DNA of 64,000 nucleotides, taken from NCBI GenBank assembly GCA_951406725.2, contig OX597815.1, positions 107,632,001 through 107,696,000 on the forward strand, in the 5' to 3' direction. This document shows, one piece after another, positions 1 through 64,000 of this stretch. The stretch comes from Octopus vulgaris. Its lineage: Eukaryota. Numbering within the stretch: position 1 is the stretch's first letter; the number at the start of each line of letters is the position of its first letter. The translations under genes and the position numbers were made by a program. The notes below the pieces were generated by a model. That model had not been told where the DNA came from, searched no databases, and saw only the letters and a list, made by a program, of their open reading frames with translations.

Positions 1-980
1 AATAGCATAATCCAGAGGGTTTAGATCTGGGCTAGAAGGCGGCCATAAACATGATTCCAAAAATTGCTAAAGTTGGATTTGCAGAAATCTTGTATTTTTC
101 TAGCTATGTGTGCTGGAGCACCATCCTGTGTCCATACATAATTACCATCTAGGTAGTTTGCTTTAAGCCATGGCAATACCTGGTATCTCAGAGTCTTGTA
201 CTAAGTATTAACATGATTTTTTTCATCAGCTTTGTAGAATTTTATACGCACTTTCTATCGGAAGCCACAACACCAAAAGCCATAACTTGAGCAGGATGTT
301 TTGTTTTGAATGTCCACTTAGCCTCAGCTGTTGATTTTGCAATAGATCTGTCATTTCTGCGGTTCAGAACAGCATCGACATTGAAGATCTTTTCATCTGA
401 AAAGATCGTTACAATGGAGGACTTTTTCTTGAACCATGTAATAGTTTTCTTGCACCTCTCCAATCTCTTTTCCTTCATAGCTGTTGTCAACAAGTGTTTT
501 GGTGTTCTCGTGTAAGATTTTAACTTCAAATCATATTTTACAGCATTTCTAATGGCCTTGTTGTCTACCTCAAGTTCAATTGCCATTTTCCTCATGGATT
601 TGGTTGGATCCTTTAGGATTTTGGATTTGAGAGCTTTAATAAAAGCTTTGGTACGTTTTTGTTGATTCCACCAGTTCCAGACCTCCTCATAATAGTTTTG
701 CTCATAGTCATTCTATTTTTTACATTATAAACAGTCTTTATGGACACTCCAACTATTCTTGAAATCTCCTTTGGTGTGACGAGTGTATTCAGCAAATCAC
801 ACACTCTTTGACATTTGCTTTCCTGATTACTTATATGGGCAAAAGTTTCTGAAAAGGTAAGGATAATAGTGCTAGGTATGATTACGACATCAATATATGC
901 TAGGTTTCAAAACAATTGACTTAGTGCCTACTGAGAAAAAACAACTTAACGTTCATTGTAAATTTTGCTTCCCCACCCTG
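1..980 (-). mobile_element. Decayed Tc1/mariner-superfamily transposon, DD37D (maT-like); 3' end lies outside the window
   Basis: Minus-strand motifs IFSDEKIFNVD..NRRNDR, VMAFGVVASD, WTQDGAPAH and WPPSSPDLNPLDY. After fixing one frameshift there are 37 residues between the 2nd and 3rd catalytic Asp. HTH-like N-terminal ORF 613-804. Terminus reads TA|CAGGGTGGGGAAGC at 980. Confidence 0.85.
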
Positions 981-1574
981 TATATATAATTAAGTAATGT
1001 TTAAAGTGTATTCTAAGCTAATTATATGTATGTAACGCTACTAATCATAACTATAAATTGGTAACTTTTCACGGGTTTAAATAAATCAATACATTATCTA
1101 AACTTACATAAATAATTTAATTTATGCCTACATTTAATATTACGTTCATCTTGTGGGTTAATTAATTTTTTTAATTAGCTAATAATATCTCTTTAAATTC
1201 GTTTGTACATAATAAGCAAAATTTACGCCCTATTCTATACGATTTAGCCTTACAAACTATTTCCCATTTTAAATCGTATTTTATTCGTTTAGATTTATAT
1301 ATTATATGATTGTAATAATCTTATTCTTATATATTATATGATTATAATAATCTTACTGTTCAATATTATATATTATTAAAATTTTAGATTAGTATTGTGT
1401 ATGGTATATGTCTCACAGCATAGTTTTGAACGGATTATTCATTGACTGAGTTGTGGAATGGTGGTTCGTCTCTAAATTAGTTATATATGTGTGTTTATGT
1501 GTGTGTATGTGTGTATATATATATTTATAGATATATATATTCATATACATATATATATGTATGTATATGATATC

Positions 1575-1770
<196 letters not shown>

Positions 1771-1828
1771 TATGTTCATATTTACACATAATATATATAT
1801 AGATATGTATATCTGCGTGTGTGTGTGT

Positions 1829-1860
<32 letters not shown>

Positions 1861-2796
1861 AGTGAGATTCATATATGAGTGAATGTGTGTATAAGAAGAC
1901 ATAAAAATAGCTAATAATTTTTTGAGACTAAATAGATTTGGTATTCTTTTAAATTCTATTTTGTTTCTCTTTTCTTTATGGATGTGAGAGAATTACAATA
2001 TATTATATCATGACATTGGTTTAATTTTCGATTTTATTGCAGCATATCTCTTTATCTTCCACTGAAAACTGATAATATTATTACCTCTTGCCTTATTGAT
2101 AGGTTTATAAATAGACGCATCTCACCAGACCATTTCCCCCATTTATTTTTGGCATGCAAGATAACTGCTCTGAAATAGATGACCCATTCAAGCATAAGGA
2201 CCATTAAACAGTCATTGCTGAAGATCTTTATATAGTCCTGGTTGTAATGCAACTAGAGTTGAGTAATAATAATTTATTTAAAGAAATTATTACTGCTTCA
2301 AATAAATGGAAGACAAAAACAAAATGAAAAACAAAACAAGCAAAATAAAATAAACGTAAAATGAAGCAAATAATGAAAAATACAAAAAGACGTGGATTGT
2401 TACCAGTATTATCATTCAGCTCTGAATTAAGCACAGAGCCAGAAATATTTATGGCACATGGGTACAAATAGTCTAATTGATTGATTCTTAGTTAATGACT
2501 GGTACTAATTTTATCAACCCTGCGATTTAAAGGTTTCAGATTTTGGCACAAGACCAGCAGTTTTAGAGGTGGTGGGGGCAAGTTGATTACATTGACTTAT
2601 TTTACCAACACTGGAAGGATGGAAGGCCAAGTTGACCTCGGCAGAATTTGTACTCAGAATCTAAAGAGCAGCAAAATATACTACCAAGCTTGTTACATGT
2701 TAAGGTTATCTCTACTGATTTTCAATAGAAATTATAGCCAGCACTGATTTGTCACTGGCTATAATCTCTATGAAATGCTGGATATAATTTTATATC

Positions 2797-3018
2797 TATT
2801 TCTTTACTACCCACAAGGGGCTAAATACAGAGGGGACAGACAAACGGATTAAGTCGATTACATCGACCCCAGTGCGTAACTGGTATTTAATTTATCGACC
2901 CCGAAAGGGTGAAAGGCAAAGTCGACCTCAGTGGAATTTGAACTCAGAACATAACGGCAAACGAAATATGGTTATGCATTTCGCCCGTCATGCTAACGTT
3001 TCTGCCAGCTCGCTGCCT
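2797..3018 (-). mobile_element. tRNA-derived SINE with Meta-like central domain and Tx1-like 3' tail
   Basis: Minus strand: head GGCAGCGAGCTGGCAGAAACGTTAGCA, B-box-like GAGTTCAAATTCC, core GCCTTTCACCCTTTCGGGGTCGATAAA, tail CCCCTTGTGGGTAGTAAAGAAATA. Other copies near 2530-2690, 3385-3590, 19372-19602, 20715-20870, 29892-30116, 39258-40812, 42842-42981. Confidence 0.8.
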
Positions 3019-4084
3019 TATCTTTAATATGTGATTTAATAGCCCTGCTAACACAGTAGGACACAGTATTGACTTATAAAGCATTTAATATACTTTATGG
3101 AATATTATAGTTGTATAATGAAATATGGTGTCGCTACATGTAATTACTAAACATGTTGTCAATGCACTAACAATTCTGCCAGCTTGCTACCTTAATCTCT
3201 AGAAATAATGAAAAGCAAAGTTTATTTTGGTCAAAATCGAATAATTTGGAAGTAAATGGAAGTATCTAAACACTGAAACACATGTTTTCTGTTGTTTTAA
3301 TAATTTCTGTTAGTTCACTGATCTTGTATCTAATTTACAAGATTATCATTAATGGTAACAGGTTCATGTTAATATTTCATTGATTATGGTGGCAAGCTGG
3401 AAAAATCATTAGTACACAGAGCAAAATGCTTAGAGGCATTTCATCCATCTCTATATGCTGAATGCAAATTCTGCTAAGATCAACTTTTCCTTTCATCCTT
3501 TTAGAGTTGATAAAACGAGTATCAGTTGAGCACTGGGTTCATTTTAATTGATTTAACCCTAACCCTGAAATTGCTTTCATTGTATATTTAGCCTTGTCAC
3601 CAACATTATAGCTGTGCAGCAAAGATGTTTGTTTTGCAAACTCATGGTTCAGGATTCAATCACACAAGGTACGAAACCCTTCTAGTATGGCCCCGCTGCT
3701 TTGTGAGTAAAATTTGATAGACAGAAAATATTTGGAAGCTTTGCATACGTATGTATATATGTATGTGTGTATGCATGTGTGTGCGCATGTGTTCATGCAT
3801 GTATGTGTGTTTGTCAAAACAGGTGCAGTATGGTGATCTAAAAGCAGGAAAAGTGCATGCGATACAAGATGAAGAAGTGATATAAAGAGTTTGCAAATGA
3901 TTCATTAAAGGAAACCAGCAGTGACATCAACACCTGGCGAGGCCAAGTCCCAGAGAAGTGCAGAGAAGTTTGATTATCAACAGTGTTGATGAGTTTGGGG
4001 TTGAGTGTACAGCATATGCTCTGCTGAAACATATAATAAAACATATGGAGATTGTAGTACCACTTCCAGAGAGAGGTTCTAGAT

Positions 4085-4415
4085 GAGGGTTGGCCAAACT
4101 GAGGCCCATGGGCTGCATGCAGCCTGCAGACTTCTATCTTGCGGTCCACTTGGTACTTTCTTGAAATGGGTTTATTTAAACAAACATTTTAAAAATCTTA
4201 TCAAAAATTCAAGACTGTAATGAAAACTAAAAAAGAAAGATACTACTGTTTTTGCAACGATAATATTTCATGTTGAATCAATGATCATTCATTCATTATT
4301 GTAATAATAGCATGAGAAAGCAAAATGCTTTTGATTCTCTCAGTATACAAACAGCCCTCAAAGACCTTTCTGTGATTAAAGTGGCCTGCAATGTAATTCG
4401 AGTTGGCCAGGCCTG
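4085..4415. mobile_element. hAT/Charlie-type MITE
   Basis: Imperfect TIRs GAGGGTTGGCCAA / TTGGCCAGGCCTG; 8-bp flanks TTCTAGAT and CTCTAGAC match the Charlie nTCTAGAn target duplication. Confidence 0.8.
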
Positions 4416-4957
4416 CTCTAGACAGTTACTGCAATACAAGACCTGTCATTATGTATGCCTTTCAAAACTGGAATTGCCCAGCCATAAATGGAGTCTCATG
4501 ATCCTGAGATACGAAATATTACTCCTGTTGATTTTTCCATGTGGTCCAAGAATTTACAGTATGAGTTGCAAATCACTGGTTGGACTTTTAAGAACCATCG
4601 CAGAAGTCACAAGTGACAAATAAACTCATGGTAAGAGATGCTGTCAATATTCAAAAAGTAGTTGTACTAGGTTATGAGTTAACATCAATCATGTTTGAAT
4701 AGATATGTTGTTTAGAGACTGGGATTGGTCCCATGCAAAGACCCTTTCCTCACTATAAAGAGCTTCAAGCACACAGACATTGCTGAATTTTGAACATCCT
4801 GTTCACAGTGTTAATCCTTGGCACGGGTATGGCTGTGTGGTAAGAAGCTTGCTTCGCAACCACATAGTCAGGGTTCAGTCCCACTGCATGGCACCTGTAT
4901 GTGAAATGTATGCTTTACTGCTTTTATTTTAAATGTTGCTCTATATAATCATTTTGT

Positions 4958-5332
4958 GGAGGCACAATGGCCCAGTGGTTAGGGTAGCGGACTTGCGGTT
5001 GTAGGATCGCGGTTTCGATTCCCAGATCGGATGTTGTGAGTGTTTATTGAGTGGAAACACCTAAGGCTCCACGAGGCTCTGGCAGGGGGTGGTGGTGAAC
5101 CCTGCTGTACTCTTTCACCACAACTTTCTCTTTCTGTTTCTGCTGTATCTGTATTTCAAAGGGCCAGCCTTATCACACTCTGTGTTACACTGAATCTCCC
5201 TGAGAACTATGTAAAGAGTACACGTGTCTATGGAGTGCTCAGCCACTTGCACATTAATTTCACGAGCAGGCTGTTCCATTGATCGGATAACTGGAGCCCT
5301 CGTCGTTGTAACCGATGGAGTGTCAACAACAA
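4958..5332 (+). mobile_element. tRNA-derived SINE (second family)
   Basis: A box TGGCCCAGTGG and B box GGTTTCGATTCCC; homologous head at 44668-44965 and partial copy near 22190-22380. Confidence 0.75.
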
Positions 5333-5389
5333 TATAATCATTTTAGCAATGCACACAAATCAGTTATGCCTATATATACCTTGACTAGC

Positions 5390-5650
5390 TTCCTTGCTGG
5401 TGGCATGTAAAAAGCACCAACCGATCATGGCCGTTGCCAGCCTCCTCTGGCCCCTGTGCCGGTGGCAAGAAAAAAGCACCCACTACACTCACAGAATGGT
5501 TGGCGTTAGGAAGGGCATCCAGATGTAGAAACACTGCCAGATCAGACTGGGGCCTGGTGCAGCCTCCTGGCTTCCTAGACCCCAGACAAACTGTCCAACC
5601 CATGCTAGCATGAAAAACGGACGTTAAACGATGATGATGATTATGATGAT
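5390..5650 (+). mobile_element. RTE-LINE 3' UTR-derived repeat ending in (GAT)n
   Basis: Contains GGTTGGCGTTAGGAAGGGCATCC and the GGACGTTAAACGATGATG tail, as in the RTE 3' end at 14390-15330. Confidence 0.75.
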
Positions 5651-5689
5651 GCTGCTGCTGCTGATGATGACAATGATACCGCCGGCACT

Positions 5690-6345
5690 GTCCCATTTTT
5701 TTCTTTTTCATCTTTGGCACGGGAGGGGTTGGCTCCATCTCCTCAACCAGAGGAACATTGCCTCCTCCTGCAACTCCCGGATCCTTTGGTGAGCAACCAA
5801 TTTTGCTCCCCTTCTTTTTTCTCCCCTTTTTTCTGGGGGATATCTCTCCCTCCTCACCTACCTCCTTATCTCCTTCTGGAGGAGGAGGGGGGCTCTTCTA
5901 CAACCAACTGTTCCAGGACCCTACTCTGGTCCTGGGGACAGTTTTTCTTTGTGGCCAGGCTCCAGGCACCGATGACACCTGGGGGGGATGACCCTCAAGA
6001 TTCACTGGATACCTGCTATCTGCACCCGGTCATTTTCAAAAATCTGACAAAACCAGATTGGTTGATTGGGTCTATAGGGTCAAAACAGTCTTTGACCCAA
6101 CCCAATCATCCGCAGGAAAAAGTTTCACATTAAGGAGCTTGGCTCCACTGCCACCCAGACCCTGGCAGATAGTCTCCTCTATCCACTTGGGTTTTATCCT
6201 GAGTGGCAACCCACAGACCCAAGCTCTTGTCAACCTCTTTCCACAATATGTGGGAAAAAACAAAATTTCTTTGCTCTGTAAGGGCTGGCTCACAAATTTG
6301 CAAGTCTCTTCAGGGGTGTGAAATAACAACCACACCGTTGTGTGT
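5690..6345 (-). pseudogene. Fragment of Tx1-family ORF1 (gag-like, CCHC knuckle)
   Basis: ORF 6072-6335 (FHTPEETCKFVSQPLQSKEILFFPTYCGKR..LP..KPKWI) aligns by eye with ORF1 27623-29047 (FDTAEVAKEVSSLTLKSDDIMLLPSYMGKR..IP..DIMWV). Frameshifted PPRCHRCLEPGHK.KNC knuckle near 5935-5990. Confidence 0.7.
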
Positions 6346-6710
6346 TTGAACAGCTTGTACAGCTGTTACCAACCACTTGTCTATCCCCAGTTTCCACATT
6401 GATCACCAGATAAGGGATTGGGGAACCCTGTCAAAAGCTTCCTCAAAGTCAATAAAAGCCAAGTACAGAGGTTTATCTTTGGCTAGATATTTCTCCTGCA
6501 GTTGCCTTACCAGAAATATAGCATCAGTGGGGCTTCTGCTTGGCACAAAACCAAACTGCATCTCATCTAGGCAAAGTCTCTCCCTAATTAGTTGGGCTAT
6601 GACCCTCTCTGTAACTTTCATCACCTGATCCAATAATTTGATACTCCCTGTAGTTATTTCTATCTAAAGCTTTACCTTTACCTTTGTAGCAGTTGACTAT
6701 GGTGCTGCTG
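6345..6710 (-). pseudogene. RTE-clade LINE reverse transcriptase fragment
   Basis: QFGFVPSRSPTDAIFLVRQLQEKYLAKDKPLYLAFIDFEEAFDRVP matches RT domains 2-3 of RTE elements. Confidence 0.85.
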
Positions 6711-8150
6711 TCTATGTATGTGAATCTTTGTGTCTATGTTTGTTCCCCCATCACTGCTTGACAACCAGTGTTGGCGTGTTTATGTCCCCTTAACTTGGCT
6801 GTCTGGCAGAAGAAACCGATAGAATAAATACTAGGCTTTTAAAATAAGCCCGGGTGTTGATTTATTCAGCTAAAACCCTTCAAGGTGGTGCTCCAGCATG
6901 GCCACAGTCAAATAACTGAAACAAATAAAAGAATAAAAGAAAGAAAAGCAGTGTTCTGACATGGCCATAGTCCAACTCCAGAAGCAAGTAAAATGATAAA
7001 AGAGATAAAAAAAACAAATCAAATTGAAAAATAAATAACTAAAGAAAACAAGAAAGTCTCTCCCCCTCCAAAAAATGCAACAAAAAACAAAGCTGGAAAT
7101 ACCTGACTGAAACCATTTGGCTTATATTTTCTTATATTTCATGTTTTATTTATTATTCCTTTAGGTTGTTATATCTCTTTCATTTTGGTATCTATTATAT
7201 CCTTATTTTATTTTTTAATATTGTTGGAGGCATTATTTATTTAACATTATATCACAGTATGTATCCAACACATCCTGTGTTTTTTTTTCTTCTCTATAAA
7301 CTAAACATTCTTGTAAATGTTTTAATATTTCCACCATCTTTGACACTGTCTCAGTTATTTTTCATGTTATTTCTGTTATTTATACAGATCTTATTCTTTT
7401 TATAATTTAGTTTTGGTTTTGTTGTTCACTTCAATAGAAAGTTTTACGTTTTTATAAATATTACATAGGATTTTTTGAAAGATCTACTACAGTTATGAAC
7501 GTTTCATAGTGATTTCTTTTGACTTAATACAAGGTGAGTTTCTGTAAAAGTGGGTGGATGGGTAGTGTGAATGAGTGAGAGGTGCAATGCTTAGAATCAA
7601 CCTCAGTGTAAATGCTGGAACTCAACAAGCCAATAAAAAACATCTATACAGTTGCTTGACCTGGTAGTAGCAGCCAAATCTCCCTGAAGCCATACTCTGT
7701 CATCTTAAATAATGCATACAGTTTTTCAGTAGTTTATGGTACACTATAGTAGAAAAATACAAGAAGAAGAAATCTGATATTTGTTGATCAGATGGCTTAA
7801 GTCTGTTCAATCAAGGCTGACCTGTGGTTACCACCAACACCACCACCACCACCACCACCACCAACCACCACCACCACCACCAGTATCAGTACCAGCACCA
7901 CCTTAACCCATTCAGAGATGAGTTTACCTTTTAACCGCCCAAGGGTTAATGAATATATACGAGTGATGTGCTGCATTGAGGTGCTCCTCTGAACTAACAG
8001 CATCAAACCCAATTTGGTTACGGTCACCCAAGTTTTACTATTTTATGTTAGGGGAACACTTGTCTAATTCTTTTTGTCTCCTTGAAAGAAATTTAGTTTC
8101 AAGAGAAGAACTTGTAGGTCATAATTACTTTTCAGCCATGTTGTCCACAC

Positions 8151-8288
<138 letters not shown>

Positions 8289-11161
8289 TGTATGAATACC
8301 TTATAGTTCAATTTTTAGCAAAATTCATTTTTCTGAGAGACTTACTGGGTCTCTTCATGTATTATACCAGTGACTAACACTGAATGCATGTCTGTGTAGT
8401 TACTGTGTAAACATCTACCATAACCACAGATAGACTACTAACTTATGAATAAAATGAAGTAGACGAAACATGTGCAGAAGCCCATTGTATCTATTTGTCT
8501 GTCTACCAGTTTATGTATCTTCCGTTTTAAAAAATTTGAAGTCTTTTATGTGAAGAAGGAACTGGCTTCTAACAAAGATACAAAGCTCCATCATTGGAAT
8601 GTAGATAATGAAAACAAAGTCGTATGTTGAACTTGAGAGAAATGTCTTGCAGATTTTTACTGTTCTGCAAAATAAATTTCTTGCACCTGGTTGACAACAA
8701 TATCTCTGATTAACAGAAACTCTTCTCCTTAGAGTACTGTACTGTTTATTGCTTGTTTATCTACATATCTCTCACCCTTAATGCATCCTTTACATGTTTA
8801 AATTTAGTGGCTTCAGTCTATATTGGAACCACTGACTAAAGGATGTCTGTCCTATAAAAACTGTAAAAACTTCATAAAAATCAGTGTTTTTATCTGAGTT
8901 GGGAGCAACAGACAACTGGGATCAGGTTTTGAAGGTTATGTATGCATTTATGATAGCTTGACCTTCTAATTAAAATGACCTCTTGGCCAAATGATTGATC
9001 AGTTCCACAATTCTGTCTGATGCCTCCATCCAAGTTTTGTTCATATGAAAGTTAGATTCAAGTAAAAAAATTCCAGTAGCTTTATTGGTTTACCTAAGCA
9101 CATCTAATTGCATGGATATTTTTTCCTGAATACTCAGAAATAACTGAATGGATTTTTCTGGGATGAATTTCGCTGTTGATACATTTTTGCATTCCTTTAA
9201 TTTGGTAACTACAACATCAATGCCTGATAGAAAACTTACCATAATAGTCATATGATTTACTTAAACCCATCTTACTGTTTGACATACCAATCAACGAGGA
9301 ATCCAGCTTAATACATCTATTTTATTCAGCAGTATTTCTAATGACTGTGCATGTAAAAGTGATGGGAATAGTTATTCTTCATGAATTGATATTTTAATTC
9401 TTAATTTATTTAAGAAAATATCATTTTCTAGAAGGAAAGAAATTCTCCTGCCATACATCAATTATAGGAAAGTCAGTTTGAGCTACAAATACTTGAAGAA
9501 CTTGCTTCAATTATTTATTTATTGATTTTTTTTTATTCTGTTGAAGACTTTTGGCTATTCTAAGCAAATTTAAAGTACATTGAAGCCAGGTTTTAAGCCA
9601 ACCAACTCAATGGTTTTTCTCTATACATGAAGATTATCTTGCACCATTTTTCCAAGAATAATACATGCTTGGACTTGATCAATGATGTAGACAGTTCAGA
9701 TAGGCATTGAGGTCTATCAACATCAGCCTTCACTTGTCATCTCGGAAATATTCTCTGATTTATTTGGATTTTGGATCACAATTTCATTCTTGATTTATTA
9801 GAGATTTTAAGCTATGTCTAATATTTCTATGTGCTTCTATTGGTCTACCTAGACCTTTTATAACTCTAGCTAGACTGTCTACTCAATTGTATCTATTTTA
9901 GCATTAACTATATAACCCTAATGTTTGGCATTCAAGAACTATTCAAGCAAAATCCTTACTCCTTTAATTATATTCATTTCTAATTTAAAAGATCCATCTG
10001 GATGTATTTTCATCTATTCTTCTTTCCATCCTTCTTAAAGGTCTTAACTTGTCTACTTATTTTATTTTAATGTACCTTTGAGTTTTCTTTAATTTAGATG
10101 GTTATCACATCATCTCTAAACATTTTCTGTGTCATAACTGATGCACTGAGTTTTTTTATACCCTTGGTCCTCTATATAGAGTTTGTATAATCTGATTAGT
10201 TAGTATACACTACATTACTATTTAAAACTATATGAATCTGGTTAATTCCTCATTAGTAAATCTTTTTATTCTAATAAGATTTCTACTTCTCTAATTAACT
10301 TATGTCCATACTTGTTCAGTGTGAAGAAATCCTGTCTGAATCTCTTTACCAGTAAGAAAAAAATGTTTGAAGGAATTTAAAGGGCTGTTATATTCCACTC
10401 TTTATGCCTTAGCAGTTCAGCAAAAGAGATCAATAGAATAAGTACCGAGTTTTTAAAAATAAGTACCGGAGTTGGTTCATTCAATTCATTTGATTAAAAA
10501 TTTCTCTGAAACAAGTGAAAGATAAAAGATTTCTCACAAATATTTTGTCACAGTTCTGATTGATGATAATGATATATATTAATCATTTGCCCAATTGTAT
10601 TGATTGATAACAATCATTTACTCAGGTGTATTGGTTTCAAAACATTTTGTCTGGTTTCACACAATATTTTATCCTCACTTCTGTGTACTCAAAATACTTT
10701 TAAACTTAGAAACTTTTCCAAAGCCTATCAAGTTCTTCTATATCTCTTTGAAGGTTTCTTCCATTTATTCATCCAATATCTCACATAACAAGATGAGGAC
10801 AATTGTTAGTGCAAGTTATGATGGTGTATTTTTAAGTTTTCCCTGGATTGCCAACAATATCAGATTTATTGTTCCTGCTTTATGAATACTATATTTTTAT
10901 CTTTTCTTTCCTTCATTTCAGTAATTTCATTCCTCTTCATCTCTGTTTTCTTCTAATATACATGCCCACAGTTTCTAGCAGTTGATATTTGGTGCCATTC
11001 TGCTACAACAAATCTTATCTGTAATGTGTCTGCTACAACTAGAACATATTGTTTCTATCTGTTATGATTTCCAACAACGTCTTTGTTCCAGCATTTTCCA
11101 AAATGAATTAAGGTGATATCTTGAATACAGATCTTTCAACTTTTTTTTTATTTGTATCTAT

Positions 11162-11216
<55 letters not shown>

Positions 11217-11269
11217 GATATTCTCATTCTGAAAATCATCTCTGGCTAATCATTGAGAGGACGTTGGTA

Positions 11270-11308
11270 TTGTCTTGGTGGAGGTTTGCGCTCTCTGAGT
11301 GCTCTTGT
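11270..11308 (+). mobile_element. Helentron/HINE-like terminal fragment
   Basis: CTTGGTGGAGGTTTGCGCTCTCTGAGTGCTCTTGTT resembles the terminal motif of non-autonomous Helentron-associated elements; other end not identified. Confidence 0.45.
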
Positions 11309-12821
11309 TACTACTTATTTTATTAACTTATCAAAACATTAAATGGATAATATGACACTGTCACTCCTATGGAAAATAACAGGATCAGATTTTTTTTATC
11401 TCAGCCAGAGGTTAAAAAGTTGTACAGAATTTTTTTCCATGTAATAAACTGCCTGATTAACAAAATATAGATAACTCCATCTCTGAATTGCTCATTGCCC
11501 ATCCATTACTGACATGCAAAGATTATTGACTTCAACTGGTTTAGATTGACTAAACCCTTCAAGGTCGTGCCCCAGCATGACTGAAACAAGTAAAGGTATA
11601 CTAACTGGTATCTGAATGGTTGATACAATATCTTCATTATGAAACATATCACTGATCACATCTAGTCAATGGACATTTTACCAGTTGGAGAAATTCATAG
11701 ACTAAATAAGAATCAAATACAATAGAGTCAATATCATATAAATAAAAAATAAAATATTGTGTTCTAAAACCATAGTAGCCAGAGTAACAATTGGTGCCAA
11801 AAGTTTAAGAAGCTATTACCTCTGCTAGAAATAATTGGGATTTTCTATCAAAGTTAAGGGCACATTTTATGATGCTTATATTCAAAGTAAGATGTTGTGT
11901 AATAGCGAAATAGGGGCATTAAACAGAGTGGATGCAGAAAGACTGACAGAAAATAGGTGAGTATATTGTTCTGGATGTGTAGTGTTACTAAAAGATGGAA
12001 GAAAGAAGAAAGGGCACAGGATGAAGCAGATGTAGTGTGCAAAAGACAACACTGAGCTTTTACAAACATGAACCTGAATCTATAGAAGGAGATGAGAAGT
12101 GATCACAGTATGAGGTAAGATGCTGTGCTGGACAAGAGCTGTTGAAACTCTGTAGGCTTAGTAAAATGAGTGAATTCATTTTTTATGCATACATAGGTTG
12201 AACATGTAAAATGATATATATATATATAAACACATACAGACAGAGACATACATACGTGCATATATACATATGTATGTACTCAAGTACATGTGTGTGTCCA
12301 TAGATACATATGTATGTATACATGCATGCATGAATGTCTGTATCTATGCCTGCTTGATAAGGAGGACTGTTTTTATTGGGTAACCTGCAGGACGAGGATC
12401 AAAACCTATCATGGCCATCCAACAGCTGGGGGTGAGAAACCCGTGACCATATGGAGTAAAAGACCCCTAGTTCTCATTAGAACCTCCTTCAAGGGGAAGA
12501 TAAACTTATATAAAAACTAGAAGAGCAGTTAGTTTTCTGGTTGTTTCAATCCCTGTTGTGCCACTAGTGTTATAGTTGATGATGATGATGATGATAGTAT
12601 ATATATATATATATATATATAACCATACACAAAACACGCACACATACATACTTACAAAGTGGTTTCAGTGCAGTGCAACACTTTATTCACTCAAAACAAG
12701 TTCACATACAAAAACGTCTTGGACTCTTAGAACAGGACATGATATACAAAAAAAGTGCCGTGCCAATGGGAGTGCAATGAATCATAAAGGCCTAACAAGC
12801 TGGGAGTATGTAATTGCTAAC

Positions 12822-13227
12822 CAAACCTGGGCACCAAGTCATTAATCAGTTAATCATTAATTAACAAAGCCTTTTCGTTAAAGATTTAAATTTTAAGTTA
12901 ACTTTGGAAATCATTATCAGACTAATTAACATCTGTAACATTTAACTTCCATTAATTCAAGTCAACTTCAGCTAACTTCTGTTAACTTCAATTAAAGTTA
13001 ACGAATTTTAAAGTTTTGGCACTTCTTAAAGGTGTTTTTAGGTAGCTTTATGGCAAAAACTGATTTTTTGTTTTTTTCTATATTATAAAAATTAATGTTA
13101 CCAGTTTATCAATAACTTCCATTATATTAGGAAATAATTAACTTATTAACAGTTATCAAGGTTAACTTTCGGTTAACGGATTAACGGTTAATGAAATTAA
13201 CTTTTTGATTAATGGTGCCTACCTTTG
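12822..13227. mobile_element. Putative MITE rich in (G)TTAAC motifs
   Basis: Imperfect inverted ends CAAACCTGGGCACC..ATTAATC / GATTAATGGTGCCTACCTTTG; many internal TTAAC/GTTAA repeats. Confidence 0.5.
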
Positions 13228-13479
13228 TTGCAAATCTACATGGAGGCAGCTTGTGATATTGGCCACTTCATTTTCAAATGTTTCAACAAAAGGATTTTGC
13301 AGCACCCTAAGTGACTGAGAAGACCTTTTAAGGAATAGCTTTGCTCATGTACTGGCAGAATATAGTCTAAACAAAGCTCAGCACTACCAGTCTGGTCAGC
13401 ATCCTGCAACTGGTAGTTGTTCACTGATGCAGGTGAAATATAAATGTTCAACAAATCACTGAGTTTTATTATGGACAAA

Positions 13480-14210
13480 TGAGATCCTCAAAAAGACTAA
13501 CTCTTAAGATTCCATTCCTTTTAGACTTGTATTTCTAGGGGACCTAGATACTTGTGTAGGACATAATTTTGAACTTTGATGTAGCAACAAAAATCACAGA
13601 ATGGAGAAGGTCAATGCAAATGTGCTACTCCTGTTACAGCTGTGTCAGGAGTTAGGTCTAGTGATGACCAATATTTGGTTGAGGGAAAGGATAGATGAAA
13701 GGCTACTTAAAAGCATTCACATTCAGGTCACTGCGACATTCTTAATTATGTAATTCTTCATTGAATGCAAAATCTGTCTGGTGCATGGGTTGAATGTTAA
13801 ATGGACCATAGGCTCCTGTGTGCCTGCCTGGTGATTTTAGGCTATAAAAAGCTGAGCTGAGGTGTGGTGGCAAAAAAGGCACCTAAGTGGATTGATGTCT
13901 CTAAATTAAACTGCTCTGGAAAGTTTGGACAATACCAAGAAACAATTCGATTGATCTAAATCACAATGGAAATCCTTATGTAAGTTTTGGTAAATAACTC
14001 TAAGAAACTGTTTCCTTTCTGCTGTGATTAATTGAAAGAAAACACCAGGACTGGTTCAAAGAAAATCAAGGACTTATGACAAAGTTGTTTGACAAGTTCC
14101 TCTCTTGTTATGTGATGGGACATGAACAGATAAGCTAGAGAAAGATTTTAAAGAGTACAAGGCTAAGGTTCAGCAAGAGATCTGGGTTGTCAATGATGTA
14201 TGATGGTGAA
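13480..14210 (+). pseudogene. Decayed RTE/BovB-like APE endonuclease-linker fragment
   Basis: Translated remnants KVNANVLLLLQLCQELGLVMTNIW, DHRLL and HQDWFKEN are typical of RTE-BovB ORFs. Confidence 0.65.
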
Positions 14211-14389
14211 AAAACGCAGGTTTTCCAGGTTGTCACTTAAGCATTTAGTAACAAAACCAAGTGCACAAACAGGAATTTATAATCTGGTTACACGTGATGA
14301 AGGTTTCAAATCAGTTGTCTGTAGTTACCCTCTTTCTCACTGATTTTCAAAGAAATATATTCACATCAGAAGGGCAGCTGGCCTCTATC

Positions 14390-15330
14390 ACATGTATGCG
14401 AAGAGCCATGCTACATGGCTGTGAAACATGGGCCATGACTGCTGAGGACATGTGTAAGCTTGCAAGGAATGAAGCCAGTATGCTCCGCTGGATGTGTAAT
14501 GTGAGAGTGTAAGTGCCTTGAGAGAAAAGTTGGACTTAAGAAGCATCAGATGTGGTGTGCAAGAGAGACGTCCGCTGGTATGGTCATGTGTTGCGAATGG
14601 ATGAGGATAGCTGTGTGAAAAAGTGTCACATCCTAGCAGTTGAGGGAACCTGTGGAAGAGGTAGACCCAAGAAAACTTGGGATGAGGTGATGAAGCACAA
14701 CCTTTGAACATTGGGCCTCACTGGGGCAATGACAAGTGACCAAAACCTTTGGAGATATGCTGTGCTTGAGAAGACCCGGCAAGCCAAGTGAGACCATAGG
14801 CGTGGCCTATGCCAGTGCAGCATAACCAGCCAATTTAAGAGTACCCTTCAATCATTGGACAATAAACTATGCTTGCAAAGACCCGTTGAGGCAAATGAAA
14901 TCGTTGTTGTGGCCAATGACAGTACGGCCTGATTGGCACCTGTGCCAGTGGAATGTTAAAAGCACTATTTGAGCATAATTGTTGGCAGGGCCGCTGAGTG
15001 GATCCTGTGCCGGTGGCATGTAAAAAACGCCATTTGAAGGTTGTCATTGCCAGTGCCACAGGACTGGCTCCTGTGCAGGTGGCACATAAAAAGCACCATC
15101 TGAGCTGGTCGATGGCAGTACCGCCTGATTGGCCCTTGTGCTGGTGACATGTAAAACACCCATTCCACTCTCAGAGTAGTTGGCGTTAGGAAGGGCATCC
15201 ACCTGTAGAAACTTTGCCAGATCAGATTGGAGCCTGGTGCAGTCTTCTGGTTCGCCAGCCCTCAGTCAAGCCATGCAACTTATGCCAGCATAGAAAGCAG
15301 ACATTAAACAACGACGACGATGATGATGAT
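14390..15330 (+). mobile_element. 5'-truncated RTE LINE (C-terminus of ORF plus 3' UTR with tandem ~65-bp units and (GAT)n tail)
   Basis: MLHGCETWAMT..NEASMLRWMCNV, RWYGHV-like and GRPKKTWDEV motifs, followed by the UTR; similar copies at 45148-45760 (+) and 55190-55740 (-). Confidence 0.85.
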
Positions 15331-16084
15331 GTATATGTATACATATGAGCATATATTTAATCAATCATATATTTAAACACACATACACATATACATAAAA
15401 AAATGACTATGTATGTACATTAAGGCACACAAATATATACATAAGCCTATAAGTGTATATAAATGTATGTGTGTGCATTATCTATAACTACCTTTCTATA
15501 CATCTGTCTGACTGTCTGTCTGTCTCTGTCTCTCCTTTTCTCTCTCTCTTTCTGTTTTCATACATAAATATTTACATACAGATGTATATCTATCTATCTA
15601 TCTATACATAGATACATATATACACACACACATACCTAGTGTATAATGTATGTGTATGGGCGTTGGCATTGTTTATTGTATGTGTGTATGTTTCTAATTA
15701 GGTACACGGTTCCTTTATTTGTGTTTTCTTAATCAAGCAAGACAAAAATATGATAAGCAATATACTGTTGAGCCAGTCATATTCTCTAATCATCTACCTG
15801 GTTTACAGTGGGAAGAGAAGAGCAATTTTGATTAGCATAAAATTAAGTAGTACATTCTTTTCCCCTGTTAACTTTGTAAATACTTAATAGGCATTGAAGT
15901 TGTTTGTTGAACAAAAGATGTTTGTGCATACATGTGTGTATGAATATATGAATATATTATAACAATAAGGACTATATCTGTCAGTTTGTCACACATGTGA
16001 ATGCATGCACTCATTCAAAAAATGCATTTTCTTTTTTCTCTCTCACTTTGTATACAGGCATAGTGTGAAATATATATATCTATA

Positions 16085-16224
16085 TACATACATACATACA
16101 TACATACATACATACATACATACATACATACATACATACATACATACATACATACATACATACATACATACATACATACATACATACATACATTCATACA
16201 TTCATACATACATACATACATACA

Positions 16225-16255
<31 letters not shown>
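16085..16255. repeat. (TACA)n microsatellite
   Basis: Direct tandem repeat. Confidence 0.95.
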
Positions 16256-16259
<4 letters not shown>

Positions 16260-16549
16260 TCATAACATATGGTATAATTATAAACATGGCAAATTTTAGC
16301 CATTTCTCCTCAGACTGAAAAAAAAAAAATGATGAACAACTTTAATTGATTTTCAAACCTTAGTGGGTTCTCATAGGAGGTGTCCACATCATTTTCACAA
16401 TCCTCAGAGAAATTAGTAGCCAAACTGTTTATAAATTCAACAAATGCAGCAGTTACTCTATGAAAGAGTCCCTAATTTGCATACCAAAAGTGTTTAACAA
16501 TCTATAAATACCAGTGACTGTCAACAGGGATCTTAGTCTACACAGTAAT

Positions 16550-16586
<37 letters not shown>

Positions 16587-16592
16587 ACACTG

Positions 16593-17023
16593 TCTGTTTT
16601 TTACGTTTTATTTATATTCTTAATAATATTAATGTAGAATATAGAATATATAGTATAAATACTATATATATATATAGTAAAATGAAATGAAGTATTGATT
16701 GTCTTATTGAATAGATGAAATACTGAATATAATATATATAGGGACTAGTATATTTTCTTGCATTATAGCAGTCTTCAAGGTCCCAGGTTGTGACAGGAAT
16801 GTTTCAACTGTTGAAACACTCCTGTCACAACCTGGGACCTTGAAGACTGCTTTGGTGTAGGAAGGTATACTAGTCCCTTAATATTTTATATTCAATATTT
16901 CATCTATTCAATAAGACAATCAATACTTCATTTCATTTTACTATATATATATAGTATTTATACTATATATTCTATATTCTACATTAATATTAAAAAGAAT
17001 ATAAATAAAACATAAAAAATAGA
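16593..17023. repeat. Long near-perfect palindrome (two ~215-bp arms, 1-nt centre)
   Basis: Centre GTTTCAAC-T-GTTGAAAC at 16809; arms are reverse complements, e.g. GCAGTCTTCAAGGTCCCAGGTTGTGACAGGA / TCCTGTCACAACCTGGGACCTTGAAGACTGC. Confidence 0.92.
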
Positions 17024-17043
17024 GTTGGAATTACTTTGAATAA

Positions 17044-17088
<45 letters not shown>

Positions 17089-18284
17089 ATACATATATAT
17101 ATATATTTATATATATATATTCATGGTTTAAGTTCTTTTCAAGATTCTTGTTTATGTATCATCATCATCATAATTTGATGTCAGTTTTCCATGCTGGCAT
17201 GAGTTGGACAGTTTGAAGAGCTGCCCCAGCACCATATCTGTTTTGGCATGATTCCTTTGGATGCCCTTCCTAATGCCAACATGTATGTTTAAATGTATGT
17301 ACATACATTTATTTACGTAAATACTTGTACATGTATATATGTGCATGTGTGTGTACATGCATGTATGTGTCTGTGTTTTAATTGTATGAGGTAAACAAAG
17401 AATACACAACATGAAGCACAGTCTTGTTCAATTGGTCAAATGCATACATCTGCAGGTTTTGTAAGTAATATGATGATTGAATATAGAGTATGTGGTGTAG
17501 CCCATTGCTTGTCATCTGTCATCTATCATGTTTCATGGTTGTTCGTTTTATCTCTGAAATTCTCAAGGAAGAATGTGTACATGTGGTGGTAAGTTGAAAT
17601 TAGTTCTTAAATCTCAAGACAAAACTAGTTGCAACTTGCAAACATTTTTTTCTTCACAATTGCAACATAATCACTGATGCATGAAAGATAATAATCAGGG
17701 ATCAACAGCATTTAAGCAATCTGCTGATGCCTTTGTATTTTCAAACCTGCTACTGTATATGGAAAACTGGCCAAACAACAGCTTCATTTATCTTATATAA
17801 TCAATGTTTATCTCATGTATTTTAACAGGCATGAGTGTGTGGCTAAGAAGTTTGTTTTGCAACCATGTAGTTTTGGGTTCAATCCCACTCTATGGCACTT
17901 TGAGCAAGTGTCTTCTACTATAGCCCTGAGTCAACAAATGCCCTGTGAATAAATATGGTAGATTGTGACTGTATGGAGGCCCATTGTATACATGTGTATG
18001 TGTGTTTGTGTATATGGGTGTATATATATATGTATGTGTGTCTTAGTGTTTGTGCTTGTCCTCCTCTACCACCTTATCAGTTTGGCAAAAAAAAAACTGT
18101 TAGAATAAGCACCAGACTTTAAAAAATAAGTACAGGGATTGATTTGTTTGACTAAACCCTTGAAGGCAGAACTCTAAGATGGCCAAAATTCTATGACTAA
18201 ACTAAATAAGATATAAAAGAAATAATAAATATATATAAGCCATCCAGCATAAATAATCCTCTTATGCCAAATATCCCTTTATAC

Positions 18285-18603
18285 CAAAGTTTCCCAAACT
18301 TATTTTGTTTGTGGACCCATGAGAGCTATCTTATCATCTGTGGATCTCATATATGCACATGCAAATTTTTGAATTAAAATATTTGTTTGTAGGTTAGTAA
18401 AAACTAACACTGAAACAATTTCGTTATATTCATAAAATAAATTCCAAATACGAATCTTGAAAATTTCAATAAATACAGGTACCTCTCCTAGTAAACAAAA
18501 TTTATACATTGGCCCCACAAATTACAATTTTTTACTCATGGACCCTCTTTAGAGCTTCTGTGGACCCCTGGGAGTCCATGTGGATCCCAGTTGGGAACCC
18601 CTG
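18285..18603. mobile_element. hAT/Charlie (MER5-like) MITE
   Basis: TIRs CAAAGTTTCCCAA / TTGGGAACCCCTG with a perfect 8-bp TSD CTTTATAC (18277-18284, 18604-18611). Confidence 0.9.
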
Positions 18604-18800
18604 CTTTATACCAAGAAGGTCACTGTTAATGTTCAGCTACAGGTCAACCCTTATTCAGTTGCCCTGTGATTATAGATCTTTGTTGCATTCATGATAGTCC
18701 TGTCCGATGATAGAATGTTATCTGAAGATTTAGTTATTATTTCTAGCATGTCAAATGACCACATACACATTTTAGCAGTAGTTTGAGGAAAGCCCTATTG

Positions 18801-18815
18801 TTGGTGGTGTTGTTG

Positions 18816-18846
<31 letters not shown>

Positions 18847-18892
18847 TGTTGCTGTTGCTGCCGGTGCTACTGCTGTTGTTGTTGTTGTTGTT
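18801..18892. repeat. Compound (GTT)n/(GCT)n trinucleotide repeat
   Basis: Direct tandem repeat. Confidence 0.9.
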
Positions 18893-19836
18893 AAGCCTCA
18901 AGTCATCACAGACCAAGCAGACATATAATCCTAGATCTTACCATCTGTGACCAGTCCCATCTTTTCCTATATCTAGAAGTAGCCCTTGTTGAATATGTTC
19001 TTTCATTATCATATGAACAGTTTATACTAAAGGGTGGAGATCCAGATGGGTCATCAATCCAGAGCCTTCAGGGTCAAGCTAAGGTTCAAGATATTCAAAA
19101 GAAGTCCTCCCACTCTCCATGGAGCTTCAAACAAGTTTTATTTCAGCTTGCAAAATTTTGCCTGGAAGCTCTGCTGTAGACTTTGATTTAAGAGATTTGC
19201 TTGATTTGCCTGTTCTTTCTAGCAGGAGAACAACCACGTAGGAGTTATTCTATCAGCTGGGAAACATACATGTTGTGTAACATGTGGATGATCATATAGA
19301 AGTTCCTCCCCTAAACATACAAGTGCATCCAACTTTAGATTACATAAGATCGATTATAACTTGTTTTACTGAATCTTTTCTTCTCTAAGCACAAAGCCTG
19401 AAATTTTTTGGGAGAGGCGGGGGGGGGGGTGCGCAGTCGATTAGATCAACCCCAGTATGTAACTGGTACTTAATTTATCGACCCCGAAAGGATGAAAGGC
19501 AAAGTTGATCTCAGTGGAATTTGAACTCAGAACGTAAAGACAGATGAAATACCACAAAGCATTTCATCCGACATGCTAATGTTTCTGCCAGCTTGCTGCC
19601 TTCCTGTTTTACTGAATCAATGAAATAATTGATATATGTTGGAGGAAAGAAAAATGTGTGTGTGTACATTTGTTTATATGTATTGTGTAGTTATGCATGT
19701 ATTTGTGAGTGTGTGTGTGTGAGTATATTTAGGTGTGTGTGCATATGTGTGTATATTTAATGCATATTTTTCTAGGTATATGTATTTGTGTACTTGTGTA
19801 CATGTACACCTGTCTGTCTATACACACATGGATATA

Positions 19837-20440
19837 CACAGTTGTATCAAAAAGTTCCTGGCTTAGTTTAATAAAAAATAACTTATTTACCAAAGTTTTA
19901 GCATCAACTCCTTCGAAATAGTCACCTTGTTCAGCAATACACTGGTTCCAGTATTCCTGTCACTCTTGGAATCTGGCCTGGAAGTTGTTTTCCATAAGCG
20001 AGTCAACCATCTGCAATTTGCTCTGGATCCTGACAATGGTGTTAGGATGGCGACCTTTGAGCTGCATTTTCATCTTGGAGAAGAAATGGTAGTCAGCAGG
20101 TGCTAAATCTGGTGAATGGGGCAAGTGTAGAAGCGATACCATATTGTTTTTAGTGAGAAACTCACGATTGAGGGGAGCACAGTGACAAAGTGCATTTTTG
20201 TTATGAAGAATCCAATTCTTTGCACTTCATAGATCCAGTCACTTTTGGTGAATATCCTTCCTCACATGCTTCCAAATGTCGTGATGGAACTCTTGTTTGA
20301 TGGTCTGACCCTGGGGAACAAATTCTCAATGGACAAAACCACATTTCTGGGGGTGACTCATATGGCAGGTCTTCCAGATCGCTCATTGTCTTCCAGGGAT
20401 GTTCTTTTCCTTTTAAAGCACCCATGCCACTCAGAACATT
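19837..20440 (-). mobile_element. Decayed mariner (DD34D-type) fragment
   Basis: LHLPHSPDLAPADYHFFSKMKMQLKGR (YSPDLAP.D motif); TIR-like CACAGTTGTATCAAAAAGTTCC after TA. Confidence 0.8.
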
Positions 20441-20917
20441 GTGTATGTGTGTATACATCTGGATATGTGTATGTGTGTGTACATCTGGATATCTAAATAC
20501 ATGCTTCTATGTATGTGGGTTTGTATGTATGCATGTGAGCATGTTGTTCTTGTGTATATGTTGGTGTGTATGTGTGTATGTGTATATATGCATGTGCACT
20601 CGTATCCAAATGTAAACATATCTGCTTATGAGTGTATGTTTATATAAATACATGTGTATGCATGTACGAGTATGTATATATTATACAATCCTTTCAGTTA
20701 TATACACAAAACTTGAAGTTGATTACTTTGACCCCAGTACTTGGCTGGTACTAATTTCATCAAGTCTAGAAGGATGAAAGGCAAAGCTGACTTTGGTGGA
20801 ATTTGAACTCAGAATGTAAAACTGGAAGAAAGGCCACAGAGCATTTTGTCCAAGATGCTAATGATTCTGATATTACATACATATGTACATACATACATAC
20901 ATATATATGTGTGAGTA

Positions 20918-20948
<31 letters not shown>

Positions 20949-21635
20949 ATATTTATTTATATATATATATGCATAAATGCATGAATGTATGTAGGTTTGT
21001 ATGTATGTGTGTATGTATGAATGTATGCAATATGTTTATGTGTAATATACAGAGAGAAAAGAAAGAGAGAGCGGTATGGAAAGTGAGAGTGAGTTTGGAA
21101 AAGAGAAAGTAAATATATAAATAGATGAAAGAGGGTTGAGGGGATGGGGATGGATTGAATGAAAGGAAGAGGAGAGAAAATATATGCATTAAAGAGAGTG
21201 AGGGAGGGAGGATGAAGATGTCAGTAATTATAAGAGTAGGAGTGAGAGGGAATGAGGTAGTTGCAGGGAGAGATAGATGTGAAAATGTGTGTGATAAATT
21301 GTATGTGTGCATGTATAAGAGGAGAGAGAGAGAGAGAGAGAGGGGTTAGTTCATTTGTGGTATGTGAGAGATAGAGTATATATGTGAGTATATATATGTA
21401 GATAGATTAGAAGAAAGAGAGGGAGAGAGAACGGTAATGATGAGAAACAGAAATGATAATGAGAGTAAGAGAGAGAGAGAGTGAGTGAGAGGGAGAGAGA
21501 GAGAGAGAGAGTAAAAGAGACGGAAGAGATTATGGGAAGTTGGATAATAAGAGGAGGAGAAAGGGTGAAAGATGAAAGAAAAAGATATTTACAATGCAAA
21601 GAGACTTGCGACTGTGTGTGGATTCATGTTTATGC

Positions 21636-21682
<47 letters not shown>

Positions 21683-21872
21683 AGGAAGTAAATGGTAGTT
21701 GCTGGAAGGTTAAGGTCATCACCAAAGCAACACGAAGAAATTTGTCTAAACCTGTCTCTGCTTCAGCAACCCGATTCATAGATAAATGTTTATATTCTTT
21801 ATTATTAAAAGAAAAAGAAAAAACAATTTTTTTTTACTTCTAAGTGCACGTCTTTTAGCTTACATATTCATC

Positions 21873-21982
<110 letters not shown>

Positions 21983-22051
21983 TGCGTAAGCAATGTGGTT
22001 AGATGCTACTGTTTCTCAAGTAATACACACAATCATACACAAAAATACACA

Positions 22052-22100
<49 letters not shown>

Positions 22101-22109
22101 ACATGAATA

Positions 22110-22140
<31 letters not shown>

Positions 22141-22829
22141 GCACATATGTAAAGGTGCTTGACCTTGTTGTTAGCTGTTGCATGCACAATCACTAGATCA
22201 CAGGTATGATTCCTTAACTGGGCAGTGCGATGTGCCAGTCCCCCTTCGATTAAGGGGATTGTTTGCCTGCTCAGCCAGCCAGCAGGGTGGTATCATTTGA
22301 AGACTAAAACAATGCGAAAGCACATTGTGACCAGCGATGTGTAACAACATCTGATAGCCTGATCTGTCATGTAATCATGTGATATATATATATATATAGG
22401 TGTAGGCATTACTGTCAGGTGCAGATATTGCTGTGTGGTAAGAAGTTTGCTTCCCATGCACACAGTCCTGGGTTCAGTCCCACTGCATGCCACTGTGGGC
22501 AAGTGTCTTCTGCTATAGTCTCAGGTCACAACTAATAATGTATGTTTATGTATGTGTGCATGTGAGCAAGTGTGTGCTACTGTCTTGTTGCATTGTCTTC
22601 TTGTGATAGTAATAAATGGATGGCACTGACATGCAAGTGGTGTCCTTCCTATCCAATCTTCTGTGAAAATATGTTTGGTCATGGGGAAATATTACGTTAC
22701 TTGGAGACAAATGAGGGTTGGCAACAGATATGACATCTAGCCATTGAAAATTTGTCTCAACAAATTCTGTTTGATTCATGTAACCATGGAAAAAAGGGGA
22801 TATTAGATGATGAACATGATATTTGCTGG

Positions 22830-23110
22830 TGCCAGTACCCTCTGACAGGCTTCTGTGCAGGTGGCACATAAAAAGCACTATCTGAATGTGATCGATGCCA
22901 GGCCCACCTGACTGGCTCCTGTGCTGGTGGCACATAAAACAGCACCCACTACATACTCGGAGTGTTTGGCATTAGGAAGGGCATCCAGCTGCAGATACAT
23001 TGCCAGATCAGATTGGAGCTTGGTGCAGCTGCTGGCCCTTCAGACCTCAGTCAAACTGTCCACCCCATGCCAGCTGGGAAAGTGGACATTAAATGATGAC
23101 GACGATGATG
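22830..23110 (+). mobile_element. RTE 3' UTR-derived repeat
   Basis: Same tandem units and TTAGGAAGGGCATCCAGC..(GAT)n tail as 14390-15330. Confidence 0.75.
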
Positions 23111-23175
23111 GTGTGTATGTATGTGCATTTATATATGAATATATGTATATACACATATACGCACACACACACACA

Positions 23176-23207
<32 letters not shown>

Positions 23208-23499
23208 TTTTGTTGTGTCTAAGGCAGTGTCTCTCAACCTTTTTACCCTTGCATAACCCTTAAAATAAATTACATGTCTCAAGGAACCCCTGCACAAAAC
23301 AAAAATTATGTACCATATCTTTCTTATATATTTTTCATCGTAGTTCACATGGTAAATATCATATATATATATATATACTAGCATTAAAGACCCATTGTTG
23401 CCGGGTCATAGTGCTAGTGCATGTATATATGTGTATATATATGTGTACATATTACATGTACATCTATATATATACATCTACACATAAAATACAAAATAC

Positions 23500-23953
23500 A
23501 AAGTTATATCTTGATATCGCTAGTGATAACAATACTCAAAATATATAACAGACTGGAATTGTTAGCCTATCTCTTGTAATTTCGATCAATTGTATCTTGT
23601 CCTCCCTCTTGTATAGAAGTGTGGCTACAATCCGATGGCTGCAGCGAAATTCATTTTTGGACTTTCTTCTATCGAAGACATTTTAACAAAAATACTTCCG
23701 TGTAAACGGTGAAAATATTGTCAATTTCCCCAAACAGGGACACAATTCAATTTTTAAACAATAACCAAAGCTCCTTCTCCCAAAGTTTACAATTATTTAA
23801 CAAATGCAACACAACAATGCTTCCCTTATGAGGAACCAACAAACAGGGTAACAATAGTTAAACAGAAATAATAATAACAACAAACCCTACAGTAAGCCAA
23901 AAAGCAGTACTCTGTTGAAGCTATAAGCCTTTATGGATCAGAAATAAACTAAC
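23500..23953 (-). pseudogene. 5' UTR plus ORF1 start of a second, older Tx1-like element
   Basis: ATG at 23681 gives MSSIEESPKMNFAAAIG*, resembling ORF1 MENPVTKQSFSAAVGG; T-rich UTR; degenerate target motif AGCAGTACTCTGTTGA at 23903-23918. Confidence 0.5.
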
Positions 23954-24203
23954 AGCGGTACTCAGTAGATATTTCTTTATTACGATTATAAAAATCGGTA
24001 CACAGAATTACAAATACAGGACATACATACAAAAACATTTAAGAGAATCGTTTAAAAATTGTTTAAATTCGTTATAAAAATATTAACCTTTGCTTAACTA
24101 GTATAGCAAACAACAGTAGGTAACCTTGTCGTCTCACTGGCGTTTTTACACCCCGGCAATTTGTGAGGCCCTGCAGCTTCCACTTCCTCTCTCTCCTCCA
24201 TGA

Positions 24204-27200
24204 TCAAGCTGGGTTTCTCACACCCACCTTTCTTTCTACTTCCTTCCATCTTTTCTCGTACACACCCCGCGGCAGGGTCCTCTTCTCCAGCCCCATTTTG
24301 CTCTTCAGATGATATCTGAAGTAAGTGAGCAAGCCGGGTCCGGAGATGAAGGACCCTATCGCGGCTCCTTCCATTCTCGTTCTCCACATGCATTCCTTTA
24401 CCACTGCCACCGTGCAGTGGAAACATGCCTCACCTTCCTTCGAGAGTCCAGTTGGCGGTATCATCTTAATCATAGACTCAGCCGACAGCTGTACTCGTCC
24501 CAGATGGGACAACACGTGTTCTGCGTAACTTATCAAGTCGGACAACTTCCGACAGTGAACAAAGGCGTGCTGGACGGTTTCATCGTCCAACCCGCACCTT
24601 GGACACGTCGGTGGCACTTGAACTCCGTGCCGCGATAACTTCTCGCGAACAGGTAAAGCATTCCTGTAGCACTGCCAGGCCAGGGATCTTTGGAAATTAT
24701 CCAAATACCCCGACCTGAAAGTTTTTTTAAACAGGTTGGCGAGCTGGTCTTCATCAAACCCCAGAGCCCCTCCTAGGACGTCGTCATTTTTTACCTCCAC
24801 CAGCCCTCTATAAAATACCGAGGTGGTATTTCCGCAGCCGGCCTTACCCGTCTTGTGGATCAGCGTGAGTGCCTGTCGGCACTCTTTTTGCCATGGAGTC
24901 AGTTTCCATCTTTTGATGTAACCGGGTTTAAAATTAACTAAGGAGGCCGGTCTCGGGAAAAATCCCTCTGCCAGCGGACTCCACACCTTATCACCCTCCA
25001 GGTGGTGCCAGAGGTGCCTTAGCCTCAACGCATGTCTGCGCATCATCAACCAAGGCATCCCTAACCCGCCCTTTAACGGTTCTTGGCAGCAAACGGATCG
25101 TCTCACAAGTGGCTTTCCTCCTTTCCACAAAAAGCGGAAAAGGATTCGTTCCAACTTGTTAAGCCATGAATCGGGGCAAGGGACAACGGTCAGGCGGTAG
25201 GTGATTACAGATGCAATAAACATCTGCACCACCTCCGCCCTTCCTTTCAGGGACAGAGACCTTCCGGACCAGGTCCGTACTATGGCCTCCACCCTGCTCG
25301 TCACCTCGCTCCAGTTCTTCTCCGTTTGGGAGTCTGGTCCAAACCAAACTCCCAGCAACTTAACAGGGCCATCCGTCCAGTGTCCCACGACACTGGACGA
25401 TATCGGCTTGCTCCTCCAGGTGCCGAGGCGCAAGCCAACCGATTTGTCCTTGTTAACCTTTGCTCCTGCCACCGCCTCGTATCCTCTGATAACCTCCTCC
25501 ACACAAGGTAGTTGGGCCTCTTTGGACACGATGAGGGTGACGTCATCCGCGTAAGCAGTCACCGTCCTCCCACCTCCGATTTCATCCGAGTTACTCCCCA
25601 GCCTCTCCAACTTTCGCAGCAGTGGCTCAAGAGCCAATACGTACAAAAGTGGTGACAAGGGGCACCCCTGACGCACTGAACACTTGATCGAAAACGGTTC
25701 CGTTAGGTAACCGTTTATCTGGACGGTGGACTTGATGCCGCTATACATAGCGGAGATCCACCCGCGAAATTCAGGGCCCAGCCCAGTCGCTTCGAGGACC
25801 GTCGCCAGGTACCCATGGTCTACCCTATCGAAGGCTTTACTTTGGTCTAAATGGACCATTACCCCACCTTTGCCGGCTAATTTACCCACCCTATCTAAGG
25901 TGTAGCGTATAAGGTGAAGATTGTCCTGGATCGACCTGCCTGGAATTGCACATGTCTGTGCTCTCCCTACAAGTTTCTCCACGACAACCGTCAACCTTTT
26001 TGCTAACACCTTGGCCAGAATCTTTAACTCTACATTAAGTAGAGTTATGGGCCTGTAGTTACTAATATTATCCCCCTTGCTCGGGTCTTTCTGGATTAGC
26101 GTCACCACTCCCCGGCTTACAGAACTGGGGATTCTCCCATTCTGCTGCCAGTTCGTGTAGACGCCTGCCAGTATTCCCCCGAACAAGTCCGGCATACTTT
26201 GGTAAAACTCATAGGGCAGACCATCCAACCCCGGCGACTTCTCCCCGGCGCATCCGGCCAGTATCTCCTTTATCTCCGCGGGAGTGATCGCTCCCTCACA
26301 GCACTCCACTTCACGCCCCGCGAGCCGCGGTCCGCCGGCCAGGAAGTCCTTTAAGGCCCTCCCCCGATCCAGCGAACCACCACCCCCCGAACACGCGAGC
26401 GAAATGCTGGTGAAGAAACTTTTGCATCTCCTCCTGTCCATAGATCTTTTGTCCCTGTTCGTCAGTCAAAGATTTAATTGAGGCTCTATTGCCTCTCTTA
26501 CTCTCCACACGACGGGCCCATCCGGCCACGTTAATACCTTCTCGTTTCCCAGCACGCAGCTTAGCTCTGACTCTGCAACCTTCGTACTTGGAGTTAAGGT
26601 GACGGTACAATACCGTCCTTGCCGCCAACACTCCGGATGCAGAGCCAGCTTCCATTGCCTCGTCTAGATTCTTGACTAAATCGCCCTCTAGACTAGCCCT
26701 ATCTATCCTTAGCTGATTGCTAAATCTGACGGACTCTAAACGAATGGCTCTTTTGAGGGCGTGCCACCATCTATTGTTAATGATGGTGCCACACAATGCC
26801 CTCTGAACTAACACCTTAATCCGGGTACGGAAGTCTTCACAATTCAAAATAGCCTTGTTCAGCTTCCAGTACCCGGGTCCCTGTCTATGACACTTGTCTA
26901 ATTGCACCTCACACGTCACAAATTTGTGATCCGAGTAAGGTACAATATGAAATTGTGGACAACTAAACGTATCCTTATCTCTTTTCTTAATAAATATCCT
27001 ATCTAGATACGATCTGTGTGAGCCGTCGTTGTTACTCCACGTCCACTGTGGAACGCTCGGCTCATCCAGTCGGTAACGGTCCACTAGATCAAAGCTCTCT
27101 AGTAGACCCTTGAGGCTAGGGTTCCCCTTCCTATTGGTTGAGCCAACACTGTCGATGTGCGCTTCAAGGACAGTGTTAAAGTCCCCTACTAGGATTACTG

Positions 27201-27594
27201 TTTTCGACGTCGCTAAAAAGGGCTCCAGGTTCCGGAAAAAACCCGTCTGTCTACCCTCGTTCGGGGCGTAGACAGCTACCAACCTGAAGGACTGTTTACT
27301 TACGTGAGTCACATCCAGGACAACCAGCCTGCCTTCTGGGTCCAGAAAGACAGTACTTACCTGCAAGTCCAAGCTCTTCCTGATGAAGACTGCCACGCCT
27401 CTGCCTCTTCCTCGGCTAGGAGAAATAAATTTCTCGAAACCATTTAGAAGAGGCGAGAACGCTTGGGTCTCGCTCATCTTGGACTCGGTTGCAATAGCAA
27501 TATCTACACTGTGTGTCGTGAGGTCGTTCAGGAAACAAATTTGTTTCCGTTTCGACCCCATTCCACGTACATTTATACAGCCCAGCTTAGCCAT
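24204..27594 (-). CDS. Tx1 ORF2: APE endonuclease, reverse transcriptase, C-terminal CCHC zinc finger; one frameshift at 26383-26388
   Basis: APE motifs INVRG, VYAPN, GDFN, YLDRIF, SDHK. RT motifs KSPGLDG, NYRPITLLN, DQSKAFDRV, VRQGCPLSP, YADD. CPRC..ETVQHAFVHC. Removing one G from a G6 run joins ORFs 26311-27594 and 24204-26441 into about 1129 aa. Confidence 0.9.
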
Positions 27595-27622
27595 TGTGGG
27601 TGAGAGAAGGAAATGTATATAC

Positions 27623-29047
27623 TCACGGTTGCGAGAGGGAGCATGACAGTTTCAATCTGCCTGCTTCCCTTTCTTCCGTTGCTGCAGGGTTCTTGACCGG
27701 CGTTGCCACTGGGCTCTGGGTGGGTGTGGTTGCCGGGGTTATTGCCAGTTTACCCTCCATTACCTCCTTGGTTACATCTCTAATAAGACGGTTCCTCAGG
27801 TGTTCCTGAAGAACCTCCTCCTTCCACTCGTTCTCCCCTACCTTCGCGAAACGAGCGGTCGCCTTCCCATCTGAGGTTCTACTATACAGTGGAAATCTCG
27901 CGAGTTTGCAGCATTTGTAAACTTTTTCATTTTTTTCATCAAAGGCTATAATTCTTTCGTTTTTCGATATGCACTTTTTGATGTCTTGTTTTATGGGGAG
28001 GGGTTTGGCAAACTGTTTTCCAATGAAAACAGTGCCATGGGGGTAGGGTTGGGGGATTTGTTTAATGTGTGTGTCTGCTGTGTTTGTTGTTTTTTTCCTT
28101 GTTTGGGGAGGGGAGTCCTGGGTGTTCTCTTTTTTTCTTTTGTGTGTGACTTGTGTGTAGTCCATTGGTTCTTTTGAATCCGTTTTCGTTTCCGTACTTG
28201 TCTTCTTCATTTGGTTGTTCTTGCTTGTTTCCTCCCCTTCAGTGACAGGTACACTTTGAGGAGGCGTTTCTTCTGTTCTTTTTTTCTTAATGCAGTTGGA
28301 CCGGACGTGACCCTTCTCTCCACACTTGAAGCATCTGGGTCTACGTCCCTCCACCGACACTCTCATGGACGTGCCGTCCTCATTAAAAATTCTGTCAGGC
28401 AGGCTCTCCAAGATCTTGTTCTCTGCCTGTACGAGGAGTTCCAAGGTCTGACCCTTCCAGCGTACCACTTCCTTCCTTCTCATTTGCAGAATTGAAATTT
28501 CCCGCTCCATGTTGTGTAGTACCGCCGCTGCCACCCACATGATGTCGTACCCTCTGGGTATGTCATCTACCACTAACTTTGCAGTTCGTTTCCCCATATA
28601 CGAGGGTAACAACATGATGTCGTCGCTTTTTAAGGTTAACGACGACACCTCCTTCGCCACTTCTGCCGTGTCGAAGTGCACCTCTACCGTAGCACTACGT
28701 GCGCCTCTCGCGATGTGACGAATTCTGTCCCACACCGGGGACAGGCACTTCTCAACAATTTCGTTTTTCGCGTCCATAATCTTTTTTTCCTTAAAGCTAT
28801 ACACTTTATAAGTTACAATCCTTTCCTTGATTTCTTGCACTTTCGCTTGCGGCGGTACCAGCCTTATCTCTCCTCCTTCCACCTTTACAAGATTCCTGTA
28901 TTCATACAGCTGTTCGATCTTGAATTCGACCTCTATCATAGCGCCGCCCACCGCGGCCGAGAATGACTGTTTGGTTACTGGGTTTTCCATGGTTTCACCT
29001 TTTCCCATCACGGGAAAATCGTCCTTCGACGTTAAGTCGAACTCCAT
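27623..29047 (-). CDS. Tx1 ORF1, gag-like nucleic-acid-binding protein with CCHC zinc knuckle
   Basis: Uninterrupted ORF (first ATG at 29047); CFKCGEKGHVRSNC knuckle; SFSAAV motif; stops just upstream of the ORF2 ATG at 27594. Confidence 0.88.
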   Translation of the reverse strand: MEFDLTSKDDFPVMGKGETMENPVTKQSFSAAVGGAMIEVEFKIEQLYEYRNLVKVEGGEIRLVPPQAKVQEIKERIVTYKVYSFKEKKIMDAKNEIVEKCLSPVWDRIRHIARGARSATVEVHFDTAEVAKEVSSLTLKSDDIMLLPSYMGKRTAKLVVDDIPRGYDIMWVAAAVLHNMEREISILQMRRKEVVRWKGQTLELLVQAENKILESLPDRIFNEDGTSMRVSVEGRRPRCFKCGEKGHVRSNCIKKKRTEETPPQSVPVTEGEETSKNNQMKKTSTETKTDSKEPMDYTQVTHKRKKENTQDSPPQTRKKTTNTADTHIKQIPQPYPHGTVFIGKQFAKPLPIKQDIKKCISKNERIIAFDEKNEKVYKCCKLARFPLYSRTSDGKATARFAKVGENEWKEEVLQEHLRNRLIRDVTKEVMEGKLAITPATTPTQSPVATPVKNPAATEEREAGRLKLSCSLSQP

Positions 29048-29891
29048 CACCTCAAAGGTAGCAAATTTCAAATAATACAAAATTTTCTGCCCCGTAGGGC
29101 GAAAATCACCGTTTCACAACGGGCACTGTTCAAAGCAGTTGGTACAAACAATAAATTCACAACTTCGACTCTCTTAAATGGGAGCAGCAATTTTCTCACA
29201 ACGCAAACAGAAAAATAACGCAATTAACAGAAGCGGTACTCAGTAGAATACTTAATGCTAGCTAATTAGCAAATAATCTAATGTAAAAGCCGTGCACACC
29301 TCAATCTGGACTATTCCATTTCTGCATTTAAATTTTATTTTTTATTTATTCCCATTCATGTGAAACCACTGATTCAAGTTCAAGTCATTGATGCAATTTT
29401 ATACCAATTGCACTATTTTTACTTTTGTCATGTTACGATAATATTATACTTTAGCTTGATTTTAATTATTACTTACTACATATAATTCAATTGTTATTAT
29501 TATTTTTATTGTTAAAGTGAAAGTATCTGACATAAAATAGAGAAATGTTTTTGTTTCACTTTTAACATGTAATACTGAAATAGTGGAGAAGATATGATAT
29601 TGCTATGGGCTCGCTCTAGGCAAGAAGTTGAACATTTTTTTGCCCATGAAACTACATGGACCCTAAGTAAGGCATATATAAAATTTGAATGAAATTGGTT
29701 GTGTAGTTCTCAAGTTTTAGGGAAACACAGACAGACAGACACACATTCTCAGTTTTATATATATAAAGATATATATGGTTGTTATATTTTTTCCGATAAC
29801 ATAATAAGTTAGATATGATGATGGTTGTTATATTTTTTGATAACATAATAAGTTAGATAGATGATGTCTATATTACAAAATTACAATAACC

Positions 29892-30116
29892 AGGGTGGCA
29901 AGCTGGCAGAATCATTAGCATGCTGGGTGAAATACATAGCGGTATTTCATCTACCGGTATGTATGTCATTCTCAATTCAAATTCTGCCTTTCATCCTTTT
30001 GGGGTCTATTAAATTAGTACTAGTTATGCACTGGGGTCGATGTAATCAACTTAATCCCTTTGTCTATCCTTGTTTGTCCCCTCTATGTTTATCCCCCTGT
30101 GGGCAATAAAGAAATA
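29892..30116 (+). mobile_element. Meta-like SINE with Tx1-like tail
   Basis: Same family as 2797-3018; ends CCCCCTGTGGGCAATAAAGAAATA. Confidence 0.8.
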
Positions 30117-30419
30117 ATACAATAACCAATAATATGTTGTGCAAGTGTAGTAATATCATGATCATGAAAGTAGCATTAGCTTACCTCATTCTTTCTCACA
30201 GAACCCCTAGGAACCTTTTGCGGAACCCTAGGGTTCCGGGGAACCCTGATTGAGAAATGCTGGTCACCATGGGAGAGTCACCATGCCAATATTCTTAACA
30301 CACTGGTCCAGTTCCACTCATTTACTAGATATCCAATTTTTTTGTTTGTTTTTGTCAAAGTTCTTTCATTGCTTTTTTGCCACCTTCTCAGTAACTATTG
30401 ACTCATTGTTATAGAGGGT

Positions 30420-31300
<881 letters not shown>

Positions 31301-32004
31301 TGTGCCTATGTGTGTATACTCTGTGGGTGGTATCTATGGCATTGGGTATCTCTACCTTTTATGTGTATTTCCTGTTTTGTATATGTAATGTTTCATTTAT
31401 GAGGACATACTCTTGTATTTGTGATGGGTCCTTCGGGTGCTCGGACAAAATGTTGATGTCAATTCATCCCAGTGTGCCACAATGTTGTTCTTTGGCATGT
31501 TGATAGAATATGGAGGACTGTTTCTTGTCATCATATTCTCTCTAGTGCTCATTCAGTCTCTTTGTTTTACTCCTAGGGGTCTCTACAATGTATGTCATGT
31601 TTCTAACCTTACACTCTCCTTCTATGCACATTATGCCGTAGACTACATTTCTAGTTTTATAGTTAATACCAAGGTTGATTAACACTATGTGTGTGTGTGT
31701 GTGTGTGTGTGTGTTTGTGTACCTCCACCAAATTTGTATCCTCATAACTCTCTTAAAAGTGCATATTCTTAAATGACATTTTGCTGAAATACATTTTCAA
31801 GACAGTAGATGACATATTGTTATTTAAAAAAAATAAGTTATGGAAATTGATCACAATAAAGTTCATAATGGAGTAAAGAATGGTCAAAAACACCTTCCCA
31901 AAAATATATTTTTTTTGTGGTTATCAACATAATTGCAATCTACTCAATGAAAAACTGATGCAAAATTTCATTTTACAAATGTGCAGTTTTCAGAAATAAA
32001 TGCT

Positions 32005-32655
32005 CATGTGGGTGTGTGGTAAGTAGCTTGCTTACCAACAACATGGTTCCAGGTTCAGCTCCACTGCATGGTACCTTGGGCAAGTGTGTTCTACTTTAGC
32101 CTCAGGCTGACCAAAGCCTTGTGAGTGAATTTGGTAGACGGAAACTGAAAGAAGCCCATTATGTGTGTGTGTATATATGCATATTTATATATATATATAT
32201 ATATAGGGAGAATTCACAAATAAACAAAAGACGATGACAGGTGGTGCAGAAAACAAACAGATGTATTAGCATAATGCTCATGAATTGGAAAAGTTTTTAA
32301 CGTTTCAAGCCTACACTCTTCCAAGGAAAGGAACACAGAAAGAAACAAGGAGAGAAAAAAATGAGAGAAACAAGGAGAGAAAAAAGGGGAGAAAAAATGT
32401 GTGTAGTGGCTAGCGATCTATCATGATGTGTGTGTATATGTTTGTGTGTATGTGTCTGTTCCCCACCCCCATCGCTTGACAACCGATGCTGGAGTGTGTA
32501 CATCCCCATAAATTAGCAGTTCAGCAAAAGAGACCAATAGAATAAATACTAGGATTACAAAGAATATGTTCAGGGGTTGATTTGCTTGACTAAAGGTGGT
32601 GCTCCAACATTGCCGCAGTCAAATGACTGAAACAAATTAAAGAGTAAAAGAGTAT
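32005..32655 (+). mobile_element. tRNA-derived SINE (third family) interrupted by a small Penelope-like insertion (about 32205-32425)
   Basis: Head GTGTGGTAAGTAGCTTGC..GGTTCAG..CCTTGGGCAAGTG; tail GCAGTCAAATGACTGAAACAA..AAAGAGTAAAAGAGT. Full copy at 41862-42274 (-); others near 4820, 17826, 22400, 38135, 49470, 63605, 63805. Confidence 0.75.
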
Positions 32656-33924
32656 ATGTACACTCAGTAGAGAGCATATGTATATAGGAACAACTTCCTC
32701 TCCTTTTAAACTCCAACAGAATAACCATAGATGTACGTTTAAGTATAGAAATAAAGCTATTTGTACATCTTTGGTTAAGTTCTTGGGCTCTCTCTCTTTC
32801 TCTTTCTCTGATAATAACATGGATATGAAATTACTTGGTCTATTGTATATAAAGCACTATGTTATAGGGGTGGAAGTGGCTGATGTGTGTTATGCATGTC
32901 TGACACTTTTGAAGTAACTAAATGCAAATTGAATATTATTAATGGTCATGATAAATTGATTAAATGCTCACAATCTTAAAGATAAATCTTTCCTAGACAC
33001 TATGAATATCTAAGCTTTATGGTATATATATGCTTCTATGGACCTACAAGAAATTATCACATTAAACAGTAGGCCATATTAAATATAAGCACCAAAATTA
33101 TATCACTATCAACCTAACATGATATAAAAAAATTCCTGCTGACCACAACATACAGAATTATGATATATAAATATATTTTTGTACCATATGCAAAATCCAT
33201 CAACATATACATAGACAAATGTAGTCATAACTAGATTCCTACTTATAAATATATACATACAAATACACACATATAAACATACATATATAAACATATATAT
33301 GTACAAACCATATCAGTAAATAAACCATCATCATCATCATCATCATCGTTTAATGTCCGTTTTCCGCGCTAGCAAGGTTATTATACAAGAAATTAGAACT
33401 GTTTAGCTATCATGTGTTACATATGCAAACACAAGTGTGAGACCAAATTGTCAGTTACTGTGTCCATAAAAGTAATAATTGATTGGAATATTATTGAACT
33501 GTTATAAGATCCCAGAGGGTACACAAGACGTAGCAGGTATGGAAAGACAGAACCAGAGATGGCTTTAAAGAATTAGCAATTGTTATCAAAATTTAATTTG
33601 AAAATATTTAAAATCAATTAGGAATATATATAGATATAGGAGAAGGTAAGAGTAGATTGCTAAAATTGATATTAAAATACAAGGCTGTGCTTACAGGAAT
33701 AGAGAAGGAAACAATAATGAAACCTATTATATATATGTTTTATATTATTACATAGAAATTATATTTTAATATCTAGGTGTACATTAGGTGCTTAATTGTT
33801 TGTATGTACGTGTACATAGTTGCATACGACGTAGAATTCTTTGTATGTATGTATGTGTGTATATGTATGTACATGTACATGTATATATACTTATCAATAT
33901 GTATATAGATATATGTATATACAT

Positions 33925-35628
33925 GTTAGTTAGTTAGTTAGTTAGTTAATTTGGCTCAAAAGCAAATAGCAAGGCCATGTAGGGGGACATGGAGTTAAGT
34001 ACAGGGTGGTGTTCATGTAAAGAGTTCAGGCCACTTGAGGTCCAGGGAGGCTTTGAACAAAGCGGTCGTCGGCATCTTCACCATCTCGTCTGGCAGCTTG
34101 TTCCACGGATCCGCAACCCGGACGGAGAAAGCTCCTCTCCTTCGATTGAGATGAAATCGTCGCAGGTAGAGCTTTTCGGAATGACCCCGCAGCCGACGCT
34201 CCGGAGCAGGAGTGAAGAACAGTTCTTTCGAGAGGTTACACTTCCCGCTTATGATGTGGGCGAGAATGAGATCACCACGGCGGCGGCGTTTTCCAAGAGA
34301 ACAAAGGTCGAGCGTCCTCAGCCTTTCTTCGTAGGACAAATTTTTGAGACCATGAACCATGCGGGTAGCCAGCCTCTGGACTCTTTCGAGGTGCTGTATG
34401 TCTTTGAGGAGATAAGGAGAAGAGGCTTGAATCCCATACTCCAATATGGGTCTCACCAGCGTGACATAGAGTGGCAGGAATATGGCTGCTGTGAGCATTC
34501 CGAATGACCGTCGAATCAAAAACAGAATTCCGCGCGCTTTGTTGGCAGCATGGACGCACTGGGCCAAAGGCGAAAAGGAGGAATCCACCAAGATACCCAG
34601 GTCCTTTACCTGATCGGTCCTCTCCAGCAGCAGACGACCCGGCTCGAAATCAAGTTGAGTTGCAGGAGTAGAGCCGACAGGCAGATGACAGCACTTTGAC
34701 ACGTTCAGACACAGGTCCCAATCGTTAGACCACTTCCAAATTTGGTGGAGGCATCGACGAAGATCCTCTATACTACCGCGAGGAGCGACCAGTTTGATAT
34801 CGTCGGCAAATAGAAGGGTGTGTTGCGTGAGGTCGTCGGGCAAGTCATTTATGAAGACTAAGAACAACAAGGGCCCAAGCACTGAACCTTGAGGCACGCC
34901 ACTGCTCGCACTGGAGACGTCGGACCGCGAACCATTAACTTGAACTTGGAAGGAGCGATCTGAGAGGAAGGCACCAACCCATCATACAATATCCGGATGG
35001 AAACTATATGCTTGAAGCTTGACAAGTAGTAGGCGGTGGTTTACCGAGTCAAAAGCTTTGGCAAAGTCCAATAAAACGATGTCAACAGCATCACTATCAT
35101 CGAGGATGCGCGTCACTAATTCTTCCATTACTAGTAAGTTGGTCAAGCATGATCTCTTCGGCACGAAGCCGTGTTGGGAATCAGTGATCGAGGCTGTGTT
35201 TAGGAGGTGGAGCATCATACTTTTCTTAAGGATGGTTTCGAACATCTTGCTGATTATTGATGTAAGGGAAACCGGTCGGTAGTTAAGCGGGTCTTCGCGG
35301 CTCCTTTCTTGAAAATTGGGCAGATTATCGCTGTTCTCCAGTCTGCAGGTATAACACCCATCGCCAATGACATATTGAATAGTCGTGTTAAGGGCTCGCA
35401 GATGACCGGAGCCAACGCTTTGATAACCCGTGGGTGTATGCCGTCAGGGCCGTGACCCTTGTTGACATCGAGGCCTTGAATAACACGCTTGACTTGGTCC
35501 CGCTTGATGATCAATCGAAGCATTGGAGGTACCGATCTATCAAATGGAGGGGGTTCACGACCATCATCTTGTTTGAAAATAGTTGAAAAAGCCTCGGCAA
35601 ATAATTGACTCTGTTGATAAGGGTCCTC
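33925..35628 (-). mobile_element. 5'-truncated CR1-clade LINE (RT region), slightly decayed
   Basis: GPDGIHP, NYRPVSLTS (1-nt frameshift near 35303), QHGF..SCLTNL, DFAKAFDSV, PQGSVLGPLLF, LFADD, RLRGH..WNKLP. Premature TGA at 34982. (CTAA)n 3' tail at 33925-33948. Confidence 0.9.
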
Positions 35629-36534
35629 ATATGTATATGTAAGTGAATGCCTATACATGCATGTGTATTTATGTATGTGTGTATATATGCATATATTTTA
35701 GATATATATATACTACACTCTCGGAGTGGTTGGCGTTAGGAAGGGCATCCAGCTGTAGAAACACTGCCAGATCTGACTGGCCTGGTGCAGCCGTCGGGCT
35801 TGCCAGACCCCAGTTGAACCGTCCAACCCATGCTAGCATGGAAAGCGGACGTTAAACGATGATGATGATGATGATGATGATATGTGCATATATATGGAGT
35901 GAATATATATATATATATATATATAGTAATGTTTATATGTCAACATAACATGGCAGTCCTGTAGAGGATGACGTTAATGTGACATCATATATCATGAGAA
36001 AATCATTTATTTTCACTGTTATGCATCAAATTCTTTCTAAATGGTATTTCACAGAAATATTCTGAAATATTTCAACTACATTTATAAATTCAAAATATCT
36101 TCTTTCAGAGAAGCTATGAATTTGTGAAAGAGGTTTCTGGAAATGTGTGTATGGAAAATGTGTAAATAGTGTTCTTGCAGTGTTGGAATGTGCATAATGT
36201 TACAATCCGTGTAGCATTTTCGAGGATGGGGTAGTGTTCAAAAGCTGTATAAGCGCCTGCGTGTTAGTGTTTTGTTTATGTTTTGGTTATATTCTTTGGT
36301 GTATTAGTATAGATATGGTGTGTGTGTAGGGGTACTATATGCATAGGGGCTTATGTTGGTGGGGTAGAAAAAAGGGCTATTGGACAGATGTCTGCCGTGT
36401 TAGCACCCATATGTGTCTGTGGGTGCATTTGTGTATGCTTTGGCCAAACACTTTGCTGGATTCCAAGGTATTGTTGGTGGGAGAGTTGAATTTGGAGAAC
36501 TGGAGATTATAATCATGATGGGGCACATGGGTAT

Positions 36535-36889
36535 GATAGAATATACTTCCTTTCACGAGGGCAAGGATAAAAAAATTCACTTTTGCTGTTCAGAGAGATT
36601 CCTGGGTGCTGTGAGTTCTTTAATGTGACTCTTTTTTCCTGCTACCATAGGCATAATCTGCACATCTACCCACTATTGAAGTAAGATTAGCATTTCTCCA
36701 ATATCCCCTATTTGATGTTGTATATCTATGGTTCTTTCTTTCTATGACCATATGTTCTTAGTTAGGGTTGTAGTGCTTTGGCTCTTCTGGATGCTGAAGG
36801 AGGACTTGTGGTTGTTGTATCAGGTTCTGAAGGGTCCTTCAGTTGCTCCCACATAGTTTTGCATGTTTGGTTGCCCATTATAATGGACG
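36535..36889 (-). pseudogene. Penelope-like element GIY-YIG endonuclease remnant
   Basis: Minus-strand translation NYVGATEGPFRT*YNNHKSSF..STTTLTKNIWS*KE..CRLCL..LNSKSEF..CPRERKYIL matches the PLE endonuclease C-terminal pattern, with stops and frameshifts. Confidence 0.8.
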
Positions 36890-37359
36890 TTAATCAATGA
36901 TGATGATAATGATGATGATGATGAATATACATAAACATTTGCTAGTTAGTGGTTATAGTAACTAAGGAATAAAATATCCATATATACTATCGGTATCTAT
37001 TACTTGTACTATCACTGGGCATTATATTATATTATATTATTTGCATTATATATATGTATATATATATACATATATATAGAGAGAGAGCAAATAAGTAACA
37101 AGGATGTCCAGGTATCAGTGCATCACAGCCATTTCAAGCTCTATTTAACCAATCAATGAAAATATTACATCAATTTGAAATAAACCACTCTCCTCAAATG
37201 CAGACGACCATATATATTTCCAACAGAAAGGTTAAACCATTATTTTTTAGCAAATTCTCATCAGTACAAGAAACTAAAATAGTTACATCATTTCCTTTTG
37301 CTATTTTTGTGGCAGAAAGAATTTAGGGGAAAAAATGTATAATTAAAGCCAGCCTCCTG

Positions 37360-37422
<63 letters not shown>

Positions 37423-38772
37423 TGATATTCAGCAAAAGCAAAAGAGTAACTCAAAAGCTGGGAGTTTTGTGTGTTAGCATTTATGAAACCAAATCTAATG
37501 TGTAAATGTGTATATGTGTATATGTATGTGGTGCTATTAAGTTAGACATGGCCAGGGCCAATACTGGCCAAAACCTTTCTAAATTATTCTAAGTTATTAT
37601 GTATGTATACACACATGCACATGCACAAACACATTGTTTTTGGATAGAAAAAAGAGAAAGAGAATTTGTCTGTATGTGTGTGTTTGTGTGTGTGTGAGAG
37701 AGAGAAAGAGAAAGAGAGAGAAAGAAACTTATTTGATGCTAGCCACTTATCTTAAGTTGTCTAAGTTTGACTGGCTGATACCAAATACCAAATTACGATT
37801 CTATGCTCCTACTTCAATGAAATGCTTTGAAATAGAAACTGATTATTAACAGAAGAAAATATATTATTGTTTAGGTATTTTTTCAATGAATATTAGCAAC
37901 AGCTAATGTAATTTTATGATTGTAGACTACTTGCTACTTCATCATGTGTACAAAGTGCTTCTTCCTTTGCAGCCGTATAACATAAAAACAAATAATCATG
38001 TTACTGAATTATTTAATCATGAAAACTAACATCCATATTTTCCTTTAGAGAACATCAAAAATGTACTGGCCAGCCAGGTTACAGAGGCATGGCTAACTTA
38101 ATAGAACCCTATCGTGTGATGTCTTGTGAAAGGCACAGGCATGGCTGTGTGGTAAGACGTCTACTTCCCAATTACATGTGTCTGAGTTCAGTTCCACTGC
38201 ATGGCATTTTGGGCAAGTGACTTCTACTATAGGTTTGGGCCATCCAAAGTCTTGTGAGTGGTCTTGGTAGATGGAAACTGAAAGAAGCTCACAGTATGCA
38301 CACCACAGACACACACACACAAACACGCATGCACACAAACACACACACACATACACACATCAATGTGTGGTGTGAGTTTGCTTTTGTATTTTTCAACCCA
38401 CCGCTGCTTGAAAACCAGGGTCGGTTTATTTATGCCCCTGTAACTTAGATGTTCAGCAAATGAGACAACAAGAATAAGTACTAGGCTGAAAAAAATTAAT
38501 ATTGGGGTCAATTTGTTTGGCTAAAATTCTTCAAAGCGGTGCCTTAGCATGGCCAGAGTTTAATGACTGAAACAAATAAAAGATAAAGAAAAAAATGTAT
38601 GTATGACAATAAATGAAAAAGGAGAAGAAAAAGATCTAAACATGGCTGTGTGGTTCTGGGTTCAGTCCTACCATATGGTACCTTGGGCAAGTAATATTAA
38701 TACAGCCCTGGACTGATCAAAGACTTGTCAGTGAATTTAATAGAAGGAGACTATGCAGAAGCCCTTTGTGTA

Positions 38773-38847
<75 letters not shown>

Positions 38848-39257
38848 ATGTATTGAATAATACAAATTAAATGATATTTTTTTGAAGGCAGAATTGCCAT
38901 TAAAGGAATATAGGTTTGAGTCTCATAGTTGGTTGTTGACAAATGTTTCCACTTTGTAAGGGTAATCTACCCAGTATTTCTGATGTTCTAAAGGCGATTC
39001 TGCATTCAAAAAAATTTCTAGTTTGTATTGTTCAATACACATTTTGATGCTTATAAAAGAAAAAAAAAAATGTTAGTTTGTTTATATTTGTACACACATA
39101 TATATGTATTTATATCATCTCCATCATTGGTCTAAAGTCTACTTTTAAATGCTCACATGAGCCAGACAAAATTTGTTGAGGTAGATTTTCTATGGCTGGA
39201 TGCCCATCCTATCATGGACCCTCACCTGTTTTAGCCAAGACAATATCTATAAGATGT

Positions 39258-40812
39258 AAGGTGGTGAGTTGGCAGAAACATTAGCATGCCAGGCAAAATG
39301 CTTAGCAGTATTTTGTCTGCCATTACATTCTGAGTTCAAATTCTGCCAAGATCGACTTTGTCTTTCATCCATTTGGAGTCAATAAATTAAGTACCAGTTG
39401 CATACTGGGTCGATCTAATTGACTGCACCTCTCCCAAAAATGCTTAGCGGTATTTCGTCTGTCTTTACATTCTCAGTTCAAATTCTGCCAAGGTTGACTT
39501 AGTTTTCCTTGCTTCTGAAGTAAGTATTTCTGTAGTCTTATGGTGGTTATTTTGTAATAGTTTTCTAGCTGTATAAGACCTCTACCACCTTCAATACGTT
39601 GTGTATATATCCTTTCTATGTCAAATTTTGGGTGGTGCATCCTAAATTCTAGCATTATTTTTCTTGTTTTCCTGTCTATTTTGATTAGTTCATTTAGAGT
39701 CTAGTCAAGAATATTTTAGCTGTAATTTATAACTGAGTGTTGATACCTATTATCTTGCTTTTCACATTAAGCTCGGTTTTCAGTATTAACTTTTTCTATA
39801 GTATTCTGTTTTATATTCTCTTTCATTTGTGTGTGTTGTATTATATCTAGATCACCACCACCATCACCATCATCATCATTATTCTTGTGGTGGTGAGTTG
39901 GCAGAATTATTAGCACACCGGGTGAAATGTTTAGCAGCATTTCGTCCATCTTCAGGTTCTGAGTTCAAATTCCACTGAGGTCAACTTTGCTTTTCATCCA
40001 TTTGAGGTTGATAAAATAAGTACCAATTGAGTACTAGGGTCGATGTAATAAAGCTACTCCTCCCTGAAATTGCTGGCCTTGAGCCAAAATTTGAAATCAT
40101 CTTCATCATCATCATCATCATCATTATTATTAAGGTAGTGAGCTGGTTGAATTGATAGCATCCTGGGCAAAATGCTTCATAGCATTTCGTTTGTTTTATG
40201 TTCTGAGTTCAAATTCTGCTGAGGTTGACTTTGCCTTTCTTCCTCTCAGGGTCCTTGAAATAAGTACCAGTTGAGTACAGGGGTCGATATAATTAACTAG
40301 TCCCCTTCCCCGAAATTTAGACCTTGTACCTATAGTAGAAAAGATTATTATTATTATTATTAAGGTGGCGAGCTTGCAGAATCGTTAGCTTACCAGGCAA
40401 AATGTTTAGAAGCATTTCATCTATCTTCGTGTTCTAAGTTCATATTTTGCTTAGGTTGACTTTGCCTTTCATCCTTTTGGGGTTGATAAGTGAAGTATCA
40501 GTGAAACACTGGGATCTATGTAATCGACTAGTCTCCTCCCAAATTTCAGTCCTTGAGCCTTTAGTAGAAAGGATTATTATTATTATTATTGAGTGTGAGA
40601 ACAGTTCATGCGACCAAAGTGACAAGGTCTAAATTTTAGCGAAGGGGTGGGGGGCTAGTTAATTTACATTCTGAGTTCAAATGCCACCAGAGTCAACTTT
40701 GCCTTTTATCCTTTCATGGTCGATAAAATAAAGTACCAGTAGAACACCAAGGTTGATCTAATTGACTTACTCTTTCCTGAAATTGCTGGCCTTGTCCCAA
40801 AATTTGAAACCA
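39258..40812 (+). mobile_element. Cluster of about 6 head-to-tail Meta-like SINE copies
   Basis: Repeated GGTGGCGAGCTGGCAGAA heads at about 39258, 39888, 40131 and 40361 plus partial copies; several separated by (ATT)n/(CAT)n. Confidence 0.8.
39500..39840 (-). pseudogene. R4/Dong-clade LINE fragment
   Basis: RMHHPKFDIERIYTQRIEGGRGLIQLE is characteristic of the post-RT region of R4/Dong elements. Confidence 0.7.
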
Positions 40813-41486
40813 TATAGTAGACAATATTATACTCATATACCAGTCTCACTAATTTTTATAGTCACATTGTTGGAACTGAAAATATAATATAATTAGCTTG
40901 GTGTAAATAAGTTTAAGGAGCTGTTTTCTAAAATTTTATTATCTCTGGGTTGTATTTACAAAATTTCTCAAAAAAAAAAAAAGAATTTATAGCTAAAGAA
41001 ATGTGAAATTTCTGTTACGTTTTAATTAAAATGTTAATTACACCTATTTTCCTTTGAAGTTATTCCACAAGTAATAAGTAATATATCAAAAGGAAAAAGA
41101 TGTTATCAAAATAACTTAATGTTACATCTAAAGAGAATATTAAAAATTTTATGAGAGGATAGACTGTAGCGAAAAAGGTAATAATACTTATTTAAATTTT
41201 CTCCATAACATCCACTTTCTAAACATAGAATAAATACTTATTTAAATATCATAACCTTGGTGTGAATCTTTGGCAATGAAATTTTCCATAAAATTACTAA
41301 ACAAACTATAAAACATCTGGGAATATTAAAGTACTGTAGATCTAGTCTACTCTGGTCTCTCATATTGTAACTTTTGTTTTGATAACATAATAAAATATTC
41401 AGTCAATTAGAGAGATAAAGAAACAGAAAATAAAAACACTAACACTAAACACATACAGTGCTTATGTATACACACACACATTTATA

Positions 41487-41523
<37 letters not shown>

Positions 41524-41552
41524 TTATATATATGCATGCATATACATATATG

Positions 41553-41600
<48 letters not shown>

Positions 41601-41694
41601 CACATATGCACATATATATACATATCTATATGTATGCATATACATATATATATATGTATATATATATATATGTATATATATATATGTATATATA

Positions 41695-41737
<43 letters not shown>

Positions 41738-41861
41738 CACTCTCTCTCTCCACATGTGTGTATGTGTGTCAGCATGTATGTTAGGTACATTCGTATGTAC
41801 ATGCATATAGACACACACACATATATACATACATTGATATACATATATGTATAATGCATAT

Positions 41862-42274
41862 TACTCTTTACTCTTTTACTCTTTTACTTGTTTCAGTCAT
41901 TTGACTGCGGCCATGCTGGAGCACCACCTTTAATCGAGCAAATCGACCCCAGGACTTATTCTTTGTAAGCCTAGTACTTATTCTATCGGTCTCTTTTGCC
42001 AAACCACTAAGTTACGGGGCCGTAAACACACCAGCATCGGTTGTCAAGCAATGTTGGGGGGACAAACACAGACACACAAACTCACACACACATATATATA
42101 CATATACATATATACGACGGTCTTCTTTCAGATTCTGTCTACCAAATCCACTCACAAGGCTTTGGTCAGCCTGAGGCTATAGTAGAAGATACTTGCCCAA
42201 GGTGCCACACAGTGGGACTGAACCCAGAACCATGTGGTTGGTAAGCAAGCTATTTACCACACAGCCACTCCTGT
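41862..42274 (-). mobile_element. Full-length tRNA-derived SINE (third family)
   Basis: Head CAGGAGTGGCTGTGTGGTAA, GGGTTCAGTCCC B box, internal (TG)n and (GTAAAAGA)n tail. Confidence 0.8.
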
Positions 42275-43333
42275 AGTTGTGGCCGATGCTAGTGCTGCCT
42301 GATTGGCTCTCCCACTGGTGGCATGTAAAAAGCACCTTCCGAACATGGTCAATGCCAGCCCCACCCCATGTCCTAATGGGGTAGCCAAGTATCTCCTCTG
42401 TAGTATGACAACTGTCCTAGTCTCTCTTTCATACTTCAACCTCTCACCTGGCACATGGCTACTTTTCTCGGTTTCCCTCTCTCTCAACTGAAAGGCCCTT
42501 GTTTTGCAAGCTACTTGGTGACCCTGTGGGCACCAGTCTCACGTAAAGGCACCCCAGCTGGCACCACATAAAAAGTATATGTGCTGGTGCTACATACAAA
42601 TCGTCCATGGTGGTGCCACCAATAAAGCACCCATGCTGGTACCATGGGAAAAAGCATCTAGTCCACCCTGCAAAGTGGTTGGCATTAGGAAGAGCATCAA
42701 ACAACAGAAACCATGCCAAACAGACAATTGGAGCCTGGTGCTTCTCTCTGGCTTGCCAGCTCCTGTCAAGTTGTCAAACTCATGCCAGCCTGGAAAACAG
42801 ACATTAAATGATGATGATGCTGCTGACTGTGAGGATAATATATTTCTTTATTGCCCACAAGGGGCTAAACATAGAGGGGACAAACAAGGACAGACAAAGG
42901 GATTAAGTCGATTACATCGACCCCAGTGGGAAACTGGTACTTTATTTATCGACCCCGAAAGGATGAAAAGCAAAGTCGACCTAGACAGATAGACACATAT
43001 GCTTACACACACACACACACACACACATGTAGATAGTGATGTGAATAAACAAATAAACAAATAAACCCACTTGGGCTAGATATATACAATATACATACAA
43101 ATGCAAATAGGGAGAAGAAAAAACTGAAAATATTCAGATGAGGAACATTCATGCATGAATCTATAGATATTTATATATTGACAGGGTAGATTTATACACA
43201 CACACACACATATACATATGTGAACACATGTATGTATACAGATATATATATATATATATCAATATATACACACACACACATATATATATATACACACATA
43301 TATATGTATATATACATATATGTATGTATATGC

Positions 43334-43369
<36 letters not shown>

Positions 43370-44137
43370 GCGTGCACACACACACACACACATATGCATA
43401 TATATATATATGTATAGGTATATGCATACATACATATGTGTGCATGGAAATATCAGTATACCAGTCTCACTTGTTTTGATAGTAACAATGCTGGAACTGA
43501 AAAATGAGAATGGAAAGAAAAAAACAAGAAAAAAAACGAACATAACAAAACTTTATTGAAGGTTTGCATGCTTAAGTCCCATTTACAAAATATATTGAGC
43601 GTGCTTGAATCAATTAGTTTCAGACTAGTATAACTTGAGGGGTGGCTAGGAAATGATTGCTTTCCCTGAGCACATTGGTAAAAAGTGACATATTTATAAA
43701 ATATTTTGTTGATGTAAAAATATTATGGATAATAAATTACTTATACATTAGCTGTATTCATTTTTTGATGTTGTAATGTACTATAGAACAAACTTACAAA
43801 TTTCATCCAATGCCACAATTGTAAATAAAACTTAATTTAATACATTGCTCCACAATAAACAACTATAGTTTTATATAATCTTGTCATAGACAGGAAAAGA
43901 GGGATCAACTCGGTTGTTTTGATCTTTCCCTGAAGCTTCATCAGCCTCTCTGTTACCTGTCTGTAACTGATCAAAGTTATACTGAATATGCTTTTATTAA
44001 TGGCTTTATTAAAAGGGATAAACCAATTTGCATAAATGATGCCTTCTTGGCTGCTAGTTTCATTACTGACACATTAGCAGCATTTGATTTTTGATGCCAT
44101 AACATACTATAGAATAAACCTATAGATTTTAGTCAAC

Positions 44138-44182
<45 letters not shown>

Positions 44183-44598
44183 GGAAGTTAAGCATCATAG
44201 TGACCAGTATTATTGTGGATAGTTAGAGGCAGGTAGTCAGTTACTGATGAGATCTCAAAAACGACTGAAATAGTTTCAGTTGACTACTTCATTTCTGTCT
44301 GCAGTGAGACTATATAAAAAAAAATAACACACAAAAAAAAAAATGTTGTTTTTAACTGGCCAGTGTACTTAATTAATGTGCAAGTTTATTCTGTTGTGCC
44401 TTATAAAATTTAAAATGAAACATTTCCAGCCCATTAATAATTAAATTAATCAAACTAAATGCATTAACTAAGCATAATGATCTATCTATTTTAATAGTAA
44501 TAATGTTAGTTATTATATATATATATATATATATATTATTAATAGTTTTAATAATATATAATATATATATATATATTATTAATAGTCTTAATAATAGT

Positions 44599-44663
<65 letters not shown>

Positions 44664-44667
44664 AATA

Positions 44668-44965
44668 TGGAGGTGCAATGGCCCAGTGGTTAGGGCAGCG
44701 GACTTGCGATCAGAGGATCGCGGTTTCGATTCCCAGACCAGGCGTGTTTATTGAGTGAAAACACCTAAAACCTTCACGAGGCTTAGGCAGGGGTTGGTGA
44801 TCCCTGCTGTACTCTTTCACCACTCTTTCTCTCACTCTTTCTTCTGTTGGCCTGCTCACTTAGCCAGCGGGGTGGCGTCGTCTGAAGGCTAAAACAATGC
44901 AAACGCATTGTGACCAGCGATGTGTAGCAACATCTGATGGTCTGGTCGGTCACGGCGATCACAGT
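44668..44965 (+). mobile_element. tRNA-derived SINE (second family)
   Basis: A/B boxes as at 4958; flanked by (TA)n. Confidence 0.75.
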
Positions 44966-45147
44966 GATATATAAATATATATGTGTGTGTATGTGTATGT
45001 GTGTGTATGTGTGGGTGTGTTTAGGCTCAAAATGTAAAAGATTTTCTCACCTCCTGAGCATCAAACTAATACACCTGTTTGTTGCTATACACATGTCTTT
45101 GTCTTTTGTTTTTCGATAAATATCAACTATATATATATATGTGTGTG

Positions 45148-45760
45148 TGTGGAAGAGGTAGACCAAGGAAGACCTGGGATGAGGTGGTGAAGCACGACTA
45201 TCAAACATTGGGTCTCACCGAGGCAATGACAAGTGACCGAGAACTTTGTAGATATGCTGTGCTTGAGAAGACCTGGCAAGCCAAGTGAGACCATAACTGT
45301 GGCCTATGCCAGTGCAGCATAACCAGGTAATTTAAGAGCACCCTTCAATCATTGGGCAATAAACTGCGCTTGCAAAGACCTGTTGAGGCAAGTGAAGTCA
45401 TTGTCTTGGCCGATAATAGTACTACCGAATTGGCACCCATGCCAGTGGCATGTGAAAAGTATCATTCGAGTGTGATCGTTACCAGTGCCACCTGACTGGC
45501 TCCCATGCCAGTGGCATGTAAAAAGCACCATTCGAGCATGGTCGATGTGAATACTGCCTGACTGGCACTCATGCTGGTGACATGTAAAAAGAACTCATTA
45601 CACTCTCAGAGTGGTTGGCGTTAGGAAGGACATCCAGCAGTAGAAACTCTGCCTGATCAGATTGGAGCCTGGTGCAGCCTTCTGGCTTGCCAGCCCTCAG
45701 TCAAACTGTCCAACCCATACCAGCATGGAAAGCGAACGTTGAACAATGATGATGATGATA
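45148..45760 (+). mobile_element. 5'-truncated RTE LINE 3' end
   Basis: GRGRPRKTWDEVV C-terminus, tandem UTR units, (GAT)n tail; further UTR copies at 46120-46420 and 46505-46970. Confidence 0.85.
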
Positions 45761-45764
45761 TATG

Positions 45765-45855
<91 letters not shown>

Positions 45856-45896
45856 ATTTATATATATATGTGTGTATCTATATATATGTTTGTGTG

Positions 45897-45935
<39 letters not shown>

Positions 45936-45966
45936 ATATCCTTGTTTCTCTCCTTTTTTTTTCTGT

Positions 45967-46007
45967 GTCCTTTCTGTAGAAGAGCGTAGGCTCGAAACGT
46001 AAAAGAC
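45967..46007 (+). ncRNA. Hammerhead-like motif with variant core (CUGUAGAA)
   Basis: CTTT-CTGTAGAA-GAGC(GTAG)GCTC-GAAACGTA-AAAG; decayed copy at 32293-32331 (-). Confidence 0.45.
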
Positions 46008-46451
46008 TTTTTCTGTTCCTGAGCGTTATACTAATACATCTATTTGTTTTGTACACCACCTGTCTTCGTCATTTGTTTTTTTCGTAAACTCTCCCTATAT
46101 ATATATATATATGTTTAAAAATGACATTCAAGCATGGTTATTGCCAGTGCTGCCGGACTGACTCCCATGCAGATAGCATGTAAAAAACACCTTTTGAGCA
46201 TGGTCATTGCCAGTACCGCCTGACTGGCCCTCATGCCAGTGGCATGTAAAAACACCCACTACACTCTTGGAGTGGTTGGCGTTAGGAAGGGCATCCAGCA
46301 GTAGAAACTCTGCCAGATCAGATTGGAGCCAGGTGCAACCTTCTGGCTCGCCAGCCTTCAGTCAAACTGTCCAACCCATACCAGCATGGAAAGTGGATGT
46401 TGAACAACGATGAGGATGATATATGTATATATATATGTATCTATATATACA

Positions 46452-46506
<55 letters not shown>

Positions 46507-48595
46507 ATGGTCTGGCCTCTGTGCTGATGGTATGTAAACAGCACCATTCAAGCGTGATCGTTACTTGCGTTGCTTTACTGGCACTTGTGCTGGTGGCACG
46601 TGAAAAAACATTTGAGAAAGGTCGTTGCCAGTGCCACTGGACTGGCTCCTCTGCAGTTGTTGGCACATAAAAAGCAGCATTTGAGCATGACCGATGCCAG
46701 TGCTGCCTGACTGGCACCTGTGCCAGTAGAACGTAAAAAGCACCATTTGAGTGTTGCCGATACCAGTGCCACCTGACTGGCTCTTGTGCCAGTGGCATGT
46801 AAAAATGCCCTCTACACTCTCAGAGTGGTTGGCATTAGGAAGGGCATCCAGCTGTAAAAACCTTGCCAAATCAGAATGGAGGCTGGTGCAGCCTACTGGC
46901 TTGCCAGTTCTCAGTCAAACCATCCGACCCATGCCAGCAGTGATGATGATAATGATGATGATGATGATGATATATGGTTTTGTTGTGGATAGATATGGGT
47001 CATCAGCTGCTGCTGATTAATTCTCATTAAAGATTGGAGCTCAACCAGCTGTTTCCCATATGAAAGCATAAAAAGAGATTTGTTTATGACTTTATGACTG
47101 TCAAATGTGCTTAATTACATTTAATTTACAAATGTAGCCTACGCTGAAATCTATAGTTTTATACCCTAATTCATTATAGTAAATATCAGCGTCATCAATT
47201 ATCACAAAGTTCATTGACTGTACAAATGCTGTTTTCATTGCTATGCGTATCAAACAACCCACTGTTACACACACACATACACACTTGTGCATGCAAATCT
47301 CTATCTGCCACTTACAATACAGAAATGTGTTTTCTATAATTTGATACTTTTTAAAAATAGGGATGGGTCCCCTCATAAACATTATAGCTGAAACCTTCTC
47401 TAAACAATGTTGGTCACAGTCTCAGGTAATTGTGTCATATAAAATGACACTATCACTAAAACATAAAAGGAATGAAAGTAGAATATAGTTGTGTGTATAA
47501 TACCCAGTGAAATATCTTGCATAATTTAAGAGAAATGAGAGTGAATTTACACAAATTGTTTGTTGGTAAGTGAAGGTCAAGTATTATTATCGCAAATAAA
47601 AATTATTATTATAATATATACTTGTTATGTGTTAATAGAGTCTGGTGTTACATAAGCAACCATATAATTGCTTCTTGAACTTCTGGTATAATACAGCTAG
47701 CTCATAAAACACCTGCATAGAATTTATCATCATCTTGCTGTAGGCTACTGTTTGTTAAATATTATAAAGACAATTTTAAGTTTCATTTTCATTTTGTTAT
47801 GAAATTATATGATTGCTGTTGTTAACATGTCTAGAAAAATTTCATAGACATTTATTTTTTACCTGAGAAAGAATCCATAGTGAAAATCAGTAAGATGAAG
47901 TATCTGGAGGATGCACGAAGAAGTTACAAATCAAGAGGAAGAATCATTTAAATATTAAAGACTGAATGTGTCTACTTTTCCTTCTTTAAATATATTATTT
48001 CTACTGCACCAGAGACGGAACTGTCTGAAGACATGCCTTACTGACTTTCAGGCTAGAAGTTGGGGACACTGATTCAAAAACTGATTGTAATAGCAACATT
48101 CATAATTGAAAAGCGTGAAAAAGTGACTTATAAAGATACTGAGAAAAATCTTTCCTGTACTAAATTTTGTTTATACAGTAATAAAACTATCTTATGGAAT
48201 TAACAAAATTATCTTATGGAAAGTGATAGGAAAAAATAAGATGACTCTAACTTAATAGCCTTTACCTTTATGAAACTATAAACAAAAAATCTGGATACAG
48301 TTCTCTTTGTGAAAAACAGATTTTGACATTCGATGATCATTGTATTAAGACTTAGGTTGCTCAAGTACAAATGAATGCACTTATTAATGTAATTATCAAA
48401 TGTAATATATTAATGAAGCAACATTTAATACTGAGTGATCAAAGCATAACATATATTGACCTTGACATAAAAATGATTTGATGCAGGTTTTTGGAGGCCA
48501 AATTCTATGAGAGATAATAGCTAAAATCATGGTAGCTGAATACTTTGCAAAAACCAATTGATTTCCACAGAACTGGTCAATTTTATTTATCTTTC

Positions 48596-48646
<51 letters not shown>

Positions 48647-48713
48647 AATAATTAACAGAATGAGATAAAATTTTCAAGGCTGTTAAAGATTTCAGAACAT
48701 TTATAAAGAGAAG

Positions 48714-48761
48714 GTCTTACAGCTGTTTCCAGGATAATTTATATATCATTTCATCAGAGAC
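48714..48761 (-). ncRNA. Minimal type I hammerhead ribozyme (Penelope-type)
   Basis: Minus strand GTCT-CTGATGA-AATGATA(TATAAAT)TATCCTG-GAAAC-AGCT-GTA-AGAC; intact core and palindromic stem III loop. Confidence 0.75.
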
Positions 48762-48896
48762 GGTGCGACAAAATAATGATTAAGCAATAGTTATTATAGA
48801 GAAGATATGAAATACAGAATGAAGCGGAGGAATGAAAACAGATGTGAGATATGGAAGGATGTTGTATCTGATATACATATATATATATATATACAG

Positions 48897-48958
<62 letters not shown>

Positions 48959-49543
48959 TATATATATATATATATATATACATGGCTATCAAAATATCAT
49001 TGCATACAAAGTATGTGAGGTTTAATTTCTTATATGTCAAATGGTAATTTCCATGTGATGGCCTTCTCTCTATGATGATATATTTGCTCTACTCTGTACA
49101 TTTTGCAGGTATGTGAGTGTGTGTGTATTTATGGGTGTGTATGAGTAAATGCATGTCATATGTGTGTGTTTGCATGTGTGTGCATGTGTGCTTGCTTGTA
49201 TATGTGTTTGTGTGTATGCACAGGTTGGTGCATGAGTGTATGCATGCATGTGTTCAAGTAATCTAATGGATACCCCAGAAGCCTGAAATATCATGGGCAC
49301 CTTAAAGGAATTGGTTTGTTGAAGTCTCTACAGCCTCTTTTAAAAAATAACTTTTACCTTTATTTATATAAACAAAAACAAAAACATGAATGAGTAGAAT
49401 TGCATAGGTGGAAATGCTTGTAATTTTTAATTACACTTTTTTTTTTGAGCTGATTTTTGTCACTGATACGTGCAGGCATGTCTGTGTAGTCAAGCAGTTC
49501 ACTTCATAACCACATAGTTTTGGGTTCAGTCCACTGCATGATA

Positions 49544-50834
49544 TTGGGTTGGCAACTAAGTTCCCGCCATTTTTATGAATCTAAATTTCTTAAAAGGTTT
49601 AATAAAAAGCAACAACTATTTAATCAATAATATATTCACCCTTGTTGTTTACAACTTCTTCCCAATGTTCAACAAGATTTTCAATACCTCGTTGGTAGAA
49701 ATCACCCGATTTTGACTCAAAAAATTTTATCCAACCAAGCTTTCAATTCTGCATCAGTATTGAATGAAACTCCATGCAAAGCATTTGAAAGAGATCAAAA
49801 GAGGTGGAAATCTGTTGGTGCCAAATCAGGAGAGTACGACAGGTGTGGCAGCACTTTCCAGCTATGTGTTTGAATGGCTTCCTTGGTCATATTGATGATA
49901 TGAGGGCAGGCGTTGTCGTGCAACAGAAGATCTCCATGCTGCTGATTAGGTCTTTTCTCTTGAATAGCCATGTTGAGTCATTCCATCTGTTGAACATAGA
50001 GCTCCACATTGACCATTTAGTTCCATTCAAGCAATTTGTAATGAATAATCCCTTCCCAGTCCCACCATATGCACAACATTGTTTTATGCGGATGAAAATC
50101 TTGTTTCACACACAGTGTTGCTTGTTTACTGGGGCTAAGCCATTCCTTATGCTGCTTCATATTGATGTACAGGCACCTGTTTTCATTGCCAGAAATGATT
50201 CGGTAAAGAAATCATTGCTTGTGTCCATGAGTTGAGCGGTGACAAGCAAGCAAACCAGTGGAGATTGTGGCTCGTTGATTTTTGTTGTTGTCACTTAAAG
50301 CATGTAGAACCCATGCTCCATACTTGTGAACCTTTCCCATCAAGTGAAGATGCTTCTCTACAGCAGTGTGGGAGCAATCCATTTTCTCTGCCAGTTCCCT
50401 TGTCATTTGACAAGAATTTTCGTGCAAAAGTTGGTTTAATCGCTCTTGTTCAAACTCAACTGGACAGCCAGAACGAGGTGCATCTTTGAGGTCAAAATTT
50501 CCATTTTTGAACTTGGCATACCAATCACGAGCGGTTCTTTCAGCTATGGCACCCTCTCCATAGACAGCATAAATGTTATGAGCAACTTTTGCAGCCTTAG
50601 AACCTTGATTAAAAGCAAAAAGAAGGAGGTGTTGAAAATACTCGTTTTTCCTAACTTGACAATCCATTTTAATGATCTGAAATAAACAAAAATTAACTAA
50701 AATTAACAAGAAAAAAACAAAATAGATTCCAAAATGATTCAAAAATTGAATTCTCAAAAAAATAGATTCCAAAATTTAAAAAGGTATTAAATTCCAAAAT
50801 TTAAAAAACGGCAGGAACTTAGTTGCCAACCCAC
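49544..50834 (-). mobile_element. Full-length mariner (mellifera-subfamily-like), decayed transposase at 49620-50667
   Basis: About 31-bp TIRs TTGGGTTGGCAACTAAGTTCCCGCCATTTTT / AAAAACGGCAGGAACTTAGTTGCCAACCCAC; TA TSD; length 1291 bp. Transposase MDCQVRKNEYFQHLLLF..AVYGEGAI..WYAKFKNG..DAPRSG, WVLHAL (WVPHEL), C-terminus GEYIID*; contains stops. Confidence 0.92.
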
Positions 50835-51889
50835 TATATTGAGCAAGTGTCTTCTGTTATAGCCATGGCCCAAACAAAGCCTTGTGGATAGATTTGATTG
50901 ATGTGTATGAAAGACAACTATTGAAATGAAAGTAATAAAACTTCTGGTTTTGACCAAAAACCTCATGTGACATTAGTTCTGTCCAAGTTATACAGATAAA
51001 CCTTCATCCTTGTTGTCCTAGTAAATGTAGTGAGCCAGTGATTGGCTCTCCAACCAATGGTGTTTTTGTTCATAAGGTGGAACTTCTATAGAGTTGTTCA
51101 AAGTACTAGAAATCTCAAGTGTACTGTCTTAAAGAATGAGTGCCTTGGATACTTTTGTCCAAAGTACACAAGACCTAAATTAATAAAGAGAGAATCGTCA
51201 TGGCTTGGAATGCTGTTAACCATAATTCTGACTGATTGAGTTTAATTTTGAGAAAACATCATAGCTTAAGTGAGATTTGGCAGATCAATATTATTTATTT
51301 CATCAGGAGTCAGTTTTCCAATTTTTCTAAACTCATGGGAAAATATACATTGTGGCAATTAATGAAATTAATTTAAAATTAATATGGTGATATAGAAGAA
51401 AGAATATTTAAATTGTCTTGAGGGAAATCTTAATAAAAAGAGAGGTAAACAAGACAGAGACAGAAAAATAGTTAGAAGCTAAATGGCATTTGAGAAAAGG
51501 TTAACTTAATATTATGACCTGAGGCAGAAATTTAAACTGACAAATAAGCACTTGTTTCAAAAATTCTTGCTAATGATTGAATGTGCAGAAACATCAAACA
51601 TGTTTATCTGTAAACCAAATCACACACACATCAGTTAAAAAAATGCATTTGCAACATTGGGGTGTATGTAGAATTTACAAAAGGCTTCTAACTGAAAATG
51701 TTTAGAGGCCTCCAATGCCTGATTGAATTGGAAGGCACAGTGGAGAGCATGCAAGCCTCCTGCTGTTTATTATAATTCTCCAGGCTATAAAAATGTAGCT
51801 CCAGAGTGGTTGTATATAGGCACTTGTGTATGCCATTAACCTAGTTCTAATAGCTTAATCTGTTTGAATGATTTGTGAAGAAGTTCAAA

Positions 51890-52770
51890 ACATGGAAGCA
51901 AATTCAAGAATTGAGAGATCTTTGAGTAAGCCTAGCAAAGACAGAAGTTATATTTAATAGACAAAAAAAAAGAAGACATGACTCGACTCTACTGCTGCTT
52001 AGCAAGTAACACTGTTTGATATACAGAAGATGGGTAGGAAGTCCATGCAGTGTAACCAGTGTGTATGGGTGCACAAACGGTGCAGTAGCTTCACAGATTT
52101 CAGAGGCGGGCTAACAATGAAGAAAGATTTTATATGAAGCAGATGTGCAAAAGTAGTTGGCAGTAAAAGCACTAATGAAATATATTCTTTCAAATGCTTG
52201 GAAGGCAATTTAGAAGTAGTTGATAACTTCTGTTACCTAGGTGACCTAATTAACAGTGATAGTGGATGTTCTGAAAAAATAGTAGCCGTATTAAGAATAC
52301 ATTGGAAAAAGTCCAGGGAGTTACTAACTTTGTAAGCAACAAACTAATTCTATTTCCAATTGAAGGACAGATTGTATGAAATTTGTGGATGTAGTACAAT
52401 GTTTCTTGGTAACAAAACATGAATATTGATTACAGATGTGGAGAATATTGACGGGAATCTACTCTGCTTGATGTGTAATGTTTGTAAATATGAATACTAG
52501 AGTACAAATGAAGTGAGAAAAACCAGGAGGCAGGGGAGTTATTAGAGGTGGAGTAGAAAAGAGAAGACTGAGGATGGTAGTTAGGTGAGAAAGAACTAAA
52601 GAAAGTACTAAGCAATCCAAGAGGAAGGAACCTGTTTGGGAGGAATCCTAAGAAAGACATATGAGAAAAGTGATGAAGGCTGATATAAGGAGACTGGAAT
52701 TGCTCGAAGATGTCACAGGATTGTAACATATGGAGAGACACTACACCGAAGAAGATCCACTCAAATAGTG
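51890..52770 (+). pseudogene. Decayed RTE LINE C-terminal region with PHD-like Cys cluster
   Basis: SMQCNQCVWVHKRCS..FI*SRC followed by LEVVDNFCYLGD..GCS..WKK; multiple stops and frameshifts. Confidence 0.7.
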
Positions 52771-54171
52771 TACTCATAAACTATATATATAACATTGAAT
52801 GACATCAGTAGCATGGAGAGAGGAGGCTTGTATGCATGGGCAACTGCTGGTCTTCCATAAACAACCTTGCCCAGACTTGTGCCTTGGAGGTTAACATTCT
52901 ACGTGCAATTCTACGGTCATTTATGACAGAAGGGTGATTTTACCCTTTATATATATATATATATTTTTAAGAGCACGTGTTTAAAAAGGTTTAACAAAAG
53001 TTCTCACACAGTAGAAAAAAACTTCCTCCCCAAAAAGTTTAGTAACATCTTCATAAAAGATTTCATAACATTTTTTAAAAAAAGTTTTTAAAAAAACGCC
53101 TTTACAATTTAAAAACTGTATTAAGTAATTCTCATAGACTTTGAAATATACATATCATCATCATCATCATTGTCGTCGTTTAATGTCCACTTTCCATGCT
53201 GGCATGTGTTGGACTGAGGACTGGTGAGCCAGAAGGCTGTACCAGGTTCAGTCTGATCTGGCAAAGTTTCTACAGCTGGGTGCCCTTCCTAATGCCAACC
53301 ACCCTCCCATATATATAAAGATATATAACATGGGCTTCTTTTTGTTTCCATCTAACAAATCCACTCACAATGCTTTGGTCAACCTGGGGCTATAGTAGAT
53401 GATACTTGCCCAAGATGCAAGTATCTTATATATATATACACATGTTTACATATGTATATATATATCATCATTATCATACGTGCATTATATATGTATACAT
53501 TCATATACATATGTGCATATATGTGTGTATGTATCTAAGTTTGTTATGCATTTGAATATGAATATTGATTTGTATATGTGTGTATATATCAGTGTAAATC
53601 TATGTCAGTATGTGTATAATAATATAGTACCATGTAGATGAGTGCATATGTGCACTCACCATTTGAAAATAATACATAAACTTATAGAAAACAATGCGTT
53701 TTACTCTATGGAATATTTATTTTGTTATTTAATGTTTATTTGTTTTGTTTTTAATTTATATTATTTGTCTGAATGTCTCAATTTTTTTAACTGCTTGTTC
53801 CTGTATTATTTGTAATAGCCTTTTTGTGTGTGTATGCGTGTGCACCCGTGTATGAGCTTTGTATTTATTATGGCAGTTGTTTTTCTCTCTATAGCAAATA
53901 TCAGCTTTTTAAGGAAGAAGATACATCTGCAGGCAAAAGATATTTACCCTATTCTTTTTTTCTGCATACACACAAAACTATATAGACATACACACAAGTT
54001 TACCTTGACACAAAGACACGCACAACTATAAAAGCATCTCGCGCTCTCTCTTTCTCCTTTTCTCTCTTTCTTTCTCTCTCTCTCTCTAGCTATCTATCTT
54101 TGTGTCAACTTCTTTTTTGTATCTATGTGTGTATGTATGTATGCATTGATGCCTGCATGCATATATGTAAG

Positions 54172-54203
<32 letters not shown>

Positions 54204-54204
54204 C

Positions 54205-54246
<42 letters not shown>

Positions 54247-54746
54247 TTCTATCTATCTGTATATATATATATGCATACAAACAATACATACACTTGTGCA
54301 TACATATGCTTATGCACACACATGCACATGCACACACTCTTTTGCTCACACACATATATACATTCATATAACTGCAAACACTACATTCACAAAAATTTGA
54401 CAAAAGCAAACACACATACACACCCACACACCCGTATATGTGTATATATGCATGTATATATATTCTATATATCATATATATATGTGAGATTGTATAAATG
54501 TACATGCATATACATATATATGTACATATATATACACATACACATAAATACACTTACACATAGATACATCAAAAAATACCTCACTCACAACATGAATGAA
54601 TTTGTTGGAATCTACAATTACTTTCCAAGATGAAAAAAAGTAGTTGTAAAAGTATCAAACACTTTGAAAGCTAATGATGCGTATGTGTCTTTGTCAAATG
54701 GCAGTTAGCCATCTGAATGGAGAGAACAACAAATATGCCGAAGTAA

Positions 54747-54870
<124 letters not shown>

Positions 54871-54972
54871 GGATATAAAATGATGATGGTGATGATACAT
54901 ATATTTGTATATGTGCATATATATATATATATATATATACTTTATTTTAAGCAGCAGAAAATTCAACAAAAT

Positions 54973-55010
54973 CTGTTACTCTGAGTTTCTCGTTGCCGTT
55001 CATCAGACAG
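54973..55010 (-). ncRNA. Minimal type I hammerhead ribozyme (Penelope-type)
   Basis: Minus strand CTGT-CTGATGA-ACG(GCAA)CGA-GAAAC-TCAGA-GTA-ACAG; intact core, GNRA loop on a short stem II. Confidence 0.75.
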
Positions 55011-55026
55011 TTTTCGTGTTTACTCC

Positions 55027-55132
<106 letters not shown>

Positions 55133-55189
55133 TATATATGTGTATATGTATGTTTATATATATATATGCATATATATATTTATCATCAT

Positions 55190-55740
55190 CATCATCATCG
55201 TCGTTTGATGTCTGCTTTTCATGCTGGCATAGGTTGGACGGTTTGACTGAGGGCTGGCATGCTAGAAGGCTGCACCAGGCTTCAATCTGATCTGGCAAAG
55301 TTTCTACAGCCGGATGCCCTTCCTAATGCCAACCACTCTGAGAGTGTAGCGGGTGCTTTTTATGTGCCACCTGTACGAGGGCCAGTCAGGTAGTACTGGC
55401 ATTGACCATGCTTAAATGGTGCTTTTTACATGCCACCAGCATGGGAGCCAGTCAGGTAGCACTGGCATTAACAACGCTCAAATGGTGCTTTTTACGTGCC
55501 ACTGGCATGAGTGCCAATTAGGTAGTACTGTCATCAGTCATGACAATGACTTCAATTGACTGAACAGGTCTTCGCAAATGCAGTTTATTTCCCAATGATT
55601 GAAGGGTACTCTTAAATGAGCCGGTTATGCTGCACTGGCATAGGCCACGGTTATGGTCTCATTTGGCTTGCCAGGTCTTCTCAAGTACACCATATCTCCA
55701 AAAGTCTTGGTCAATTGTCATCACCTCCATGAGACTCAAC
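55190..55740 (-). mobile_element. 5'-truncated RTE LINE 3' end
   Basis: Reverse complement of the 45148-45760 type sequence. Confidence 0.85.
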
Positions 55741-55881
55741 ATATATAAATATGTATAATATACATATGTATACAAACACACACACATGCATGCACACACA
55801 CACACGTGCACACACACACACGCACACATATATATGTATATGGTTGGAATATGGATACTAAATGATGATGACACATATACA

Positions 55882-55920
<39 letters not shown>

Positions 55921-56011
55921 CCATGTACGTATATATATATATGTATATATATATATATACACACATACATGCATATATATATGTATATATACATATGTAT
56001 GTATACATATG

Positions 56012-56050
<39 letters not shown>

Positions 56051-56061
56051 GTATGTGTATA

Positions 56062-56113
<52 letters not shown>

Positions 56114-56153
56114 AATAAATGGTGGGGTTGTGTCAACCGCACGCTGAGAAATG

Positions 56154-57256
56154 ATAGGCAGAATGCTAAATTGAAAGTAAATTTTAATAAAAATGTGTGT
56201 ATGAAAAATTAAAAAAGAAAAAATAAATCAAATGGCTTTCATTGTAAGGCAAATTTTCGAGATTTGGAAGGGAAAAATTTTCTTTTTTAATTGAGGAAAG
56301 GGAAAAAAGAAATTTACAATGTTTTTTTCAAAAAAATAATAATACATATATACAAACATTAATAAATAAGTATACCAATACATTGTTGTGTCTTATGCTT
56401 TCAGAGTTCAATATTAGTCCTTGGAAAAACTTCTTTGGAGGATTAGGATGCATGTGTTTAAGTGTAGTGTTTAGTTTGAAAGAGTTGGGTGATTGTGTGT
56501 CAAAACAAGAAATGGGGTAGGAGTTATCCAGTTCCTGTGAGTAAGGGGAGATAATTCTGTGGATTTTGATGCTCTTTAATTGGAATGCTGGATTCTTTGT
56601 TAAACAGGATGCTTATATCAATTTTTTTTCAGATAGGATGCTAGAAAAAGGAGTATGGTCATCTCTTGCACTAGAGATAAAAATCCCAAATTTCACATAT
56701 TCCCTTTCTACCAATGTAAAGACAGAATCTCTACACAAGAAAGAATCAACAAGGAGAATCTTTTTAATGAAAAATTCCAAACGTGTCTTAATATGCAAAC
56801 TCCATGTTGACCATGTTCTTTTTTCTAGCATCCTATCTGACAAAAAATTGATATAAGCATCCTGTTTGACAAAAAATCCAGCAATCCAATAAAAGAGCAT
56901 GAAATCCACAGAATTGTCTCCCCCATTTCCTGTTTTGACACACAATCATCCAACTCTTTCAAACTTAAACACTACACTTAAACACATGCATCCTAATCCT
57001 CCAAAGCACTCTAATATTGAACTCTAAAAGCATAAGACACTTCAATGTATTGGTATACTTATTTATTAATTTTTGTATATATGTATTATTATTTTTTTAA
57101 AAAAGCAGTGTAAATTTCTTTTAAAAAGTTTTTCCCCCTTCCAAATCTTGAAAATTTGCCTTGCAATGAAAGCTGGTTTGATTTCTTTTTTCTTTTTTAA
57201 TTTTTCATACACCCATTTTTATTAAAATTTACTTTCAATTTAGCATTCTGCCTTAT
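56154..57256. repeat. Long inverted repeat (arms about 56154-56661 and 56808-57256, spacer about 146 bp)
   Basis: GGCAGAATGCTAAATTGAAAGTAAATTTTAATAAAAAT / ATTTTTATTAAAATTTACTTTCAATTTAGCATTCTGCC, with similarity along the arms and small indels. Confidence 0.9.
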
Positions 57257-57271
57257 TATTTTTTCCTCTCC

Positions 57272-57303
<32 letters not shown>

Positions 57304-57873
57304 TAATGTTAAATAAAAAATACTTGATATTTTCAGACTATAGAGGAGTGGGGGAGAAATTGTAATTTATGTATTGTTAAGAAAAGCCAAATTTTGAAGC
57401 ACTTGCAGCAACAAGTTATCAACCTTAGTTCAAAATTGGGAATACTTGAAAAATATAGACATCGACAAAAATTCCTGCTATGAACTTGGTTGGTGTCACC
57501 TTGAAAGTACTACTAAGCTGTTAGTGCACATTGGCATCTACATAACAAAGAACATGAATACCAACTCTGCTACTCCTAGATGGTTCACGATTGTAATGAA
57601 GGCTTCTTTCTTTGCTAGTGTCTCTACCCCATCCTCTATGCCTTAATCACTATATCCCTGACTCTACGTAGAAGTTCTACAGACGAGGTCTTCCCAGCAT
57701 AAAGTGATGGGAGATGTGTATCACCATTGGTGGTGGCTATATAGAGAAGGACTAATAATAATACCAAGTTTCATTTATCCCAGACTTTGGGAAGTGGACC
57801 GGGGGAAATCTTTAATGAACACCACTTGTATATTGTAGTATATATCTTTGGCTCTACATAGTTGCATATATTG

Positions 57874-57936
<63 letters not shown>

Positions 57937-58165
57937 TATATATATATATACACACACGTATATATATACATATATACGAGCTACAGTAGCATCCATGCTT
58001 AAGGGACATTTAAGTGACTAATATACTTCACAATGTCATGCAGCTACTGTTTATACCTCGCTCAGAGATTTATTATTGCTTGTTTACACTTTTTTGAGAT
58101 CGGTGACATTTCGTCACTGGAAAAAGGATATATATGTTTGCATTGAAAACCACTTCACATCGACA

Positions 58166-59886
58166 ACCGATGCTCGTCACTCTTCTGTGTTTTTTGGAAA
58201 GTGAGGCTGACTCAATGCAAAGCCACCATGTTAGGCGGAATGAAGAAAGCAAATGAAATGAAGACTTATGCAGAGGCTGCAGAAACTTGGGAAACCAAGA
58301 ATACATGCAGACTGAAGCAGGAACAAATGGAATGGGTTGTAAAGAAATTGAAAAAGTACAGCAGCATGGTGGAAGTTGGAGAAACACAAGTAAGACTAGT
58401 CATGCCTGAAGAAGAGATGAAGAAAATTGAGAAGAAAACTAATTTTTCGAACTTTTTCGAATGAAAATAGAAGAGTGGAGAGAACTCCAGAGGAGGAAAT
58501 AGAAAAACTAATTACGAGCAGCATTGAAGAGAAAATAATCTTCCTCAATAGAGGAAAGGAATACGGGACAGTGGCAGCCATATTTGAAAGGGAAGAAGAT
58601 GTAGTGACAAATTATAAACAGGTGATAGAAGGGAAGAAATGGTCACTATTGCCTAGCACTCCAGGGAAGACATTGATAAAAATTAGAGTTCGAAGAGTAC
58701 CTCCAACGATAGAACCTGAGTGGGTAACAGTGGCCGTTTTTGGCTTGAAGCTGTGAAAAGGAAGTCCAAAATTGGAGATTCAGCTGGTAAACAGAACCAA
58801 ATGTTGGAATTTCTGGGATTACAGCATTGAAATAATCAGAGCTGTAACCCCAGAATATTACAAAGAAGTGCCCAAAACAATAGAGATGCCGACAGGGGAG
58901 AGGCTGGATATAATACTTATGGGAAGACTACCCAGGTGTTACAGGTGTGGACTAAGAGGACACAAAATAAAAAATTGTAAATCAGTTGTGGAGATAGCAA
59001 GAGAAATACAAGAAGAAATAATGAAAGAACAAAGGAAAAGAGGACTGGCAGAAAAAGAAAAACTGGCAGAAAAAGAAAGACTAGAAGAGACAAAAAGCAG
59101 AAAGCATAAAAGAAAGAAGTCACCAACAACAGTAGAAATAAAAAGGTGCAAAAGTATGGAAGAAGAAATGCAACAAAAAATAGAAAATGTAGAAGAACCA
59201 ATAACAGAGATATCAGAAGGGGAGGTGGAAGTACAAAGCGATGAGGAAATTGAGCAAAAGAGCCAGGAGGCGTATGACAAAGGTATACAGAAGAAAGGTG
59301 AGGAATTGCAGTCGCAAGAATGCGAAAAAATACAGACAATCGAATTACAGTGGAGAGGAGAACTAGAAGAGCAAGGAAACAGAAGACGAAGGAAACATGG
59401 AGAAAAACATAACGAGATGGGATGAAAAAAGGTTAATATAATAAATTGTGGAAAAATTACAACTGGAAAAAAAGAATGTGAACATTGTAAATTATGTTAA
59501 ACAAAAAGAAAATAATGGAAAAAGAACTGATGAATGGACAAGTAATTAAAAGTTGTAAAAAAAAGAGTTTAATTTTCTGTTGTAAAAGGACACATATGAA
59601 CGGTTAAATTAAAGGAAAATATGAAAGGATAGGTCACAGTTTCACATTTTAGTGAAACTAGAGGTAGTTTTAAAGTTAATTGTAAAGTCTAATCATAAAG
59701 TTTATTGTAAAGGTATTCACGGTTCATCTCTCAGCGGGGGCGAAGTGGCCATCTCATTTGAATCATATTTATGTTCATTAATCATTTCATTTATCATTTT
59801 TCATCCGTCTTTATGTCCCCGCATATCCGTTGTATGTCCCTTCTATATATCAAGCCTTGTGCTTATAATAAAGAACTAAAGAGATA
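58166..59886 (+). mobile_element. ORF1-only Tx1-like element, unit A (frameshifted gag-like ORF1)
   Basis: ORFs 58201-58464, 58427-58756 and 58772-59425 rebuild MKTYAEAA..FRTFS..PEWV..MGRLPRCYRCGLRGHKIKNC. No EN/RT coding. Ends TAATAAAGAACTAAAGAGATA. Confidence 0.75.
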
Positions 59887-61553
59887 ACCGGTGCTCATCA
59901 CTTTCTGTTGTTTTTTTTTAAAGTGAGACTGAGTTTGTTGCGGGACCGCATTGTTGGGCTGAATGGAAAAGACTGAAATGAAGAGCTATGCGGAGACTGC
60001 TGGAATGCAGGAAACTGAGAACTCACGTATGCTGAAACAGGAGAATATGGAGTGGGACGTGAAGAAGCTGAGAAAGTATAGCCGCATGGTACAGAAAGAA
60101 GAAACCAATATCAAACTAATTATGCCAGAAGACGAAAAAAGAAAATTTATGAACAAAACAATATTATTCAGAACCTTCTCTAACGAAAACAGAAGAATGG
60201 GAAAAGCACCACAAGAAGAAATTGAAGAATTACTACTGGAAAGTATAAGTGAAGAAATACAAGAGGAAGGGAATATGGGACAATAATGGTTACATTTGCA
60301 ACAGAAGAAGATCCAAGATCGAATAAGAGACAAGTGATAGAAGGAGAAAAATGGTTACTAATACCAAACACTCCAGGAAAAAGACTCATCAGAATCAGGG
60401 TAGGAAAAATCCCACCAATGATAGAACCAGAATGGGTGATAGTAGCGATTTTTGGTGATAATTTACTGAAAGGAAATACAAAGTTAAGAGTTCAGATTGT
60501 GAGCAGGACTGAAAACTTGAATTTCTGGGGATATGGCATAGAAGTGGTCTGCACCGTAACCCCAGAATATTACGAAGAGTTACCCGAAACAATGGAACTA
60601 CAAACAGGAAAGAAACTAGAAGTAATATTGCAAGGAAGACTCCAAAAATATTATGAATGTAGCAATAGAGGACACATGAGAAGGAATTGCATTAATACAA
60701 TTATGAAAATGGTGGCAGTGTATATACTGGAAGAAGTAGTAAGAAAAATGGAAAATAATGAAAAGGCAGCAGAGGCAAAAAAGAACCAAGGGAACAGAAG
60801 AAGAAATACAATCCATGACAAAAAATACAGAAGAACCATCAATAGAAGCAACAGAGAAGGAGTTGGAATTGCAGAGTGATGCAGAGAAAAAGCAAGAAAA
60901 CCTAGAATCGTGGAAACCAAATGATAAAAATGCACAGAGGAAAAACACAGAATTGCAGTCTGAGGAATGCATAGATACGCAAATGCAGGAAAGCATGGAC
61001 GTACAAGTGAATGAATTCACAGACTTAAGGAGGGAAATACAAGAACAACGGGAAAATGGAAGGAAAAGGAAACAATGCAAAAACAAAAATGTGAAGGAAA
61101 AATATAGTAAGACAGGATACTAAATGGTAAGTATTTAAATTGTGAAAAGACTGTAACTGAAAAAAAGTATTATAGTTTGAACTTTACAGACTTTAAGAAA
61201 AAAGACGAAAATAATGTAAATTTGAACTGTTAATGAACAAGTTTCTTTAAGTTTTGGTAAACTATGATAAACAGTTTTCTTTTGTTGTAAAAAAAAGAAA
61301 TTAAGAAAGAACATTATAACCATTTATTGTAGAAGTTATAATGATAAGGCAAAGAACAAAGGAAGAAGTCGCAGTTTCAACTCAGAGTGAAACTAAACGT
61401 CATCGAAAGGTTTAAGTGTAAAAAGGTATTCATCGTCTCATTTGCATTATTTATATATCATTTCACATATCATCCTTCATGTCTTTTATGTTCCCGCATG
61501 TCTTTGTATGTCCCCCTCTATATTTAGGCCTTGTGCCTGTAATAAAGAGATAA
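59887..61553 (+). mobile_element. ORF1-only Tx1-like element, unit B (frameshifted gag-like ORF1)
   Basis: ORFs 59963-60286, 60286-60879 and 60758-61123 are collinear with unit A (MKSYAETA..FRTFS..PEWV..GRLQKYYECSNRGHMRRNC). Ends GGCCTTGTGCCTGTAATAAAGAGATA. Confidence 0.75.
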
Positions 61554-61565
61554 ACCAGTGATTGT

Positions 61566-61610
61566 CACATGCTGATGAAAGGTCAATACCCAGAAACTCA
61601 GGTCCGTGTG
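61566..61610 (+). ncRNA. Minimal type I hammerhead ribozyme
   Basis: CACATG-CTGATGA-AAGG(TCAATA)CCCA-GAAAC-TCAG-GTC-CGTGTG: 6-bp stem I, intact core, GUC cleavage triplet, weak stem II. Confidence 0.65.
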
Positions 61611-61776
61611 TATCATGTCAAGCTGGAGATGGGAAGGATGGCTTCCCTTTGCAAATACTGATAGGGCACAGAAAGTGTGTCAATAGCCAGCTGGTGGAGG
61701 TGTCCTCCTGGGGCTACAAGCTACAGTAGCATCCACCCTTAAGGGTTAGCCACATTTAAGTGGCAAATATACTTCA

Positions 61777-61815
<39 letters not shown>

Positions 61816-61865
61816 GATGGATAGATGGATAGATAGATGGCTAGCAAGATATAGATATATATATA

Positions 61866-62708
61866 CTAGCTGACATACCCACTAATTCCCAGGAAAGTGG
61901 GGCTTATCTCTTGGTTCTGTTCTCATAATTGTTTTGCTAATCCAATAACAACAATACAAAGTATGTAACCCTTAAAACGGTTCTTGTGCATTTACTGAGA
62001 ATATTGAACTGTCTTACTCAGGATCTTATTTTTAGGAATTCCAATAAGTTATGAATACCCAAATTGTGAAGCCAGTTATGTAATAATATGAAATTAGTTA
62101 CCCAATAGTAAGAATTCAAATAAAGTAGCCCCGCAAAAAGCATTAATGCATTTCCAGAGTGTATAGAACTTAGGAGGAAATACTAATAAGGTATGTATAC
62201 TAAAATTATGAAGGATGTTACATAATAACAGGCTAATCAAATATGAGATAATAACAATTCAAAGTAAATAACTCTGAAAAGGGCTTTTGTGCATTCCCAG
62301 AGAATACTACCCTCAGTGGCGCTAGTGTTGGTATATTCGTGAATAAGTCACTAACAGAAATAAGTGGATCTATTGTTTAGGAAAATACTATATACTTGTC
62401 TAAGGGTTGTACTGGATAAATTGCAAAAATAACTCAAACAGTTCAAATACTAAGAAATAAGCATGCTCAATTTGATTTATACCAAATGATATTGGAAAAT
62501 GAATGGGTTATTTCCCTTGACTGTTAAAATGAAATATATATAAGGATACCATCCAGGGGCCCTATTATGAGTATGTCATAAGGTTCCCAGACATGATTTC
62601 TACTTATGTGTCAACTTTCATCAAAATCGATAAAACGATGTAGGAAGAGTTAGCTAACAACTCCACAAACACACCTACAGACAGAATTTCTCACATATGT
62701 AGTATTTA
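61866..62708 (-). mobile_element. Non-autonomous Helitron with degenerate internal ~150-bp repeats
   Basis: Minus-strand 3' end ..GTCAGCTAG|T at 61866; 5' region with CAAAATCG..ACAGACAG; three related segments near 61945, 62103 and 62248. Confidence 0.55.
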
Positions 62709-62840
62709 TACTATATATATATATTTTAATATTTTGCTTAGGCATAGTGTGACTAACAACCTGGTGTAGAACTCAATATATGTATGGACAGAACACAATG
62801 TTAGATGAGTGTAGAGTGGTAACAGAAAACAAGGAGATGA

Positions 62841-62884
<44 letters not shown>

Positions 62885-63749
62885 ATGTATGCATGTGTGT
62901 GTGTGTGTGTATGTGTACATTACTAAAATATTGAGACATCATCTTTGTGTACTGTGCTAGCAGTAATAGACCCATCGGTGAAGTTATATGTCTTCCTGTG
63001 GAGAAGGGAATGGAAAGAAAACAGAAAACAAAAGCAGTATGATTATTTAAGGCAGCGCTCCAGCATGGTCGCAGTCAAATGACTGAAACAAGTAAAAGAA
63101 TAAGAGAACAAAAGAATTTACTGCCATATTTATATGCCGCACTTCATTGTTTGCTTGGTATAAATCTGCGGAAAGAGATAGTACTTTGCAACTACTTTTC
63201 AAAAATATGATGAAGAACAAGCACTTCTTTTGCTTACTTGCATATCTCTACATTTGTTGGCATCAAATAATTTTACATGAAATAATGGAAAGAGTAAGAA
63301 ATTCTAAGACGCAATGGTGTGAAGTGCCAGCTGCATATATATATGTGTATAAATACAAGAAGCAATTATAGTGCACACTACCACACAAGACAACGCAGAA
63401 CTACGTAGGAAAATATAAGACAACACATCTTTACTCTAGAGAATACCTATAAAAATAGATGATTAAAAACAGAATCAACATTCATAAGACAGCACTGTTA
63501 AAATAAACAACCAAGTAATGCACAGTAATCACAAACGAAAAAAAACACCTGAATGATCACACACACACACACGCACGCATGCACATACACACAAACATGC
63601 ATGCATGTGGTAAAAAGCTTGCTTCCCAACCACATGGTTCTGGATCCAGTCCCACTGTGTGGCACCTTGGGCAGGTGTCTTCTACTATAGTCTCAGTCTG
63701 ACCAAACTCTTGTGAGTGGATTTGGTAGATGGAAACTGAAAGAAACCGG

Positions 63750-63791
<42 letters not shown>

Positions 63792-64000
63792 ATATATATA
63801 TATGAGCAGGAGTGGGTATGTAGTAAGTAGCTTGCTTACCAGCCACATGGTTATGGGTTCAGTCCCACTGCATGGCACCTTGGGCTACTATAGTCTACTA
63901 TAGTCTTGGGCCAACCAACGCCTTGTGAATGGATTTGATAGATGGAAACTGAAATAAGCCCATCATATATATGTGTGTGTGTGTGTGTGTGTATATATAT

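What the first reader, a model, noticed from the sequence alone, without database searches (positions are those of the whole stretch)
58166..61610. Tandem ORF1-only (half-Tx1) retroelements inserted at a repeated 15-bp site that overlaps a hammerhead ribozyme
Seen: two collinear ~1.7-kb units, each with a short 5' UTR, one gag-like CCHC ORF1, a 3' UTR and an AATAAAGA(G)ATA tail, and no endonuclease or RT. They are delimited by three versions of one motif: ACCGATGCTCGTCAC (58166), ACCGGTGCTCATCAC (59887) and ACCAGTGATTGTCAC (61554). The last CAC of the third motif is the start of stem I of a hammerhead (61566-61610). The units differ substantially and have different frameshifts. Known: Tx1-clade LINEs are often target-specific and pile up in tandem, and ORF1-only L1 derivatives (HAL1) exist in mammals. 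Inference: a non-autonomous HAL1-like Tx1 family that targets a hammerhead-containing (Penelope-type) repeat, i.e. a parasite of a parasite. The self-cleaving RNA just downstream could also trim read-through transcripts. I do not know of a description of this arrangement.
Basis: partly seen in the sequence, partly recalled or inferred. Interest (0 to 1): 0.88.

Follow-up and report, generated by a model that had tools for sequence, protein, structure and literature searches.

The report
Half-LINEs queueing at ribozyme-repeat promoters
Two stripped-down jumping genes that encode only an RNA-binding protein sit one behind the other just in front of the self-cutting RNA motif of a small octopus repeat, as do many relatives elsewhere in the genome, and they likely land there to borrow that repeat's promoter rather than by reading a fixed DNA sequence.

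Summary
Confirmed. Two ORF1-only retroelements (58181-59886, 59902-61553) lie between three ~15-nt target repeats inside a ~360-nt hammerhead repeat. They belong to dispersed, old families: ORF1 is under purifying selection (dN/dS about 0.2) and dS between the units is about 1.5, so this is not a local duplication. All 22 near-full-length copies examined end at the hammerhead site or at a resident element there; 0 of 23 short truncated copies do. Intact Tx1-type LINEs use the same site and are the likely source of the copying enzyme. The target is not one 15-mer: elements 89-91% alike sit in hosts only 62-69% alike, yet at a similar distance behind a motif shared with U1/U2 snRNA promoters, about 9 nt past the predicted start site. 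Best reading: promoter borrowing, with the ribozyme mostly a bystander. Some carriage by the host repeat also occurs. The host's autonomous Penelope partner was not found; this copy's ribozyme looks decayed. ORF1-only LINEs and Tx1 elements that target other transposons are both known; I found neither this combination nor this target in print. This scan had already noted the autonomous targeting and the ORF1-only trains elsewhere in this genome.

The parts
57975..58165 (+). Left arm of the ~360-nt hammerhead host repeat; 57975-58034 repeats the host's 3' end (61715-61780); follows a (TA)n run
   Evidence: 82% over 66 nt; empty host copies show this arm joined directly to the target repeat
58097..58105 (+). 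9-nt motif like the one 59-62 nt upstream of U1 and U2 snRNA genes; predicts a start site near 58156-58159 (inferred)
58166..58180 (+). Target repeat, copy 1 (5' of unit 1)
58181..59886 (+). Unit 1: ORF1-only element; ORF1 about 58228-59425 with one frameshift and one stop, zinc knuckle about 58934-58984, 3' tail with AATAAA and no poly(A)
59887..59901 (+). Target repeat, copy 2 (between the units); identical to the 5' repeat of the unit-2 relative L032
59902..61553 (+). Unit 2: ORF1-only element of another subfamily; ORF1 about 59939-61123 with two frameshifts and a decayed knuckle
61554..61568 (+). Target repeat, copy 3; first bases of the host's right arm
61566..61610 (+). Minimal type I hammerhead; predicted cut after 61604; stem II weakened in this copy
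   Evidence: sequence; family covariation
61554..61780 (+). Right arm of the host repeat, ending at a (TA)n run
   Evidence: (2901 candidates, 40 scored, best hits 91-95%)

Best explanation
The two units are ORF1-only retroelements of two old subfamilies that sit in tandem between target-site repeats just 5' of the hammerhead of a small repeat, and they likely borrow the reverse transcriptase of intact Tx1-type LINEs and land a few bases past the repeat's predicted snRNA-type transcription start to use its promoter. Shown: layout, dispersed copies, target-site duplications, recurrent independent insertion, selection on ORF1, intact LINEs at the same site, the shared upstream motif. Inferred: unit 2 inserted first and unit 1 then inserted at its 5' repeat, taking the place next to the promoter, which builds trains; the RNA starts in the host, so it carries a short host leader whose copy pairs with the cut target and completes full-length insertions only there; the hammerhead lies downstream because of the host's own layout and may at most trim read-through RNA.
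For: 22 of 22 near-full-length copies (the window's two included) end at the site: 18 directly before a hammerhead, 4 before a resident element; 0 of 23 short copies do, and many of these have their own duplications at unrelated sites. Element and host identity are uncorrelated over 18 loci (rho 0.06); pairs 0.89-0.91 alike sit in hosts 0.62-0.69 alike and hosts 0.87-0.91 alike carry elements 0.61-0.68 alike. Young copies have perfect 15-20-nt duplications (L128, L193, L311, L319). Intact ORF1+ORF2 elements sit before hammerheads (L181, L182, L183, L184, L186, L190, L191, L193); ORF2 of this group has endonuclease, RT and zf-RVT domains and its nearest Atlas cluster is named Transposon TX1 (0.97). 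ORF1 dN/dS: median 0.17 over 81 pairs of open copies, all below 1; 0.20 (0.09-0.30) for unit 1 against unit 2. A U1/U2 upstream motif is the best-scoring site 82-91 nt before the element in 10 of 10 full-length copies against 3 of 23 off-target sites. One element tail, nearly identical to that of the hammerhead-inserted L181, abuts base +1 of a U2 gene (L348). Tails of ORF1-only and intact elements share a short hairpin plus AATAAA, and in one lineage the sequence itself.
Against: No start site was mapped; the motif rests on 6 promoters and the hosts are related, so the 10 loci are about 4 independent families. No intact LINE with the exact tail of the window's families was found. None of 24 U1/U2 loci carries a window-family element at +1. 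Junction sequences at U2 and at some hosts share a few letters, so loose sequence reading is not excluded. 7 of 15 junctions picked without regard to length are 5'-truncated and lack the host's left arm, which points to carriage by the host or later deletion. Leader inheritance is seen by eye in a few loci, one case at a CpG. The window's own intact LINE family sits at a site with no hammerhead. dN/dS pairs were chosen from open frames, which biases it downward.
Confidence: 0.6

Rival explanations
1. Classical Tx1 targeting: the borrowed endonuclease reads a short degenerate sequence that the host families happen to share, and the promoter link is incidental.
For: Target choice in this clade is attributed mainly to the endonuclease (PMC4494074, passages). 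Off-target duplications often start with the same two or three letters as the on-target repeat.
Against: So short a motif occurs everywhere and does not explain 22 of 22 long against 0 of 23 short copies, nor close relatives in hosts 62-69% alike.
Confidence: 0.15
2. Hitchhiking: a few elements inserted once, and element plus host were then amplified together by the host's (Penelope-type) machinery.
For: 7 of 15 junctions are truncated and lack the left arm, one with an inverted host piece directly upstream. Some pairs are alike in both element and host (L031/L032 0.92/0.87; L060/L017 0.92/0.90).
Against: No overall correlation of element and host identity; several unrelated families, intact LINEs included, occupy the same site of one host type. 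It explains some copies, not the site.
Confidence: 0.1
3. The ribozyme itself directs insertion: cleaved host RNA, or pairing between hammerhead halves on the element's read-through RNA and on nascent host RNA, tethers the particle.
For: The hammerhead core is the part best kept across hosts, and stem III is palindromic in most copies, as in dimer-acting hammerheads (PMC7229834, passages).
Against: Relatives insert at a U2 start and in repeats with no hammerhead at the junction; the palindromes differ between host families.
Confidence: 0.12
4. An old local tandem duplication of one LINE that lost ORF2 at this locus.
For: The units are adjacent and collinear.
Against: Each unit has closer relatives on other contigs (about 0.9 over the ORF1 start) than its neighbour (0.70); dS about 1.5 with dN/dS 0.20.
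Confidence: 0.01

Closest known systems
HAL1, HeT-A, Ag-Sponge (ORF1-present non-autonomous LINEs; PMC5786205 and PMC5753468, passages)
   Same: Only ORF1 kept, with the 5' and 3' ends of a LINE; long-lived; head-to-tail arrays as in HeT-A (arrays recalled).
   Different: Those derive from the L1, Jockey and CR1 clades; no Tx1-derived case is named in the passages read. Here the elements are site-preferring and target another mobile repeat.
Tx1 of Xenopus (in Tx1D), crocodilian Tx1-Mar, Tx1-8_Crp, Tx1-4_AMi, Tx1-9_AMi, and SINEU-3 (PMC4494074, passages and section 15)
   Same: Tx1-clade elements and a non-autonomous passenger inserting into other transposons; tandem copies around one duplication; transcription from the flank proposed.
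   Different: Targets there are piggyBac, Mariner, Harbinger and LTR elements of one sequence family; here a hammerhead repeat, used at one position across divergent host families, by protein-coding passengers.
TRE5-A.2 of Dictyostelium (PMC3159450, passages)
   Same: ORF1-only derivative mobilised in trans; position-specific insertion relative to a promoter complex, proposed through ORF1 binding TFIIIB.
   Different: Inserts about 50 bp upstream of tRNA genes (Pol III) and has its own promoter; here insertion is just downstream of a predicted snRNA-type start. No protein contact was tested here.
Non-LTR retrozymes and Penelope pLTR hammerheads (PMC7229834 and bioRxiv 10.64898/2026.07.22.740005, passages)
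   Same: Host is a ~360-nt, low-GC, high-copy repeat with a type I hammerhead, partial tandem and inverted copies.
   Different: Mostly one monomer plus a part, not long arrays, in the loci seen; minimal hammerhead; partner Penelope not identified; circular RNA not tested.
Keno (Tx1 clade, U2 snRNA genes; PMC4494074 passage)
   Same: Tx1 element in an snRNA gene.
   Different: Keno inserts inside the U2 sequence (position recalled as +37); the octopus relative L348 abuts +1.

Membership tests
ORF1-present non-autonomous LINE (HAL1 type) | ORF1 kept, ORF2 absent in all full-length copies | tested here: met
   No ORF2 trace around the units; full-length relatives run ORF1 to tail in about 1.6-2.1 kb
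ORF1-present non-autonomous LINE (HAL1 type) | Dispersed copies with retrotransposition marks (fixed 3' end, 5' truncation, duplications) | tested here: met
ORF1-present non-autonomous LINE (HAL1 type) | ORF1 under purifying selection | tested here: met
HAL1 proper | Derived from L1-clade ORF1 | tested here: not met
   No L1 ORF1 family hit in Pfam; ORF1 is homologous to that of the Tx1-type LINEs here
Tx1 clade | Partner with ORF1 knuckle plus endonuclease-RT-zf-RVT ORF2 resembling Tx1 | tested here: met
Tx1 clade | RT phylogeny with reference Tx1 elements | not tested
   No reference RT sequences were fetched; placement rests on domains and the Atlas name
Tx1 clade | Target preference (over 20% of flanks in one repeat, the criterion in PMC4494074) | tested here: met
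   28 of 51 counted copies with a 3' end are on target
Type I hammerhead ribozyme | Core bases and three stems, with covariation | tested here: met
   at family level; this copy has a weak stem II; no Rfam hit
Type I hammerhead ribozyme | Self-cleavage | not testable with these tools
   needs an in vitro assay
Non-LTR retrozyme / Penelope pLTR derivative (host) | 150-450-nt repeat unit with type I hammerhead, tandem or permuted copies | tested here: met
Non-LTR retrozyme / Penelope pLTR derivative (host) | Sequence link to the pLTR of an autonomous Penelope | tested here: inconclusive
   No host match next to the RT in 40 Penelope loci of a few families; their pLTR hammerheads have a similar minimal form; 150 of 7502 candidates were scored
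Non-LTR retrozyme / Penelope pLTR derivative (host) | Abundant linear and circular monomer RNA | not testable with these tools
   only contigs were available

The most novel reading that the evidence does not exclude
These half-LINEs keep ORF1 because the element itself, through ORF1 or its host-derived RNA leader, homes the borrowed enzyme to snRNA-type promoter complexes, so that families compete for the first place behind a promoter and can change host repeats without changing the endonuclease.
Probability: 0.35. Interest if true: 0.85.

Novelty: new variant of a known kind. Interest (0 to 1): 0.62.

Why it matters
How target-specific LINEs pick and switch targets is open, and it is usually put down to the endonuclease. 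Here passengers that carry no endonuclease keep a strict position across host repeats of very different sequence, and young intact copies of passenger, helper and host all exist in one genome, so the roles of enzyme, ORF1, RNA leader and promoter can be separated by swaps. It also gives a Tx1-derived case of ORF1-only LINEs and suggests that animal hammerhead repeats run on an snRNA-type promoter. Both building blocks have precedents, which limits the surprise.

Tried and rejected
Rfam at gathering score: no hit in the window. Single-strand folding of the hammerhead: no better than shuffles. A link of the host to the Penelope RT lying near L128: rejected, that family's flanks do not match any host. 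A general TATA-box rule: TATA-like letters 26-30 nt before the 5' junction were read by eye in several young families and non-hammerhead hosts and 37-41 nt in the window's family, but no background was computed, so this stays a lead; the U1/U2 motif fits the hammerhead hosts better. Expression: no RNA holder listed; contigs cannot show ends. ORF1 model: pLDDT 72.5, alpha/beta domains before the knuckle; fold searches did not run; PDB sequence hits cover only the knuckle; Atlas gives ZCCHC3-type RNA-binding domains as a lead only (0.89). The search for homologous proteins gave 3 hits, all named Octopus vulgaris. Bao and Jurka 2010 was not held.

Full report
Observation. The window lies at G000:C2:107632001-107696000 of a 2.8-Gb genome; a protein identical to a relative's ORF1 is named Octopus vulgaris by its source. 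Three related 15-mers at 58166, 59887 and 61554 bound two collinear units (13, 11 and 11 of 15 letters alike). Each unit holds a broken ORF1 with different breaks and a tail with AATAAA and no poly(A). There is no ORF2 trace in 55001-64000. A minimal type I hammerhead follows at 61566-61610.

The host. 61554-61780 is one arm of an abundant repeat (2901 candidates, 40 scored); 57975-58165 is the other arm, and empty copies join the two through one copy of the 15-mer. The unit is about 360 nt, often ends at (TA)n and often has an inverted partial copy, which fits non-LTR retrozymes (PMC7229834, passages), argued to be non-autonomous Penelope derivatives (bioRxiv 10.64898/2026.07.22.740005, passages). 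I found no autonomous Penelope with this terminal repeat in 40 loci. Over 36 hammerheads behind element tails, stem I keeps 4.64 of 5 pairs with several different complementary sequences, against 3.35 for swapped partners, and stem III is mostly palindromic (related sequences, so not a probability). The window's copy has a weak stem II and is probably decayed.

The families. Each unit gave 59 matches from 40 scored candidates. ORF1 has 9317 candidates, 150 scored, many with open frames of 440-500 codons. In a tree of 37 open ORF1 rows, 28 rows with no ORF2 seen, the window's lineage among them, form one branch (100/98; unrooted, long end branches, 5 of the 28 labelled unknown because the locus was short or the tail unmatched); a second ORF1-only group lies nearer the intact LINEs. 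dN/dS is 0.17 (81 pairs with dS 0.08-1, all below 1) and 0.20 for unit 1 against unit 2, with dS about 1.5. ORF1 relatives are named from O. bimaculoides, O. sinensis and Argonauta (4 of 10 looked up carry names, the fourth being O. vulgaris); whether they are ORF1-only was not tested. One contig from another organism (run X17) bridges tail and host.

The site. Of 57 tail rows I dropped 6: one internal SINE-like tail, three without a tail, one duplicate, and one diverged train member that is on target. Of the remaining 51, all 22 near-full-length and all 6 intermediate copies end at a hammerhead (23) or at a resident element there (5; judged by eye), and none of 23 short copies does (Fisher p 5e-15; 1 of 24 if the train member is counted as short; the sample is the best-scoring hits, and a few short copies share another repeat). 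Many short copies have their own duplications. An exact tail-plus-host pattern gave 15 matches, control 0; of these 7 are full-length between both host arms, 1 is a train that runs out of the fetched stretch, and 7 are truncated and lack the left arm, so carriage by the host or later deletion contributes. Independent insertion is still clear: identity of element and of host are uncorrelated over 18 loci (rho 0.06), unit 1's relatives at 0.89-0.91 sit in three host types, and one host type carries several unrelated families.

The helper. Intact ORF1+ORF2 elements are common (7534 candidates, 150 scored), have endonuclease, RT and zf-RVT domains and match a cluster named Transposon TX1. Several sit before hammerheads; L193 is in the window's host type with a perfect 20-nt duplication that starts 9 nt upstream of the window's repeat (output partly cut). 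ORF1-only families stack in trains in front of intact elements and share their tail in one lineage. The exact helper of the window's families was not found.

Why this position. Earlier notes of this scan suggested an snRNA-type promoter. U1 and U2 genes share a 9-nt motif 59-62 nt before +1 (6 promoter types from 24 loci). It is the best-scoring site 82-91 nt before the element in 10 of 10 full-length copies (two copies preceded by another element left out) and in 3 of 23 off-target sites (the hosts are related, about four families). In the window it is at 58097, which predicts a start near 58157, where L193's duplication begins and 9 nt before the window's repeat. An element tail nearly identical to that of L181 abuts +1 of a U2 gene (L348). 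In several loci the 5' repeat differs from the 3' repeat in the same way across copies, and L009 keeps the last letters of one host's repeat while sitting in another host; this suggests a leader copied from RNA, but one case is a CpG change and one pair may be hitchhiked. From this I infer transcription from the host promoter, pairing of the leader copy with the cut target to finish full-length insertions, and newcomers taking the first place behind the promoter. None of these steps was tested directly.

Comparison. ORF1-only LINEs are known from the L1, Jockey and CR1 clades (PMC5786205, passages; PMC5753468, passages) and as TRE5-A.2, where ORF1 is proposed to bind TFIIIB (PMC3159450, passages). 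Tx1 elements that target other transposons, with tandem passengers, are known (PMC4494074, passages and section 15). The 2026 repeat annotation of O. vulgaris lists 13 recently active L1-Tx1 families and does not contain the words hammerhead, target, ORF1 or non-autonomous (PMC13282606, part 1 of 3 and word search; supplements not read). Nine searches (listings only, apart from the papers named) showed no Tx1 or ORF1-only element targeting a hammerhead repeat. Repbase Reports and most subscription journals were not searchable, so a database description may exist.

Verdict. A real, well-supported new variant: long-lived Tx1-derived half-LINEs that, with their helpers, use one position in hammerhead repeats. 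The identity is secure; promoter borrowing is the likeliest mechanism at about 0.6.

Noticed in passing
window 23954-29247 (minus): Full-length Tx1-type LINE (5278 nt between 16-nt repeats, ORF2 split by a frameshift), nearly identical to many intact copies, inserted in a repeat whose ends look like a non-autonomous Helitron (label recalled); no hammerhead at this site.
   Followed up: partly
L121/L143, L126/L146, L125/L147, L132/L142, L131/L148: Trains of up to seven or more ORF1-only units from several families stacked in front of an intact LINE or the host, in the same Helitron-like repeat.
   Followed up: partly
L144, L121, L249 versus L123, L320, L329: A young family nested in the ORF1 tree inside a hammerhead-targeting group has a different 3' tail and different targets, suggesting that a tail swap changed helper and target.
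   Followed up: partly
L134 and many loci; also window near 30000: An abundant SINE ends in a tail very like that of these Tx1-type elements, suggesting that they mobilise it.
   Followed up: no
L138, L267, L318, L134, L194: Relatives inserted about 26-30 nt behind TATA-like letters in repeats without a hammerhead, one of them embedded in a Gypsy-like element; read by eye, no background.
   Followed up: partly
L348 (G000:C3:20.82 Mb): Element tail directly before base +1 of a U2 gene.
   Followed up: partly
G000:C18:48.97-49.02 Mb (L058, L160, L335): Window-family copies inside the U1 gene cluster, not at +1; one lies about 700 nt upstream of a U1 gene in the opposite direction.
   Followed up: partly
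window 58181-61553: Against their closest relatives both units show about twice as many A (unit) to G (relative) differences as the reverse (47/24, 40/26, 46/24); direction and cause not determined.
   Followed up: no
window 34013-34981 (minus) and 56700-56800: Fragment of a CR1/L2-type RT tail, and a fragment matching the end of a Penelope GIY-YIG domain.
   Followed up: no
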